Positions 1-64,000 of a stretch of 64,000 nucleotides of DNA are shown piece by piece. The position numbers were made by a program, and so were the translations under genes. Location of the stretch: the NCBI GenBank assembly GCA_963827235.1, contig CAWHAE010000008.1:256001-320000 (forward strand), written 5' to 3'. The notes under the pieces were generated by a model. The model had not been told where the DNA came from. It made no database searches and worked only from the letters and a program-made list of their open reading frames with translations. The number at the start of each line of letters is the position of its first letter. The stretch's first letter is position 1. This DNA is from an uncultured bacterium. Lineage in GTDB: Bacteria; Chloroflexota; UBA5177; JANWHV01.

Positions 1-325
1 CGGCCGCTTGCTTCCGGGCGCGCGATATGAGCGGCGACTGTTCGTCGAGCGCGATCTCACTTCGGGGCTGAGACGGACGCGGAGTCTGGGGAGGAGGCGC
101 CGCTCGCGCTGGTTCTGGCGCCCGCCGGGAGAGAATGGCCTTGGGCATGGCCAGGATTCGGGCGTTTTCGCCGCCCATACCGAGAAACCCTTTGCTGCCC
201 TCGCTGATCACGGTGACGTCGATCTCCTCAGCAGAAAGTCCGAGTCGCTGCTGCGCCTCGGCTATAGCATCGGCGACCGTCTTCGCGCTCACGGTAATGC
301 TCTGGCTGCCCCGCTCACTGGTCAC
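1..325 (-). CDS. jag: Jag/EloR/KhpB RNA-binding protein, N-terminal part (runs off window start)
   Basis: Not in ORF track. Manual translation from GTG at 325 (overlaps yidC stop): MTSERGSQSITVSAKTVADAIAEAQQRLGLSAEEIDVTVISEGSKGFLGMGGENARI = Jag_N signature; canonical position after yidC. Confidence 0.9.
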   Translation of the reverse strand, partial: MTSERGSQSITVSAKTVADAIAEAQQRLGLSAEEIDVTVISEGSKGFLGMGGENARILAMPKAILSRRAPEPARAAPPPQTPRPSQPRSEIALDEQSPLISRARKQAA

Positions 326-1320
326 TTTTTCGCTCCTTTGGCGCTCGGTCTCCCTCTGGAACTACCGCGCGCGTGTCGCTGCGCATAGCGATCCATCTTC
401 GTGGAAGGGACCGCGGCACCGTTCCCTGCACTCTCATCGGGGGCCACGTCCTCCCGTTTGCGCGCGTCGAGCTGCCGTGTCATCTGGGCTCGAGCCTGGG
501 CTTCCTTGGCCGCCACTGCCCGTGACACCACGCCTCCCTGCCTGTTCCTTGCCGCAGCAGGGCCCGACGAATCGGCATACGGAATCGAGAACGGGTCGGT
601 GAAGAGGCAACCGAAGCCGCCCACGAAGTACTGGATGCACATCATCATGATGTTCGACGTGACCCAGTACACGGCGAGCCCGGACGGATAGGTCCAGGCG
701 AACACTACGATCATGATCGGGAAGAACTGCATGATCTGGTTCATCTGCCGCTGTTGGGGGTCATTCGTGGGATTGAGCATCATCCGCTGCTGAATCCACT
801 GCGTGATGCCTGCGACGATCGGCAGGATATGGGTTGGGTCTGCCTTGCCGAGGCCGTTGTACAGCCAGATGAAGTCCGCCTGGTAGAGATCCCAATGTGG
901 GAGCTTGGGAAGGCTGGACGCAAGGGTATGGCCGGGGTGGAGGGCTACCCAGGTCTTGATCTTGGCCGAGTCATTGGCCAGGTTCCTGAGCACCAGGAAT
1001 AAGCTCCAGAGGATCGGTATCTGAACCAGGGGCAGAATGCAGCCCAGAGCAGGATTGTGATTGTGCTCGCGATAGAGCTCCATCATCGCCTTGGAGAGCG
1101 CTTCGCGATCTTGCCCGTGCTTCTTCTGCAGCTCTTTGATCTGGGGGCTGAGAATCTGCATCTTCTTCGCGGAGCGCAGCTGGACCACGTACAACGGCGC
1201 CAGCACCCCACGAATAATGACGGTGAATATTATGATTGCCACGCCGTAATTGAGCGTGAGATGCGTGAGATTGGTAATCAGCCAGTACAATGGTCTTTGG
1301 AAGACCAGGAAGATATCCAC
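322..1320 (-). CDS. yidC: Membrane protein insertase YidC/Oxa1 (short monoderm type)
   Basis: NYGVAIIIFTVIIR, GCILPLVQIPILW, DPTHILP, PSGLAVYWVTSN motifs; synteny rpmH-rnpA-yidD-yidC-jag. Confidence 0.95.
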   Translation of the reverse strand: MDIFLVFQRPLYWLITNLTHLTLNYGVAIIIFTVIIRGVLAPLYVVQLRSAKKMQILSPQIKELQKKHGQDREALSKAMMELYREHNHNPALGCILPLVQIPILWSLFLVLRNLANDSAKIKTWVALHPGHTLASSLPKLPHWDLYQADFIWLYNGLGKADPTHILPIVAGITQWIQQRMMLNPTNDPQQRQMNQIMQFFPIMIVVFAWTYPSGLAVYWVTSNIMMMCIQYFVGGFGCLFTDPFSIPYADSSGPAAARNRQGGVVSRAVAAKEAQARAQMTRQLDARKREDVAPDESAGNGAAVPSTKMDRYAQRHARGSSRGRPSAKGAKK

Positions 1321-1353
1321 GGGGGCCTTCTCCTGCCGCAGGTGCCCTGCTGG

Positions 1354-1563
1354 CTATGGCACCGGGTCGTAACCGCCCTTGTTCCAGGGATGGCAACGTC
1401 CGAGCCGCCTACACGATAGTTGCAAGCCTTTGAGCGCTCCGTACCGGCTAATCGCCTCTTCGCAATACGCCGAACAGGTAGGGTAGAACCGGCAGGAGGT
1501 CGGCAGGAGTGGGCTAATCACTCGTCGATACAACCACACGACGCCGATCAGTATGTGTTTCAT
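1354..1563 (-). CDS. yidD: Membrane protein insertion efficiency factor YidD
   Basis: [41 protein letters not shown]; start trimmed to MKHILIG at 1563. Confidence 0.95.
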
Positions 1564-1631
1564 CTGTACCGCGTCTGACTGGGAGGATCCCAATCTGCTC
1601 CATCGTCTCCACGCAAGCAAACGCGCCCCAC

Positions 1632-1979
1632 CTAGGGCACGGTCTGAAATAGGCGGGCAGTCACGAATTGGCGCTTGAGGGCATCTGCAACCTCGCCGAA
1701 TTGTCGCGCGGCCAACGCGGGTCTGCATATGATTACGATATCGAATCCGGGCCGCAGCTGGGGCAAGAAGCTGCGCACGATCTCACGCAGCACGCGCTTG
1801 ACGTGGTTTCGCACATGAGCCTTTCCCACCCGTTTGCTCACAGTGAACCCGACCCGCGTCACCGGCCCTCCTGTACATACGGCCGTTACCACCAGCCAAG
1901 AATGCGACCAGGCGCGGCCCTCACGGCGCACGCGCGCAAAATCTACCGCACGACGCAAGCGATGCTCACGTGGCAACAT
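1632..1979 (-). CDS. rnpA: Ribonuclease P protein component
   Basis: [26 protein letters not shown] (RNR motif); synteny. Confidence 0.95.
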
Positions 1980-1988
1980 CGATTCGCG

Positions 1989-2123
1989 CTAAATCGTCAG
2001 GCTATGACGTCCTTTGAGCCTGCGAGCCTTGAGCACGCGCCGTCCGTTCGATGTTGCCATGCGGGCGCGAAACCCATGCTTACGCTGCCGCTTCAGCTTC
2101 TTCGGTTGCCACGTTCGCTTCAT
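1989..2123 (-). CDS. rpmH: 50S ribosomal protein L34
   Basis: Below ORF-track cutoff; manual translation [44 protein letters not shown] (44 aa). Confidence 0.97.
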
Positions 2124-2152
2124 GGAGTAAGGATCTCCCCCTCTACCGGTCA

Positions 2153-2192
2153 AGTATAGCAAAGGCCCGGGTTAACGGCCTTCAAGATTATA
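2153..2192 (-). promoter_or_regulatory. Two sigma70-type -10 elements upstream of rpmH
   Basis: Minus strand TATAAT (2187-2192) and extended TGCTATACT (2153-2161). Confidence 0.5.
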
Positions 2193-2337
2193 GCGGTTCG
2201 TGCGCACTGATCGGAAACCGGAATGTGAACCGCCCAGTCCGCTCAGCGTCCAGTGCGCATCTGCCGATCCCGGAGTTCTCTCGCCTTGTAGCAGAGCGCG
2301 CTTGCCGGCGCGGCGAGGTGCGCCGGCATTTCCGGTG

Positions 2338-2943
2338 TTACCACCACGAAGAGTATCGCTCCTCGGTCCACGGGTCACCCCGCATGTGATAACCATTCTG
2401 CTCCCAGAAGCCGGGCTCTTCGTGATCGAGGAATTCCACGCCCCGTACCCACTTGACGCTCTTCCAGAAGTAGAGATGCGGCACCACGAGCCGGAGCGGC
2501 CACCCGTGATCAGGCTCCAGATCCTGCCCGTCATGCTTCAGCGCGAACAGGTTCTCGTTGCGGTCGAAGTCGCTCAGAGCGAGGTTCGCCGTGAATCCCT
2601 GCTCTGCATGCACCAGCACGTGCGACGCGCTGGGCGCCGGTCGCGCCCTGGCCAGGATCTCCGCCACCGAAACACCTTCCCAGGAGTTGTCGAGCCTGGA
2701 CCAGCGCGTCACACAGTGAATATCGTTTTCGCATGTGACGCGAGGTAGCTCGAGAAACCTTCCCCACGTCAACGACAGCGGCTCCTCGACGAGTCCCCAT
2801 ATGCGAAACTCCCAGGAGGCGAGATCGACTTTGGGGACCTTTCCGTAGTGAAGGACCGGCCACTTGGCCGTGAGCGTCTGACCCGGCGGCACGCGGTTGG
2901 CGGTCTTGGGTGTCGACGGGTTCTGCCCGAAGAGCGGCATCAT
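2338..2943 (-). CDS. Sulfite oxidase-like molybdopterin oxidoreductase (single domain)
   Basis: RVPPGQ, DIHCVTRWS (Mo-ligating Cys), HGWPLRLVVPHLYFWKSVKW, GFWEQNGYH motifs. Confidence 0.92.
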   Translation of the reverse strand: MMPLFGQNPSTPKTANRVPPGQTLTAKWPVLHYGKVPKVDLASWEFRIWGLVEEPLSLTWGRFLELPRVTCENDIHCVTRWSRLDNSWEGVSVAEILARARPAPSASHVLVHAEQGFTANLALSDFDRNENLFALKHDGQDLEPDHGWPLRLVVPHLYFWKSVKWVRGVEFLDHEEPGFWEQNGYHMRGDPWTEERYSSWW

Positions 2944-3206
2944 ACCTCGATTCAGATCGGTGCTTACCTGTGTTGAGCGTAACATGGTTGGCGGATCGTC
3001 TCTCTACCGTCTACCCTTAGCAGGTGAGCAACCGTCCGGCACGGTTTCGGCTCGGAGTGCGTCGTCTACCGGTTGGACCTGGTGACAGCGTAGGCCCGGC
3101 TGCCGCGCACGAGCATATCGAGATCTTGAGGCAGATTCGGCAGCAGCAGCAACCGTACGCCCGGTGACGCGGGTGTACGGTGATTTGATAGCAGGACCAC
3201 ACACTT

Positions 3207-4718
3207 GTGAAGGGTGTTGGCGTGACCACGGAGCCCGCTGCAAAGTCGCCGGCGCCCACTGTGCCGGAGCCGGCCAGGGACCTGCTGTGGGCTGCCGCGA
3301 TGGTCGCTTCCGCGGTTCTCTACTACGAGCTGTCGAGCTTCGCGCTCAGTTTGTTGTTTCTGGCCTGTCTCGCATGCCTGTGCTGGGCGCGCACCCCGCT
3401 TGCCGTGGCGCTGGTACCCCTAGCCGTTCCGCTGCACATGCTGCCGAAGACGCTTCATGTAGGGCACGACCCGATCTTCTCCCTTGGCGAGACGGTGATC
3501 GTGTTGATTACCCTGGTGGTGGCGGCGCAGGAGTTGGTGGAGTACGCCCGTGATCCTCGGCAGGTCAGTCTTCTCCGCCGATTTGTGCCGGCAACGCCGT
3601 TTCTCTGGCCGGCCCTGTTGTTCTTCGTCGCCGCGACCATCGCAACGGCGGCGGCCCAGTTCCACACCGTTGCCTTGCGCGGCTATCGCTGGTGGATCAT
3701 CGAGCCCATGCTCTACTACTGGCTCATCCTGAAGCGTCTCCGCGGTCCGCGGGGAGCCACACTGCTCGTGCTGGCACTCGCTGCGGCGGGCTCCGTGATA
3801 TCCGCTCTTGGAGCATGGCAGATCCTGTTCCGGCCGCACGACCTGGTCAACGCGAGCACCATCGGTCAGCACTTCGTAGCCGCCGTGTATCAGAATGAGA
3901 ACAATCTGTCCCTTCTCATCGATCGCGCCCTACCCGCGGCTCTCGCGCTGATCCTGGCTCCTGGGTGGGTGCCGCTATTCGCTGCCGGCCGCGAGCCAGG
4001 CTCTCGACGGATCGATGAGCACTGGATTCAAGGGGCGCTGCTTTGCGCTTCGGCGCTCATGGTCTACATCCTTTTTCGCACCGGCTCGCGCGGAGGCGAG
4101 GTTGCGGCGGTCGTCTGCGCGGCGGCATTGGTCCTCGTCTGTCAGTGGCGAAGGAAACCCGCTCTGGCCGGCCTAGCCGCACTGGCTATCGTGGCGCTGC
4201 TCTTAGCGCACTACCGCGTGAGCACGTTTCTGAGCGGAGGCCACGGACTCTCCAACGGCGCTCACCAATCCGTTTGGCGCAGTGCGCTACGTATGGTGCG
4301 CGACCACCCCATTGTAGGCGTTGGCCCGGACAACTTCCTCTACTATTACTCCAACGACGATGCTTGCGCTCCTCACCACATCGCGCACTGGTACTACAGC
4401 CAGGATAACCAGACGAACTTTGAGCGCTGCATCTCCCACCCGCACAACATGTTCCTCGATTTCTGGCTCAGTACCGGCCTTCTGGGACTGGTGGCCGCCC
4501 TGGCACTGCTCGGCCTGTTCGCCGTGCTCGGACTACGCTTGCTGCGGAGGGCAGATGCCTCGCGCAAGGGGCCACTTCTGGGTGCCCTGGCAGCCATGCT
4601 GGCCCTGGTGGTTCACGGCGAAGTGGACAATTCCTATTTCTTGCCGGATCTGGCCGTCTACTTCTGGCTATGCATCGGCGTCGTCACGATCCTGCACGCC
4701 GCCGAAGGGGCGCCCTGA
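3207..4718 (+). CDS. O-antigen ligase-like (Wzy_C) membrane protein / putative O-oligosaccharyltransferase
   Basis: Many TM helices; TGSRGG, W..ALRMVRDHPIVGVGPDNF, HPHNMFLDFWLSTGLLG motifs. Confidence 0.88.
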   Translation: MKGVGVTTEPAAKSPAPTVPEPARDLLWAAAMVASAVLYYELSSFALSLLFLACLACLCWARTPLAVALVPLAVPLHMLPKTLHVGHDPIFSLGETVIVLITLVVAAQELVEYARDPRQVSLLRRFVPATPFLWPALLFFVAATIATAAAQFHTVALRGYRWWIIEPMLYYWLILKRLRGPRGATLLVLALAAAGSVISALGAWQILFRPHDLVNASTIGQHFVAAVYQNENNLSLLIDRALPAALALILAPGWVPLFAAGREPGSRRIDEHWIQGALLCASALMVYILFRTGSRGGEVAAVVCAAALVLVCQWRRKPALAGLAALAIVALLLAHYRVSTFLSGGHGLSNGAHQSVWRSALRMVRDHPIVGVGPDNFLYYYSNDDACAPHHIAHWYYSQDNQTNFERCISHPHNMFLDFWLSTGLLGLVAALALLGLFAVLGLRLLRRADASRKGPLLGALAAMLALVVHGEVDNSYFLPDLAVYFWLCIGVVTILHAAEGAP

Positions 4719-4729
4719 CCTGGGCGGTC

Positions 4730-5035
4730 TCAGAAGTTGGTGCTGAACTGCTTGTTGAGGTAGTTCGCCACAGAGTCCACGGTCGTCGACATGGTTGGGA
4801 ACACCGTGATGAAGGCGACGACGCCGATCGCGACGATGATCACGAACTCCAGCAACACCAGAGTCTCCTCGGAGAGCACTGTATTGCGGAGCGACTCAGC
4901 CATCTGTTCGAAGATCGAGGCACGCCGAACGCGCACCGCGGGCGCAGGCGGAACGCGCACCCGTACCTTCGGAGACGGCGCCTGCGTCTGCGGTAGGCCC
5001 TGAGGGTCCTCGGGCAATTGCGTCGACGAAGCCAT
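4730..5035 (-). CDS. Small single-TM protein with Flp/Tad pilin-like C-terminal half
   Basis: EETLVLLEFVIIVAIGVVAFITVFPTMSTTVDSVANYLNKQF resembles the Flp E-Y/F hydrophobic helix; RBS (GAGGAG) and -10 TAGAAT upstream. Confidence 0.55.
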   Translation of the reverse strand: MASSTQLPEDPQGLPQTQAPSPKVRVRVPPAPAVRVRRASIFEQMAESLRNTVLSEETLVLLEFVIIVAIGVVAFITVFPTMSTTVDSVANYLNKQFSTNF

Positions 5036-5267
5036 TAGGGGACTCTCCTCATGCTCATTCTATCGCGGCACCGCTCCACGACCCGGATTGAGTCTCGCAG
5101 CCTCGTGCCCCGCCTGACTCTCGCGCATCAACGTCATGGACAGGACATGTCTGCCGGCACACCGATCGTGCGCGGGCTATGGCCACCCGCGCCTCCACGT
5201 CGGGATTGTATCACGCCGTACAGGCTTATCGTCCAGCATGGTAGGTCGAGTTGCGGGCGGAGCGGCC

Positions 5268-7647
5268 TCACCTTCGCGGCAGTACCACCGCCTGTTTGAT
5301 TCCATCTGCGACGACCGTGCCGGGGCGAGAGCGATCCTGGAGCGGCAGATCCCGCACTTCCAGCACGATCGCCCTCCCTGCGCCGTCCACCGCTTCAAGG
5401 GAAGCCCGTTCGTCGACGCTGAACACGCTTACCACGGGGCCCGACTTGTCGCTGATGCGTATGCTCTTCACTCCGCTGCCGTCGCGCCCCTGGACCGGGT
5501 ACTCGTGGACGGCAGTCCTGCGTCCAACCCCGGCGGCCGTGAGGACCACTATCTGCGACGTACCGTGCACCACCATGCCTTGCACGACCGAGTCGCCTTC
5601 GTCGAGACGTATGGCACGCACGCCGCCCGCTACCCGCTTGGTTGCCCGCACGTCGTCGAGCGAGAATCGAATTGCTTTACCCTGCCGGGTGTGGAGCAGT
5701 GTCTCCGCCTCCCCTGACGCTGTCTCGACCGTGAGCAGCTCGTCGGCCTGGTCGAGGTTGATTGCGACGACGGGCGCCGAGCGCGCGTGCAGGTAATCCG
5801 CGGCAGGCGTGCGCTTCACCTGGCCCTGCCGGGTACAAAAGACCAGGTAGGGCGGCACATTCGCGCCGACGGCGACTACGGATACGATCCGCTCGCCGGC
5901 CGCCAGGTCTACCAGCGTCGCAACAGCTACGCCGTGATCGCTCCTCCGTGCCACCGGCGAGATCTTGTGTACGAAAACGCCGTGGCAGGCGCCGGAGGCG
6001 GTGAACAGGAGAAGCAGGTCCCGCACATTACACGTGACGTACTCGTGAGGCGTCTCGCGGGCACTGGCGCGCCCGCCGAATTGATCGAGCCGCTTGAGCG
6101 TGCCGTCGTCACCAAGAGCGACCACAGTCGATAGGTTGGGCACCAGATCCTCGATACTGGTTGGCACGTTGGCCGCGTCGTCGACGATGCGCGTGCGGCG
6201 ATCATCGCCGAAGCGTTGCTGCAGGTCGCGAAGCTCGGCGACCATGATGTCCAGGATTTTGCGAGGCGAGGCCAGCACGGCCTCGAGCTCGCGGACCAGG
6301 CGCTGGACCTCGACGCAGCTCGTCCACGATCTTCTTCCGCTCGAGCTGGGAGAGTCGAGCCAACCGCATGTCGAGGATGGCGCGTGCCTGGGTGGGGGTA
6401 AGGCCCAGCCGCTCCACCAGGGCCTTGAGCGCGGCGTCCGTCGACTGCGCTGCTCTGATCAGAGCGATCACCGTGTCGAGAGAGCCCAGTGCCTTGTTGA
6501 GGCCTTCGAGCACGTGCAACCTGCTGCTTGCCTCGTCAAGGTCGAATTGTGTGCGCGCTGTGATCACCGACTTGCGATGATCGATGAACACGTTGAGGGC
6601 GCGCTTGAGAGTAATCTGGTGCGGGCTGCCGTCGATAAGACCCAACATGTTGATGCCGAACGTGATCTCCAGGTTCGACTTCTGATAGAGAGTCGTGAGC
6701 ACCTTGGCTGGGTCGGCGTCTCGCTTCAAGTCGATGGCGATGCGCATGCCACTGCGGTCGGATTCGTCTCGCATGGCGGCAATGCCCTCAAGCTTTCGAT
6801 CTCGTACCAGGTCAGAGATGGACTCGATGAGCTGCGACTTCTTCACCTGATACGGCAGCTCGGAGATTGCGATCGTCTGGCGCCCTCTTCCGTCGTCTTC
6901 AATGCTGGCCACGCCGCGCAGCAGGATGCGGCCCTGACCGGTGGCGTATGCGCGATCGATCCCTTCGCGACCGACGATGATGCCCCCGGTGGGAAAGTCG
7001 GGCCCAGGCATGGCGGCGACGAGAGCGTCGGACGGTGTGTCCGGCGCGTTCGCCAGCATGATGATCGCTTCGCTCAGCTCGCGCAGATTGTGAGGCGGCA
7101 CATTCGTCGCCATACCCACGGCGATGCCGTCGGCTCCATTCAGCATGAAGAGCGGCACTTTGCCCGGCAGTACCGCCGGCTCCCGCATCGAGCTGTCGAA
7201 GTTGTCGACGAACGGCACGGTGTTCTTCTCAAGATCGGAGAGCAGCTCCTCGGCCAGCTCGGTGAGGCGCACCTCGGTATAGCGCATCGCCGCCGCGTTG
7301 TCGCCGTCGATCGAGCCGAAATTGCCTTGTCCATCTACCAGCGGGTAGCGCAGGCTGAAGCTCTGCGCGAGACGGACCAGCGCATCGTATACAGCTGTGT
7401 CGCCGTGCGGGTGGTACTTGCCGAGCACGTCGCCCACGATGCGGGCGCTCTTCTTGTATGCGCTGTCGTGGCGAAGGCCAAGCTCGTACATGCCGTAAAG
7501 CACGCGACGCTGCACCGGCTTGAGCCCGTCGCGGACGTCAGGCAGGGCACGCGCGGTAATGACGCTCATCGCGTAGTCGACGTAAGCCTCGCGCATCTTG
7601 TCGTCAAGATCGACGTCCAGGATCGATAGAGCGGGTGCGTCTGCCAT
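5268..7647 (-). CDS. gyrA: Type IIA topoisomerase subunit A (GyrA/ParC family), frameshifted near 6310-6315
   Basis: [29 protein letters not shown] (catalytic Tyr); ORFs 6202-7647 and 5268-6278 join by a 1-nt shift (..KIVDEL / [18 protein letters not shown]..); beta-pinwheel CTD lacking the GyrA-box, so possibly ParC-like. Confidence 0.9.
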
Positions 7648-7659
7648 CTGTCATATACC

Positions 7660-9756
<2,097 letters not shown>

Positions 9757-9804
9757 TCAGTGGCTGTCCTAGACCGGTCCATCAATGCACGCGCCACTAA
9801 GTAC

Positions 9805-9820
9805 TAGAACATTTATACTA
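9805..9820. promoter_or_regulatory. Candidate LexA (SOS) box overlapping a -10-like element facing gyrB
   Basis: TAGAACATTTATACTA, 2 mismatches from TAGAAC-N4-GTTCTA, in an AT-rich patch. Confidence 0.45.
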
Positions 9821-10060
9821 AGATCCTGATTGTCGCATGAAGAACTAGCCCGGTCAAGAGCACCAGGATACACGAATATGATCGCCCGACCGGCCAAGCT
9901 GCGTATAGGTAGCCCGTGGGATTCGCCGCGCTAAGGGTAACATCTTCCGGGCTAGACGGCAGCGTCTGTACTAACGTCTTGCCTCCCCCGGGACAACCGC
10001 GCGAAGGCCTCCCGCTATCCGACCCATCCATCGGGCAGTGGCGCGGCCATTGCATCGTCG

Positions 10061-10099
10061 CGAGCGTCATACCGACCGGCCCGGTCGGTGTGACGCTCG
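10061..10099 (+). repeat. 39-bp near-perfect inverted repeat
   Basis: CGAGCGTCATACCGACCGG-C-CCGGTCGGTGTGACGCTCG; the single deviation is a U-G wobble on the + strand. Confidence 0.9.
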
Positions 10100-10177
10100 A
10101 TACAGACAGCAGGTGGGCAATCTGATTCACTGTCGATGGCAAGAACACGTTAGCCCACAAGGCCAGGAAACAGAACG

Positions 10178-10363
10178 ATGGAACCCGAAATCACGGCAGT
10201 GCAGCCGGTACCGAGCAAGCCTAATCGGCGTCGCGAGCAGGAAGCGTCGCGGAATCGGCCGGTCGTGCATGGCATCGTGCAGTATCTCGGCCACCGGCCG
10301 GACCCCAAGCATGACCGGAAGCGAGTGGCCAGACTGATACGGCAGGCAAGGCGTCGTCGCTAG
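10178..10363 (+). CDS. Putative small basic protein (61 aa)
   Basis: Intergenic ORF with purine-rich upstream AGGA and a downstream GAACAC...GTGTTC hairpin; no recognised family. Confidence 0.4.
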   Translation: MEPEITAVQPVPSKPNRRREQEASRNRPVVHGIVQYLGHRPDPKHDRKRVARLIRQARRRR

Positions 10364-10635
10364 AACACCGGCGCACCGGCCCGGCGTGTTCAGCTCAACA
10401 CCGTGCGGAACTCGCCGGACGCTCAAGGCAGTCCAGCACTCGAGCCGCCCATCCGGCCACCCTCGGCGCCGGCTCCCCTTGCCGAGGCACCCGCGACGCC
10501 GTGGCCGCCCGCCGCTGCCCGCACGGCGTCTGAGATGGGTTATGCCCTCAGCGGCCGGCGTTTCCCCGTTTAGCCGGCCGCTGTGCATGCCGAATCGCGG
10601 CACGGGCTAGCTCTGGGGGCACCGCTACACCCGGG

Positions 10636-11289
10636 TCAGGACAGTGAGAACGGCGGATACTGGTCGTGAATTCCGTAGATGTAGGTGAGGACCCGCGTTG
10701 ACCATCTGATCGTGCCGCCGTACAAGAGCAGACCCCACTGCGGGTAGCGGCCGGTCGTCACAACCGGTATCCAGGTAACCAGCATGAGCAGGGAGCAGAC
10801 CATGCCGAGCACGCCAAGTGCGATGAAGTGCGGGATACAGATGATGTACTTCAACGCGATGCCGACGACGGGAATTGCCCACAGTCGGCTTGGCTGCTCG
10901 TTGAACGGCCACGTGATGCTCACATCGCCTGAGCCGGCGTCGTCGGAGAAGCTGAAGGATGGATACTTGTCCTGTATGCCGGTCATGTAGGCGGCGATCC
11001 GGCTGCCCCAACGGACGTAGCCCCCGTACAGCATGTCGGCAAATCCGGCGTATTTGCCCACGAAGAGTACCGGAATCCAGGTCACGAGCGAGGCAAGTTG
11101 TACGATGATCCCGACAATGTACATCGCGATGAAGAAGGGTATGAGCATGATCCCCTTCAGCGCGAGGCCGATGATGGGTACCGCATAGAGTTTGTTGCGA
11201 TACTCGACGTCCGGGAAAGTGACGGCCACCGGATGAATCCCCGCGGTGCCCGAGTACTGTCCCCTCTCACCGGGATAGGTTGCGTTCAA
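10636..11289 (-). CDS. DUF4389-type membrane protein (two internal repeats)
   Basis: Twice-repeated WIPV..G.Y...YGG.IRW..R...Y..GI.D.YP.FS; likely TTG start at 11289 behind GGAGG. Confidence 0.8.
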   Translation of the reverse strand: MNATYPGERGQYSGTAGIHPVAVTFPDVEYRNKLYAVPIIGLALKGIMLIPFFIAMYIVGIIVQLASLVTWIPVLFVGKYAGFADMLYGGYVRWGSRIAAYMTGIQDKYPSFSFSDDAGSGDVSITWPFNEQPSRLWAIPVVGIALKYIICIPHFIALGVLGMVCSLLMLVTWIPVVTTGRYPQWGLLLYGGTIRWSTRVLTYIYGIHDQYPPFSLS

Positions 11290-11655
11290 GACAATCCTCC
11301 CATCTACTCGGCCGTACTGCGCGTCGTGATCGAGTCTGCCGCCACTACTATACCTACCACTTTGCACTTGCGCAACAGGAAACCGCTGTCTTCAACTCCG
11401 CGTTCTGGATCCACCGGGGCGTAGATCGAGCGAGCGCTCGGCAGCAGGTGGGAACATAGAAAGTGGGCGGGACTACGCCCGAAGTCGTCCCCCTCAGGCA
11501 CGTTCAGCTTGCCCGCAGTGCGACACGTTATCGACAGGCGGTTCCGCGAGCGCGGCCGCCCCGACAGGAGCGGGGAATAGCATGAGAAATGGCCCACCCG
11601 GCAGACTACACCCGCCGACATTGGGTCGTGCGACCCCGGCACAGCGCTATGCGCC

Positions 11656-12198
11656 TCAGACGAACGCAGTTCTCACGAAAAGACTGCCTGCGCCAAGCAG
11701 TCCCCGCCTGGACACGTCGACAATCGCCATCTCCTCGGTAGGAGTCTGGGTGGTGAACCGCTTCTGCACGTACATGCCGACCGGAGGTGCCAGGAAGAGC
11801 GACACGAGCGATGCCAGGATGGCGCGGCTGTACCTGTTGCGGCGGGGTGGTATCTCACCCACCAGCACCGACGAGAGGCCAGCCATCATGCCCGCCACTG
11901 CCAGGTTGGTTCCGCACCGTGGATGGATGGCCATCTCCGGCTCGCCGTTTCGCAGTCGTTGCAGGGCTTCATCGGCGCACTCCAGCAGGTCTTCCTCGGT
12001 CACTTCGCCATGCACGTAGAATCCTCGGGCGGTGGAGCGCCCACGCAGCACTGCCCGGGGGTTGCGCTGTGTGAGTAGCAGAATGGTCGCGTGCTCCAAG
12101 GCATGGTTTTGGCGGACTCGCGGTCCAAGGAGCATCTGTTCGACAATGTCGTGCGGCCTGCCCATGCGGTTGGTCCTCCGATACTCAGCCCTGGACAC
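11656..12198 (-). CDS. DUF6391-type protein
   Basis: RQNHALEHATI, A.HPRCGTNL motifs typical of this Chloroflexi/cyanobacterial family. Confidence 0.75.
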   Translation of the reverse strand: MSRAEYRRTNRMGRPHDIVEQMLLGPRVRQNHALEHATILLLTQRNPRAVLRGRSTARGFYVHGEVTEEDLLECADEALQRLRNGEPEMAIHPRCGTNLAVAGMMAGLSSVLVGEIPPRRNRYSRAILASLVSLFLAPPVGMYVQKRFTTQTPTEEMAIVDVSRRGLLGAGSLFVRTAFV

Positions 12199-12311
12199 GG
12201 GCTATCCGCACTGCGGACGGCTGACGCCGAGCAACTGCTCGGTCCGCCCGCGATTGGTGCCATCCGGCTGGCGCAACTGTCCTGTGCTGCGCACGGGTGA
12301 CTCCCTGCGGC

Positions 12312-15284
12312 CTACTGCGCCGGGTAGGTGGTGACGTTGTCGTTGCTGCTATCCGCCACGTATGCTCTCCCCGCCCTGTCGACCACGACCGACACTGGCT
12401 TGGAGAACTGAGTCCCGGCAACGGCGTAGAGCGGCCTTCCGGTGCTGCTATACACCAGCATACGCGCTTCCGAGGGATCAGGCACGAACACACGGTCCGC
12501 GGCATCCACGGCGATCTGCGGCTCGTCGTAGCCGCCCTGCCACGAGCTGACAGAGAACGACGAGATATAGTTGCCCGTGGCATCAAACTCCTGGACCCGC
12601 GCGTTCCAGTAGTCCGCGACGAACAGGTGGCCGGACGCATCCACAGCGACGCTGCTCGGCTCGTTGAGCTGCCCGGGCGCGCTGCCGGCGGAACCGATCG
12701 AGCGCAGGAAACGTCCATCTGAGCTGAACACCTGAATGCGCTTGTGGCCGGTGTCCGCCACGTACACGCTTCCGTCCGGGCCTATGGCGATGCCGCGTGG
12801 CCCGTACAGGTCGGTTGGCTTCAGGCCCGACACGTTCAGGTTTTGCTGACCCCAGGCACGAATGAACTGGCCGGCAGCCGTGAACTCCTCGACGCGGCCG
12901 TTCCAGGTGTCGGTCGCATACACGTTTCCGTTCGGTGCCACGGCAATGCCGCCGATCCCGGGTGCATACCGGCCATTGAACTGGCCGTCGGCGGTTCCTG
13001 CTTTGCCCCACTTGCGGATAACGGCCCCGGACGGTGACAGCTCGACGATCTGGCGTCCCGACGTGTCGCCCACGTAGATGTCGCCTTTCGAGTCGAGCGC
13101 GACAGGCCCGACGCTGGCAAACGATGCCGCCGAACCGGCGAAGGTAGAGGTTGGGACGATGGACTTCGTCACCTTGACGAAGGGATTCTGCGCCGCCACG
13201 GTCTGCTCCTGCTGCCGTGCCTGTGCTTGCAGCGACGGCGAGAGATACTGCACGTCGTCCTTGCTCACGAGGAACCAGAATACCACCTGGTTACCGTCGC
13301 CGTCCCAGGCGTGCGGGCTGAAAGGCTTTCGCTGGATCTCCCACTGCATGATGTTTGACCACGTGGAGGGACGTACGAGGTCGTTGACGAAGAGCTTCAG
13401 GCGCGCCCACCTGGACAGTAGAGCGCCGGTGTTCGGATCGGTACGCTGGGCGTAGGTCTTGTACTCCTCCGGATTCCACCAGCGCAGCGTCTCGTGGAAG
13501 GAGACGTAGCGGCTCAGCAGCGTGCTCTTCAGCGTCTGGTAGTTCGTGTCGCTCACGATCAACACCGGTTCGGTGGGAGAGCCATAATCGGACGGCTTGG
13601 TCGGGTATACGTCGGTTGCGAATCTGTTGGGGTCGCGAAGGTAGAACACCCACGGCCACTCGTCCTCGTTGTCAACCTGGACATGGAGGAGGCCGTTGCC
13701 GAGCTGGGCCTGGATGTCGCTCATCTGCTGGTAGACCTGAGGTACATCCGGTGCCGTCTGCACGTACACCAGATACTCGTCCGGGCTCGCTCCATTCACA
13801 TATGAGAGGGTGAGGGCATTGTGCGTGCTGAACAGCGCGCAGATCACGGCAGCAACTATCGACAGCCAGCGCACCCATGGGCGCACCGCGGTCACCGCTG
13901 CCACCAGTCCAATCGCCGCCAGCACGCTGAGCGGCACGACAAGGTGTAGCGCGTTCCACGGCATCTTCTCGGAGGTCCAGCCGTAGATCAAGAACGAGGC
14001 CACAGTCCATGACAGCACCAGGATAGTGGTGAAGTTCCGCAGCTTTCGCACCACGTAGATGGCGCCTACGATCCCAAACACCGTAACGAGCCACTCGTAT
14101 GCCGGGATGATGAAGAGATAGTAGTACCATGGCTGGGCACCCCGAGCGACCGGCTGTTGCGCCTGCCAGTACTGGAATCCGCCCAGGATGCCGTCCGTGC
14201 TGTACGTGTAGGGCTGAGAGGCCTTGCCGGGGATTTCCAGCGTTGTCTGTACCTTGTTGGATCCCGGGATGAAGGCCCAGCTCGGAGGATCGCCGATAGG
14301 CCAGTAGAGAAGCACAAACAGAGCCAGGAAGATAACGGCGAAGAGTGCCCATGCAGTCCAGGGGGTATGCCGCACGGCATCAGTCACCGGGCCTCCGCGC
14401 GCGCTGGTGGACAGGGCATAGACGACGAAAGCGGCAACTATCACCGCACCGGCCACCGACACAAGCAGGTGGTCGGCGATTATGCCAAGCACGATCATGA
14501 GAAGTGCAGCCGCGGGCACGAGCAACTCGTAGCCCCGAATGAGCTCGACGGAGATCATGACGGCCATGAATGCACCCAGCATGGCTGCGTTGAGATAGAT
14601 GCTCTCCTTGGCGGCATAGGCCATGCCGGTGGACACGCCGAAGAGGTAAAGCCAGCGGTAGTGGTACCGGCTTCCGTCTGCGTAGTCGGAGATGTAACGA
14701 ACGATGGTGGCGATCATGAGGAAAGTGAACAGCGCGAACTGCATGTCCTCGCGGGCGAAACGCGAGAAGTACAGTGTGGTGGGCGACACCGCGAAGATGG
14801 CCATGAGCGCGAATACCGGCCAGCGCCCGAGCTGGCGCCGGAGCAGCCAGGGCGCCGCGACCAGGGCGGTGCCGGCAGTAACAGACCACAGGCGCGCGGT
14901 GAATGGGCTGGAGCCCAGTATCCAGTAGAAGAAGGCGATCATGTGGAACTGCAGCGGGCCGTGCATCATCGGGTCGTAGTGGTACTCGGGATCGGCCCGC
15001 CCCATGAGATACCATGAGTAGGTAGCGTGCAGGCTCTCGTCGTGGTGGAGCGGGCGATCGGCCAGCCAGATCAAACGCAGTATGAGCGCGATCGCGATCA
15101 TGGTGACCATGACTACCACGTCGACGTTCACGTGAACGGCGGGAAACGCGCGGGCAAATGCGTTGCTTCGGGTCTCGGCGACTACGTCGCCGGCTCGTTC
15201 TCCGCCACGGCGCTGGGCCGGCTCACTCGACGTGCCCGCAGGAGCGGGCGCACGTTCCATCCCGGGTGCCGATATGCTGCTCAT
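12312..15284 (-). CDS. TIGR03663-family GT-C (PMT-like) membrane protein fused to C-terminal NHL beta-propeller
   Basis: LHHDESLH, YHYDPMMHGP, YFSRFARED, YLVYVQT motifs; C-terminal NHL repeats (PRGIAIGPDGSVYVADTGHKRIQVF). Confidence 0.88.
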   Translation of the reverse strand: MSSISAPGMERAPAPAGTSSEPAQRRGGERAGDVVAETRSNAFARAFPAVHVNVDVVVMVTMIAIALILRLIWLADRPLHHDESLHATYSWYLMGRADPEYHYDPMMHGPLQFHMIAFFYWILGSSPFTARLWSVTAGTALVAAPWLLRRQLGRWPVFALMAIFAVSPTTLYFSRFAREDMQFALFTFLMIATIVRYISDYADGSRYHYRWLYLFGVSTGMAYAAKESIYLNAAMLGAFMAVMISVELIRGYELLVPAAALLMIVLGIIADHLLVSVAGAVIVAAFVVYALSTSARGGPVTDAVRHTPWTAWALFAVIFLALFVLLYWPIGDPPSWAFIPGSNKVQTTLEIPGKASQPYTYSTDGILGGFQYWQAQQPVARGAQPWYYYLFIIPAYEWLVTVFGIVGAIYVVRKLRNFTTILVLSWTVASFLIYGWTSEKMPWNALHLVVPLSVLAAIGLVAAVTAVRPWVRWLSIVAAVICALFSTHNALTLSYVNGASPDEYLVYVQTAPDVPQVYQQMSDIQAQLGNGLLHVQVDNEDEWPWVFYLRDPNRFATDVYPTKPSDYGSPTEPVLIVSDTNYQTLKSTLLSRYVSFHETLRWWNPEEYKTYAQRTDPNTGALLSRWARLKLFVNDLVRPSTWSNIMQWEIQRKPFSPHAWDGDGNQVVFWFLVSKDDVQYLSPSLQAQARQQEQTVAAQNPFVKVTKSIVPTSTFAGSAASFASVGPVALDSKGDIYVGDTSGRQIVELSPSGAVIRKWGKAGTADGQFNGRYAPGIGGIAVAPNGNVYATDTWNGRVEEFTAAGQFIRAWGQQNLNVSGLKPTDLYGPRGIAIGPDGSVYVADTGHKRIQVFSSDGRFLRSIGSAGSAPGQLNEPSSVAVDASGHLFVADYWNARVQEFDATGNYISSFSVSSWQGGYDEPQIAVDAADRVFVPDPSEARMLVYSSTGRPLYAVAGTQFSKPVSVVVDRAGRAYVADSSNDNVTTYPAQ

Positions 15285-15710
15285 GAGCGACCCTTCCAAG
15301 TGCGAACCAAGACGTGTGATGCCCTACAACATCAGCATACGTAGCGGCCAAGGTTATGGTTCCCACACACTATGCCATATAACCACGAGCAGGGCACAGT
15401 ACCAACCGCACGAGTAGACTCGGTTCGACTGGCACCCTGGGAACTGACCAACCGGCTCCTTGTCTCCGCAGTGTCAGCCTGGGCACGGGCGAGCAAGTGA
15501 ACGGTGCCTACACGCCAGCGGAAGGAAGGCCTCTCACCGTCATGCCGCGAGTGCTCGTAAGCTGCTCACGAGACCATCTACCGCCAGCCGCCGTCGGCTG
15601 CGTCTATCGTAATGCGGTGGCGGCATCGGAGCAAGACCGGCAGCTACCCCACAAATGTGCTACTTCACATGCAGATTCTCCGCTCGGCGAGGCGGTCAGA
15701 GGAGGAAGAA

Positions 15711-16367
15711 ATGGCAATCATTAGCAGTCTCACTCCCGACCGCGGGAGGCGGGGATTCGTCAGCGTGTCCATCGACGGCGCCCACGCGGGCTGCATTCGT
15801 GCAGCCGATGTAGAGTCGCTCGGCCTGCAGACAGGCAGCCAGGTCGATGAGGCCGCATGCGCACACATTCAGGCGCTTGCCGGGCGAGAAGAGGCTCTAC
15901 GTGTGGCCAACCGGTTTATCGCATTTCGACCTCGGAGCACATCCGAAGTGCGGCAGCGGCTTCGGCGCGCCGGCATAGACGAGGCCGACGTGGAATCGGC
16001 GGTGGAGGACCTGCTGTCGCGCGGAGTGGTAGACGACAAGCGGTTCGCCGACGCCTGGATTGAGAACAGGACCGCCTTCAGCCCACGGGCGCCACGCCTG
16101 CTGCAGGCGGAACTTCGCCGTCATGGCATCGATCGAGAGACGGTTGAAGCCAGCTTGGCGGACTCTAGTGAGGGCGACGAGATCGCGCTTGCCGTGGAGG
16201 CCGGCCGGAGGCGCCTGCACCGGCTCGGGCGCCTCAGCCGCGACGAGTTTGGTCGCACCGTTGGCGCGTTTCTGGCCAGGCGCGGCTTCAGCGCTGAATG
16301 CACTCGTGCGGCCGTGCAAACGCTCTGGGCGGAATACCAAGCCGACGGCGAGGGCAGTTCCTTGTAG
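15711..16367 (+). CDS. recX: Regulatory protein RecX
   Basis: RPRSTSEVRQRL, VDDKRFADAWI, LQAELRRHGI, FLARRGF; RBS GAGGAGG before ATG 15711. Confidence 0.92.
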   Translation: MAIISSLTPDRGRRGFVSVSIDGAHAGCIRAADVESLGLQTGSQVDEAACAHIQALAGREEALRVANRFIAFRPRSTSEVRQRLRRAGIDEADVESAVEDLLSRGVVDDKRFADAWIENRTAFSPRAPRLLQAELRRHGIDRETVEASLADSSEGDEIALAVEAGRRRLHRLGRLSRDEFGRTVGAFLARRGFSAECTRAAVQTLWAEYQADGEGSSL

Positions 16368-16456
16368 GGTGGCTCGCGCGTGTGCGACACTTGAGGTAGG
16401 CATCGTCCTCGTGTGACGACGCGCCTGCCGGCTCAGCTGGGGAGGACGCACGGCAC

Positions 16457-17485
16457 GTGATAATCATCCTGAAGATTGGGACTCCGGAAAGCCAACGAAA
16501 CTACGTCATAGATCGGCTGCGTGACCTCGGCTATGGAACGAACGTCTCCGGCACTGAGCATACGGTCATCGGTGCCATCGGCGTGCCCGAGGAGGCAAAG
16601 GCCCGGCTGGCCGAGAATCTCGCGGCGCTGGAGTACGTCGAGCAGGTAGTGCCGGTCACTTCGAAGTACAAGCTGGCCAGCCGGCAGTTTCAACGCGAGC
16701 CCACCGTCGTGCGTTTGGGTAATGTCGAGGTGGGCGGCAAGCGCGTCGTCATGATGGCGGGGCCGTGCTCGGTAGAGTCGCGCGAGCAGCTCTTCGAAAC
16801 GGCGGAGGCGGTGGCCGCCTCCGGTGCCACGGTCCTGCGCGGTGGCGCATTCAAGCCGCGCACGTCGCCCTATGAGTTTCAGGGACACGGTGAGGATGGG
16901 CTGAAGTTGCTGGCCGAAGCAGGTGAGCGCTACGGGCTGGCGGTGATCACGGAAGTCGTCGACCCGCACGATGTCGAGCTCGTCTCCCAATACGCCCAAT
17001 GCCTGCAGATCGGCGCACGCAACATGCAGAATTACGTACTCCTGCGGGAGGTGGGACGTGGCACCACTCCCGTTATGGTCAAGCGTGGAGGCATGTATCC
17101 CACCATCGAAAACTGGTTGCTGGCGGCGGAGTACGTGCTGCAGGGAGGCAATCGACAGGTGATCCTCTGCGAGCGCGGCCTGCCGGTGGCGGGTGACGTC
17201 TCTCTTCGCCGGAATCTGCTCGATCTCACCGCGGTACCGATCGTTCGCGAGCTCTCACACCTGCCGATCGTGATCGATCCCAGCCATGGCACCGGCCGCC
17301 AGAGCCTGATCAGCGTCATGTCCAAGGCCGCGGTAGCGGTAGGAGCCGATGGGTTGATTGTCGAGGTGCATCCGCATCCGGAGGACGCCTGGTCGGACGG
17401 GCCGCAATCGCTGAGACCGGAGGCCTTCGCACAGATGATGCGCGAGCTTCCTGCCTTCGCATCCGCAGCAGGACGTACCATCTAG
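16457..17485 (+). CDS. aroF: DAHP synthase (type I-beta, N-terminal regulatory domain)
   Basis: AGPCSVES, GGAFKPRTSPY, QIGARNMQN, DPSHGTG, IVEVHP, SDGPQSL. Confidence 0.95.
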   Translation: MIIILKIGTPESQRNYVIDRLRDLGYGTNVSGTEHTVIGAIGVPEEAKARLAENLAALEYVEQVVPVTSKYKLASRQFQREPTVVRLGNVEVGGKRVVMMAGPCSVESREQLFETAEAVAASGATVLRGGAFKPRTSPYEFQGHGEDGLKLLAEAGERYGLAVITEVVDPHDVELVSQYAQCLQIGARNMQNYVLLREVGRGTTPVMVKRGGMYPTIENWLLAAEYVLQGGNRQVILCERGLPVAGDVSLRRNLLDLTAVPIVRELSHLPIVIDPSHGTGRQSLISVMSKAAVAVGADGLIVEVHPHPEDAWSDGPQSLRPEAFAQMMRELPAFASAAGRTI

Positions 17486-17487
17486 AC

Positions 17488-19218
17488 ATGCAGTCACGCA
17501 TAGAGCCACCGGTCGTCGAGTCGCCGCACAGGCAGCTCGATCTGTTTCCGCAGGCAAATGGCATCGCTCCGGCCGATTCCGAGCCGCCGGACGGAGGATC
17601 TCCGGCGTCTTCGTGGATGTCCTCGCGCCCGGCAGTCCTGGTATTTTCCGCGATGTGCCTGGCGATCTTGGTCGCCGTGGCGGTCGTCTATCTGGCAAGC
17701 ATGACCAACAATCTCAGCGTCGAAGGCGACAACGCGATCTACATGATCCTTGCCAAAGCTATGAGTGCCGGCCACGGCTACACAAACATCCAGGGCCCGA
17801 CGCCGCGTATCGAAGCGCAATATCCGCCTCTGTTCCCGATCATGCTCGTGCCGGTGGTATGGGCGTTCGGCGTCGGCGGCGTGCTGCAGATGCAGGCTCT
17901 GGTTACGAGCTTCGCGCTGGCCTCGTTCGTGCTGGGCTTCTTTCTTTTCAGGCGCTGGACGGGCAGCGCGCTGTTGGGCCTGGGCGTCGTTCTGGCAACC
18001 GCGGAGTCCGATCTTGTTTGGTCCTTTTCCCACAAGGTGCTGACCGAGATCCCCTATCTTTTCCTCACGTTGCTAACCTGCCTGCTGGTGTCGCGCTATA
18101 ACGTCCAGCAACGGTGGCGGACCTGGACAGGATTCCTGGTCGTTCTTGCTGCCGGAGCCGTGTTCCTGGCGCGTACGGTTGGTGTCAGCGTGTGCGCGGC
18201 GGTTCCCATCTATCTGCTCCTCGCTCCGCCACTGCGCGGTAAGCATGATTGGCACCTACGCGTACTGAAGGCGGCAGCCACGTGTGCGGGAATTATGATC
18301 GTGGCCGGGGGATGGACGCTGAGGAATCGCATCGTGTATTCCGGCGAAGGTCACAGCTATCTGTCACAGTTCATGCTCAAGCAGACCTACGTCCCCGACG
18401 CAGGCAGCGTGACCTCGAACGAGTTGCTCAACCGTGTGGGGGACAACGCGTCATACTACGCCGATCAGTTCCAGCGCATTCTCGTTGGTCAGTTCTGGGA
18501 CCGAGTGAGCACGGCCCCGGAAGTGGCGCACACTTTGCTTGCCATAACGGTGGTCGGCTTTGTGTTCGCGCTTTGGAAACGCCGCACTGTGGCGGAGTTC
18601 TACATGGCCGCGTACGTGCTGATCGTTCTTTTCTGGCCGTGGCAGGATCTGCGGTTCGCGGTCCCGGTGATGCCGTTCCTCTTCTATTACGTGGCCATGG
18701 CAGTGTTCGCGGCGTTCTCCGGCGCACGACGTCTTCGCACGGTTGGCCCCGGGCTACTGACTGGTCTGGTGCTCATCCCGCTGACCTTACCTACCGGCAT
18801 TCACACAGTGCACGTCGCTCGTGACGATCGCGTGTCCGGATATCACTACCAGGCCGACAAGCTCGGAGAATGGATTGCCTATGCGGACTGGCAGGACTTC
18901 CACGCCGCAGCCCTGTGGCTGAGATCCCACGCTGCTCCCGGCAGCACAGTGATCAACCGCAGCCCAAACATCTTCTATCTCTGGACCGGCCTCGCTTCGA
19001 GGAACTATCCGTACTCCTATGACCGGTGGTCCGTGATGCAGGACGTCTCTCACGAGCAGGTCGACTATGTGTTGCTCGATGATTTCAGCTGGACCTACAC
19101 GACCAACCTGTACATGCGTCCCGTTATCCAGCGTTATCCCGATCGATTCGTGCTGTTGCGTCGCTTCCGGGGCGCTGCAGTGTACGAGGTGGTGCACTTG
19201 GCGCCGGCGGGCGGCTGA
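17488..19218 (+). CDS. GT-C (ArnT/PMT-like) membrane glycosyltransferase
   Basis: N-terminal TM then GDNAIY, YPPLFP, LTEIPY, multiple TM helices and soluble C-terminal domain. Confidence 0.75.
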
Positions 19219-19411
19219 GAGCGGAGGCGGCGTCGGGGTCCAGTCGACGTGCGCAGCCATTAGTCGATCGGGCCGTAACAGGGTGTGCGGTTGCCGGTCG
19301 TATACATTCACCGATTGTGATCAGATGCCTACCGGTGGCTCACTCGGCAGGCTGACGACCCGGGATCAACCGCGTGTGTATCTTCAAGGAGTAACCCGAG
19401 GAGTACGCAGT

Positions 19412-19849
19412 ATGATTCACACGGACGACCAGGCACCCGGCTGGACCGGCGCCGCACCGCTGCGCGTGCTGGTGGCGAAGCCCGGTCTCGACGGGCACGA
19501 TCGTGGCGCCAAGGTGATCGCCCACGCACTGAAGGATGCCGGCATGGAAGTGATCTACACGGGTCTGCGGCAGACTCCGGAGCAGATCGTCAGTGCGGCG
19601 ATTCAGGAGGACGTTTCGGTGATATGCCTGAGCATACTCTCCGGCGCGCATATGACGCTCCTTCCGAAGGTCATCGACCTCCTGCGCCAGCGGGAGGCCG
19701 GCGACGTGCTCACGCTTGCCGGCGGCACCATTCCAGACGATGACATTCCACTGCTGAAGGCAGCCGGAATCGCGGAAGTCTTTACCCCCGGTACGGACAC
19801 TCGTGATGTCATAGCCTATATTCGAGAGCACGCGCCTTCGATAGGGTAG
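19412..19849 (+). CDS. Cobalamin-binding subunit of methylmalonyl-CoA mutase family
   Basis: [13 protein letters not shown] (DxHxxG), SILSGAH, GGTIP; RBS GAGGAG before ATG 19412. Confidence 0.93.
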
Positions 19850-19911
19850 GCAAGGATTGTTGGGACGCTTGAGCTCTGAGAAAGGTCCCTGAGCGCCTGG
19901 GAGGTCGCGGC

Positions 19912-21624
19912 ATGCAGAATGCGCAGATCGCAGCCGCGCTGAATGAGATTGCCCGCCTGCTGGAGATGTCCGGTGAGAACGTTTTCCGCATCCGCGCCTA
20001 TCAGCGTGCGGCCGAGACCATCGAGAATCTGAGCGGGTCTGTCGAGGCCGTGCTTGAGCGGGATCCGCACGGTATTCCCGGCGTCGGCTCGGGCATAGCC
20101 GAGCACATCCGCGAGATCGTGGCGACCGGAAGCACCAAGCTGACAGGAGAGCTGCACGAACGGTTTCCGGCGGCGGTGGTGGCGCTGATGGACGTCCCTG
20201 GAGTTGGGCCGAAGCTTGCCGCGAGAGTGTATCAGGAGCTCGGCGTTGCCGATCTCGACATGCTCGAGGCGGCGTCGCTGGATGGCCGCTTGGCAGGACT
20301 CTCGCGGGTAGGCGCCAAGACCGCGGCGAACATTCATCGCAACATCGAAGCATACAGGCGACGGGGCGGAAGACGGCCGCTCGGTATAGCCCGACCGCTG
20401 GCTGAAGCAGTCATGGCGGCACTCAACGCCGGGGGGACCGTGCGGCGACTGACCGCCGCGGGCAGCTTGCGGCGCTTCCAGGAGACCGTGGGCGACATCG
20501 ACCTAGTGGGCGTGTCGGAGCGGCCGCAGGAGGTGATGGACCTTCTCGTCGCGCAGCCAGAGGTCGAGCGCGTGCTGGGCCACGGTCTGACCAAGACAAG
20601 TGTGGTCCTGCGGGGCGGGCTGCAGCTTGACTTGCGGCTCGTGGAGCCGAGGGACTTCGGATCGCTGTTGCAGCACTTCACCGGAAGCGCTCAACATAAC
20701 ATTCTGCTGCGAGAATATGCCGTCTCGCGTGGCCTCAAGGTGAGCGAATACGGTATCGAGAATGTGGCCACGGGCGCGGTGCTGCACTTCGAGGACGAGG
20801 CAGGCGTGTACGACGCGCTCGGCCTGCAGTTCATTCCCGTGGAACTGCGCCAGGGACGGGACGAGATACGCCTGGCGGCGCACGGTGAACTGCCCGAATT
20901 GTTGGACCTGGACGACATGCAGGGCGACCTACACGTCCATACCCTCTGGAGTGACGGCACGGCGTCGATCGAGGACATGGTCCAGGCGGCCGAGTCCAGA
21001 GGGTACCGCTACATGGCGATCTCGGATCACTCGGGCGGTCTCGGTGTGGCACACGGTCTCGCTCCCGAACGTTTGAGAAGCCAGATCGCGGAGATTCGCG
21101 AGGTGGCGGCCCACCATCCGCAGATACGAGTTCTCGCCGCGTCGGAAGTTGACATTCGAGCGGACGGTAGCATGGATTTCCCCGACGACGTACTGGCCGA
21201 ACTGGACGTCGTGATCGGCTCGATCCACTCGGCCATGAGCCAGACTGGAGAGGACGCCACTCGACGCCTCCTCCGTGCCGTGGAGAACGAGCACGTGGAT
21301 GTCATTGGCCATCCATCCACGCGCATCGTGGGTGGCAGAGAGGGCATGCCGTTCGACCGAGAAGTGGTATTCAAGGCTGCCGCGCGTACGGGCACCGCAC
21401 TGGAGATTAACGCGAACCCATCGCGCCTCGACCTCTCTGATGTCGATGCGCGCCGGGCAATCGAGGTCGGCGCGAGACTGGTCATCAACACGGACGCCCA
21501 CGTGGAGGGCCATATGGACTTTATGGAGTACGGAGTTCGCACGGCCCGCAGGGCTGGTGCTCGGCCAGATCACGTGTTGAACGCCGGTACGTTCGATGCG
21601 CTGCAGGCCTGGCTTCGCCGTTGA
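19912..21624 (+). CDS. polX: DNA polymerase X / PHP 3'-5' exonuclease
   Basis: HhH motifs, GSLRR, GDID catalytic aspartates, HFTGS; PHP DLHVHT..SDG, DHS, HP, NTDAH. Confidence 0.95.
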   Translation: MQNAQIAAALNEIARLLEMSGENVFRIRAYQRAAETIENLSGSVEAVLERDPHGIPGVGSGIAEHIREIVATGSTKLTGELHERFPAAVVALMDVPGVGPKLAARVYQELGVADLDMLEAASLDGRLAGLSRVGAKTAANIHRNIEAYRRRGGRRPLGIARPLAEAVMAALNAGGTVRRLTAAGSLRRFQETVGDIDLVGVSERPQEVMDLLVAQPEVERVLGHGLTKTSVVLRGGLQLDLRLVEPRDFGSLLQHFTGSAQHNILLREYAVSRGLKVSEYGIENVATGAVLHFEDEAGVYDALGLQFIPVELRQGRDEIRLAAHGELPELLDLDDMQGDLHVHTLWSDGTASIEDMVQAAESRGYRYMAISDHSGGLGVAHGLAPERLRSQIAEIREVAAHHPQIRVLAASEVDIRADGSMDFPDDVLAELDVVIGSIHSAMSQTGEDATRRLLRAVENEHVDVIGHPSTRIVGGREGMPFDREVVFKAAARTGTALEINANPSRLDLSDVDARRAIEVGARLVINTDAHVEGHMDFMEYGVRTARRAGARPDHVLNAGTFDALQAWLRR

Positions 21625-21935
21625 GACGCCGGCCGACGCCGCCGGCTGGCGCGGCGTCCACATGCCGGGCTGGTAGCGCCTTCGACGGGCTCGACAGCTG
21701 AGCCGGACTGGGTGCAGCAGACTTCGGCCAGGGCGGGACTGACATCTGTGATCCAGCGCTTCCGGTCGCCTCGATCGCCTCCGGACATGCCCGGCACCGC
21801 TTCCATCGTCGTGAGACAACAAGCCCATGCGTCACAATGCCCAGGTGGGCACTTTCGGCACTTCTGCCAGGACCTCCGACGCGTAACTGGAGGTGTGCTA
21901 GACTGGGAGGCAAAGCAGTTGGAGGGAGCATCGAA

Positions 21936-22268
21936 TTGACATTTCAGTGGCCTAGGACCGCAATAGCCGTGGCTGTCCCAGCGGTGTTCCTGGCCGTGGC
22001 AGTGCTGCAGTGGAGCAGACGCAATTCATCCAGCGTTCCGGAGGCTGGCTCCACGGCGATCGAGAAGAGCACCAGGGTGGCTGAGAAGAGTATCAAGGCC
22101 GTGGAGAAGGCGGTAGCGAAGCCGAAGGCTAAGGCAGCAGTCAAGAAACACAAGCCGAAGAGCTATCCGCGGTACTTCCTAATCAGTCTGCTCATTCGAG
22201 CGCTCGAACACGACAGCTCGCGCAAGGCAGTGGTCGGGGTGCTGAAGATTGCCCAGAAGCGCGCATAG
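21936..22268 (+). CDS. Hypothetical single-TM, Lys-rich protein
   Basis: TTG start behind GGAGGG; N-terminal hydrophobic helix, AVAKPKAKAAVKKHKPK tract. Confidence 0.6.
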   Translation: MTFQWPRTAIAVAVPAVFLAVAVLQWSRRNSSSVPEAGSTAIEKSTRVAEKSIKAVEKAVAKPKAKAAVKKHKPKSYPRYFLISLLIRALEHDSSRKAVVGVLKIAQKRA

Positions 22269-22450
22269 GCCGGACTGCCGCGGCTGCCCGCGACGGGTAG
22301 CTTTGGCTTGCCGGTGAGCCGGACGCCGATCGCGTGGGCGATGGCCCGGTGGCAATCCATGCCGCTGACCAGGAGTGCTGCGCATACCGGCGGATGCCGG
22401 ACACGGCTGTATTTCAGGCCCGCTGAATCGACGCTTATCCCGTCGTCTCA

Positions 22451-22479
22451 TTGTTTGACCAGAGTACGAGGGCTATAAT
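22451..22479 (+). promoter_or_regulatory. sigma70 promoter of GNAT gene (probably leaderless mRNA)
   Basis: TTGTTT-N17-TATAAT ending 6 nt before the GTG start; no SD. Confidence 0.6.
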
Positions 22480-22485
22480 TCAGCC

Positions 22486-23115
22486 GTGCGTATCGAACAG
22501 ATTCCTCCGAGTTGGCAACGGGAAGTTGTCTCTCCCGCGTACGTCGTTGGTCCTGTCGTCACCCTCCGCCACATCTCTCTCGGCTTCAGCCGAGAAGAGA
22601 TCCTCCGCCAGTTCCGCTGGGGCCAGGATGAGGAGCTGCAGTATTGGAGCGGCAGCGTTCCCAGTGCCACGACGCTGGCGCAGTTTGAGGCGGATGTGGC
22701 CACGTGGTCGCATCATCGCGATGCGCGGCGGGACCGTTACGCGATACTTCACGGCAACACGCAGTTTCTTGGCATGGTGAGCTACTACAACCTGAATTTC
22801 GAGCAGCTCACCGCCGAGCTCGGCATCTATATCGGCGAGCGCGACTTCTGGGGCCGGGGCGTCGGCACGGAGGCGGTGCTGACACTGCTGTCGCACCTCT
22901 TCGTCAACACCGATCTAGAATCGATGTACTTGACGACGTACGCTTCCAATGCTCGTGCTCAGGCCTGCTATCGCAAGTGCGGCTTCGACGTGACAGGCAC
23001 GATGCGGAAGTTTAGTGGGCGTATCGGCTACTATGTTGACGTCCAGATGCGAACCACACGCTCGGCATTTCTGGACCGCTTTGGCTGGCGCCCGCTCACC
23101 GTGTACGGGCGCTGA
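22486..23115 (+). CDS. GNAT N-acetyltransferase, RimJ/RimL family
   Basis: AELGIYIGERDFWGRGVGTEA, N.RAQACYRKCGF. Confidence 0.9.
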   Translation: MRIEQIPPSWQREVVSPAYVVGPVVTLRHISLGFSREEILRQFRWGQDEELQYWSGSVPSATTLAQFEADVATWSHHRDARRDRYAILHGNTQFLGMVSYYNLNFEQLTAELGIYIGERDFWGRGVGTEAVLTLLSHLFVNTDLESMYLTTYASNARAQACYRKCGFDVTGTMRKFSGRIGYYVDVQMRTTRSAFLDRFGWRPLTVYGR

Positions 23116-23148
23116 GCGACAGCATCGTCTACCTAGTTTGGGGGCACC

Positions 23149-24738
23149 ATGGCTGACAGAGATGCGCGGCCGATCATCGACCTCATCCGAGCTCCGGCGA
23201 GCGGGCGTCGGGTAGAGTTGTCCGAGATCGCAATTCGTCTGCATGGCACCGACGACGTTGCGGTGGCGATCGAGGATCTGGCGGCAGGAACTCCTGTTGC
23301 CGGTCCTTTCGGGCCCCTGACCGTATCGAAGCTTATTCCCCGTGGGCACAAGATCGCGTTGCATGCTCTGGCGGCTGGAGATCCCGTGCGTCGATATGGC
23401 CAGACGATCGGCTTTGCGTCAACGAGCATTCACGAAGGCGACCACGTCCATACGCACAACATGGCGGTCCGAGAGTTCAGTCGCGATCCGGCATTTGGCA
23501 CCGAAGCCATACCGGTGGCATTGGTGCCGGCGGATGAACGGCGGACCTTCGAAGGCTACAAGCGCGCCGGCGGTCGGGTGGGCACGCGCAACTATGTTGC
23601 CGTCATCTCGACGGTGAACTGCAGCGCCACGGCCTGCAGGCGTATCGCGCAACGCTGCAGCGCCGATCTCTCCGAGCGTTTTCCGCACGTGGACGGGGTG
23701 ATCGCGCTGACCCATCACGGCGGCTGCGGTGCTCGCTACGGCGGCCCGGAGGTGGACCAGCTCCAGCGCACGCTTGCGGGATTCGCGCGGCACCCCAACG
23801 TCGGCGGTTTCATCGTCGTCGGGCTCGGCTGCGAGATCAACCAGATTCAGGACCTCGTGTCTCGGCACGATCTGGGCAGCGACGTCGTGCGGTCTCTGGT
23901 CATTCAGGACGAGGGCGGGCTGGCCGAGACAATCGACGCCGGAGTCACCGCGGTGACCTCGATATTGCCTACTGTCGAGAGCTGCCGGAGGACCACGCAG
24001 TCCGTGGAACATCTGGTAGTGGCCTTGCAGTGCGGCGGCAGCGATGCCTGGTCGGGCGTGACGGCGAATCCTGCGCTTGGATTTGCCGCCGATCAGATCG
24101 TGCGCCAGGGCGGCACCGTGGTGCTGGCCGAAACGACCGAGGTCTATGGCGCCGAGCATCTGCTCACCAGGCGAGCACGCAGCCGGGAGGTGGGCGAAGC
24201 GCTTCTGGAGCGGATTCGGTGGTGGGAGCAGCACACCGCGGCCATGGGATGCGAGATCGACAACAATCCCAGTCCGGGCAACAAGGCGGGCGGGCTGACC
24301 ACGATCTTCGAGAAGTCACTCGGCGCTATCGCCAAGAGCGGGACCACGCCGATGAACGCAGTGTACAAATACGCCGAGCAGATCACCGAGCGGGGCTTCG
24401 TGCACATGGATTCACCTGGCTACGACCCGGTTTCCGTCACAGGCCAGGTGGCAGGCGGCTGCAACGTCGTGGTCTTCACGACCGGCCGCGGGTCTGTGTT
24501 CGGCTTCAAGCCGGCACCGTCGATCAAGGTGGCAAGCAACAGCCAGCTCTACCAGCGCATGCCGGGCGATATGGACGTCAATGCAGGGCGTATCCTCGAG
24601 GGTGCAACGCTGAGCGAGGTGGGTTCTGAAATCCTCGAGGAAGTTATCGCGGTCGCTTCGGGTGCGAAGAGCAAGAGCGAAGCCCAGGGAGTGGGCGACG
24701 AGGAATTCAACCCATGGATCATCGGCGCCACACTCTAG
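23149..24738 (+). CDS. Altronate/galactarate dehydratase family (SAF + UxaA domain)
   Basis: IPRGHKIAL, HVHTHN, GTRNY, GLGCE, CGGSD..SG.TANP, NPSPGNKAGGLTTI.EKSLG, FTTGRG. Confidence 0.93.
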   Translation: MADRDARPIIDLIRAPASGRRVELSEIAIRLHGTDDVAVAIEDLAAGTPVAGPFGPLTVSKLIPRGHKIALHALAAGDPVRRYGQTIGFASTSIHEGDHVHTHNMAVREFSRDPAFGTEAIPVALVPADERRTFEGYKRAGGRVGTRNYVAVISTVNCSATACRRIAQRCSADLSERFPHVDGVIALTHHGGCGARYGGPEVDQLQRTLAGFARHPNVGGFIVVGLGCEINQIQDLVSRHDLGSDVVRSLVIQDEGGLAETIDAGVTAVTSILPTVESCRRTTQSVEHLVVALQCGGSDAWSGVTANPALGFAADQIVRQGGTVVLAETTEVYGAEHLLTRRARSREVGEALLERIRWWEQHTAAMGCEIDNNPSPGNKAGGLTTIFEKSLGAIAKSGTTPMNAVYKYAEQITERGFVHMDSPGYDPVSVTGQVAGGCNVVVFTTGRGSVFGFKPAPSIKVASNSQLYQRMPGDMDVNAGRILEGATLSEVGSEILEEVIAVASGAKSKSEAQGVGDEEFNPWIIGATL

Positions 24739-24858
24739 GTCGTGCGGGCAGGACTCGCCAGGGCGCACGACCAGCGGCGATAGTGTGGCCGTGCGTTCAA
24801 TCGCCAACAGCTCGTCTGCGGCTTGGCGAGCCACTAGGTCGCGTTCGTGGCGGTCCGA

Positions 24859-25644
24859 CTACAGCACGGTGAGCACCTCGTAGCCGGTCTCGGTGATTGC
24901 CACCGTGTGCTCGAACTGCGCGGAGCGCTTCCCATCCAGGGTGCACACGGTCCAGCCGTCGGCTAGGGTGATCGTTTCCGGCACGCCTTCGTTGATCATC
25001 GGCTCGATCGTGAACACCATGCCGGGCTTCAGCACCAGACCCGTGCCGCGATTGCCGAAATGGGAGACGCTGGGCTCCTCGTGGAGCATGCGGCCCACGC
25101 CGTGACCGACGTAGTCTCGCACGACGGAGAACCCGCGCGACTCGGCCAGTCGCTGGATGGCGGAGCCCACGTCGCCCAGGTGCGTTCCCGGCCCGCACGC
25201 GGCGACGCCGCGTTCGAGGCACTCTCTGGCCGTGTCTACGAGCTGCCTGCCCCGGGCGTCCACGCGCCCAATGAGAAAGGTCACGCAGGCGTCGCCGACC
25301 CAGCCGTCCAGGAGCACCCCGATGTCGATGCCGACGATGTCACCGTCGACCAGAGGAATGTCCCCCCTCGGAATACCGTGACAGATCACTTCGTTGACGG
25401 CGACACATATCGAAGCGGGAAAGGGGACGCGCGGGCGCGCCAACCCGTGCCCCGGCGGCGTGTATCCCTTGTAGATGGGCTCGGCGCCGTGAGCGCGAAT
25501 GAACTCCTCAGCGATGCGATCGAGCTCCAGCGTCGTGACGCCGGGCGCAATGTGCCGACGCAGCTGCTCATAGATCTGGGCGACGAGATGGCCGGCCTTG
25601 CGCAGACCGTCTATCTGACGCTCCGACTTCAAGATGACGCTCAT
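24859..25644 (-). CDS. map: Methionine aminopeptidase type I
   Basis: VNEVICHGIP, DIG...D, GHGVG..LHEEP, FTIEPMIN, SAQFEHT. Confidence 0.96.
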   Translation of the reverse strand: MSVILKSERQIDGLRKAGHLVAQIYEQLRRHIAPGVTTLELDRIAEEFIRAHGAEPIYKGYTPPGHGLARPRVPFPASICVAVNEVICHGIPRGDIPLVDGDIVGIDIGVLLDGWVGDACVTFLIGRVDARGRQLVDTARECLERGVAACGPGTHLGDVGSAIQRLAESRGFSVVRDYVGHGVGRMLHEEPSVSHFGNRGTGLVLKPGMVFTIEPMINEGVPETITLADGWTVCTLDGKRSAQFEHTVAITETGYEVLTVL

Positions 25645-26163
25645 CTGCCTCCCTCATTGCTCTCAGATCGGGAACCGGCAAGGCGACTCCATCCCGGCGG
25701 TCAAGATGATTCCCGGCGACCTCGTCGCTTTCTCAAGAGCTCAGCGCGATGTCATCCCATTGTACCCGGGCGGATACCAACGTTCGCCGGTCGCTCCGGG
25801 CATACTCGAAACCTGAACCCTATTGCGACGCTCAGCAGGCACCTGCGCCCGGGATCGCTCGAGCACCGTGCCAGCCCTTGTGTGTCAGGAGGGCGCGTGC
25901 GCGAGACGCTTTCTCTCCGGTGCTGGATTGGCACCCAAGACAATTCGCCGCCAGAATGAGATCTGTGACCTGGCGCTTGGGCCCGCCAAGCCCGTGACCG
26001 CGGCCGTCTCCCGACTTGCCCGGCATGGCGTCATTCGGCGCGAGGCAACAATCCGCAGCGCCGTGCGGCCCGAGTATGCCACCGTGCCAGGCGCACATAG
26101 GCTTGCGTCGAGTCCGCGCGTACGGGAAGCGTGGCGGTCATTCTGTGCTACGATCAGCCTGAC

Positions 26164-26895
26164 ATGGCTGATGCGATATCCGATTATTCGTCCGGCTCCC
26201 CCGTCTCGTGCACGCTGCTGGTCGACGAGCTGGGTTGCATGGACTACCAGGCTGCGCTGGACTTGCAGCGGAGTCTCCACGCCTCCCGCGTGGCCGGGGA
26301 GCGCGAGGACACGCTGCTTCTGCTCCAGCATCCGCACGTGTATACGCTGGGACGCAACTCGGATCCGGGGCACATTCTGGTGAGCGATACGTTTCTGAAG
26401 GCTCATGGGGCAACGGTGGCGCGCAACGAGCGAGGCGGAGAGGTGACGTATCATGGCCCCGGCCAGCTCGTCGCCTATCCGATCATTCTGCTTCGACCGG
26501 GGGAGCGAAGTATCACGCAGCTCGTGCGGAGGCTCGAGCAATCGATTATCGACACCCTCGCGGAGTTCGGACTGCAGGGCGGCCTCGAAGAAGGCCAGCC
26601 GGGTGTTTGGGTTGCCGGCAGAAAGATCGCGAGCATAGGCATGGCAGTGCGACGCTGGGTGGTGATGCACGGCATGGCGCTCAACGTGGATCCGGACTTG
26701 GCCTACTTCAGCTACATAAACCCATGCGGTCACGCGGGCATGCAGGTGACCAGCATGGTGCGCGAGCTTGGCCACGACATCGCGTGCGACACCGTATCGG
26801 ACTCCTTTGCCAGGCACTTTGCCTCGGTGTTCGACCGGACATTGGTGGCGGCCGGCCAGCAGTCCGTCACCCGGGGACAGTATGTCGGCGCATGA
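26164..26895 (+). CDS. lipB: Octanoyltransferase LipB
   Basis: LLQHPHVYTLGR, RGGEVTYHGPGQLVAYPI, KIASIG, HGMALNV, INPCG. Confidence 0.95.
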   Translation: MADAISDYSSGSPVSCTLLVDELGCMDYQAALDLQRSLHASRVAGEREDTLLLLQHPHVYTLGRNSDPGHILVSDTFLKAHGATVARNERGGEVTYHGPGQLVAYPIILLRPGERSITQLVRRLEQSIIDTLAEFGLQGGLEEGQPGVWVAGRKIASIGMAVRRWVVMHGMALNVDPDLAYFSYINPCGHAGMQVTSMVRELGHDIACDTVSDSFARHFASVFDRTLVAAGQQSVTRGQYVGA

Positions 26896-27727
26896 AACTC
26901 GCCTGGATGCTCCGGTAGTTGGCGTGGTGGGCGGTGCCGGCAGCATGGGCCGATGGCTGAGGTCCTTCTGGGAGCCGCGTTGCGCCCAAGTGGTCTGGAG
27001 CGACCGCGACAGCGAGCTCTCGAACGACCGTGTGGTCCGCCGCGCCGACATCACATTCGTTGCCGTGCCGCTCGGTCAGACGCCGGCGGCGTTGCGCTCG
27101 CTCGCGCCGCTGGCCGGCGAACACCAGTGCCTGGTGAGCATCGGGTCGCTGATGGAGCCGTCGGCGCGAGAGCTGGCTGCCGCACCGGGCGAGGCCCTCT
27201 GCGTGCATCCGGTGTTTGGGCCTACGGTCCGGGCGTTGGTCAATCTCCCGATCGTGGTCTCCCCGGTACGAAGCGGCCGCTGGCAGCCCTGGCTGACCGC
27301 GACCTTCCGTGAATGCGGCATGCGCGTGCGGGTGAGCAGCCCGGCGGAGCACGACCGATCGATGGCGGTGGTTCAGGCGCTTCTGCACAGTCTGTTCGTT
27401 GCTCTCAGCGCAGCAATGGACGCGGCCGGATTGCCTCCTGTTGAGGCGATCCAGTGGGCCAGTCCGACGATGAAACTGCAGCTCGGGCTGGCGGCAAGGA
27501 TTCTCAGCCAGGATAGCCGGCTCTACGCCGACCTCGTCGTTCTGAACGAACACGCGCCCGATCGACTGGACGAACTGGCTGCTCAGCTCCATCGCCTGGC
27601 GGATATCGCGCGGAGAGGGGACCGGGCCGGTTTTGTGCAGGCGTTTGAGGCCGCCCGAGCGGCCTTCGGCGATACGCTTGGCGATCTGGCCGATCGCGCT
27701 GAGACCTCCCTTGAGCACCTTCCCTAG
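26882..27727 (+). CDS. tyrA: Prephenate dehydrogenase family protein
   Basis: GVVGGAGSMG Rossmann motif, HPVFGP, EHDRSMAVVQAL.H. Confidence 0.85.
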   Translation: MSAHETRLDAPVVGVVGGAGSMGRWLRSFWEPRCAQVVWSDRDSELSNDRVVRRADITFVAVPLGQTPAALRSLAPLAGEHQCLVSIGSLMEPSARELAAAPGEALCVHPVFGPTVRALVNLPIVVSPVRSGRWQPWLTATFRECGMRVRVSSPAEHDRSMAVVQALLHSLFVALSAAMDAAGLPPVEAIQWASPTMKLQLGLAARILSQDSRLYADLVVLNEHAPDRLDELAAQLHRLADIARRGDRAGFVQAFEAARAAFGDTLGDLADRAETSLEHLP

Positions 27728-27770
27728 GCCCAGTGCCCGCGCGATCCGCGTCCCGTACGGGTGCTCAGAC

Positions 27771-29390
27771 GTGTCACACCAGGACGGTATCTCGCGCCGG
27801 TCCGCTCAAGACGTGGTGTGGGCCACCGTGATCTGCGCAGCAGTCGTGGCCGGTCTGGTCGTTCGACTGATCCTGCTGCAGCGTTATTACCTCATCCCCG
27901 ATGCGGATCAGTCGGTGCTTGGGCTCATGGCTCGGCACATACTCCTGGGCGAGCGCCCGTTGTTCTACTGGGGCCAGAGCTACACGGGCAGTGGCGAGGC
28001 CTATGTGACGGCGGCCCTATTCGGCCTGTTCGGCCAGTCGAACCTCCTGCTTCATCTCACTCCATTGGCCGCATCGACCGCTTTCACCGCCACCACGTGC
28101 GCGATCACCTGGCGCCTTTATGGCGGACAGGTGGCCGCGCTCACATCCGTGCTGCTGGCAGTCGGTCCGGCTTTGCTGGTCGATTGGAGTCTCTGGGCCG
28201 GATCCGGCTACGTGGAGGCCATGGCTGCAGGAAGCGCGGCGATTCTTCTCGTGCTGCCTTCGCAGGGCAACGACGCCTCTCTGGGACGGGTGCTCCTCGC
28301 GTTCTTCCTCCTCGGCCTTGCGGTCTGGATTCAGCCCACGGGCGCGTACTACCTGGTGGCCGTGATCGCAGCGCTAGCCGGCAGCGCCGGCCGTCCCCAG
28401 CTCCGCGTACGTGTCGTGGTCGCTGTCATCGCAGCGGGTGTCGCCGCGGCGGTAGCATTCTGCGCCGGGGCGTCATTGCTGCTCGTCTACAACCTTCAAC
28501 ACGACTGGGCGACGCTGGCCTTTATCTCCGGCCATTCGACCGGCCTGGGCCGGGCGACCGTGCTTGCGCGCGCGTTCCTCTGGGCCGGCCCAGTATTGAT
28601 CGGTTTCCTGCCTCCTTCCACCGACCGCGCGTACTTTCTTCGCTTCATTCTCGACCACTACGTACTGTACGGTGCCTCGCTCTGCATACTGTGCCTGCTG
28701 CTCTTTCGTGGATTCAGCCTGTGGAGAGCGGCCGCGAGGCGCGTGCGTGCCCCATTTTCGGCGGGAGCCGGCGGCGATATCGCCCTTGCCACCCTGGCTC
28801 TTGTGGTGCTTGCCGGTTATCTCGCCACCGGGTGGGGCGGGCAGCAATGGTCAGGTTCCGAGCCCCGCTACCTGCTGCCGCTGTATTCTGCGCTGCCGTT
28901 GGCCGTACGCCTGGCTATTCCAGCGCATCCTAGAGTCTGGCAGTGGGCCGTCGCCTGGGTAGTCGTGCTCGCCGTCGCCGGTGCCGGGCTGTCCGTCAAC
29001 ACTACGAGCTTTGCTCGGACAGACTATGTTCCCCTTGCCCGCCTATTGGAAAGTCGCGGCATCCGAGCAGTGTACGGCGACTACTGGACGGTCTATCCGC
29101 TCATGTTCGCCAGCGAGGAGCGAGTGATTGGCGTGGCAGTCGACGACGACCTGGCAAGAGGGGTGCTGAACAACCGCTACAGCCCCTATCTGCGCACCGC
29201 TGCCGCGACAAGCTCCTTCGCATGGATAGCCGCAGCGGGCAGCACGCGCGAGCGGAGCGCCATGCTCTGTCTGGAGAGCTTGAAGAGCCGCTACACCCGC
29301 CTGACATGGCAGGACCAGGTGATCATTCTGCGGCCAACCAACAGGGCATTTCCCTGGTGGAACGGAGGGCGCTGCCCTACCGTTTCTTAG
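27771..29390 (+). CDS. GT-C (family 39-like) membrane glycosyltransferase
   Basis: DADQSVLGLMARHI, FYWGQSYTGSGE, PRYLLP, YGDYW motifs; many TMs. Confidence 0.78.
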   Translation: MSHQDGISRRSAQDVVWATVICAAVVAGLVVRLILLQRYYLIPDADQSVLGLMARHILLGERPLFYWGQSYTGSGEAYVTAALFGLFGQSNLLLHLTPLAASTAFTATTCAITWRLYGGQVAALTSVLLAVGPALLVDWSLWAGSGYVEAMAAGSAAILLVLPSQGNDASLGRVLLAFFLLGLAVWIQPTGAYYLVAVIAALAGSAGRPQLRVRVVVAVIAAGVAAAVAFCAGASLLLVYNLQHDWATLAFISGHSTGLGRATVLARAFLWAGPVLIGFLPPSTDRAYFLRFILDHYVLYGASLCILCLLLFRGFSLWRAAARRVRAPFSAGAGGDIALATLALVVLAGYLATGWGGQQWSGSEPRYLLPLYSALPLAVRLAIPAHPRVWQWAVAWVVVLAVAGAGLSVNTTSFARTDYVPLARLLESRGIRAVYGDYWTVYPLMFASEERVIGVAVDDDLARGVLNNRYSPYLRTAAATSSFAWIAAAGSTRERSAMLCLESLKSRYTRLTWQDQVIILRPTNRAFPWWNGGRCPTVS

Positions 29391-29784
29391 TCTTCACGAG
29401 ATCGACAGGCCGAAAGCGAAGCGCCGACCATACGTTGTCGACGGCAACCTGGGTGACCGGTCGCCACCCGGTCGTCTCCATGGCTTGCCAGCAGGTGTCA
29501 CGGCTGAGATCGGTCGGCAGGCCGGCACTTTTCTTTGGATAGGCTATCCAGACCACGCCCTCCGGCTTCGCGACGGCGCTGGTGGACGCGGCTCCGCCGA
29601 GCAGGACGCCTCGATCGCGCGCGAATAGCACGACCCAATCGTACAAAACGCCAGGAGAAGGCGCAGTATCGGCGATCTCCGGAGCGGAGATTAGCGCGCT
29701 GAGCTCGTCAGGGGTGTTGAGCAATAGCGCGCGCATGCCCGGTTTGCGTAGCAGCTTAGCCAGTAGCACGGGTACGTCCATCAT
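29377..29784 (-). CDS. DUF3052-like hypothetical protein
   Basis: WIAYPKKS..TDLSRD, VAVD.VWSALRFR; RBS GAGGAG. Confidence 0.75.
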   Translation of the reverse strand: MMDVPVLLAKLLRKPGMRALLLNTPDELSALISAPEIADTAPSPGVLYDWVVLFARDRGVLLGGAASTSAVAKPEGVVWIAYPKKSAGLPTDLSRDTCWQAMETTGWRPVTQVAVDNVWSALRFRPVDLVKTKKR

Positions 29785-30053
29785 GAGACTGCCACTCCTC
29801 TTGCTAGATACCGGCCGGATCCCTCGAATTAGGAGCGCGCGGCTTCCGGACCAGACGGATGCCACAGTAGGTGTGGCCGCGGCTACCGCCTCAGGCAAGA
29901 ACAAGTGATGACTGCGCGTAGATGCATGCTTGACAGCCGGACGGCCGCGAACGCAGAACCATGATACCGCGCTGCCCGTCTACGGCGATAAGCGTGGCCG
30001 CGCCTCCGCAGTACAATGCGAGGAGAGTCTGCCATGAGATGGGAGCGGCGGCG

Positions 30054-31581
30054 GTGAGTCCTGGCGAGCGCGTCGATGTGTCCGGTTTCGTGTCGCTGGT
30101 CGGTGCGGGTCCCGGCGACCCGGGGCTGATCACGGTCAAGGGCCTGCAACGGCTGCGCGAGGCGGAGGTCGTCGTCTACGATCGGCTGGCTAACGAGGAC
30201 CTGCTTCAGGAAGCACCAAACTCGGCGCTGCTGATCTTTGCTGGCAAACAACCTGGCAGCCATGCCCTGTCCCAGCGCCAGATCAATGACCTCTTGGTCC
30301 AGCATGGACAGGCCGGGCGCCGAGTCGTGCGCCTCAAGGGCGGGGACCCCTTCGTGTTCGGCCGTGGCGGCGAGGAGGCTGAGGCCCTGGTGGACGCGGG
30401 TATCCGTTACGAGGTGGTTCCCGGTGTGACATCCGCGATCGCGGCGCCGGCCTACGCAGGTATACCGGTGACACACCGGGATCTCACGACCGCGTTCACG
30501 GTGGTCACCGGTCACGAGGACCCCGAGAAGGCGGTGTCGGCTATCCCATGGCAGTCTCTGGCCGTGGGGCCGGACACCGTCGTCTTCCTGATGGGTATCG
30601 GGCAGCTCGAAGAGATCGCCTCCCGGCTGACCGGCGCCGGTCGCGATGCCTCGACCCCGGTCGCGGTCGTCCGGCGCGGGACGTGGCCCGACCAGCAGGT
30701 GGTGCTGGGCACTCTGGCGAACATAGCGTCAAAGGTTCGCGACGCTGGCATCGAGCCGCCTGCGGTTGCAGTGGTAGGGCAGGTGGCAGGTCTGGCGGGC
30801 AAGTTGCACTGGTTTCGCCCGCCTGCACTGGCCGGCAAGTGCGTGCTCGTCACACGGTCGCGCGAGCAGGCCAGCGCGCTCACCTCGCTGCTGCGGTCGC
30901 TCGGGGCGAGCGTGTTGGAGTATCCGGCGATCCGCATCCTGCCTGCCGAGGACTACGCCGAACTTGATGCAGCGTTGCGGCAGAGCGATCGATACAGGTG
31001 GATCTGCTTCACCAGCGTCAACGCGGTTGCCGCCGTAGACCGTCGGCTGCAGGAATTGGGCCTCGACTGGAGCGACCTGAGCCTTTCCGGAGTGGCGGCG
31101 ATCGGGCCCGCCACGCGAGACGCCCTGGTGGCCAGAGGTGCACGCGTCGACTACGTACCGGAGCAGTTCGTGGCCGAGGCGATTGGGCGTGACATGCCGG
31201 ACGTAGCAGGCGCGCGCTTCCTTCTCGCTCGAGCAGACATTGCCGATCAGCGGCTTGTCGACGCCCTGGCCGTCCGAGGTGCCTATGTGGAGCAGTTCAC
31301 CGCCTATCGAACGGTGATGTCCGGCGAGGACGCAGGCGCGGTGCGCGAGGCGCTCCGGTCGCGCACGATCGACGTGGTCACGTTCACCAGCTCGTCCACC
31401 GTACGCAACCTGTGCGCGGCGCTCGGTGATGGCGCGCGAGAGATGTTGGCAACGACCGTCGTCGCATGCATCGGTCCAGTGACCGCCGCGACCGCCAGGG
31501 ACCTTGGCCTGGCGCCTGCGGTCGTGGCTGCCGAGCACACGATCCCCGGCCTGGTGGAGGCTATCGAGGAGCGTCTTGCCC

Positions 31582-31589
<8 letters not shown>
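30054..31589 (+). CDS. cobA: Uroporphyrinogen-III C-methyltransferase / synthase fusion (CobA-HemD)
   Basis: VGAGPGDPGLIT, RLKGGDPFVFGRGGEE, then HemD (VLVTRSREQ, FTS.NAV, FTSSSTV, CIGPVTA); exact start uncertain. Confidence 0.93.
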
Positions 31590-32880
<1,291 letters not shown>

Positions 32881-33101
32881 GCGCATTGCCCGGCGCCAAG
32901 CAGGGCGAACCCACCTCAAAACTTCTGTTCAGTACGTGACAAACTGGGGCGCCCCAGTGCATACTAGGAAGCGCTGGCACGGGGCAAGACCCGCCGACGT
33001 ACGGTTGGCGATGGCGGGAACCTGTGTGGCGCGCGAGCCTGCGCGCACGGTGATGCAGGCCGCGGTAGATTTCTGTTCTAGGTGGAAGAAGGTAAGCCAT
33101 C

Positions 33102-34109
33102 GTGCAAGGTTCCCGCGTTTTCCTTGGCGTCGACGGAGGTTCATCGGGTACCCGAGCGCTGATCGTCGACGACCTGGGTAGAGCCCTGGGCCTTGGTTTC
33201 GGTGGCAACGCAAATCATGCCTCGATCGGCTACGACACGGCAGCGTCACACGTCATGGAGGCGGCCGAGCAGGCCGCAAGCACGGCAGGAATCGACCTCT
33301 GGAAGGTGGAGCGTGCCCACCTTGCTGTGGCCGGGGATGACGTTGAGGATGACCATTACAGTCTCACCGCCGAGCTGAAGGCGTGCTTGGGTGACGTCCC
33401 TTTCGATCTGACCAACGACGTGTGGGCCGGCCTGCGCGCCGGCTCGATCGACGGCTGCGGGATCGCGGTCAATTGCGGCAGCGGCGCGGGCGGAGTAGGC
33501 AAGAATGCCGCGGGAGCCGCTCTCATGATTCCCGATCTCGGGTATATCTTCGGCGACTCAGGCGGTGGCATGCAGATAGGCGTAGATGCTGTTCGCGCCG
33601 TGATCCGCGCCTGGGACGGTCGCGGCTGTCCTACCGCCCTCACAGAGGCCGTATTGGCGCTCGCCGGGCAACCGTCGACCGAGGCGCTCTACCTTGCGGT
33701 ATACCGGGGAGCCGTCGATCGATCTAGAATTCGCCAATGTACCCGTCTGGTATTTATGCTGGCCAGGCAGGGTGATGAGGTGGCAGTGGAGATCTTGCGA
33801 CGCATAGGCGATGAGTTCGGTGTGACCGCATGCGCGATCGCGCGCAGGCTCGGGATGGAGAGCGACGGCTTCGACTTCGTACTGGCCGGCGGCTCGATAC
33901 GCACGCTGAGCTCACCGCTCGTCGAAGCCGCGGTGCGGCGTCTCCGCTCGGTGGCCGCGGATTGTAGGCCCACGTTGCCGAAGCTGATGCCGGTAGCTGG
34001 TGCGGCACTGCTGGCAATGGAAGCCGCCGGCGTGCCTGTAGGGCTCGAGCTCTTCGACTCGCTGATCGACCAAGGACACGGCTGGCATCCCGAGGAGAAT
34101 TTCGACTAG
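33102..34109 (+). CDS. BadF/BcrAD-type sugar (GlcNAc-like) kinase
   Basis: GVDGGSSGT, ND, GSGA, GD.GGG, LAGGS ASKHA motifs. Confidence 0.85.
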   Translation: MQGSRVFLGVDGGSSGTRALIVDDLGRALGLGFGGNANHASIGYDTAASHVMEAAEQAASTAGIDLWKVERAHLAVAGDDVEDDHYSLTAELKACLGDVPFDLTNDVWAGLRAGSIDGCGIAVNCGSGAGGVGKNAAGAALMIPDLGYIFGDSGGGMQIGVDAVRAVIRAWDGRGCPTALTEAVLALAGQPSTEALYLAVYRGAVDRSRIRQCTRLVFMLARQGDEVAVEILRRIGDEFGVTACAIARRLGMESDGFDFVLAGGSIRTLSSPLVEAAVRRLRSVAADCRPTLPKLMPVAGAALLAMEAAGVPVGLELFDSLIDQGHGWHPEENFD

Positions 34110-34129
34110 CACGAGATGGAGCGGCACTG

Positions 34130-35401
34130 ATGAAGATAGGCGTCATTGGCGCCGGCAGCACTTACACGCCCGAGTTGATAGAGGGCCTGCTGCAGCGGCG
34201 CTCAGTTATCCCGACCACTGAGCTCGTACTGATGGATATCGACCCGTCGAAGCTCGAGATCGTAGGCAAGCTGGCAACGCGCATGGTAGAGCGGGAGGGG
34301 AGCCCTTTCAAGGTGCGCCTCACGACAGACCGGCTGGACGCCGTGCGCCACGCGCAGTTCGTTCTTACGCAGATTCGCGTGGGGCGACTGCAGGCGCGGG
34401 AAAAGGACGAGCTGATTCCGCGCAGTTACGGCTACGTGGGCCAGGAGACGACGGGGGCGGGCGGCTTCTTCAAGGCGTTGCGCACGATACCCGTGATCCT
34501 CTCCATCGCCCGCGAGATGGAGTCGCATGCTCCGGGCGCCTGGATGATCAACTTCACGAACCCGGCCGGCATTGTCACGGAGGCCGTGCTGACACATACG
34601 CACGTCCCGGTGATCGGGCTCTGCAATGGGCCGTTCGGCACCCTCAAGCGCATCTCGGAAGTGCTCGGAGCGCCGGAGCGCGAGCTCAGCATGCGGTTCT
34701 TCGGTCTCAATCACCTGAGCTTTGCCGCCGACATCTGCCATCTCGGCAAGAACGTGCACGCGGCAGTCGTCGAGGCCATGGCATCGAACGCGGATCCGAC
34801 CGACGCGGCCATCCTTCGCGGACTGGGTCTCATTCCGTCCAGCTACCTGCAGTACTTCTACAAGCGGCCGGAGAAGGTCGCCGAGCAGCAGGCCGAGAGC
34901 CAGAGCCGGGCCCAACGGGTAATGGACATAGAGCGGGAGCTGCTGTCCCTCTACGAGAAGCCCGAGCTGGCCGAAAAGCCCAAGGTGCTCGAGCAACGCG
35001 GCGGTGCCTGGTATAGTACTGTAGCCACGAGGCTGATGGAGTCCATCGTCTCCAATAGAGGCGACGTGCACATCGTGAACACGCGTAACCGGGGATCCAT
35101 AGTAGACCTGCCGTTCGACTGCGCGGTAGAGGTTGCAGCCTCGGTGGACGGGCGAGGACCGACGCCGTTGGCGCAGGGCAGCTTGCCGGTGAAAGTTCGC
35201 GGACTGGTCCAGCAGGTCAAGGCCTACGAGCAGCTTACCGTCCAGGCCGCTGTGAGCGGTGACCGCGAGACCGCCATCTGGGCGCTTACCAACAACCCTC
35301 TGGTCGGATCCTACACGGCCGCCTCTACGCTGGTCGACGCGCTCATGGAGGCGCATCGCGAGTATCTCCCGGCATTCTTCCCTGGTGGCTCCGCCCGTTG
35401 A
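34130..35401 (+). CDS. GH4 6-phospho-beta-glucosidase family
   Basis: IGAGSTYTPE, QIRVG, GQETTGAGG, INFTNP, GLCN, GLNH, RGGAWYS. Confidence 0.93.
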   Translation: MKIGVIGAGSTYTPELIEGLLQRRSVIPTTELVLMDIDPSKLEIVGKLATRMVEREGSPFKVRLTTDRLDAVRHAQFVLTQIRVGRLQAREKDELIPRSYGYVGQETTGAGGFFKALRTIPVILSIAREMESHAPGAWMINFTNPAGIVTEAVLTHTHVPVIGLCNGPFGTLKRISEVLGAPERELSMRFFGLNHLSFAADICHLGKNVHAAVVEAMASNADPTDAAILRGLGLIPSSYLQYFYKRPEKVAEQQAESQSRAQRVMDIERELLSLYEKPELAEKPKVLEQRGGAWYSTVATRLMESIVSNRGDVHIVNTRNRGSIVDLPFDCAVEVAASVDGRGPTPLAQGSLPVKVRGLVQQVKAYEQLTVQAAVSGDRETAIWALTNNPLVGSYTAASTLVDALMEAHREYLPAFFPGGSAR

Positions 35402-35536
35402 CGGCGCAACCTCTGATGCCCGGCGGTGCGCGACCACAGTCGACGAGCTGCCGGGTGTCGCGAGAGCATGCCTGGCAGGGAAGGCCGGCAGCAGCATTGA
35501 CTCGGATTCAGCGTCGAGTCTGATCAAGGAGCGAAC

Positions 35537-36346
35537 GTGGAAATCATTATCGCACCCGACAAGTACAAGGCAGCCTTGCTCACGGCGCGCATCATCGCCA
35601 CGGAGCTGCGGGCAAAGCCGAGTCTCGTGCTCGGTCTGGCCACGGGGCGGACTATGGAGAGGGTCTACCAGTACATGGCAGACATGCATCATCTCGAAGG
35701 TCTGGATTTCTCGGGGTGCCGTACCTTCAATCTCGACGAGTACGTCGGCATCCCCGCCGAGCATCCGGGCTCTTACCGGCGCTATATGAACGAGCGTCTT
35801 TTCGATAAGGTCAACATCGACCCCGCCAATACCCATCTTCCCGACGGCATGGCGGCCGACCTGAAGGGGGAGTGCCGCCACTATGAATCGCTGGTGAAGG
35901 AGGCGGGAGGCGTCGACCTTCAGCTCCTGGGCATAGGGCGTGACGGCCATATCGGCTTCAACGAGCCGTTGTCGGCGCTGCGGTCCCGCACGCGTGAGAA
36001 GGCTTTGACACCGGTCACCGTTCGGCAGAACTCGGCCATGTTCGGCGGTCCGGACAACATGCCGCGCCGCGCGATCACCATGGGCGTAGGCACGATTCTG
36101 GACTCGAGGCGCTGCATTCTCCTGGTGACCGGGGACTCCAAGGCTGCGGTGGTGGCGAAGGCCCTCGAGGGACCGATATCGTCCATGGTCACCGCGTCGG
36201 CACTGCAACTCCATCCTAACTGCCAGGTCGTGGTGGACGAGGAGGCGGCCACCGACCTGCAAGGTCGCGACTACTATCACTGGATCTTCGCCAACGAGCC
36301 GGAATGGGCTGAGTATCGGGATCTGGACGCTTTAGAGCCTCGCTAG
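35537..36346 (+). CDS. nagB: Glucosamine-6-phosphate deaminase
   Basis: LGLATG.T, TFNLDEY, LLGIG.DGHIGFNEP, AITMGVGTI. Confidence 0.95.
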   Translation: MEIIIAPDKYKAALLTARIIATELRAKPSLVLGLATGRTMERVYQYMADMHHLEGLDFSGCRTFNLDEYVGIPAEHPGSYRRYMNERLFDKVNIDPANTHLPDGMAADLKGECRHYESLVKEAGGVDLQLLGIGRDGHIGFNEPLSALRSRTREKALTPVTVRQNSAMFGGPDNMPRRAITMGVGTILDSRRCILLVTGDSKAAVVAKALEGPISSMVTASALQLHPNCQVVVDEEAATDLQGRDYYHWIFANEPEWAEYRDLDALEPR

Positions 36347-36365
36347 AAGTCGAGGAGGAGAGATC

Positions 36366-37481
36366 ATGAAGGTTCCTTTCTACGGTCACACGCGCCAGTA
36401 CCACGCCATCAAGGTGGAGATCGATGCCAACGTGGCCCGGGTGCTGGAGAGCGGGCAGTATGTCATGGGCCCAATGCTCAAGCAGTTTGAGGCCGAGTTC
36501 GCGGCGTACACCGGCAAGAAGTACGCCGTCGGCGTGGGCAACGGCACCGACGCCCTCTGGCTGACGATGATGTCCCTGGGGTTGCAGCCCGGCGACGAGG
36601 TGATCACCAACGCAAACACGTTCTTCGCTACCGCTGAGGCGATCTGGATCGCCGGCGCTACCGCCGTACTGGTCGACTGCGACGACTCCACGCGCTGCAT
36701 CGATCCCGCCAGGGTGGAAGCCGCGATCACGCCCAGGACCAAGGGAATCATCCCCGTCCATCTCTACGGTCAGTGCGCGCCCATGCGGGCAATCAAGGAC
36801 ATCGCCGACCGGCACGGACTGTGGGTCGTCGAGGACAACGCCCAGGCTATCGATGCGCGCGGCGACGATTTCAGGATCGGCGAGCTGTCCGAAGCAGTGT
36901 GCACGAGCTTCATCATCCAGAAGAACCTTGGCACGTTCGGCGACGGCGGCGCGGTGTACACCGACAATCCCAACATCGACGCTACGGTCCGCAAGCTGCG
37001 CAATCACGGCTCGGGCCTTCGCGACCACCACAGCCCGGGCTTCAACAGTCGCCTGGACGACCTGCACGCGGGCTTCCTGAGCGCCAAGCTCAAGCACATT
37101 GGTGAATGGTCGGACCAGCGCCGCGCATTGGCGGCTCGTTACGATAGCGGCCTCAAGGACGTCGATTTCATTACTCTGCCGTACGCGCGACCCGGATACC
37201 GTCATGTTTACCACCTGTACGTGATCGAGACGAGAGACCCCTCTCAGCGCGATCCGCTCCTCGCCTTCCTCAACGAGCATGGCGTCGACGCCAAGACCCA
37301 CTACTCGATCGCCATTCACAAGCAGGATGGCTATCCCTGGGGAAAGGGCGCCGTCATCTCCGGCTCTCTGGCCCGCGCGGAGAAGAATGCTGCATCGTGT
37401 ATCTCACTGCCCATGTTCCCCGAGCTGACGTCCGAGGAGATCGATTACGTCATCGCCACGATCAAGTCCTGGAAGCGCTGA
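36366..37481 (+). CDS. DegT/DnrJ/EryC1/StrS PLP-dependent sugar aminotransferase
   Basis: NGTDAL, IIPVHLYGQ, EDNAQA, SFIIQKNLG (PLP Lys), NSRLD, CISLPMFP. Confidence 0.93.
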   Translation: MKVPFYGHTRQYHAIKVEIDANVARVLESGQYVMGPMLKQFEAEFAAYTGKKYAVGVGNGTDALWLTMMSLGLQPGDEVITNANTFFATAEAIWIAGATAVLVDCDDSTRCIDPARVEAAITPRTKGIIPVHLYGQCAPMRAIKDIADRHGLWVVEDNAQAIDARGDDFRIGELSEAVCTSFIIQKNLGTFGDGGAVYTDNPNIDATVRKLRNHGSGLRDHHSPGFNSRLDDLHAGFLSAKLKHIGEWSDQRRALAARYDSGLKDVDFITLPYARPGYRHVYHLYVIETRDPSQRDPLLAFLNEHGVDAKTHYSIAIHKQDGYPWGKGAVISGSLARAEKNAASCISLPMFPELTSEEIDYVIATIKSWKR

Positions 37482-37509
37482 GCCGCCGAATTGTAGCCAG
37501 GAGCACGCT

Positions 37510-38574
37510 ATGAGCACGTACAGGGTCCTGGTAGTGGGTATGGGCAAGCGTGGCAAGAACCACGCGGCGCACTTCCATGCCAATCCGCGCTTCAAAGTGG
37601 TGGGGATTTGTGACGTCGATCCGGCCAAGCTCGATGGTCTGGCGGCCGGACTCGACAATCCTGCGACCGGCGACAACGCCGCGGAGATGGCCGCCGCGCT
37701 CGAGCCGGATGTGTTCTGCTTCTGCACGCTTCCGCATATCCGGTCCGAGATGGTCAAGATCGGCGTGGAGTGCGGGGCGAAGCTGATTGCATTCGAGAAG
37801 CCGGTTGCTCTCACCTCGCAGGAAGGCCAGAAGGTGAAGGCACTTCTTGCCGGCAGCCCGGCGAAGGTAGTCGTGAGCCATCAACATCGCTACGGCCCGC
37901 ATTATCGCGCCGTGAAGGAGACCGTGGCCGGCGGAAAGATCGGCAGCGTGCATACCGTCTACGGCATTTCCCAGGGGTGGGCGGCCCACATGCTGTCGCA
38001 TCTGATCGACTACACTATGTGGTTCAACAACTACGCGGCGCCCGCATGGGTGCTGGCGCAGGCGGCGGGTGGCCACAAGTTCTCCGACATGCACGCCTCG
38101 CCCGACTACATCGCGGGCTTCGTGCAGTATGCGAATGGGGTGCGCGGCATTTACGAGTGCGGCGGCGGCGCGCCGGACGTGCCCGAGGTTGAACGGTGGT
38201 GGAGCAAGTGCAGGATGGGCGCCTCCGGCCCGGGCGGGTTTGCCGAGGTCTATACCGGCAACGGCTGGAAGGCCGTCACGCAACACGGCGTCCTGCAGGG
38301 AGAAGGCTCCATGGCCTACGACCAGGATATGCCGGGGTACATTCAGGACATGGCCGCCTGGCTCGACGACGGCATCGTACACCCATGCTGCCTCGAGCAC
38401 GCGTACGCCGGCTTCGAGGCGATGATGGCCATGTACAGGAGCGCTGCTCGAGGCGGGCAGATCGCGCTGCCGCTCGCGGACTCAGCTGACGAGCTTGCCG
38501 AACTGAAGAATTCAGTTCCGGCCACGCCGCTCCTCGTCACGCTGGAGGCGTCAAGGAAGGAATTCGGCCTCTGA
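37510..38574 (+). CDS. Gfo/Idh/MocA family oxidoreductase
   Basis: GMGKRG Rossmann, EKP motif, HQHRY, H.ID. Confidence 0.88.
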   Translation: MSTYRVLVVGMGKRGKNHAAHFHANPRFKVVGICDVDPAKLDGLAAGLDNPATGDNAAEMAAALEPDVFCFCTLPHIRSEMVKIGVECGAKLIAFEKPVALTSQEGQKVKALLAGSPAKVVVSHQHRYGPHYRAVKETVAGGKIGSVHTVYGISQGWAAHMLSHLIDYTMWFNNYAAPAWVLAQAAGGHKFSDMHASPDYIAGFVQYANGVRGIYECGGGAPDVPEVERWWSKCRMGASGPGGFAEVYTGNGWKAVTQHGVLQGEGSMAYDQDMPGYIQDMAAWLDDGIVHPCCLEHAYAGFEAMMAMYRSAARGGQIALPLADSADELAELKNSVPATPLLVTLEASRKEFGL

Positions 38575-38679
38575 GGAGGGCGGAAGCCGCAGCAGGCTTG
38601 TGTGACTGCCGCTCGCTACGCACGACGGCTATCTCACACGCCTGCCGCGGTATTCGCATTGCCACGCAGGGCGCTCTAC

Positions 38680-40530
38680 TCATGCCGGCGCGGCGGCCAA
38701 TACCTCGGCCATGGGTGGGCGCTCGTAGTCCTCGACACGCCGTACCTCGAGGTGGAACTGGTCGCGCGTGTGCACGATCGTCTTCATCGAGCGATTCAGC
38801 TCGGACACGAGCTCGATCTGATGCTGGCGCTCGAGGCGGCCAATCATGGTCTGCAGTATGGTGAACGACATGCGGCTCAGAGCGGCGAGAGACTGGTTGC
38901 GGTGGACACGCTGTTCGAGGTCCACTTGAGCGATCGTGTTGATACCGAAGCGCTCCGCGATATCGATCAGCAAGGCAATCTCGACGCCGTATCCGGTGGC
39001 AAAAGGCAGCTGCATCAACAGATCTCTCCGTCCCGCGTATTCGCCGGATAGCGGCTGGATGAGACCAGAGAGCACAGGGTAGAACAAGTTGATCAGCGGC
39101 CGCGCCGTCAGCTCGGTCACCCGGCCGCCGCTCGACTCATGCAGCACGTCACCTTGCCTGAGCGGCCGGCGGTAGAAGCCCTTCACGTAGCCGATTCGTG
39201 GCTCCCTCAACAATGGACCGAGTAAACCGTAGACGAACTTCGGGTGGATGTTCGCGATATCCGTATCGATCCAGGCGATGATGTCACCGGTGGCCAGGCT
39301 CAGGCTCTTCCACAGCGCCTCGCCTTTGCCGGAGTAGGATCCGCATTCGGGAAGCACCTCCTGATGCACGTAGACCGTGACGCCGAGCGACCGCGCGATC
39401 GAGGCTGTGCGATCCTCCGACTGGCTATCGATCACCAGCATGTCGTCGATGAGCGGCTGCCTACGCTGCAGATTCTCCTGCATGCATTCGATGATGCTGC
39501 CTATCGTCTGCTCCTCGTTGAGGGTCGGCAGCACCAAGCTGATCGTGAGGTGCTGCTGCTCCTTCATCCTGACGAGCTCGGACAGCGAGGCAAACTCCTT
39601 GCTGTGAAAAGTGTTCTCGGCAAACCACTTATCGACCACCAGCGAGATGCTCTCGGCGGCGCCTGGCTGCGCGGCTTCCTCCGCCACCTTGGCGGGTCCG
39701 TACTCGGCGATTGGCATCTGCCGTTCGGTCTTCGTGATCAGGATCGGGCACTCCACCCGTCTGGCCATCTCCTCGGCGAGGTAGCCATAAGGATAGGGAA
39801 AGGAACGGCTCGTCGCGGCAGCGCCCATTACAATCAGGTCGTGGCCGGCGGCCTCCCGGACCAGACAGTTCAGGAGCTCGGCGGCAATCACGGACCGGGC
39901 GTGGGCGACGCCCGGATACAGAGCCTCCCAGTACTCGCGAAAGGCTCGGTCTTCAGCCTGGGCCTCGGCGACGGGGAGGTAGGCAGGGATTACTCGTAGC
40001 AGGGTGATCGAGGCGCCCCATACCTTCGCCAGGCTGATGCCGAGCGAGGCGGCGAGATCCGCGTGTGTACCGCCCCGCACGGGCAACAGTACTCGCCGGG
40101 GCGTGGCCCGGGGATCGAACGGCTTGACAGCCAGCATATCGCACGGCGGCTGCTGCGTGAGCCGCCACATCGCCGACTCCGCCACGTTGACGTAGGGTGG
40201 AGACGGCGCCCAACCTACCACGAGCAGGCTCGCATCCGTCTCCATCACGACATCAGCAAGCGCTTCGTCGATAGTGTGTCCGGCGCGGACGATCGTCTCG
40301 GCCGGAACGCCTTCTTCTTCGGCGGCCTGCGCGGCGCGTCGGAGAAGCCGGCGCTGGGCGCGCGCTTCTTTCGCGCCATGACTAAGCGAGTGGCCCGGGG
40401 CGACGAGCACGACGCTGACTACGACCAGACGAGCTGCCCTCGAACGGGCCAGCTCCGCGCCAAGCCGCACCAGATGTTCGGCTGTACGAGGGTTTGCCAC
40501 GCCCACCAATACCGTATTTGATTCGGTCAC
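38680..40530 (-). CDS. Tandem USP domains fused to glucosyl-3-phosphoglycerate synthase (GpgS-like)
   Basis: N-terminal USP-like repeats (VLVGVANP, LLVVG, VLLPVRGG, LIVMG); C-terminal LPTLNEE, GKGEALWKS, DTD, GGRVTELTARP, QPLSGEYA, GYGVE. Confidence 0.88.
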   Translation of the reverse strand: MTESNTVLVGVANPRTAEHLVRLGAELARSRAARLVVVSVVLVAPGHSLSHGAKEARAQRRLLRRAAQAAEEEGVPAETIVRAGHTIDEALADVVMETDASLLVVGWAPSPPYVNVAESAMWRLTQQPPCDMLAVKPFDPRATPRRVLLPVRGGTHADLAASLGISLAKVWGASITLLRVIPAYLPVAEAQAEDRAFREYWEALYPGVAHARSVIAAELLNCLVREAAGHDLIVMGAAATSRSFPYPYGYLAEEMARRVECPILITKTERQMPIAEYGPAKVAEEAAQPGAAESISLVVDKWFAENTFHSKEFASLSELVRMKEQQHLTISLVLPTLNEEQTIGSIIECMQENLQRRQPLIDDMLVIDSQSEDRTASIARSLGVTVYVHQEVLPECGSYSGKGEALWKSLSLATGDIIAWIDTDIANIHPKFVYGLLGPLLREPRIGYVKGFYRRPLRQGDVLHESSGGRVTELTARPLINLFYPVLSGLIQPLSGEYAGRRDLLMQLPFATGYGVEIALLIDIAERFGINTIAQVDLEQRVHRNQSLAALSRMSFTILQTMIGRLERQHQIELVSELNRSMKTIVHTRDQFHLEVRRVEDYERPPMAEVLAAAPA

Positions 40531-40753
40531 GTGACCTCGCGAATTCAGTTGTGGTGTGGAGTCTCGCAGTTGCTCCCGACGCCTGGCGTTCCGCAGATCG
40601 GCCGCCATCTCCCTACGGAGCCTTTGCAGGATCCCGCCGGTCGAACGGTCCGAATTGCTGCCGTCGCTCTTCTACCGTACGGGATGGCCCGGCATCCGTC
40701 CAGATCCGCCGCTGCGGGCTCGCAGCCGCTTCTCCATTGAGGCGCCCGAGTGC

Positions 40754-40769
40754 TAGAATAGCCGTGCTA
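40754..40769. promoter_or_regulatory. Candidate LexA box overlapping extended -10 of yebC-ruvC-ruvA
   Basis: TAGAATAGCCGTGCTA, 2 mismatches from TAGAAC-N4-GTTCTA; overlaps TGCTAGAAT. Confidence 0.45.
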
Positions 40770-40789
40770 TACCAGTGGAGGGGTTGCGT

Positions 40790-41539
40790 ATGTCTGGGCA
40801 TTCCAAATGGTCGCAGATCAAGCGACAGAAGGGCACTAACGACGCGAGGCGCGGACAGTTGTTCACTCGCCTGGGACGGGAGATTCAGATAGCTGCGCGC
40901 GAAGGTGGCGGGGACCCGGACGCTAACTTCAGGCTTCGTCTGGCGGTTCAGCGAGCGCGCGAAAGCAACATGCCGCTAGAGAACGTCGAACGCGCCATCA
41001 AGCGAGGTGTAGGCGGCGGGGAATCGGGTAGTCTGGACGAGATCACTTACGAGGGTTACGGTCCAGGCGGCGCTGCAGTTCTCGTCCAGGTCATGACCGA
41101 CAATCGCAACAGGACGGTCGGCGAAGTTCGAAATGTTCTGAGCAAGTGCGGGGGAAGCCTCGGCGAGACCGGCTCCGTTGCGTGGCAGTTTCAGGATCGT
41201 GGCGTGATCTCAGTGACGCTACACGACGGCAACACGGAGGACCTGGAGCTGGCGGCGATCGACGCCGGTGCAATCGACGTGACTATCGACGGTGACACTC
41301 TGGAGGTCCTGACCGAGCCGGACACGCTCGAGGCCGTCCGGCTCGCCCTGCAGTCGCAGAAGGCCGACATCACCAACGCAGAGCGGAGTCTGGTGGCGAG
41401 CACGACGATCGCTCTCGACAGCAAGCACGCTGCGCAAATGCTCAGACTGGTCGATCGGCTCGAGGAGCTGGACGACGTGCAGAAGGTGTACAGTAACGTC
41501 GAAATATCCGATGAGGACCTGGAGGCGTACGAAGGCTGA
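40790..41539 (+). CDS. yebC: YebC/PmpR family protein
   Basis: MSGHSKW.QIK, YEGYGPGG, TDNRNRT, LEELDDVQ.VY.N. Confidence 0.96.
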   Translation: MSGHSKWSQIKRQKGTNDARRGQLFTRLGREIQIAAREGGGDPDANFRLRLAVQRARESNMPLENVERAIKRGVGGGESGSLDEITYEGYGPGGAAVLVQVMTDNRNRTVGEVRNVLSKCGGSLGETGSVAWQFQDRGVISVTLHDGNTEDLELAAIDAGAIDVTIDGDTLEVLTEPDTLEAVRLALQSQKADITNAERSLVASTTIALDSKHAAQMLRLVDRLEELDDVQKVYSNVEISDEDLEAYEG

Positions 41540-41563
41540 GCGGCGGCTTTGTAAGTCCCGCCG

Positions 41564-42085
41564 GTGACGGGCGTGACTCGCACCCTTGGCATCGATCCCG
41601 GCACCGCCATAATGGGGTATGGCGTGGTCGAATCGCCCGGGAAGGGCGGCGTGCTGCGTGCTGTTGACTATGGCGTGCTCACGACAAGCAGCTCGGACTC
41701 CCTGGCGATACGTCTGCAAGCCCTGTACATGAGGCTTGGTGACCTGTTCGCGACGCACGCACCGGCAGCTCTGGCCGTCGAGTCGCTGTTCTTCAATGTC
41801 AACGTTCGAACGGCGCTCGCCGTGGGGCACGCGCGCGGAATCGTTCTGTTGGCGGCGGCCGAAGCGGGCGTCGATGTGTTCGAGTACTCCCCTCAGCAGG
41901 TGAAGGGGGCCGTGGTGGGCTACGGCAAGGCGTCCAAAGAACAGGTGCAGGTGATGGTAAAGACTCTCCTGGCGCTGCAGACGATCCCGCGTCCAGACGA
42001 CGCCGCTGATGCATTGGCTGTTGCCATCTGTCACGTGCATAGCGCTCGCATGTCTTCCCTGACGGTCGGGCCGGCCGACCGATGA
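41564..42085 (+). CDS. ruvC: Holliday junction resolvase RuvC
   Basis: [36 protein letters not shown]. Confidence 0.96.
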
Positions 42086-42666
42086 TCGAATCGCTGCGAG
42101 GCGTGGTCGAATTGTGCACGGGAGACGCCGCCATTCTGCGGTTGGGTGCCGTGAGCATTCGGCTTGGGATCACGGCGGAGACAGCACGCGGGCTCAGACC
42201 CGGCGGGACCGTGGAGCTGTTCACTCACCTATTCTTCCGTGAGGATGTAGTGGCGCTCTACGGCTTCTCTTCGCGTGAGGAGCGCGCGATGTTCGAGGAG
42301 CTGCTCGGCGTTACCGGCGTAGGGCCCCGCGTGGCCCTGGGCTTCCTCTCGGCATTCACGCCCAGTGGACTGCGCGAAGCTATCGACGGCGAGGACGTTG
42401 TCCGGTTGACACGCGTGCCGGGGGTTGGGAGGAAAACGGCGCAGCGAGTCGTGCTTGAGCTCAGGGGCAAGCTGGTGGCCGCTGCTCCCGCGGGACCGAC
42501 CAGCCAGCTTTCGCCTCGCGACCAGGAGCTGATTCAGGTGCTGGCCGGCCTGGGGTACACTTCGACAGAGGCGGGTGAGGCAGTGCGGCACAGCAATGAC
42601 GTGGCCGCCGAGGGTACCGATGAAGATAGACTCCGAGCTGCCCTCAGTTACTTCGCTGCCTACTGA
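42082..42666 (+). CDS. ruvA: Holliday junction branch migration protein RuvA
   Basis: RED...[30 protein letters not shown]. Confidence 0.95.
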
Positions 42667-42674
42667 GCTGCACG

Positions 42675-43843
42675 TTGCGGCGTACCAGTCGGACGACCAG
42701 CCCCCAGGGCCGGACGACGATGGCGTCCCCCCGGAGGCCGCCAAGGCGGAGTCTGCCCCAGGCGCGGGCCTGCCAGAGTCGTCCTGAGCCGTTCAGCCCA
42801 AGGTCGCGTATTGCCGTCCTGATCATCGTCGGCGTGCTCGGGTTTTCTGTTTCTGCTGCGCGTGTCCAGCATACTGGCACCGTTTCTGTGGGCTATCGTG
42901 GTCTGGCCTACATTCTCAACCCTTTGGTGGCCGCCCTGCGCAGTAAGGCGAGGATGCCGCGACCGATGGCAGTAGTGTGCATCTACCTGGTGGCCATCGC
43001 GATCATCGCGGGACTGTTGTACTTGGCTCTTCCTCGCATCAACACGCAGGTCGCTCAGCTCACCAACGAGCTGCCTTCGATCACCGCCGATTTGCAGGCG
43101 CGCTACTTTGGCTCGACGAGCACTCCGTTGGACGTCGCTGGTTTCTCCATCGACGTGCAACAGGTCACGAAGCAGGTCGCCGACAGCCTGAATTCCTTCC
43201 TGAACGGCTTTTTCGGCAGTGCCATCTCTGCGGTAGTTACTACCGTCGAGCGCATCACGCAGCTGCTGCTTTTCGTCATCGTGACGTTCTACTTGATGCT
43301 CGATGCCGAAAAGATCGGCGAGCAGCTCAGGCAGGCGATCCCCAGTGCGTACCGCGACGAGACCGTGGCGTTGCGTCGCGCATGAACTACGTGCTGCGTC
43401 AGTACATGCAGGCTCAGCTCATCCTGATCGCGATCATGGGCACGGCGAGTTTCGTCGTGCTGACGATCATGAACGTGCGGTTTGCTATCGCCCTGGCCCC
43501 GATCGTCGGGTTGCTCGAGATCTTCCCGATCATTGGGCCGTTCGCGGCGATCACCATGGTCACGGTCATGGCGTTGTTCTCTACGCCGCCGTTCGGCCTT
43601 TCGACCACGGCGTCGGCGATCATAGTCTGCCTTATCTTCTTTATCATGCGCCAGATCGAGGATTACGCAGTGATACCGAACATCGTCGGACACGCCGTGA
43701 AGCTTCACCCTGCGCTGATACTCTTTGCTGTTGCCTCGGGAACCACGCTCGGCGGACCGCTGGGCCTCTTTCTTGCAGTACCGGTCACCGGCGCGCTGAG
43801 GGTGCTGGCCGCGCACATCTATCAGAAGACGTTCCCGGCGTGA
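42675..43843 (+). CDS. AI-2E family transporter, several frameshifts (probable sequence errors)
   Basis: LAYILNPLV, FYLMLD, FPIIGP, QIEDYAVIP.IVG..V.LHP, G.LG..LAVP spread over different frames (shifts near 42780, 42840, 42900, 43375); start uncertain. Confidence 0.8.
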
Positions 43844-44366
43844 GCGGAATCCAGCCGGGTCTGCTGCTGGACCGTGCGGAAGCAATTCGGCTGGCCGACG
43901 ATCTGCGATCGCGTGGACAGGCGGCTGGTCTTTACCAACGGTATGTTCGATCTCCTGCACGCGGGTCACATCGCGTATCTGGCCGCGGCACGAGATCTGG
44001 GCGACGTTCTGCTGGTCGGCCTGAACTCCGACCAAAGCACGCGCCTGCTCAAGGGACCCGGGCGACCGCTCGTGCCGGAGACAGATCGAGCAGTCGTGCT
44101 GCTCGCCCTGCGTGCAGTCGACGGTGTGGTTGTATTTGACGAGCCGACTGCCGGCGCTCTCATACGGGCGCTTCGCCCCGACATCTACGTCAAAGGAGGC
44201 GACTACTCGCTTTCGGGATCGGGCGCGGGCACACCGTTGCCGGAAGAGCCGGACAGTACGTGCTTACGGCGGCGAGATCACGCTGATCGCCTATCGTCAG
44301 GGTTATTCGACCAGCGAACTGCTTGCGCGCATTCGCAGCGGCAGACGGCGCACTGCGCGATGCTAG
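43840..44366 (+). CDS. RfaE2/HldE-C-type nucleotidyltransferase, frameshifted
   Basis: [14 protein letters not shown] (HxGH), VGLNSD.S...KG..RP, VKGGDY, GYSTS; shifts near 43918 and 44250. Confidence 0.85.
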
Positions 44367-45026
44367 GCGTCCGGCTCCAGCATCTTGTGCAAGACTGCTT
44401 CGGACTCTAGGCTTGTGAGACCGATCAGGCGGTCGCCCGCTGGAGCATGGTCTGGCCGGTCGGGAAACGACCGCACTCCGTCCCGCACGTGAAGCGAGAG
44501 CACGGTATCGGCGGCAGCGAGAGGTCTGCAATACGCCGGCCCACCCACGGGCAATCGTCGCTCATGTACAGGTCGACGATCTCCATTCCAACGTTGCGCA
44601 GCGTGAGCAGATTGACGAACGGCGTGGTGGGGATTTCCTGCTCTATCAAGCTGATGATGAACTGGGTCGCGCTCACGGTAATATCAATGCCGAGCCGGAT
44701 GAAGATCTCTTCATTCCTGGGATTGTTGATACGCGCGATGGTGCGCGTGACGTTGAAGTGGCGCTTGGCTACCTGGCAGACGATCAGATTATCTTCATCT
44801 TCTCCGGTGACCGCGCACACGACGTCGGCGCGACCCACACCGGCAGTCTCCAGCGTACCGGCCTCGGCGCCGTCACCACGAGTACCACGCCCTGGCCGAA
44901 GTCCTCGGCGATGCGTGCCGCTCGCTTGAAGTCGCGCTCGATGAGCAGCACCTCATGCCGCTCCTCCAGCAGTGCCTTGGTCAGGTAGTAGCCGACCTTG
45001 CCACCGCCAATCACCACCACGTACAT
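44363..45026 (-). CDS. trkA: TrkA/KtrA RCK potassium-uptake regulatory subunit, frameshifted
   Basis: [27 protein letters not shown]; continuous protein reconstructed from three frames. Confidence 0.85.
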
Positions 45027-45062
45027 GGATGATCATTGCCTCCTCGCCGCTCACGGACCCTA

Positions 45063-45452
45063 TCAGTGCCGTCGCATCTGGGCGACTCCAACCCTGGTCG
45101 GGCACACGGTCTCCAGGCCCGCCATCCGGAACGTGTCCTGTCGCTCAGGATCGTAAATGCGCGTGATCACTCGCGGAACATTGAAGACCTCTCGGGCAAC
45201 CTGGCTGGCCATGATGTTCGTGTTATCGGAATTGGTCAGGGCACACATCGCGTCCGCCCGATCGACTCCCGCCTGCTCGAGAATGTCTTCGTCGATGCCG
45301 TTTCCGAGCACGACCAGGCCACTGAATCTGGGTGGAAGACGCTCGAACGCCTCCATCTCCTTGTCGATGATGCTTACCCTGTGGCCGGCGGCCTCGAGCA
45401 TACCTGCCAGCCTGGCGCCTACGCGTCCGCAGCCTAGGATAACAACTCGCAT
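45063..45452 (-). CDS. trkA: TrkA-N (RCK) domain protein
   Basis: LGCGRVG, GNGID, ALTNSDNTNI, RIYDP; 3' end may be affected by an indel. Confidence 0.88.
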   Translation of the reverse strand: MRVVILGCGRVGARLAGMLEAAGHRVSIIDKEMEAFERLPPRFSGLVVLGNGIDEDILEQAGVDRADAMCALTNSDNTNIMASQVAREVFNVPRVITRIYDPERQDTFRMAGLETVCPTRVGVAQMRRH

Positions 45453-45819
45453 CGCTTACACTCCATGAAATGAGTCCCGTGCGATCATACTCATAATGCC
45501 TGCTCATTCGCCAGTGACCGCCGTGCTCGAGGCAGCGCCGATCCAGTCCTGGGATTCGTGCTCCTCTTCGCTGCAAGCCACCTCGGGGCGCGCGGTCACC
45601 GGTCCCGTACAATGGTAGCTGACGGACGTTCGCCGCCTGCGCCAACGCCGGCTGCCGCTATCGCCTGGCTGAGCACTCTCCGCACAAAGTACACTTGGAC
45701 GGCGGATCGCGTGCCGCTTGAACGGAGACATCTGTTATCTACCGCAAGCTGACCGCTACAACGAATCAATCGGCGGTCGTCCATCGCGTGCCAGGTCGCC
45801 GCCGCGAAAGGCGCTGGCC

Positions 45820-46845
45820 GTGCGCGTAGATGAATTCGACTACGATCTGCCGCCGGAACTGATCGCACAGACGCCGATCGAGCCCAGGGACGGATCGCGC
45901 CTCTTGGTCGTGGACCGGGCACAAGGAATCCTGGCACATCGTCTCTTCGCCGATCTGCCCAGACTCCTGCACCGGGGCGACGTGCTGGTTCTCAACGACA
46001 GTCGTGTGCTTCCGGCTCGGCTGCACGGGAGGCGAGCTCCAAGTGGTGGTGCGGCAGAGCTCCTGTTGCTCCGCGATCTGGGCCAGTGCCGCTGGCTGTG
46101 CCTTTCGCGTCCGGCCAAGCGCATTCGCACGGGTTGCAGGCTGTCCTTCGGATCTGATGCGTTGATTGCCGTGGTGCGGGAGGAGCTGGATGAAGGGCAG
46201 CGGGTGATTGAGTTCGACGTCGAGCCCGGGGAGTTTGCCGGGCTCCTCGCCAGGTTTGGAGAGATGCCGCTGCCTCCCTACATCCATCGGCCGCTCGAGA
46301 ATCCTGAGCGGTACCAGACGGTCTACGCGCGGGAGCCGGGTTCGGCGGCCGCGCCCACGGCGGGACTGCACTTTACTCCGGCGCTTCTCGACCGCATGGA
46401 GCATATGGGCATTGCTATCGCCTATGTCACGCTGCACGTCGGTCTGGGCACGTTCAGACCGGTACAGGTCGACGAGGTCGACGACCATCGCATGCATGCC
46501 GAGTACGGCGTCCTGCCGGCAGAGACTGCCGCGACAATTGGTAAAGCGCGGGCGCGGGGCGGCCGCGTGGTGGCCGTCGGCACGACGGCGGTGCGCGTGC
46601 TCGAGTCGGCGGCGCTGGTTGGCCCCGACATGGCGTGGTCGGGCTGGACGGACATCTTCATCTACCCGGGGTTCAGGTTCCGGGCTGTCGATGCCCTGGT
46701 CACGAATTTCCACTTGCCGCGGTCGACCCTGCTGATGCTGGTCAGCGCGCTGGCCGGCAAGGCCCTTATCGATCAGGCGTACGCGACCGCCGTCGCCGAT
46801 CGATATAGATTCTTCAGCTTCGGCGACGCCATGCTCATTCTCTAG
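45820..46845 (+). CDS. queA: SAM:tRNA ribosyltransferase-isomerase
   Basis: FDYDLPPELIAQ.P, PLPPYI, YQTVYA, AAPTAGLHF, TNFHLPRSTL, YRFFSFGDAM. Confidence 0.97.
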   Translation: MRVDEFDYDLPPELIAQTPIEPRDGSRLLVVDRAQGILAHRLFADLPRLLHRGDVLVLNDSRVLPARLHGRRAPSGGAAELLLLRDLGQCRWLCLSRPAKRIRTGCRLSFGSDALIAVVREELDEGQRVIEFDVEPGEFAGLLARFGEMPLPPYIHRPLENPERYQTVYAREPGSAAAPTAGLHFTPALLDRMEHMGIAIAYVTLHVGLGTFRPVQVDEVDDHRMHAEYGVLPAETAATIGKARARGGRVVAVGTTAVRVLESAALVGPDMAWSGWTDIFIYPGFRFRAVDALVTNFHLPRSTLLMLVSALAGKALIDQAYATAVADRYRFFSFGDAMLIL

Positions 46846-46953
46846 CCGGATCGTCGCGACCGGCGAAACGCGGCGATGCGGTATGATCGCCACTGGAGTG
46901 TGTGCCGGCGTTGTGAGCAATGTACAGGCACGTAGTACAGGGAAGGGTGCCGA

Positions 46954-47376
46954 GTGCGTGCGCTCTTGATGATCGGCAACGACAGGTTGTCGCTTCGGCA
47001 GTTTTATTCCGCCGTTCTCGACAACCATGCCGCCGGCTGGACCACCTCGTTCATGAGCGGCATGCCATCGGACGTCGAGTCGATAGCTGGCGGCTTCGAT
47101 CTCGTGATCTGTGAGCTGGGCCGACCGGATACTTCCGACCGAGTAGATATGGCGCGCAGGCTGCGGCGCGCGGGTGTCGACGTTGTGACTCATGTCGAAG
47201 GGCAGGAGTCCGAGCGGCTCCGTGCTGAGCTGGTGGGCGACGGCGTGGTGGTGGTTGCCAACCCGTTCCATGCTGACCAGGTAGCCGCAGCACTCGAACA
47301 GGTGGCGACGCGCCGGAAGGCCGCGCCGCGTGTCGCCGGCGCGCGGGAACGGCTCCGCCGTTTTCTCGGACGCTGA
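46954..47376 (+). CDS. Hypothetical protein, degenerate CheY-like receiver
   Basis: FDLVICEL and VANPF at positions of receiver D(L)xxxD and KPF motifs. Confidence 0.6.
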   Translation: MRALLMIGNDRLSLRQFYSAVLDNHAAGWTTSFMSGMPSDVESIAGGFDLVICELGRPDTSDRVDMARRLRRAGVDVVTHVEGQESERLRAELVGDGVVVVANPFHADQVAAALEQVATRRKAAPRVAGARERLRRFLGR

Positions 47377-47424
47377 GCGCCCGGAAGAGTCCGCCCAACG
47401 TACTGCGAGGGATAGTGGGATACG

Positions 47425-48393
47425 ATGACTGACCCGCCGCGCACCGTGTTCATGGGAACGCCCGAGTTTGCCGTACCGTCGTTGTCGGCCCTGTTGGAGC
47501 TCTCCCGAGGCAAGGCGCCGCTCGTCCATATGGCGGCCGTGTTCACGCAACCGGACCGCCCCGCGGGCCGAGGTAAGCGCGTCACGGCACCGCCTGTCAA
47601 GCTGGCCGCTCTGAACGCCGGTCTGCCGGTCTTCCAGCCCGAGCGATTGCGCCGGGCGGAGGCGTTCGCTCAGCTCGCCGATCTCGAACCTGAGCTCATC
47701 GTCGTCGCGGCGTACGCGCAGATGCTGCCGCCTCGAGTGTTGGCGCTACCGCGCCACGGGTGCCTGAACATCCACGCCTCACTCTTGCCGCGCTATCGGG
47801 GGGCAGCGCCAATTCAGGCCGCGATTCTCGATGGGGCTACGCAGACCGGCGTGACAATCATGCAGATGGAGGAGGGTCTGGATACCGGGCCGGTTCTCTC
47901 GCGGGTCGCCGTGCCGATTGGAGAATTCGATACGACCGGCAGCCTTACCGCGGCACTGGCTTCTGCCGGTGCCCGCCTGCTCACCACAACACTGCCGGGC
48001 TGGATCGCCGGAAAGCTGGCGGCTGTGCCACAGGATGGCTCGCTGGCCACGATGACGAAGCCGCTGGCCAAGGAACAAGGGCGCATTGACTGGTCGCTGG
48101 ACGCGAGGGCCCTGGAGCGTCACGTTCGCGCCATGTCACCCTGGCCGGGTGCCTACACGGAGGGCAGAGCGGGGCTATTGAAGATTCACGCTGCCGCTGC
48201 TCTGCCGGGCGGCAGCTCCGCCGTCCCCGGCACGCTGCTCGATCTCACCGCGGGGCCCGCAATAGTGACGGGTGATGGCCTGCTGCTGCTCCTCGAGGTG
48301 CGGCCGGCCGGGCGGCGTGCTATGCCCGCCAAGGACTGGCTGCGCGGCGCACGGTCACTGCTAGGTACCGTGCTCGACGGCAGCACTGGCTAA
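47425..48393 (+). CDS. fmt: Methionyl-tRNA formyltransferase
   Basis: FMGTPEFA, TQPDRPAGRG, NIHASLLPRYRGAAPI, LDTG. Confidence 0.97.
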   Translation: MTDPPRTVFMGTPEFAVPSLSALLELSRGKAPLVHMAAVFTQPDRPAGRGKRVTAPPVKLAALNAGLPVFQPERLRRAEAFAQLADLEPELIVVAAYAQMLPPRVLALPRHGCLNIHASLLPRYRGAAPIQAAILDGATQTGVTIMQMEEGLDTGPVLSRVAVPIGEFDTTGSLTAALASAGARLLTTTLPGWIAGKLAAVPQDGSLATMTKPLAKEQGRIDWSLDARALERHVRAMSPWPGAYTEGRAGLLKIHAAAALPGGSSAVPGTLLDLTAGPAIVTGDGLLLLLEVRPAGRRAMPAKDWLRGARSLLGTVLDGSTG

Positions 48394-48403
48394 GGGGCCG
48401 TCG

Positions 48404-49072
48404 ATGCGACGGGATTCTCGTAGAGTACGCGTTCCACCTAATTCCTCGGGCCGGCGGCGGCGAGTTGGGCCTGGGGAGTTGAGTCCGCATACCAGCGCAG
48501 GAGCCGCGCCACCCATACAGCCCGTGGACGGCGAGGAAGGGCTGTTTGACGAGCCAGTGGGCGGATTGCGACACATTCGCCTGTGGTCCGGCCTTCTGCT
48601 CATCGGCCTGGCGGCCGTGATGATCGTGCTCTCGCAGCTTCTGGGCGTGGCGTCCCAAGACTCGACACCGCGCGCCACACCTGCTTCAAGTGTCCTGCCG
48701 AGCCTCGTCACAGCGATCGAGCGGTCCGATCTCAGCGTGACGGTGCGATTAGTCGAGCGCCGGTCGGCAGTCGCTGGCTTGAGCGCCAAGACGGGCAATG
48801 AGTTCCTGGTCCTTGACGTACTGGTCACTAACAAGCAGCAATGGGTACTGTCCGTCGACTACACCGACTTCCACATCCTGGACGGCGGGCATGTTGTCTG
48901 CACCGCGGGAGCATATCCCGGGCACGCCGGGTCGCTGCATCGCCGTCTTGCCCCCGGGCAGAGCACGCAAGGGGCATTGATTTGCCCGGTGCCGCTCGGC
49001 GAGAAGGGCCTGGTATTTGCTTACGTGCCCGAGGATGGCTCACACGCGCAAGCGCGGTGGATAATCGGGTAG
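48404..49072 (+). CDS. DUF4352-like membrane-anchored protein
   Basis: Single TM then Ig-like G.EFLVLDV.VTN, DF, LAPGQS.QG...VP; start uncertain. Confidence 0.65.
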   Translation: MRRDSRRVRVPPNSSGRRRRVGPGELSPHTSAGAAPPIQPVDGEEGLFDEPVGGLRHIRLWSGLLLIGLAAVMIVLSQLLGVASQDSTPRATPASSVLPSLVTAIERSDLSVTVRLVERRSAVAGLSAKTGNEFLVLDVLVTNKQQWVLSVDYTDFHILDGGHVVCTAGAYPGHAGSLHRRLAPGQSTQGALICPVPLGEKGLVFAYVPEDGSHAQARWIIG

Positions 49073-49105
49073 GGGTGCCGGCGCGCCACGGGAAGCGGGC
49101 GCATC

Positions 49106-50059
49106 TCAGGTCAAGTACTCGCGCAGGCGCTCCACGTGGTCGGCATTGAGCTCTACGAGGATGCTCGCTACCTCCGGACTGGCCTCGACCACCTTTTGTC
49201 GGACCGCGTCTGCGATTTGGGCACCTTTCTCGACCGTTAGATGGGGGTCTACGACGATGCCTATTTCGACCAGCACGTCGCTGCCGTGCGCGCGTCCCGT
49301 GACCGCGGTCACCTTCTGCACTCCAGACACTTTGCCGGCCGTCCGGCGCAGGCTCTCGCTCAACTTCTCGTCCAGATTGCTTTCCATGAGCTCGCGTCCT
49401 GCGCCGACGCCTATGTTTATGGCCGTCCAGACGACGATTCCGGCAATTACCAGACCGCCGATACCGTCCAATCGAGGCTCGCCCAGACGGGCACCCAGCA
49501 CGCCGAACACCACGGCGAGCGAGCTGAACACGTCGGCCTGACTGTCGCGCGCGTCCGCCTCGATGGCCTGCGAGCCGACGGCATGCGCTATGCGCATCTC
49601 AACACGCACGACGACCAGCTTAACGGACAGAGTCGCCACGGCAACCCAGAAGGCCAGGAACGACGGTGTCGGCGTGCCCGATATGAGCTTCTGGATAGAC
49701 TCCCAGCCAAGGAAAAGGCCGGCTGCCGTGAGCAGGTGCGCCGACGAGGCGGCGACGAGAACCTCGGCCCGGTCGTGGCCGTACGGGTGCGACTCGTCCG
49801 CCGGGCGCCGAGCGTAGAACAGGGCACCCAATACCATCAAATTATTGAGCACATCCGCCGCTGAATGGCCAGCATCGGACAACAGCGCCACCGATCCGGA
49901 GATCACACCAGCTACGACTTTGACGGCAACAAGAAGCACATTGACGACCAAGCCCAGGATCGGTCCCCACACCGCGGCTCGGAAACGTTGCTCCGCGTTG
50001 AGCCGGCGGGAAGGCCTGCCGACCTCCGGACGATGCGGCGCGAGTGTGGTCTCGCTCAT
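49106..50059 (-). CDS. Cation diffusion facilitator (CDF) transporter
   Basis: SVALLSDAGHSAAD, PADESHPYGH.RAE, DAR...ADV.SS. Confidence 0.92.
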   Translation of the reverse strand: MSETTLAPHRPEVGRPSRRLNAEQRFRAAVWGPILGLVVNVLLVAVKVVAGVISGSVALLSDAGHSAADVLNNLMVLGALFYARRPADESHPYGHDRAEVLVAASSAHLLTAAGLFLGWESIQKLISGTPTPSFLAFWVAVATLSVKLVVVRVEMRIAHAVGSQAIEADARDSQADVFSSLAVVFGVLGARLGEPRLDGIGGLVIAGIVVWTAINIGVGAGRELMESNLDEKLSESLRRTAGKVSGVQKVTAVTGRAHGSDVLVEIGIVVDPHLTVEKGAQIADAVRQKVVEASPEVASILVELNADHVERLREYLT

Positions 50060-50337
50060 GTGCAGTGTTGGACCTCCGTGGCCGGGTCGGGCGATACCGG
50101 ACGATCCTATCATACGGCTGGGCTCAGTGCCAGACGCTCAGCCCGGCGAGGGAGTTCGATTCGTTGTGCAGGGTCATGAGCATGACATGGGGCAAGAATG
50201 TGCCGGCAGCAGTGTTCCGGATGCTCAACACAGACGGCGCGCGGACCGCCCGGCGCTCGTCCAGTAGGGCGCAAGGAACCGACGCGGCCTACCACTCTAC
50301 ACGAGGTAGCCTGGCGAGAGCCGCCCCAGATACTGGT

Positions 50338-51093
50338 CTAGCGGTGACCCATCCTGATCAGCACGATGCTGAACTCGTACAGGATAATCAGCAGGACGCT
50401 GACGATCAGCGGCGTGACCGGATCGGCGCCCGGTGTGATGATCATGCCGGCGAACAGGGAGACGAAGAACGCGACCTTGCGCTTTCGGCGCAAAAACGCC
50501 GACGATACCATGCCGACTCGAGAGAGCAACACCAGTACGACCGGGAGCTCGAACACTGCGCCGAAGACAAGGATCAAGATGGCGAATTGACTAAGATAGC
50601 TGGCGGAATCGGGGATGTACAAGAGATCCTTGCCGCCGATGCTCAGCATGAAGCTGAAGTAGCGCGGAAATACCAGGTAGCCGACCCCGGCTCCGACCAG
50701 GAACAGCACCAGGCCTAGACCGACGAAGGGCACGACGTAACGCCTGGTCTCGATCTCGAAGGCCGGGGCGACGAACATCCAGAGCTCGTAGAGCCACACA
50801 GGCACGCTGATCACCGCTGCCGGGATCAGGGCCAGCTTTATTCTCAGGAACAAGGCTCCGGTGACGGTGTTGAACGTCAGCACACCGTTGCCAAAGGCGG
50901 TGTGGATGCCTGCCAGGGGATGAGTAACAAGATTGAAGACCGGCTGATAGAAGAAGAGACCGAGCACTGCCGCCACGGTTGTGACAATGATGCAGACGAA
51001 GAGTCGCTGCCGCAGCTCTTCGAGATGCTCGATCACCGTCATGTTCTTCGGATCGGGATCGTTGAGCGCCAAGAACTTCCGGCTGACTGCCAT
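50338..51093 (-). CDS. tatC: Twin-arginine translocase TatC
   Basis: EHLEELRQRL, W.FVAP, FELP, ITPGADP, LYE.S. Confidence 0.96.
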   Translation of the reverse strand: MAVSRKFLALNDPDPKNMTVIEHLEELRQRLFVCIIVTTVAAVLGLFFYQPVFNLVTHPLAGIHTAFGNGVLTFNTVTGALFLRIKLALIPAAVISVPVWLYELWMFVAPAFEIETRRYVVPFVGLGLVLFLVGAGVGYLVFPRYFSFMLSIGGKDLLYIPDSASYLSQFAILILVFGAVFELPVVLVLLSRVGMVSSAFLRRKRKVAFFVSLFAGMIITPGADPVTPLIVSVLLIILYEFSIVLIRMGHR

Positions 51094-51147
51094 GGTCGCC
51101 CTTCTTATGCCTGAAACTTAGCGCCCGTCCGAGGCGCTGAAACAAGT

Positions 51148-51179
51148 GTGGGTGTGAGTCAACCCCGACTCACACCCAC
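51148..51179 (-). terminator. 13-bp perfect hairpin between tatA and tatC
   Basis: GTGGGTGTGAGTC-AACCCC-GACTCACACCCAC; followed on minus strand by ACTTGTTTC (imperfect U tract). Confidence 0.7.
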
Positions 51180-51216
51180 GCCCGGCATCCAAGTCAACAG
51201 AATCGAGACGGTACAG

Positions 51217-51501
51217 CTAGTCTCTCGAGTGATCAGCACCGACAGGCTGTCGGGTATCAGCCCCTTGCGCCGAGTACTGCTGCTCGACAACCGGCGGCTG
51301 CTGTATGGCGCGCGACGGCTGAGGCTGCTGCAGGGTCTGCTGTGTAGGAGTCGGATCGCTCAACCCGCTGGTGGCGTCCTTGAACTCGCGGATCCCGCGG
51401 CCAAAGGCAGAGCCGATCTCGGGCAGCTTCCCCGGCCCGAACACCAGCAAAACAATGATCAAAAGAATGATGATCTCTGGGCCGTGTCCTATGCCAAACA
51501 T
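51217..51501 (-). CDS. tatA: Twin-arginine translocase TatA
   Basis: EIIILLIIVLLVFGPGKLPEIG..FG.GIREFK; RBS GAGGGAG. Confidence 0.95.
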   Translation of the reverse strand: MFGIGHGPEIIILLIIVLLVFGPGKLPEIGSAFGRGIREFKDATSGLSDPTPTQQTLQQPQPSRAIQQPPVVEQQYSAQGADTRQPVGADHSRD

Positions 51502-51568
51502 CTCGTTTGCTCCCTCGCGCTTGGAATGCTGTACGCACGCATGATACTCTTCCTGAGGTCTGTTGTCT

Positions 51569-53198
51569 ATGTCGACGTCAGGAGCCGTGCCGTTGAGTAA
51601 TACGTCGGAAGCCGGCGATCGGTTCACCAGCAAGGCGAATACAGGAGAAGAGCGAGATCCGCGGCTCTCGGACTTGAGGCGCCGCAAGGCGGCCGTGCTG
51701 GTGGATCACGAGGCGCGTGCGGCAAAGGCACAGCACGGCCGGGGCAAGCTGACCGCGCGAGAACGAGTAGCGCTGCTGGTCGACGGTGACAGCTTCGACG
51801 AGCTGGATATGTTTGCCGTGCATCGTTCCAGTGCTTTCGGTTTGGCCGAACGGCGCTATCCCGGCGACGGCGTCGTTACCGGCTTTGCCACCGTAGACGG
51901 CCGCCGTGTTGCCGTGTACTCGCAGGACTTCACCGTGTTCGGGGGCTCGCTTGGTGAGGTAGTGGCGGAGAAGATCGTCAAGTTGATGGACATGGCGGTA
52001 AGGGTAGGCGTGCCGATCATCGGCATCAATGACTCAGGCGGCGCTCGCATCCAGGAGGGCGCCGTGAGCCTGGCCGGATACGCCGACATCTTCTACCGGA
52101 ACGTGCGGGCCTCGGGCGTCGTGCCGCAGATCTCGGTGATCGCCGGTCCCTGCGCCGGTGGCGCCGTGTATTCGCCTGCCATTACGGACTTCGTCTTCAT
52201 GGTCCGCGGTATCGGCAAGATGTATATCACCGGACCGGACGTGATTCGGGCCGTAACCGGTGAGGAAGTCGAGCACGAGCTGCTGGGAGGCGCCGACACG
52301 CACTCCACACTGAGCGGCGTGGCTCACTTCGCGGCCGACGACGAGCGTGAGGTCTTTAGCATGGTCCGGGTGCTGCTTGACTACTTGCCGTCGAACAACT
52401 TGCAGAGATCCGCCGCTGAGGCAAGCTGGCGACGACCCGGACCGGCGGGACGCTTCGCTGGATTCGGTGGTGCCGGATTCCCCGTCGCGGCCGTACGACA
52501 TGCACGCCGTGCTGCGCAGCCTGCTGGACAGGGGTGAGTTCTTCGAGGTGCAGGAATCCTACGCGCGAAACATCCTGATTGGACTCGGCAGGCTTGATGG
52601 CCGCTCGGTGGGCGTCGTCGCAAACCAGCCGTCCCAGAAAGCGGGAACACTTGACATCAACGCTTCGACGAAGGCCGCGCGCTTCATCCGGTTTTGCGAC
52701 GCCTTCAACATCCCGCTGCTAACCCTGGTTGATGTGCCGGGCTTTCTTCCCGGGACTGACCAAGAGTACAACGGTATCATACGGCACGGGGCCAAGCTGC
52801 TCTATGCGTTTGCCGAGGCGACCGTGCCGAAGATCACGGTTATCACGCGCAAGGCGTATGGCGGCGCATACAACGTAATGTGCTCCAAGCATATCGGAGC
52901 CGACTTCAACTTCGCCTGGCCTTCCGGCGAGATCGCTGTCATGGGCCCATCGGGTGCCGTCTCGGTGATATTCAGGCGCGAGATTGCCGCTTCACAGGAG
53001 CCTGCCAAACGGGCTGCAGAGCTGACGGCAGATTATCAGAACCGCTTCGCCAATCCCTACGTCGCTGCTGAACGCGGCTTCCTCGACGCCGTGATCGAGC
53101 CGCGCGACACCAGGCCGACTCTCATACGAGCCTTTGCGACGGCCGCCGGCAAGCGCGAGCCTCGCCCCTCCCGGAAGCACGGCAACATCCCCCTCTGA
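51569..53198 (+). CDS. pccB: Acyl-CoA carboxylase carboxyltransferase (beta) subunit, frameshift near 52405-52430
   Basis: [52 protein letters not shown] across ORFs 51563-52537 and 52347-53198. Confidence 0.9.
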
Positions 53199-53341
53199 GA
53201 GCTGGGCCTCGGCCGTCACTACCCCATGCGGTGCCCCGAGTACCTCGATCGGGTACCGGCAGTGCATGGTCCAAATGGGGCTAACACATAGTGCCACAGT
53301 GCGAGCAGAATATGCGTGTCCACTGATGAGTCTGTATCGAA

Positions 53342-54127
53342 TTGCCGAGGTGTTCTGTGTGTACTCTCGCCCCAGCGGCAGTCCCGACGGTAGGTTTCGT
53401 TGGGCGCGACCAGCTGATACTTCAGTCCCAGTCTCTTGTTCGGCGGGCCGTTGGTCGCTACATGACCAGGTCCGGCAGCATTATGGATGCCGAGGACATA
53501 TTTAGCTGCGGCACCATGGGCCTGATCGACGCGGTGGATCGCTTCGATCATAGCAGAGGCGTCCGCTTCGAGACCTACGCCGTGACCCGAATTCGCGGCT
53601 ATCTCGTGGACCAGATGCGCGCGGTCGACTGGCTGCCTCGTTCGGCACGTACCAACGTGCGGCTGGTACACAGGGCATCGACACAGCTCGAGGAAAGCCT
53701 GGGGCGGAAACCAGAGGTATCCGAGCTAGCTACAGAGACCGGCCTGCCGGATTCCACGTGCACCCAAGCGCTCATCGACGGCTCGTGCCGAGTTCTCTCT
53801 CTCGAGGAGATGGCTCCTGAGTCCGACGGAGCGTCCCGTCCAATGTCCGTGCAAATCGAGGACGACAGCGTGCCAAATCCCGCGGCGGCGGTTGAGCGGC
53901 ACGAGCTGCGCGGCGGCGTAGCGAGTGCGCTTCGATCTCTGCCGGCCCGAGAGCGCACGGTCGTCCGGCTCAAGTATCTCAACGACTGGACTTGCCGGCA
54001 GATCGCCGCGCACCTGGGCGTGTCTGAATCGCGCGTAAGCCAGCTTCACAACCAAGGCCTTGCGCGCATGCGGCGATCGCTGATCGCGGACTTCGGAGAC
54101 CTGTCCAGCGAGCTGCACATCGCCTGA
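53342..54127 (+). CDS. FliA/WhiG family sigma-28 factor
   Basis: GLIDAVDRFD..RGVRFETYA..RIRG...D..R..DWLPRS.R; region 4 LGVSESRVSQLH; start uncertain. Confidence 0.92.
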   Translation: MPRCSVCTLAPAAVPTVGFVGRDQLILQSQSLVRRAVGRYMTRSGSIMDAEDIFSCGTMGLIDAVDRFDHSRGVRFETYAVTRIRGYLVDQMRAVDWLPRSARTNVRLVHRASTQLEESLGRKPEVSELATETGLPDSTCTQALIDGSCRVLSLEEMAPESDGASRPMSVQIEDDSVPNPAAAVERHELRGGVASALRSLPARERTVVRLKYLNDWTCRQIAAHLGVSESRVSQLHNQGLARMRRSLIADFGDLSSELHIA

Positions 54128-54144
54128 TAGGGAAATCGAGCTCC

Positions 54145-55191
54145 CTAGTCGCCGGCGCCGAATAGCATGGGCTGGATAGCAGGGGGCTCGCGCCTGGGCG
54201 GTTGCAGGCCGAGATGTTCGTACGCTAGGTCAGTGGCGAGACGTCCTCGCGGCGTACGGCTAATGAAGCCGAGCTGCAGTAAATACGGCTCGTACACATC
54301 CTCGATGGTATCTGACTCCTCGCTGGTGGCCGCGGCAAGTGTATCAAGGCCCACCGGCCCACCACCGAACTTGTGCACGATGGTATCGAGCAAGCGGCGG
54401 TCGGTTGCGTCCAGACCCAGATTGTCGACCTCCAGCATGCCGAGCGCCTGGTGGGCCACTTCTCGCGACACGCGGCCGCCGGCCCGGATCTGCGCGTAGT
54501 CTCTCACGCGCTTGAGCAGCCGGTTGGCCACCCGCGGCGTGCCGCGACTTCTGCGTGCGATTTCATCGGCCCCGCCGTCGTCGATTGGCACCTTGAGGAT
54601 CTGGGCCGTCCGCCTGACGATCTCCTCGATCGCCTGTTTGTCGTAAAACTCCAGGTGGCAGTGCACGCCGAAGCGATCGCGCAAAGGGCTGCTGATCAGG
54701 CCGAGGCGCGTAGTGGCCCCGACCAGGGTGAAACGCTTGAGTCCCAGCCGCATCGTGCGCGCGCTGGGTCCTTTGCCGATGATGAAATCGACGGCGAAGT
54801 CCTCCATCGCCGGGTACAGCGTTTCCTCGATGACGCGATTCAGGCGGTGAATCTCGTCGACGAACAGGATGTCGCCTTCGTCGAGATTCGTGAGGATGGC
54901 GACGACGTCTCCCGGCCGCTCAAATGCGGGTCCGGAGGTGATGCGCCGGTTGACGCCCATCTCGTTGGCCATGATCCCGGCCAGGGTCGTCTTCCCGAGG
55001 CCGGGTGGTCCGTAGAGCAGGATGTGGTCGAGAGGCTCCTTGCGCGCTCGCGCGGCCTCGATCAGCAGGTGGAGATTGGCCTTGACCTTATCCTGGCCAA
55101 TGTACTCCGAAAGCCTGGAAGGTCGAAGGCTGAGCTCGGCAGCAGCCTCCTCCGGTTGCTGGTACGGCGTGAGTAATCGCTGCTCTTCCAT
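54145..55191 (-). CDS. ruvB: Holliday junction helicase RuvB
   Basis: [42 protein letters not shown]. Confidence 0.97.
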
Positions 55192-55263
55192 CACCCTCTC
55201 GACACGGTCCTAGCCTTCGGCCGGCTCAAGCGACGTCGCGCTGGACGTCCGGCTGTTGCCGGG

Positions 55264-55635
55264 CTAAGAGGACCGGCGCGTTTGAAAATACCGGAAACCG
55301 ATGTATGCCAGCACGAGGAGCACCAGGACCGGCACCGCCGTGACGATGAAGCTGGCAACGGCGTCTACGAGCATCTTGATCGCGAATATCGCGATGATCA
55401 CAGCCACCGCGCCAACAATCAGGCGGTTCTGCAGCGTGCTTGGCAGTATGCCGGCCAGGACTTCATGTGGCGCCGGCTTTGATTGATCTCGGCGCGGCCG
55501 ATCGATGAGCTGGCGCGATGGTCCATGAACCTTGGCAGTGGGCAGGAGCGGAACGTCCGGCAGGGATGCGCCGCACTCATGGCAATAGCGCTGGTCGGGC
55601 TTCTGAATCTCAGCTCCGCACGTAGCACAGTTCAT
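55264..55635 (-). CDS. Zinc-ribbon membrane protein
   Basis: CATCG..CHECG N-terminal ribbon; two C-terminal hydrophobic helices. Confidence 0.8.
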   Translation of the reverse strand: MNCATCGAEIQKPDQRYCHECGASLPDVPLLPTAKVHGPSRQLIDRPRRDQSKPAPHEVLAGILPSTLQNRLIVGAVAVIIAIFAIKMLVDAVASFIVTAVPVLVLLVLAYIGFRYFQTRRSS

Positions 55636-55650
55636 GGATCTGCTCCGCCG

Positions 55651-56154
55651 CTAAGCTCTGGATTCCGGGTCGCGCACCCGCTCGAATCCTCGCGCGAGCA
55701 GATCGTAGCAGCTCTCCAGCGACTGGGGCATGACCCGCGTCTCACCGATCACCGGCATGAAGTTTGTGTCGCCGATCCAGCGGGGTACCACGTGCAGATG
55801 CACGTGATCGACGATACCCGCGCCAGCCGAAGCACCCTGGTTGATGCCGATGTTGAACCCTTCAGGTCCCATGGCCTCGCGGATGACCCGCACCGACCGC
55901 TGAGCAAGCACCATGATCTCGTGCGCCGCCTCAAGTGGAAGGAGCTCGATGGTAGGCAGGTGTTCGTAGGGCACGACCATCAGGTGCCCGTTGTTGTAGG
56001 GATATATGTTGAGCACCACATAGCAATGCGCGCCGCGACAGAGGATGAAATTCTCAGTATCGCGGTTCTCGGCCGGCTTGGTGCAGAACACGCACGCTTC
56101 TGGCTTTTCCGACATGATGTAGCCAATACGCCACGGCGCCCAGAGAGTCTCCAT
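55651..56154 (-). CDS. HIT-family nucleotide hydrolase (Ap4A phosphorylase-like)
   Basis: LWAPWR, CVFC, LN.YPYN.GH, HVHLHVVPRW.GD.NFM. Confidence 0.93.
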   Translation of the reverse strand: METLWAPWRIGYIMSEKPEACVFCTKPAENRDTENFILCRGAHCYVVLNIYPYNNGHLMVVPYEHLPTIELLPLEAAHEIMVLAQRSVRVIREAMGPEGFNIGINQGASAGAGIVDHVHLHVVPRWIGDTNFMPVIGETRVMPQSLESCYDLLARGFERVRDPESRA

Positions 56155-56295
56155 CGTTCCCAGATGATACCACGCGCCGGCCTTTTCGTCGGACTGTGGG
56201 CCGCGCTCCGTTCGTCCCACCCAAAATAGGCTAGCCTGCTGCCATTGCGCCACTTTGACACGTTTGCTAGCATGGGCACAGTCCAGGAGGAAATA

Positions 56296-56985
56296 ATGAA
56301 TGCTGCCGTTGCCGCGGAGTCCATCCCACTGCTGATCGTCGACGATCATCCGGTCGTGCGTCACGGTCTGCAGGCTATCCTGCAGACGGACCCGACGCTC
56401 GCCGTGGTCGGCGAGGCCGAGGACGGTCAAGACGCACTGGAGAAAGTGGCGCAGCTCCACCCGCGCGTCGTGCTGATGGACGTGCATATGCCCAAAATGG
56501 ACGGGCTAGCCGCCACGCGCCGGATCAAGGAGCGCTTCCCACGGGTCGCCGTGGTGATTCTGACCCTCTATAACAACGAGCAGTACGTCGTGGAAGCCGT
56601 CAAGGCCGGTGCGGCGGGTTACCTCCTGAAGACGTCGACGCGCGACGAGATCAGCAGCACCATTCACGAGGTAAATTCAGGCGGCATGCTCATCCGGAGC
56701 TCGACACTGCACAAGGCGCTAGCCGGCACCGTGGAATCGGGAGAGGGCGTCGGCTACACCATGCGAACCTGGGGCGAAGCAGGAGAGATCGAGAGACTGA
56801 GCCCGCGGGAGCTGGACGTGCTGCGCCTCGTGGTGGAGGGCATGACGAACAAGGATATTGGCGCCACGCTGTACATCACCGAAGACACGGCGAAGAAGCA
56901 TGTGCAGAATATCATCGCCAAGCTCCAGGTCTCCGATCGCACGCAGGCAGCTGTGAAGGCGCTGAGGCTGGGTCTGGTCAAGTAG
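56296..56985 (+). CDS. NarL/LuxR family response regulator (no adjacent kinase)
   Basis: VDDH, LMD.HMP.MDG, YLLK, HTH LSPRELDVL..G.TNK.I; RBS AGGAGG; promoter TTGCGC-N17-TAGCAT upstream. Confidence 0.95.
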   Translation: MNAAVAAESIPLLIVDDHPVVRHGLQAILQTDPTLAVVGEAEDGQDALEKVAQLHPRVVLMDVHMPKMDGLAATRRIKERFPRVAVVILTLYNNEQYVVEAVKAGAAGYLLKTSTRDEISSTIHEVNSGGMLIRSSTLHKALAGTVESGEGVGYTMRTWGEAGEIERLSPRELDVLRLVVEGMTNKDIGATLYITEDTAKKHVQNIIAKLQVSDRTQAAVKALRLGLVK

Positions 56986-57106
56986 TCTCCGGCGGTACGA
57001 CCCTCCAGCCGGAAACATACCGTCCGGAGGCGGCACGGAGAGCTCGTGTCTGCGTCGAAACGTCCGCTTGGCCCGGCAGCGACGGTAGGCGAGCATCACC
57101 GCTCGG

Positions 57107-58480
57107 TCAGGCACTCGAGTCCGTCCAGAGGCCGTCCGCACCGGCACGCCCCAGGAAACACGGCTCGAGCGTGTTCTGCAGGTTTCTGTGTGAGTGCGTG
57201 TAGACGTTGAGATAGTTGCTTGTAAGGCCGTGCCATACCGCACCCTCCTGCCGCTCCCACAGTACGGCCTGAACAGAGCCGGCGAAGCGGCGGTGGAAGC
57301 TTGCCTTGAGCTCGGCGGCGAGCAGGCGCACGCGTTCGCTGCGTGCCGCCTTGGCGCTCTCCGCCACGTGGTCGGGTAGGTGCGCAGCCGCGGTCCCAGG
57401 CCGCGAAGAATAGCGGAACACATGGATACCGGCGAAGCGCAGGCGTTCGAGCGTGGCGACGGTCTGCTCGAAATCGACCTCCGTCTCACCCGGAAAACCG
57501 ACCATCACATCCGTCGTCACAGCGAGCTCATCGATTGACTCCCGTGCCAGCGCTACGAGAGCCTCGTACTGCCGGACGTCGTACTGACGTCGCATGGACC
57601 GCAGGACGGTGTCGCAGCCGCTCTGCAGCGGCACGTGAACGTGACGGCAGAGCCGAGGATCGCCCCACAGACGTAGCCATGCTGGCTGCAGATCCTGCGG
57701 CTCGATGCTGCTGACGCGGATGCGTAGTCGAGACGTACCGGCCAGCAGGGCGGACAGCAGCGAGGCGAGGTTCGGCGCACCGGGCAGGTCGCGTCCATAG
57801 CTGCCAAGCAGTATCCCCGTGAGTACGATCTCGCGGTAGCCGTGCGCTTCTAGGGCCTGCGCGGCAGTGACCGCCTCGGCCAACGGCACGCTGCGGGGGC
57901 CGCCTCGGGCCCGCGGTATGATGCAGAAGCTGCAACCGGCGTTGCACCCGTCCTGGACTTTTAGTGTGGCACGCGTGCGCTGACGGTCCGCTCCCACGGC
58001 GACGGGCAGCAGAGTGGCCGGCAGGCCTGCGCGTCCGAGCCGCGGCTCTCGAGCGGTCTTTGTCATCGAACCGACCGTGCAGCTTCGCCGCAGGGCGAGC
58101 TCCTCTTCGACAAGCTCGACGAGCTGATCCTTGTCGCGATTAGGGATGACGACGAGGTTTCCGGGCAGCAGGTTGCCGAGCTGACGGTTGGCGACGGACA
58201 CGTAGCAGCCGGTCGCTGCCACCAAGGCCAGCGGGTTGGCGCGACCGGCCTGACGGATCTCCTGTCGTGATTTTCGATCGGCTACGGCAGTGACCGTACA
58301 GGTGTTGACCACGTAGACGTCCGCTTCGTCCTCAAACGGCACGATCTGGTAGCCGCGGTCCAGGAAACTCGACATAAAGCTCTCGGTCTCGCTCGAGTTC
58401 ACCTTGCAGCCCAGGGTGGAGAAGGCGACTCGAGGAGCATCATCGGGCGACATCGCAGCCGGGGTGTCAGCCACAGGCAT
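57107..58480 (-). CDS. mtaB: tRNA t6A methylthiotransferase MtaB
   Basis: TLGCKVN..E, NTCTVT, TGCY, QDGCNAGCSFC, H.PLQSG, VGFPGET. Confidence 0.93.
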   Translation of the reverse strand: MPVADTPAAMSPDDAPRVAFSTLGCKVNSSETESFMSSFLDRGYQIVPFEDEADVYVVNTCTVTAVADRKSRQEIRQAGRANPLALVAATGCYVSVANRQLGNLLPGNLVVIPNRDKDQLVELVEEELALRRSCTVGSMTKTAREPRLGRAGLPATLLPVAVGADRQRTRATLKVQDGCNAGCSFCIIPRARGGPRSVPLAEAVTAAQALEAHGYREIVLTGILLGSYGRDLPGAPNLASLLSALLAGTSRLRIRVSSIEPQDLQPAWLRLWGDPRLCRHVHVPLQSGCDTVLRSMRRQYDVRQYEALVALARESIDELAVTTDVMVGFPGETEVDFEQTVATLERLRFAGIHVFRYSSRPGTAAAHLPDHVAESAKAARSERVRLLAAELKASFHRRFAGSVQAVLWERQEGAVWHGLTSNYLNVYTHSHRNLQNTLEPCFLGRAGADGLWTDSSA

Positions 58481-58819
58481 CACCTCTCATGCCAGGCCGC
58501 GGTCTGCCTGCTGAGCCAGGTTGCCGGCCGGTCCGCGGGCCGCGCGGGACAGTCTAGCAAATGTGATTGTCGGCATAGGAAGCATGATAGCGATAATGAC
58601 GGCAGCAGACGTACCTGGGCCTGGCGATTACCGGGCGCATGCCATACTCTGGCGCCGCCCAACTGTGCGGGCGGGAGCGGCAGCTCTGCCTGAGCCTGCC
58701 GGCTCCAGGTGGCCACAGACGGCCCTCGCTCGCGGCCAGGCCGGTATCGGCGTAGACGAGCCTCCGGTATCCGTCGATGCGATTCGAGACTCTCGGGCCA
58801 AGCGCGGGCTCGCGGCGAC

Positions 58820-59905
58820 CTACGCCGGGTAGCAGCTGGCCAACCAGTTGTTGCCGCCCTGATCGACGAATGTGCCCTGGCACGTGGCGTGTAATGTCAC
58901 GTTGTGCACGAAGGTGGTAGGCACGGCGGGAGCCACCAGGTCGATGTGGTTGTTCACCCGGGGCGAAGGCGGCGGGATCTGCAGCGTGTAGGGACGGGCA
59001 TCGCCGAGCAACAGGCTATCGAGGTGCATGGTGCCGTCATTCTCCACCTGCATCGTGCCGTAGGTACTGACGTTGTCCCCTATCTGGCCGCCCGTAAAGC
59101 TCGCCGTTCCGCTGCTCTCGATACCCCCGATAGCCATATCAGCGACGTTGCCGAGGACCACGACGCTGCGTGCCACCAGGATGCCCGCGTTGACGATACC
59201 GGCTTCCTGGATCGCTTCGTTGTCGTTCACCTGACTACCAACGATTTGTAAGTTGCCCAAGTTGCTGATGCCGCCGCCTCGATCCAGGCCACCGTCCAGG
59301 TAGGGGGTCGTGTTGTGGTTCACAGCGCTGCTGTCCACGGTCAGAGTGGCACCGGCCAGGTTGTCGATGCCGCCTCCGTCGTCCGCGCTATTACGCTCTA
59401 CCTGGCTATTGTGCAGCAGCATGGAGCCGGCGTTGAGGATACCGCCGCCCTGAACGGCTGTGTTGGCCAGCACCTGGCACCTGTGCACGTATATCGTGCC
59501 ATGGTTGTCGATGCCGCCGCCCTGACCGGGTATCGACGCGTGGCCGCCGGTGATCGTCAAGGAGTAGATTTGCGCTGTGACGCCGGGCTCGACGCGAAAG
59601 ACACTTGAGTGCCCGGCTGCGTCGATGGTCATCGCCTGCGGGCCCGCTCCCGGCCCCATGATCGCCACGCTGCGGCTGAGGTCGAGCACGCCCTGGGTGA
59701 GCGTGATGGTCGTTCCATCGAGATGGAGAGAGAACTCAACGCTGTCTCCGGCGGCAGCATGAGTCAGGATGGCGCGCAGCGTACCCGCGCCGCCGTCGTC
59801 GGCTGAGCTGGTGACCAACCACGTGTGCGGTGCGTTCGCCGCACGAGCGTGCGAAAGAGGCAGTAAACAAATCAGGGCAGCGATGAGCAACGCGACGCGG
59901 TTCAC
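58820..59905 (-). CDS. Secreted right-handed beta-helix repeat protein (CSLREA-like N-terminus)
   Basis: Signal peptide ending ARA-A; VTSSADD.GAGTLR; repeated GGGI.N.G motifs. Confidence 0.8.
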   Translation of the reverse strand: MNRVALLIAALICLLPLSHARAANAPHTWLVTSSADDGGAGTLRAILTHAAAGDSVEFSLHLDGTTITLTQGVLDLSRSVAIMGPGAGPQAMTIDAAGHSSVFRVEPGVTAQIYSLTITGGHASIPGQGGGIDNHGTIYVHRCQVLANTAVQGGGILNAGSMLLHNSQVERNSADDGGGIDNLAGATLTVDSSAVNHNTTPYLDGGLDRGGGISNLGNLQIVGSQVNDNEAIQEAGIVNAGILVARSVVVLGNVADMAIGGIESSGTASFTGGQIGDNVSTYGTMQVENDGTMHLDSLLLGDARPYTLQIPPPSPRVNNHIDLVAPAVPTTFVHNVTLHATCQGTFVDQGGNNWLASCYPA

Positions 59906-60515
59906 GGTTCCCCCACCTTCTGTACTTGACTTATCTCAGTCTACACGCCGCCGGTGACAAAGATAGGCCCATTAGTATATACGCCTTATAGGTGCGTATT
60001 GCACGCTATCTGTTGGCTGAGCTTGCCCGAATTCGAAGAACTGGTGCTGGCTTCCGGCGACGCCGGGACGGCATCCATCCTCGTTGCCTACCGGGCATGC
60101 TAGGCAAGGCGTGCTCCGCGAAACGCCACTGCACGCTTGCCTCCCGGAATGGTGCGGGCGGCCCGACCTCTCGGCAGCCTCCGCCGCCAGCGGTGCCGCG
60201 ATGCGCGTCACGGTCACTTGGGAGCCGGGACAGCCGGCGCCTCTCTAGGATGAGAGCGGCATCGGTGTGGCCGGTAGGATGCTTTCGATTCTCGCAGCGC
60301 ACCATTCGCGGCGCGCCATGACGGCGGTAGCGCGGCGCCGGGGGTCGTCATCTCGACGCGATCGCTCAGGAAGCGCTGCGGTCTTTGCGGCTCGTGGATG
60401 CCAAGAATCAGTACTGATAGCCCGGCGCGTTGCTGCTATCATACCGGCGGCAGCATGGGTGCTCGACGGCTAGTTGGGCTCACACTACGCCAAGCTGCCA
60501 TCGGGGGAATGTTAG

Positions 60516-61523
60516 TTGGGCGAGAAAGCGCTGATAATCGGAGTAAGCTCGCAGGACGGCTCGTATCTCGCCGATCTCCTGCTGACCAAGGGGTACGAAG
60601 TGGTCGGCACCATCCGGCATACTACGAGCTACGTCAAAGAGAACATCCAGCATCTTGCGGGACGTATCGCCATCGAAGCCGCTGACCTGCTGGACGCCGA
60701 GAGCGTCGTGCACGTGGTCAAGAAGCATTGTCCCAGCGAGATCTACAATATCGCGGCACAGTCCATTCCCGCGGACAGCTGGACCCACCCCTACTACACG
60801 GGCGAGATCACCGGCTTGGGCGTGGTGCGCGTCATGGAGGCCGTGAGGCATCACGCCCCGCGGGCAAAGGTCTACCAGGCTACCAGCCGCGAGATCTTCG
60901 GCCACATCGAAGACGGCACTGCGAACGAGTCGACGCTTATCGACGCGAACAACCCCTATGGCATTGCCAAGGCGTATGCGCATATGATGGCCCGCTGCTA
61001 TCGCGAGTCGTATGGTCTCTTCTCCTGCTCCGGCATCTGTTTCAACCACGAGAGCCCCCGGAGGAGCCTGCACTTCGTGACCAGGAAGATCACCGCGGCA
61101 GTGGCCTGCATCGTGCATGGCATCGACAACCCTCCGCTGGACGAGCTGGGGCGCCCGCTGATCGGTGGCGACAGGAAACTGCACCTGGGTTGGCTCGATT
61201 CGCCTCGCGACTGGGGTTACGCGAAGGAATATGTCGAGGCGATGTGGCTCATGCTGCAACGGGAATCGCCGAAGGACTACGTCATCGCTACCAATGTCAC
61301 GCACACGGTACGCGACGTCTGCCGAGCGGCATTTGGCCACGTTGGGCTCGACTGGGAGGACTATGTGATCAGCGATCCGGCCCTGCTGAGGCCGACGGAG
61401 ATCACCTGCCTGCAAGGTGATTATTCCCTGGCGAAAGCCGAGCTTGGGTGGGAGCCGCGGACGACGTTCGATGAGCTCATCGAGCTCATGGTCGACGCCG
61501 ACTTGCAGCGCTTCAAGCAGTAA
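60516..61523 (+). CDS. gmd: GDP-mannose 4,6-dehydratase family
   Basis: G..QDGSYLA, YNIAAQS, PYG.AK, FNHESPRR, FVTRKI, RDWG, LRPTE. Confidence 0.88.
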   Translation: MGEKALIIGVSSQDGSYLADLLLTKGYEVVGTIRHTTSYVKENIQHLAGRIAIEAADLLDAESVVHVVKKHCPSEIYNIAAQSIPADSWTHPYYTGEITGLGVVRVMEAVRHHAPRAKVYQATSREIFGHIEDGTANESTLIDANNPYGIAKAYAHMMARCYRESYGLFSCSGICFNHESPRRSLHFVTRKITAAVACIVHGIDNPPLDELGRPLIGGDRKLHLGWLDSPRDWGYAKEYVEAMWLMLQRESPKDYVIATNVTHTVRDVCRAAFGHVGLDWEDYVISDPALLRPTEITCLQGDYSLAKAELGWEPRTTFDELIELMVDADLQRFKQ

Positions 61524-61799
61524 TGCTAGTGACCAAGTCGTGTCGCCTCGAGCATGCCTTGCCATCCCGGGCCGTTCGCGCTGGACACCACTCCCGCGAT
61601 GGGGAAGCCAGGCTGCAGATGCTGGTCGGTGAAGCCGTGGCGATGCGCCCAGAGCCGCCAGAGGCGATGTCCTCGTCGAGCGCGCGCTCGATCAGACGCG
61701 CTGCGGGCGACGGCCGTTCACGCGGGACGACGCAGCCAATCGGCGACGAGTGGCCCCCGGGACAATGGTTGCACGGACGCCTCGAATCTCACTTGACCG

Positions 61800-62170
61800 C
61801 CCAGCATGCATGCCGGCAGCTCCGACGCGACGCGCCGGCGCTCCACATGGTCGAGTGCGGCCTGGTCTGCACGACCGTGCATGGCACAGCGGTCGACCAT
61901 CGCAACATCCGGCGGCGCTTCACGCGTCTTTGTCGGCTCTCAGGCGTTCCGCGCGTTCGCATCTACGATCTCCGGCACACCGCCACCAGCCTGATGATCG
62001 ACGCCGGCGCGGATCTGAAAGCCGCGAGCGAGGCGCTTGGTCATACCGATCCGCGGATCACGATGAAGGTCTATCGTCATGTGCGCGGCGACCAGCGGGC
62101 CCAGGCCATTGCCCTTCTCTCCGATGCGATCACGCATGCCGATCCACCAACGGAGCTCGATCAGGATTGA
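61800..62170 (+). pseudogene. C-terminal remnant of a tyrosine recombinase/integrase
   Basis: RIYDLRHTATSLM, LGH.DP.IT..VY.H boxes present; N-terminal domains and first catalytic Arg box not recognisable upstream; left boundary approximate. Confidence 0.8.
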
Positions 62171-62192
62171 CATCGCACAATCATCGCAAAAA
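62171..62192 (+). repeat. Tandem direct repeat right after integrase stop (arm-type att site-like)
   Basis: CATCGCACAAT CATCGCAAAAA. Confidence 0.55.
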
Positions 62193-62608
62193 TGGTCCCG
62201 GCAGAGGGTTCGTTCCACCCCGTCCGGCGCCATGTTCCCCCTGAGATCGCGGTTCTGATGTGCCGATTCCGTCCCCCGGACCTTCTGAAGTCGTTTCAGA
62301 AGATAGTGTGCCTAACGCTCACATCGAGATCTCCGACACCTAGCATGCGGAAGGTGGTGGCAGGCAAAGCCCGTCGATGACAATCCAACGCCGGGCACCA
62401 TAATCTAGACAAGGTCCCGCGCGCACATGCCTGAGTCGAGGGCAAGCGCGCAAGTCGTACAATAGAGTCTGTAAAGTCGGTGCCGCGCGTCTGACTTTCC
62501 AACCTGGAACTCAGGCATGTCATCCCGGCGAGTTGCTGGGCCAGACGTTCACGCGAGTGCGCCGCGACAGTCTCGACTGATGGTGCGGCGGGTTGGGGGT
62601 CGGCTCGG

Positions 62609-63538
62609 ATGGAAGATTCTGGCGTTGTACATTCAATCGCGCGGATTTCGCCGAAGGTTCGACTTGGTCCTGCGGGCATCCACGTGTTCGACCGGAAAAC
62701 GGGGACCAATGTCCTTCTCGACGAGGTCCAGGTGCCTCCTGCGTCGTGGTCCATCACGCCTAGGCACGTTGGAATCGCGCTCACGAACGCGTGCGATCTC
62801 TCCTGCCCCTATTGCTTCGCGCCAAAGAAGCCTGCGGCACTGGACTTCGATCAGGTGGTCGGCTGGCTTGAGGAGTTGGATTCTGGTGGGAGCCTATCCG
62901 TTGGATTCGGCGGGGGTGAGCCAACTCTCTACCGCCGACTCGGAGAGCTATGTCACTACGCCGCCAGTCGCACTCAGCTTGCAGTCACGTTAACTACGCA
63001 CGGCCATCACCTGACTCCCAACCTTATTGGCGCACTAACCGGGGCCGTTCACTTTGTGCGCGTCAGTGTGGATGGGGTTGGGCTGACTTACGAGGCACTA
63101 CGCGGGCGCTCATTTTCGGCTCTGCGCAAGCGACTTGAAGCCGTCAGGTCGCTTGCGCCACTCGGGATCAACTTCGTCGTCAACCGCATCACGTTCGCCG
63201 ATCTCGATGCCGCAATCGAGCTTGCCGCAAATGCAGGCGCAGCACAGTTCCTTTTGCTCCCCGAACAGCCTGTTCGAGGGCGTGGTGGCATTGATGAGAA
63301 AACTCGTGAGGCGTTACAACGCTGGGTCCGCTACTATCATGGCTCAGTGCCATTAGCTGTGAGCGAAAGTGGCGCCGTCGGCTTGCCAAGCTGCAACCCG
63401 CTGGATGGCGAGAGCGGACTACGCGCGTATGCACACATCGACGCGTCGGGCGTCCTAAAAGCCTCCTCGTATGAGATCGACGGTGTGTCAATTGGGCAAG
63501 GGGGGCTCGTGCAGGCGCTCGACACACTGCGGGGGTAA
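62609..63538 (+). CDS. Radical SAM protein of unknown function
   Basis: LTNACDLSCPYC (CxxxCxxC), FGGGEPTL, TTHG, VSVDG; degenerate C-terminal SPASM/Twitch-like hairpin. Confidence 0.92.
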   Translation: MEDSGVVHSIARISPKVRLGPAGIHVFDRKTGTNVLLDEVQVPPASWSITPRHVGIALTNACDLSCPYCFAPKKPAALDFDQVVGWLEELDSGGSLSVGFGGGEPTLYRRLGELCHYAASRTQLAVTLTTHGHHLTPNLIGALTGAVHFVRVSVDGVGLTYEALRGRSFSALRKRLEAVRSLAPLGINFVVNRITFADLDAAIELAANAGAAQFLLLPEQPVRGRGGIDEKTREALQRWVRYYHGSVPLAVSESGAVGLPSCNPLDGESGLRAYAHIDASGVLKASSYEIDGVSIGQGGLVQALDTLRG

Positions 63539-63556
63539 CGGATACGGGAGGCTAGA

Positions 63557-63967
63557 ATGAAGATTTGGCAAGGGTATGGTTCCGAGCACTCTTCGAATCT
63601 CGTCATGATCGGTCGCTTCAAGGGGGTGGACGACGCAGACAAGGCGCGCGAGGCCATCGAGCGGTTGACCACGCAGGTCAAGGTAGAACAAGATGAGAAA
63701 CGTCTCGATGTCGGCGGGAGGACTGAGCGGTACTCGGATCAAGTACGCAAGCTCCTGAGGGAACTTGACCTCTGGACTCTTGCTCCCATTGAACTCGAGC
63801 AGTTCCTGTATGACGTCTCCGTCACGGCCGAAAATGACCGTGTCGTCGTGAAGACCGATGAAGCTGATGTTTCGGCGTTCCTCAAGATCCTGCTCGATCG
63901 CGGCGCGCGCGTTGAGGTGTTCTCCGCCCACCACTATCCCGAGGATGAGTCGAAGAAGACGCGGTGA
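63557..63967 (+). CDS. DUF6375-like protein
   Basis: MKIWQGYGSEHSSNLVMIG.F N-terminus and EVFSAH.YP C-terminus recalled as DUF6375; RBS GGGAGG; 18 bp after radical SAM stop. Confidence 0.75.
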   Translation: MKIWQGYGSEHSSNLVMIGRFKGVDDADKAREAIERLTTQVKVEQDEKRLDVGGRTERYSDQVRKLLRELDLWTLAPIELEQFLYDVSVTAENDRVVVKTDEADVSAFLKILLDRGARVEVFSAHHYPEDESKKTR

Positions 63968-63989
63968 GGCTCCCCGGATCGGAGGACCA

Positions 63990-64000
63990 ATGCCAGCACT
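63990..64000 (+). CDS. Start of a third operon gene (truncated by window end)
   Basis: GGAGG (63981-63985) followed by ATG CCA GCA at 63990. Confidence 0.5.

Follow-up and report, generated by a model that had tools for sequence, protein, structure and literature searches.

A probable copy of the Avap1-Avap2-Avs2 anti-phage operon within a decayed integrative island, and a predicted contact between its two accessory proteins

The window analysed here, a 64,000-nucleotide stretch of DNA from an uncultured bacterium, ends in a gene for a radical SAM enzyme, a gene for a DUF6375-like protein and the first bases of a third gene. What is this gene group, and does it belong to a mobile defence module? 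The initial annotation described a tight two-gene operon followed by the ribosome-binding site and ATG of a third gene, placed it next to a decayed tyrosine integrase downstream of mostly core genes, and regarded the pair as uncharacterised. The features on which the following analysis rests are these:

61523..62170, + strand: C-terminal fragment of a tyrosine integrase, a 215-aa ORF (PF00589, E 8.6e-11)
62118..62300, no strand assigned: left copy of a degenerate repeat of ~180 nt, resembling the 3' half of tRNA-Ala plus the downstream flank of the tRNA
62377..62404, + strand: weak sigma-70-like promoter match (ATGACA-16-CATAAT, 10/12 positions)
62609..63538, + strand: avap1 homologue, radical SAM protein of 309 aa (PF04055); its TAA stop ends at 63538
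63557..63967, + strand: avap2 homologue, DUF6375 protein of 136 aa (PF19902); its TGA stop ends at 63967
63990..64000 and on to L002:8215 (contig C8 base 324215), + strand: start of avs2, ~1,408 aa if read through a frameshift

The operon structure was borne out by these coordinates: the avap1-avap2 gap is 18 nt, with GGGAGG ahead of the ATG at 63557, and the avap2-avs2 gap is 22 nt, with GGAGG ahead of the ATG at 63990. A Pfam scan of the window ORFs found core genes upstream, including gyrA, gyrB, yidC, ruvABC and tatAC, as originally supposed. The visual impression of a lower third-codon GC bias was also correct. GC3 reaches 0.629 in the radical SAM gene, 0.708 in the DUF6375 gene and 0.645 in avs2; in 32 Pfam-supported core ORFs its median is 0.77 and it never drops below 0.718. 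Both GC and GC3 of the cassette fall below those of the flanking genes. Scanning the region for promoters and terminators returned none above chance (2 sigma-70-like sites, shuffle mean 2.2).

To read the third gene in full, the same contig was fetched past base 64000 of the window (this stretch is L002). The gene is split in the assembly into frame A (L002:3990..4673) and frame B (L002:4349..8215). The initial annotation had proposed a PADLOC search with the downstream sequence. Six PADLOC Avs2 models match the third gene, the best being PDLC02164 with frame B (E 2.1e-90, model positions 337-952 of 1504), and the product is thus an Avs2-type STAND NTPase. The nearest solved chain is PDB 9o4e, entitled "AVAST type 2 anti-phage system protein Avs2" (E 2.9e-23, residues 341-947). 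The Walker A motif reads GCGKT, with its lysine at about residue 334.

Gene-neighbourhood analysis, also proposed at the outset, asked whether the pairing is conserved. From 154 relatives found by searching genome contigs we kept 80 related loci. A radical SAM gene lies directly upstream of the DUF6375 gene and co-oriented with it in all 80, with 47-64% identity, and an Avs2 N-terminus follows directly downstream of DUF6375 in 79; the single miss falls at a contig end. In 61/80 loci the two accessory genes share 4 nt, the stop of the first overlapping the start of the second, which suggests coupled translation.

This gene order is that of a published system. The type example is the KpAvs2 operon of Klebsiella pneumoniae S_15PV (Nat Commun 2024;15:9860; PMC11564622), whose available text defines Avap1 as the PF04055 protein and Avap2 as the PF19902 protein adjoining Avs2. 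According to that text, the three-gene operon protects E. coli from phages through abortive infection, KpAvs2 defence is lost when the nuclease (K71A) or the NTPase (K337A) is mutated, Avap2 co-immunoprecipitates with KpAvs2, and Avap1 is required against T2 and dispensable against SECphi18. Typical Avs2 proteins are described there as acting alone, with Avap2 found beside only about 5% of Avs2 homologues. Two of our related loci come from genomes named as operon carriers in the legend to Fig. 1B of the paper, Nitrospirae bacterium JdFR-85 (L009) and Syntrophobacterales bacterium Delta_02 (L023). Identity to L009 is 54% for Avap1, 56% for Avap2, 64% for the Avs2 N-terminus and 47% for the rest of Avs2. 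Likeness to the Klebsiella proteins themselves was judged by eye from the constructs in the supplement, and indirectly through L009 and L023. We conclude that the locus is very probably a copy of the Avap1-Avap2-Avs2 anti-phage operon; the identity and order of the genes, their conservation and their mobility context were established in the present analysis. The description of the pair as uncharacterised is out of date, because PMC11564622 names both proteins and shows that the operon protects E. coli.

If this copy behaves as the KpAvs2 operon does, which we infer from homology, its mode of action can be outlined. Avs2 would be a STAND NTPase of the NLR-like kind, carrying a Mrr-type nuclease domain at its N-terminus and a sensor at its C-terminus. 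This sensor would bind a phage protein, either the large terminase or small phage proteins, whereupon the NTPase module would switch on and the nuclease would degrade DNA, so that the infected cell is arrested ahead of phage progeny by abortive infection. Avap2 would serve as a constitutively bound accessory subunit that Avs2 requires for full defence, and Avap1 would be required against some phages only.

The N-terminal domain of Avs2 deserves separate comment. It shares 46-66% identity with the N-termini of the downstream ORFs in 79/80 loci, and the QPGVEF motif is kept in 72/79. No nuclease domain was matched in this part by Pfam at E <= 0.1. An Atlas feature search linked it, at a score of 0.93 and with 183 shared features, to a cluster that has PF04471 Mrr_cat in 53% of its members, a result that serves as a lead only. 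Together with the account in PMC11564622, this lead points to a candidate Mrr-type nuclease. By eye, K71 of KpAvs2 in the published supplement aligns to a WQC[K/R]W motif in which the residue here is R. We considered this substitution as a sign of decay and rejected it: the position is K in 50/79 homologues and R in 29/79, many of them with intact ORFs.

The earlier suggestion of a mobile, multi-gene and possibly anti-phage module also held, given Avs2 as the third gene, a patchy distribution, plasmid carriage and bracketing repeats. PF19902 is present in 2/401 genomes sampled from the phylum, this one included, and in 0/4 same-genus genomes. The triad occurs on 16 plasmid records, 11 of them conjugative, and on one IMG/VR contig. 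The neighbouring integrase is decayed, as first noted; its ORF, which begins where a GDP-mannose 4,6-dehydratase gene stops, matches positions 101-169 of the 172 in the Phage_integrase model (PF00589), only its last ~70 residues being integrase-like. NCBIfam Xer and integron-integrase models match through their C-terminal ends only and far under cut-off.

Degenerate tRNA-derived repeats bracket the cassette. The left copy is 69% identical over 170 nt to L002:8314-8492, just past the avs2 stop, with a 24-nt core at 92%, and 66% identical to the region of the genuine tRNA-Ala(GGC) gene at L002:10214-10395. Each of the three observed scores lies above everything obtained from 500 shuffles, and the repeat scores of 29-47 compare with 17-20 for the best of 300 random 260-nt pieces. 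PADLOC returned no convincing match (one at 0.031) for the two genes that separate the cassette from the tRNA. All 4 same-genus genomes keep tRNA-Ala together with the L27 and L21 genes, and in the stretches fetched from that genus neither an island gene nor the dehydratase gene lies beside tRNA-Ala/L27/L21. Because L093 alone among these stretches includes over 10 kb of upstream sequence, and because synteny differs, empty-site comparison did not define the borders of the island. Of 19 related loci whose flanks were scanned, 8 have neighbouring ORFs that match defence models (E <= 1e-10), a raw count uncorrected for background; BREX, type I restriction-modification, Mokosh and an Avs4-like protein are among these neighbours. 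The cassette lies within a decayed integrative island beside tRNA-Ala.

The roles of Avap1 and Avap2 are left open in the available text of PMC11564622, and our literature search found no other paper addressing them. We therefore looked at both proteins. Avap2 matches PF19902 DUF6375 at E 1e-48 (165.7 bits, cut-off 27.5) over profile positions 1-131 of 132, and 741 homologues were found. Residues W4, E10, H11, S12, N14-G19 and F21 are invariant in the family, and all are retained here. The N-terminal tail (residues 1-21) is the best-conserved part of the protein and near-invariant: across 81 Avap2 sequences the mean frequency of the top residue is 0.86 at residues 1-21 and 0.53 at residues 22-100. 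When Avap2 is modelled alone, residues 1-12 have pLDDT below 50 and appear disordered. A Foldseek search of the Avap2 fold against the PDB gave nothing at E <= 1e-3, the top rows being designed ferredoxin-like proteins at E ~0.05, and the Avap2 profile matched no solved sequence at E <= 1.

Avap1 matches PF04055 Radical_SAM at E 1.9e-15. It contains a single CxxxCxxC motif (CDLSCPYC; C62, C66 and C69) and the SAM-binding motif GGGEP, all of which are invariant in a 40-sequence Avap1 alignment, and it keeps every family-invariant residue. Visual comparison shows it to be collinear with the KpAvap1 construct in the supplement of PMC11564622. The only invariant cysteine outside CxxxCxxC in the 40 sequences is C115, and no SPASM/twitch cysteines are conserved in the C-terminal part; NCBIfam SPASM-maturase models all matched far under their cut-offs. 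The structure model (pLDDT 90.1) has three N-terminal strands at residues 16-37. Among solved folds the nearest are SkfB and SuiB, followed by viperins. In VIA-align, SkfB (Z 25.6) and SuiB (Z 24.2) align with the N-terminal strands included (model residues 10/14-309), whereas viperins reach Z <=22.9 and align from residue ~50 only. The Avap1 profile agrees, with an E of 6.7e-18 for SkfB and of 2.4e-11 for viperin-like enzymes.

Modelling the two proteins together gave a median complex score of 0.83 (runs 0.82, 0.87 and 0.83), and the best of three controls scored 0.00. The mark applied to this score is reached by 116/157 solved complexes and by 2/215 mismatched pairs. At least 38% of contacts agree between runs, and partner pLDDT is at least 60. 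On the Avap2 side the modelled contacts are residues 1-21, plus 109 and 122-125; on the Avap1 side they comprise strand 31-39, the GGGEP loop at 96-102 and barrel residues 125-129, 148-151, 212-217 and 240-287. Strand 31-39 of Avap1 is paired with Avap2 residues 1-7, and this strand carries the invariant residues G32, N34 and L36. The near-invariant Avap2 tail is thus predicted to lie in the mouth of the Avap1 barrel, a new element here. Because the tail is modelled in the barrel and Avap1 most resembles the peptide maturases SkfB and SuiB, Avap2 may be a substrate or pseudo-substrate of Avap1. The complex model thereby favours, for Avap1 acting on Avap2, the protein-maturation alternative raised in the initial annotation.

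A fuller reading of the accessory pair can be built on this arrangement. Avap1 could be a stripped-down RiPP-maturase-like enzyme that binds the Avap2 tail by strand addition and modifies it, or else the tail could be a pseudo-substrate plug that idles Avap1; in either case the state of Avap2 would tune Avs2. We offer this reading tentatively, with its chances somewhat short of even. It concerns the role of the accessory pair and is compatible with the operon identity, and it opposes the view that Avap2 is purely a structural adaptor and that Avap1 works on a small molecule. The modelled contact through the tail, the conservation of a tail that appears disordered in the lone model, the invariant residues on the pairing strand and the closer likeness of Avap1 to maturases than to viperins all speak for it, as do the frequent avap1/avap2 stop/start overlap and the report, in the accessible text of PMC11564622, that avap2 could not be deleted with avap1 and avs2 present.

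Other observations count against it. A model score is not binding, and because maturase-peptide complexes have already been solved (e.g. 5v1t and 4k38), the score of the complex may mirror likeness to known structures. SkfB and SuiB use auxiliary clusters, whereas the corresponding SPASM/twitch cysteines are not conserved in Avap1. In the published experiments KpAvs2 defence against SECphi18 needed Avap2 and not Avap1, and therefore any modification would be dispensable for the basic role of Avap2. No modification of Avap2 has been reported; the mass spectrometry described in the supplement of PMC11564622 was done on Avap2 with an N-terminal tag, in strains whose names do not include Avap1, and thus argues neither for nor against modification. 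A further-reaching proposal, in which Avap1 grips and modifies the invariant tail, or is held off by it, and the state of this Avs2-bound subunit sets the range or threshold of the receptor, we regard as rather less likely than not. If true, it would be the first case of radical SAM modification of an accessory subunit in a bacterial pattern-recognition receptor, and it could account for the need for Avap1 against some phages only and for the failure to delete avap2 when avap1 and avs2 are present.

We also considered the possibility that the operon copy is a dead remnant, with a real avs2 frameshift in a cassette that is decaying along with its integrase and holds nothing functional. Alignment and coordinates place a one-base frameshift at L002:4494-4495: frame A matches homologues to residue ~168 only, and the match in frame B begins at its own residue ~50. 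A single avs2 ORF reaches at least query residue 1029 in 62/80 related loci. If real, the break leaves no intact sensor-effector in this copy, which may therefore be inactive. Decay would also fit the reduction of the adjoining integrase to a C-terminal fragment, the low similarity of the flanking repeats (66-72%) and an 18-nt gap at the avap1/avap2 junction where most relatives have the 4-nt overlap.

Against this, outside the single break the avs2 frame stays open over 1,288 codons, and both accessory genes retain all family-invariant residues. In 9/80 related loci, many of which derive from metagenome-assembled genomes, avs2 is also split or ends prematurely. At least three core genes of the window are broken in the same way, namely gyrA (6205-7650 / 5271-6458), a carboxyltransferase gene (model positions 233/227) and an AI-2E transporter gene (positions 180/181), and assembly indel errors are therefore likely. 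An assembly error is thus a serious alternative explanation of the avs2 break. Contigs from one public read run (0.19 of sampled words) cover only L002:4827-4977 and 5018-5168, off the frameshift site. We judge that the locus could be a dead remnant, with the balance tilting somewhat the other way.

A viperin-like (pVip) role, in which Avap1 would make chain-terminating nucleotides as a second effector, is highly improbable: pVip models are the only defence matches of Avap1 in PADLOC (E 1.3e-18 and 4.2e-13), viperin_w_prok ranks second among its NCBIfam matches and viperin structures align at Z 22-23 (rmsd 2.2-2.4, ~235-240 residues), but the pVip match spans residues 56-204 of the protein and positions 4-159 of the 257 in the model, which is the radical SAM core alone, the score against NCBIfam viperin NF038283 is 51.6 bits with a cut-off of 180, the Avap1 profile lies nearer SkfB, and the available text of PMC11564622 reports for KpAvap1 neither viperin products, pVip-type nucleotides being undetected in infected cells carrying the full operon, nor an NTP pocket in the AlphaFold2 model. 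On the same grounds, the analogy to viperins and nucleotide-modifying enzymes drawn in the initial annotation is not supported.

Thus, the preferred reading is that the locus is a further copy of the anti-phage operon described and tested in 2024. RefSeq plasmid records name the members of the triad "radical SAM protein", "DUF6375 family protein" and "hypothetical protein"; because public annotation lags in this way, name-based scans will go on reporting these genes as unknown. The predicted threading of the Avap2 tail into Avap1 bears on what a radical SAM enzyme may do in an NLR-like immune system.

Four known systems invite comparison. Avap1 has the radical SAM core fold in common with pVips, which also have an anti-phage role, and differs in falling under the family cut-off with a core-only match. 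SkfB (6efn) and SuiB (5v1q, 5v1s and 5v1t) are its best structural and profile matches, and the predicted seating of the Avap2 tail at the mouth of the Avap1 barrel resembles the binding of peptides by these maturases. Unlike them, Avap1 is ~100 residues shorter and without conserved SPASM/twitch cysteines, has no transporter, protease or short precursor gene near it, and has a folded 136-aa protein as its candidate substrate. Single-gene Avs2 (AVAST type 2; PDLC02161-02166, 9o4e) shares with the third gene the STAND NTPase core and part of the region that follows; the sequence match to 9o4e covers the core only, without the N-terminal effector or the far C-terminus. The present locus differs from the KpAvs2 operon in its distant host (~47-64% identity to the named relatives), in having R at the position of the catalytic K71, in an avs2 gene that one frameshift splits in this assembly, and in the 18-nt gap that takes the place of an avap1-avap2 overlap. 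As far as the paper and its supplement allow comparison, the two agree in gene order and orientation, in a PF04055 Avap1 and a PF19902 Avap2, in an Avs2 with a candidate N-terminal nuclease-type region (QPGVEF...WQCxW) and a long C-terminal region, in the position of the Walker A lysine (near residue 334 here, K337 in KpAvs2) and, by eye, in an almost identical Avap2 N-terminal tail.

Sequence retrieved beyond the end of the window settles the identification of the operon. The initial annotation had placed at the window's end a radical SAM gene, a DUF6375-like gene 18 bp later and a third start 22 bp after that, and took them for an uncharacterised, possibly anti-phage system. We fetched 20 kb of the same contig (L002) from base 316001, the window being bases 256001-320000 of contig 8 of genome G000; a window position is the L002 position plus 60000. 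The ORF listing and direct reading agreed with the proposed layout: 18 nt separate the avap1 stop from the avap2 start, which GGGAGG precedes, and the third ATG, preceded by GGAGG, lies 22 nt past the avap2 stop.

Window 62609..63538: avap1 homologue, radical SAM, 309 aa; CDLSCPYC cluster motif; Pfam Radical_SAM E 1.9e-15
Window 63557..63967: avap2 homologue, DUF6375, 136 aa; Pfam DUF6375 E 1e-48, model almost fully covered
L002:3990..4673: avs2 frame A; the gene start is window 63990
L002:4349..8215: avs2 frame B, 1,288 codons; GCGKT Walker A motif

Six PADLOC Avs2 models match frame B (best E 2.1e-90), and its sole solved sequence relative is 9o4e, "AVAST type 2 anti-phage system protein Avs2" (E 2.9e-23). 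The same triad is already published as a defence operon of Klebsiella pneumoniae, composed of Avap1 (radical SAM, PF04055), Avap2 (PF19902, DUF6375) and KpAvs2 (PMC11564622). The anti-phage guess was therefore sound, and the system was not uncharacterised. The window locus is a new, possibly broken member of the known Avap1-Avap2-Avs2 system.

According to PMC11564622, KpAvs2 joins an Mrr-type nuclease to a STAND NTPase and a C-terminal sensor, and the operon protects E. coli through abortive infection with DNA degradation. Defence is abolished by K71A, which is nuclease-dead, by K337A and by C-terminal deletion, and KpAvs2 alone gives weak protection. Avap2 binds a helical bundle of KpAvs2 in co-immunoprecipitation, and Avap1 is required against T2 but dispensable against SECphi18. 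Avap2 adjoins about 5% of Avs2 homologues, most of those with Avap1 too, and by the authors' own account it is still unclear what either accessory protein does. Searching full texts for "DUF6375" returned this work and its preprint only, and within the library covered we found nothing further of relevance on Avap1/Avap2 or on Avs2 with radical SAM.

The three genes are conserved as a unit. From 741 DUF6375 protein homologues (E <= 0.001), an alignment of 25 was used to scan one genome per species, which gave 154 relatives; the best 80 loci were retained, and all their ORFs were compared by BLASTP with four window translations. In these best 80 of 154, the pairing that the initial annotation had wished to see checked is universal: a co-oriented radical SAM gene lies directly upstream in 80/80 (47-64% identity). 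The Avs2 N-terminal part lies directly downstream in 79 of them, with L076 cut off by the end of its contig, and the rest of Avs2 is present in 76, the four misses being contig ends. Hosts of the best 80 include cyanobacteria, actinobacteria, Chloroflexota, Acidobacteriota, Planctomycetota, several proteobacterial classes, Bacillota, a Deinococcus relative and one Methanothrix MAG. Two loci, from Nitrospirae bacterium JdFR-85 (L009) and Syntrophobacterales bacterium Delta_02 (L023), belong to genomes named in the Fig. 1B legend of PMC11564622. The archaeal locus (L075, Methanothrix sp. MAG, DATLBD010000019.1) has DUF6375 and full-length Avs2, and its radical SAM ORF matches only in the C-terminal part (query residues 190-308).

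The avs2 gene is split between two frames. Frame A tracks homologues to L168 (codon L002:4491-4493) and frame B from R50 (codon L002:4496-4498); the two bases in between stand in for a full codon of the homologues, which leaves the gene one base short of theirs. The one public read run that contains part of this stretch has its coverage outside the break. Read through the break, the product would have about 1,408 aa and a Walker A lysine at around residue 334 (K337 in KpAvs2). Integrity scored as follows in the best 80 of 154 relatives' loci.

One ORF, match past query residue 1200: 44 loci
One ORF, match stops at query residue 1029-1080, divergent C-terminus: 18 loci
Two ORFs (split): 3 loci
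Early end within contig: 6 loci
Truncated by contig end: 9 loci

Three core genes of the window are broken likewise, with Pfam model coverage contiguous across the two overlapping frames in each.

Window 5271-7650 (-): gyrA; PF00521 positions 1-404 on 6205-7650, C-terminal repeats on 5271-6458 in the other frame
Window 51557-53195 (+): carboxyltransferase; PF01039 positions 2-233 on 51557-52534, 227-493 on 52314-53195
Window 42630-43840 (+): AI-2E transporter; positions 31-180 on 42630-43382, 181-324 on 42947-43840

That ~61 kb of core sequence holds three such breaks, and that an essential gene is among those affected, points to assembly indel errors and suggests that this assembly carries single-base indels at roughly one per 20 kb. 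At the core-gene break rate, about one in five genes of 4.2 kb would be affected. Genuine pseudogenisation of avs2 is conceivable but the less probable account, and pseudogene calls in this genome require read support.

Codon 71 of avs2 (L002:4200-4202, past the window end), aligned to KpAvs2 K71, encodes arginine (WQCRW); of 79 loci from the best 80 of 154, 50 carry K at this position and 29 carry R, which makes a large arginine subgroup of this Mrr-type motif. In 18 loci (L007-L018, L025, L029, L030, L035, L042, L057, L058) the Avs2 BLASTP match ends at ~1029-1080 while the ORF continues. Divergence is thus far more rapid in the last ~200 residues than in the remainder of the protein, as a sensor surface selected by phages would be expected to show.

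A Pfam scan of 119 high-GC3 ORFs elsewhere in the window returned ordinary core genes (gyrA/B, yidC, RNase P protein, ruvABC, tatAC, a sigma factor, a MiaB-like enzyme), as the initial annotation had described. A second, unrelated radical SAM gene (57110-58486, minus strand; UPF0004 and Radical_SAM domains) encodes a MiaB/RimO-type methylthiotransferase and belongs to the ordinary core set. The integrase ORF (61523..62170) begins exactly where a GDP-mannose 4,6-dehydratase gene stops, and its match to the Phage_integrase model is confined to the final ~70 positions; it is therefore a truncated integrase, as the initial annotation had it. The visual impression of lower third-position GC also proved correct: the cassette genes have GC3 of 0.63 to 0.71, against a core-ORF median of 0.77 and minimum of 0.718 (n=32). 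Overall GC is 0.56-0.61 around the cassette (L002:2400-9000) versus 0.63-0.70 outside. Past avs2 come two minus-strand genes, tRNA-Ala(GGC), then the L27 and L21 ribosomal protein genes.

L002:2118-2300: repeat copy 1, just past the integrase fragment
L002:8314-8492: repeat copy 2, just past avs2
L002:8516-8890 (-): small gene between right-hand repeat and tRNA-Ala; 124 aa, no family match
L002:8978-9880 (-): larger gene between right-hand repeat and tRNA-Ala; 300 aa; PIN_2 E 0.0021, below cut-off
L002:10214-10395: repeat copy 3, true tRNA-Ala 3' half plus downstream flank

The three copies of this ~180-nt degenerate module are pairwise 66-72% alike, and within them a 24-nt core reaches 92%. 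No shuffle (500 per pair) scored as high as the real sequences, and random pieces of the locus (300) gave at most 17-20 against 29-47 observed. Copies 1 and 2 enclose exactly the three-gene cassette. We infer that the repeats are remains of two successive insertions at tRNA-Ala; the two minus-strand genes may be cargo of a second, older insertion at that tRNA. The repeat extends ~110 nt downstream of the tRNA, with a hairpin-like AAAAATGGCGCC...GGCGCCATTTT stretch, and its span exceeds the usual attachment-site core.

Distribution is patchy, another point that the initial annotation had set for checking: PF19902 occurs in 2/401 genomes sampled from the phylum, this one counted, and in 0/4 same-genus genomes. 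The triad also occurs on plasmids (16 records, of which 12 are from Vibrio and 11 are typed conjugative) and on one IMG/VR contig. RefSeq labels it "radical SAM protein", "DUF6375 family protein" and "hypothetical protein" on a Vibrio harveyi plasmid (L097, NZ_CP025539.1, 78169-83606) and a Picosynechococcus plasmid (L096, NZ_CP016481.1). On the former, which is conjugative, about 0.6 kb separates it from resistance genes annotated as qnrVC6 and dfrA.

We compared 104 flanking ORFs from 19 related loci with full flanks against PADLOC; 13 ORFs, in 8 loci, matched defence models at E <= 1e-10.

L009 flank: BREX BrxC and PglX
L038 flank: type I restriction-modification
L044 flank: Mokosh MkoA
L006 flank: Avs4-like and IetA
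L005, L039 and L052 flanks: further defence-model matches
L010 flank: doubtful match, an oxidoreductase

As raw counts, these matches agree with what PMC11564622 states on defence neighbours and do not prove enrichment.

What is still of interest is what Avap1 and Avap2 do, a question that a predicted tail-in-barrel complex makes directly testable. The Avap2 model has pLDDT 82.3 (below 50 at residues 1-12 and 127-136), and residues 1-21 are the most conserved (top-residue frequency 0.86 versus 0.53 for 22-100; 81 sequences). The complex model supports binding, with a median score of 0.83 against 0.00 for the best of three controls; the score mark is reached by 116/157 solved complexes and 2/215 mismatched pairs. 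Contact agreement between runs is at least 38%, and partner pLDDT at least 60. The modelled interface joins Avap2 residues 1-21, 109 and 122-125 to Avap1 strand 31-39, residues 52-57, the GGGEP loop 96-102 and barrel-lining residues; the lowest-error pairs place Avap2 1-7 along Avap1 31-38, and Avap2 6-7 against Avap1 125, 127 and 149.

The predicted seating of the tail in the barrel mouth resembles the way peptide maturases hold their substrates. Given this model, a 4-nt avap1 stop/avap2 start overlap in 61/80 loci (best 80 of 154) and the unsuccessful deletion of avap2 from the operon (PMC11564622), we tentatively entertain the idea, while doubting it, that the tail would be an Avap1 substrate or pseudo-substrate. 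Against it, the same paper reports that Avap2 supports SECphi18 defence without Avap1, and no Avap2 modification is known; the published mass spectrometry has no bearing on this, because Avap2 carried an N-terminal tag and the strains are named without Avap1. The modelling outcome may partly reflect the model's memory of solved maturase-peptide complexes.

The initial annotation had likened the radical SAM enzyme to viperin. That Avap1 is a viperin-type enzyme is unlikely, since it scores 51.6 bits against a cut-off of 180, and matches viperin models in the core only, and since PMC11564622 reports no detected viperin-type nucleotides and an Avap1 model without an NTP pocket. Alignment of 40 Avap1 sequences (A3) reveals a single cluster motif, GGGEP and, near the N-terminus, a strongly conserved stretch (R18, G23, F27, G32, N34, L36), with no conserved C-terminal cysteines. 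The Avap1 model is confident (pLDDT 90.1, pTM 0.88), and in it three N-terminal strands (residues 16-37) lead into a partial barrel. Foldseek ranks SuiB (E 1.8e-15), SkfB (E 1.2e-14) and viperin (E 1.4e-12) ahead of DesII, BlsE, MoaA, CteB and PqqE. VIA-align covers model residues 14-309 for SkfB (Z 25.6, rmsd 3.3, 279 aligned), 10-309 for SuiB (Z 24.2) and 50-307 for viperin (Z 22.9, rmsd 2.2, 234 aligned), and the A3 profile gives SkfB E 6.7e-18 and viperin-like enzymes E 2.4e-11.

Compared by eye with the construct DNA in the PMC11564622 supplement, the Avap2 encoded in the window has an N-terminal tail almost identical to that of KpAvap2, and KpAvap1 is collinear with the window's Avap1 from its residue ~15. 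In KpAvs2, counted from its MPEVNW start, K71 sits in WQCKW.
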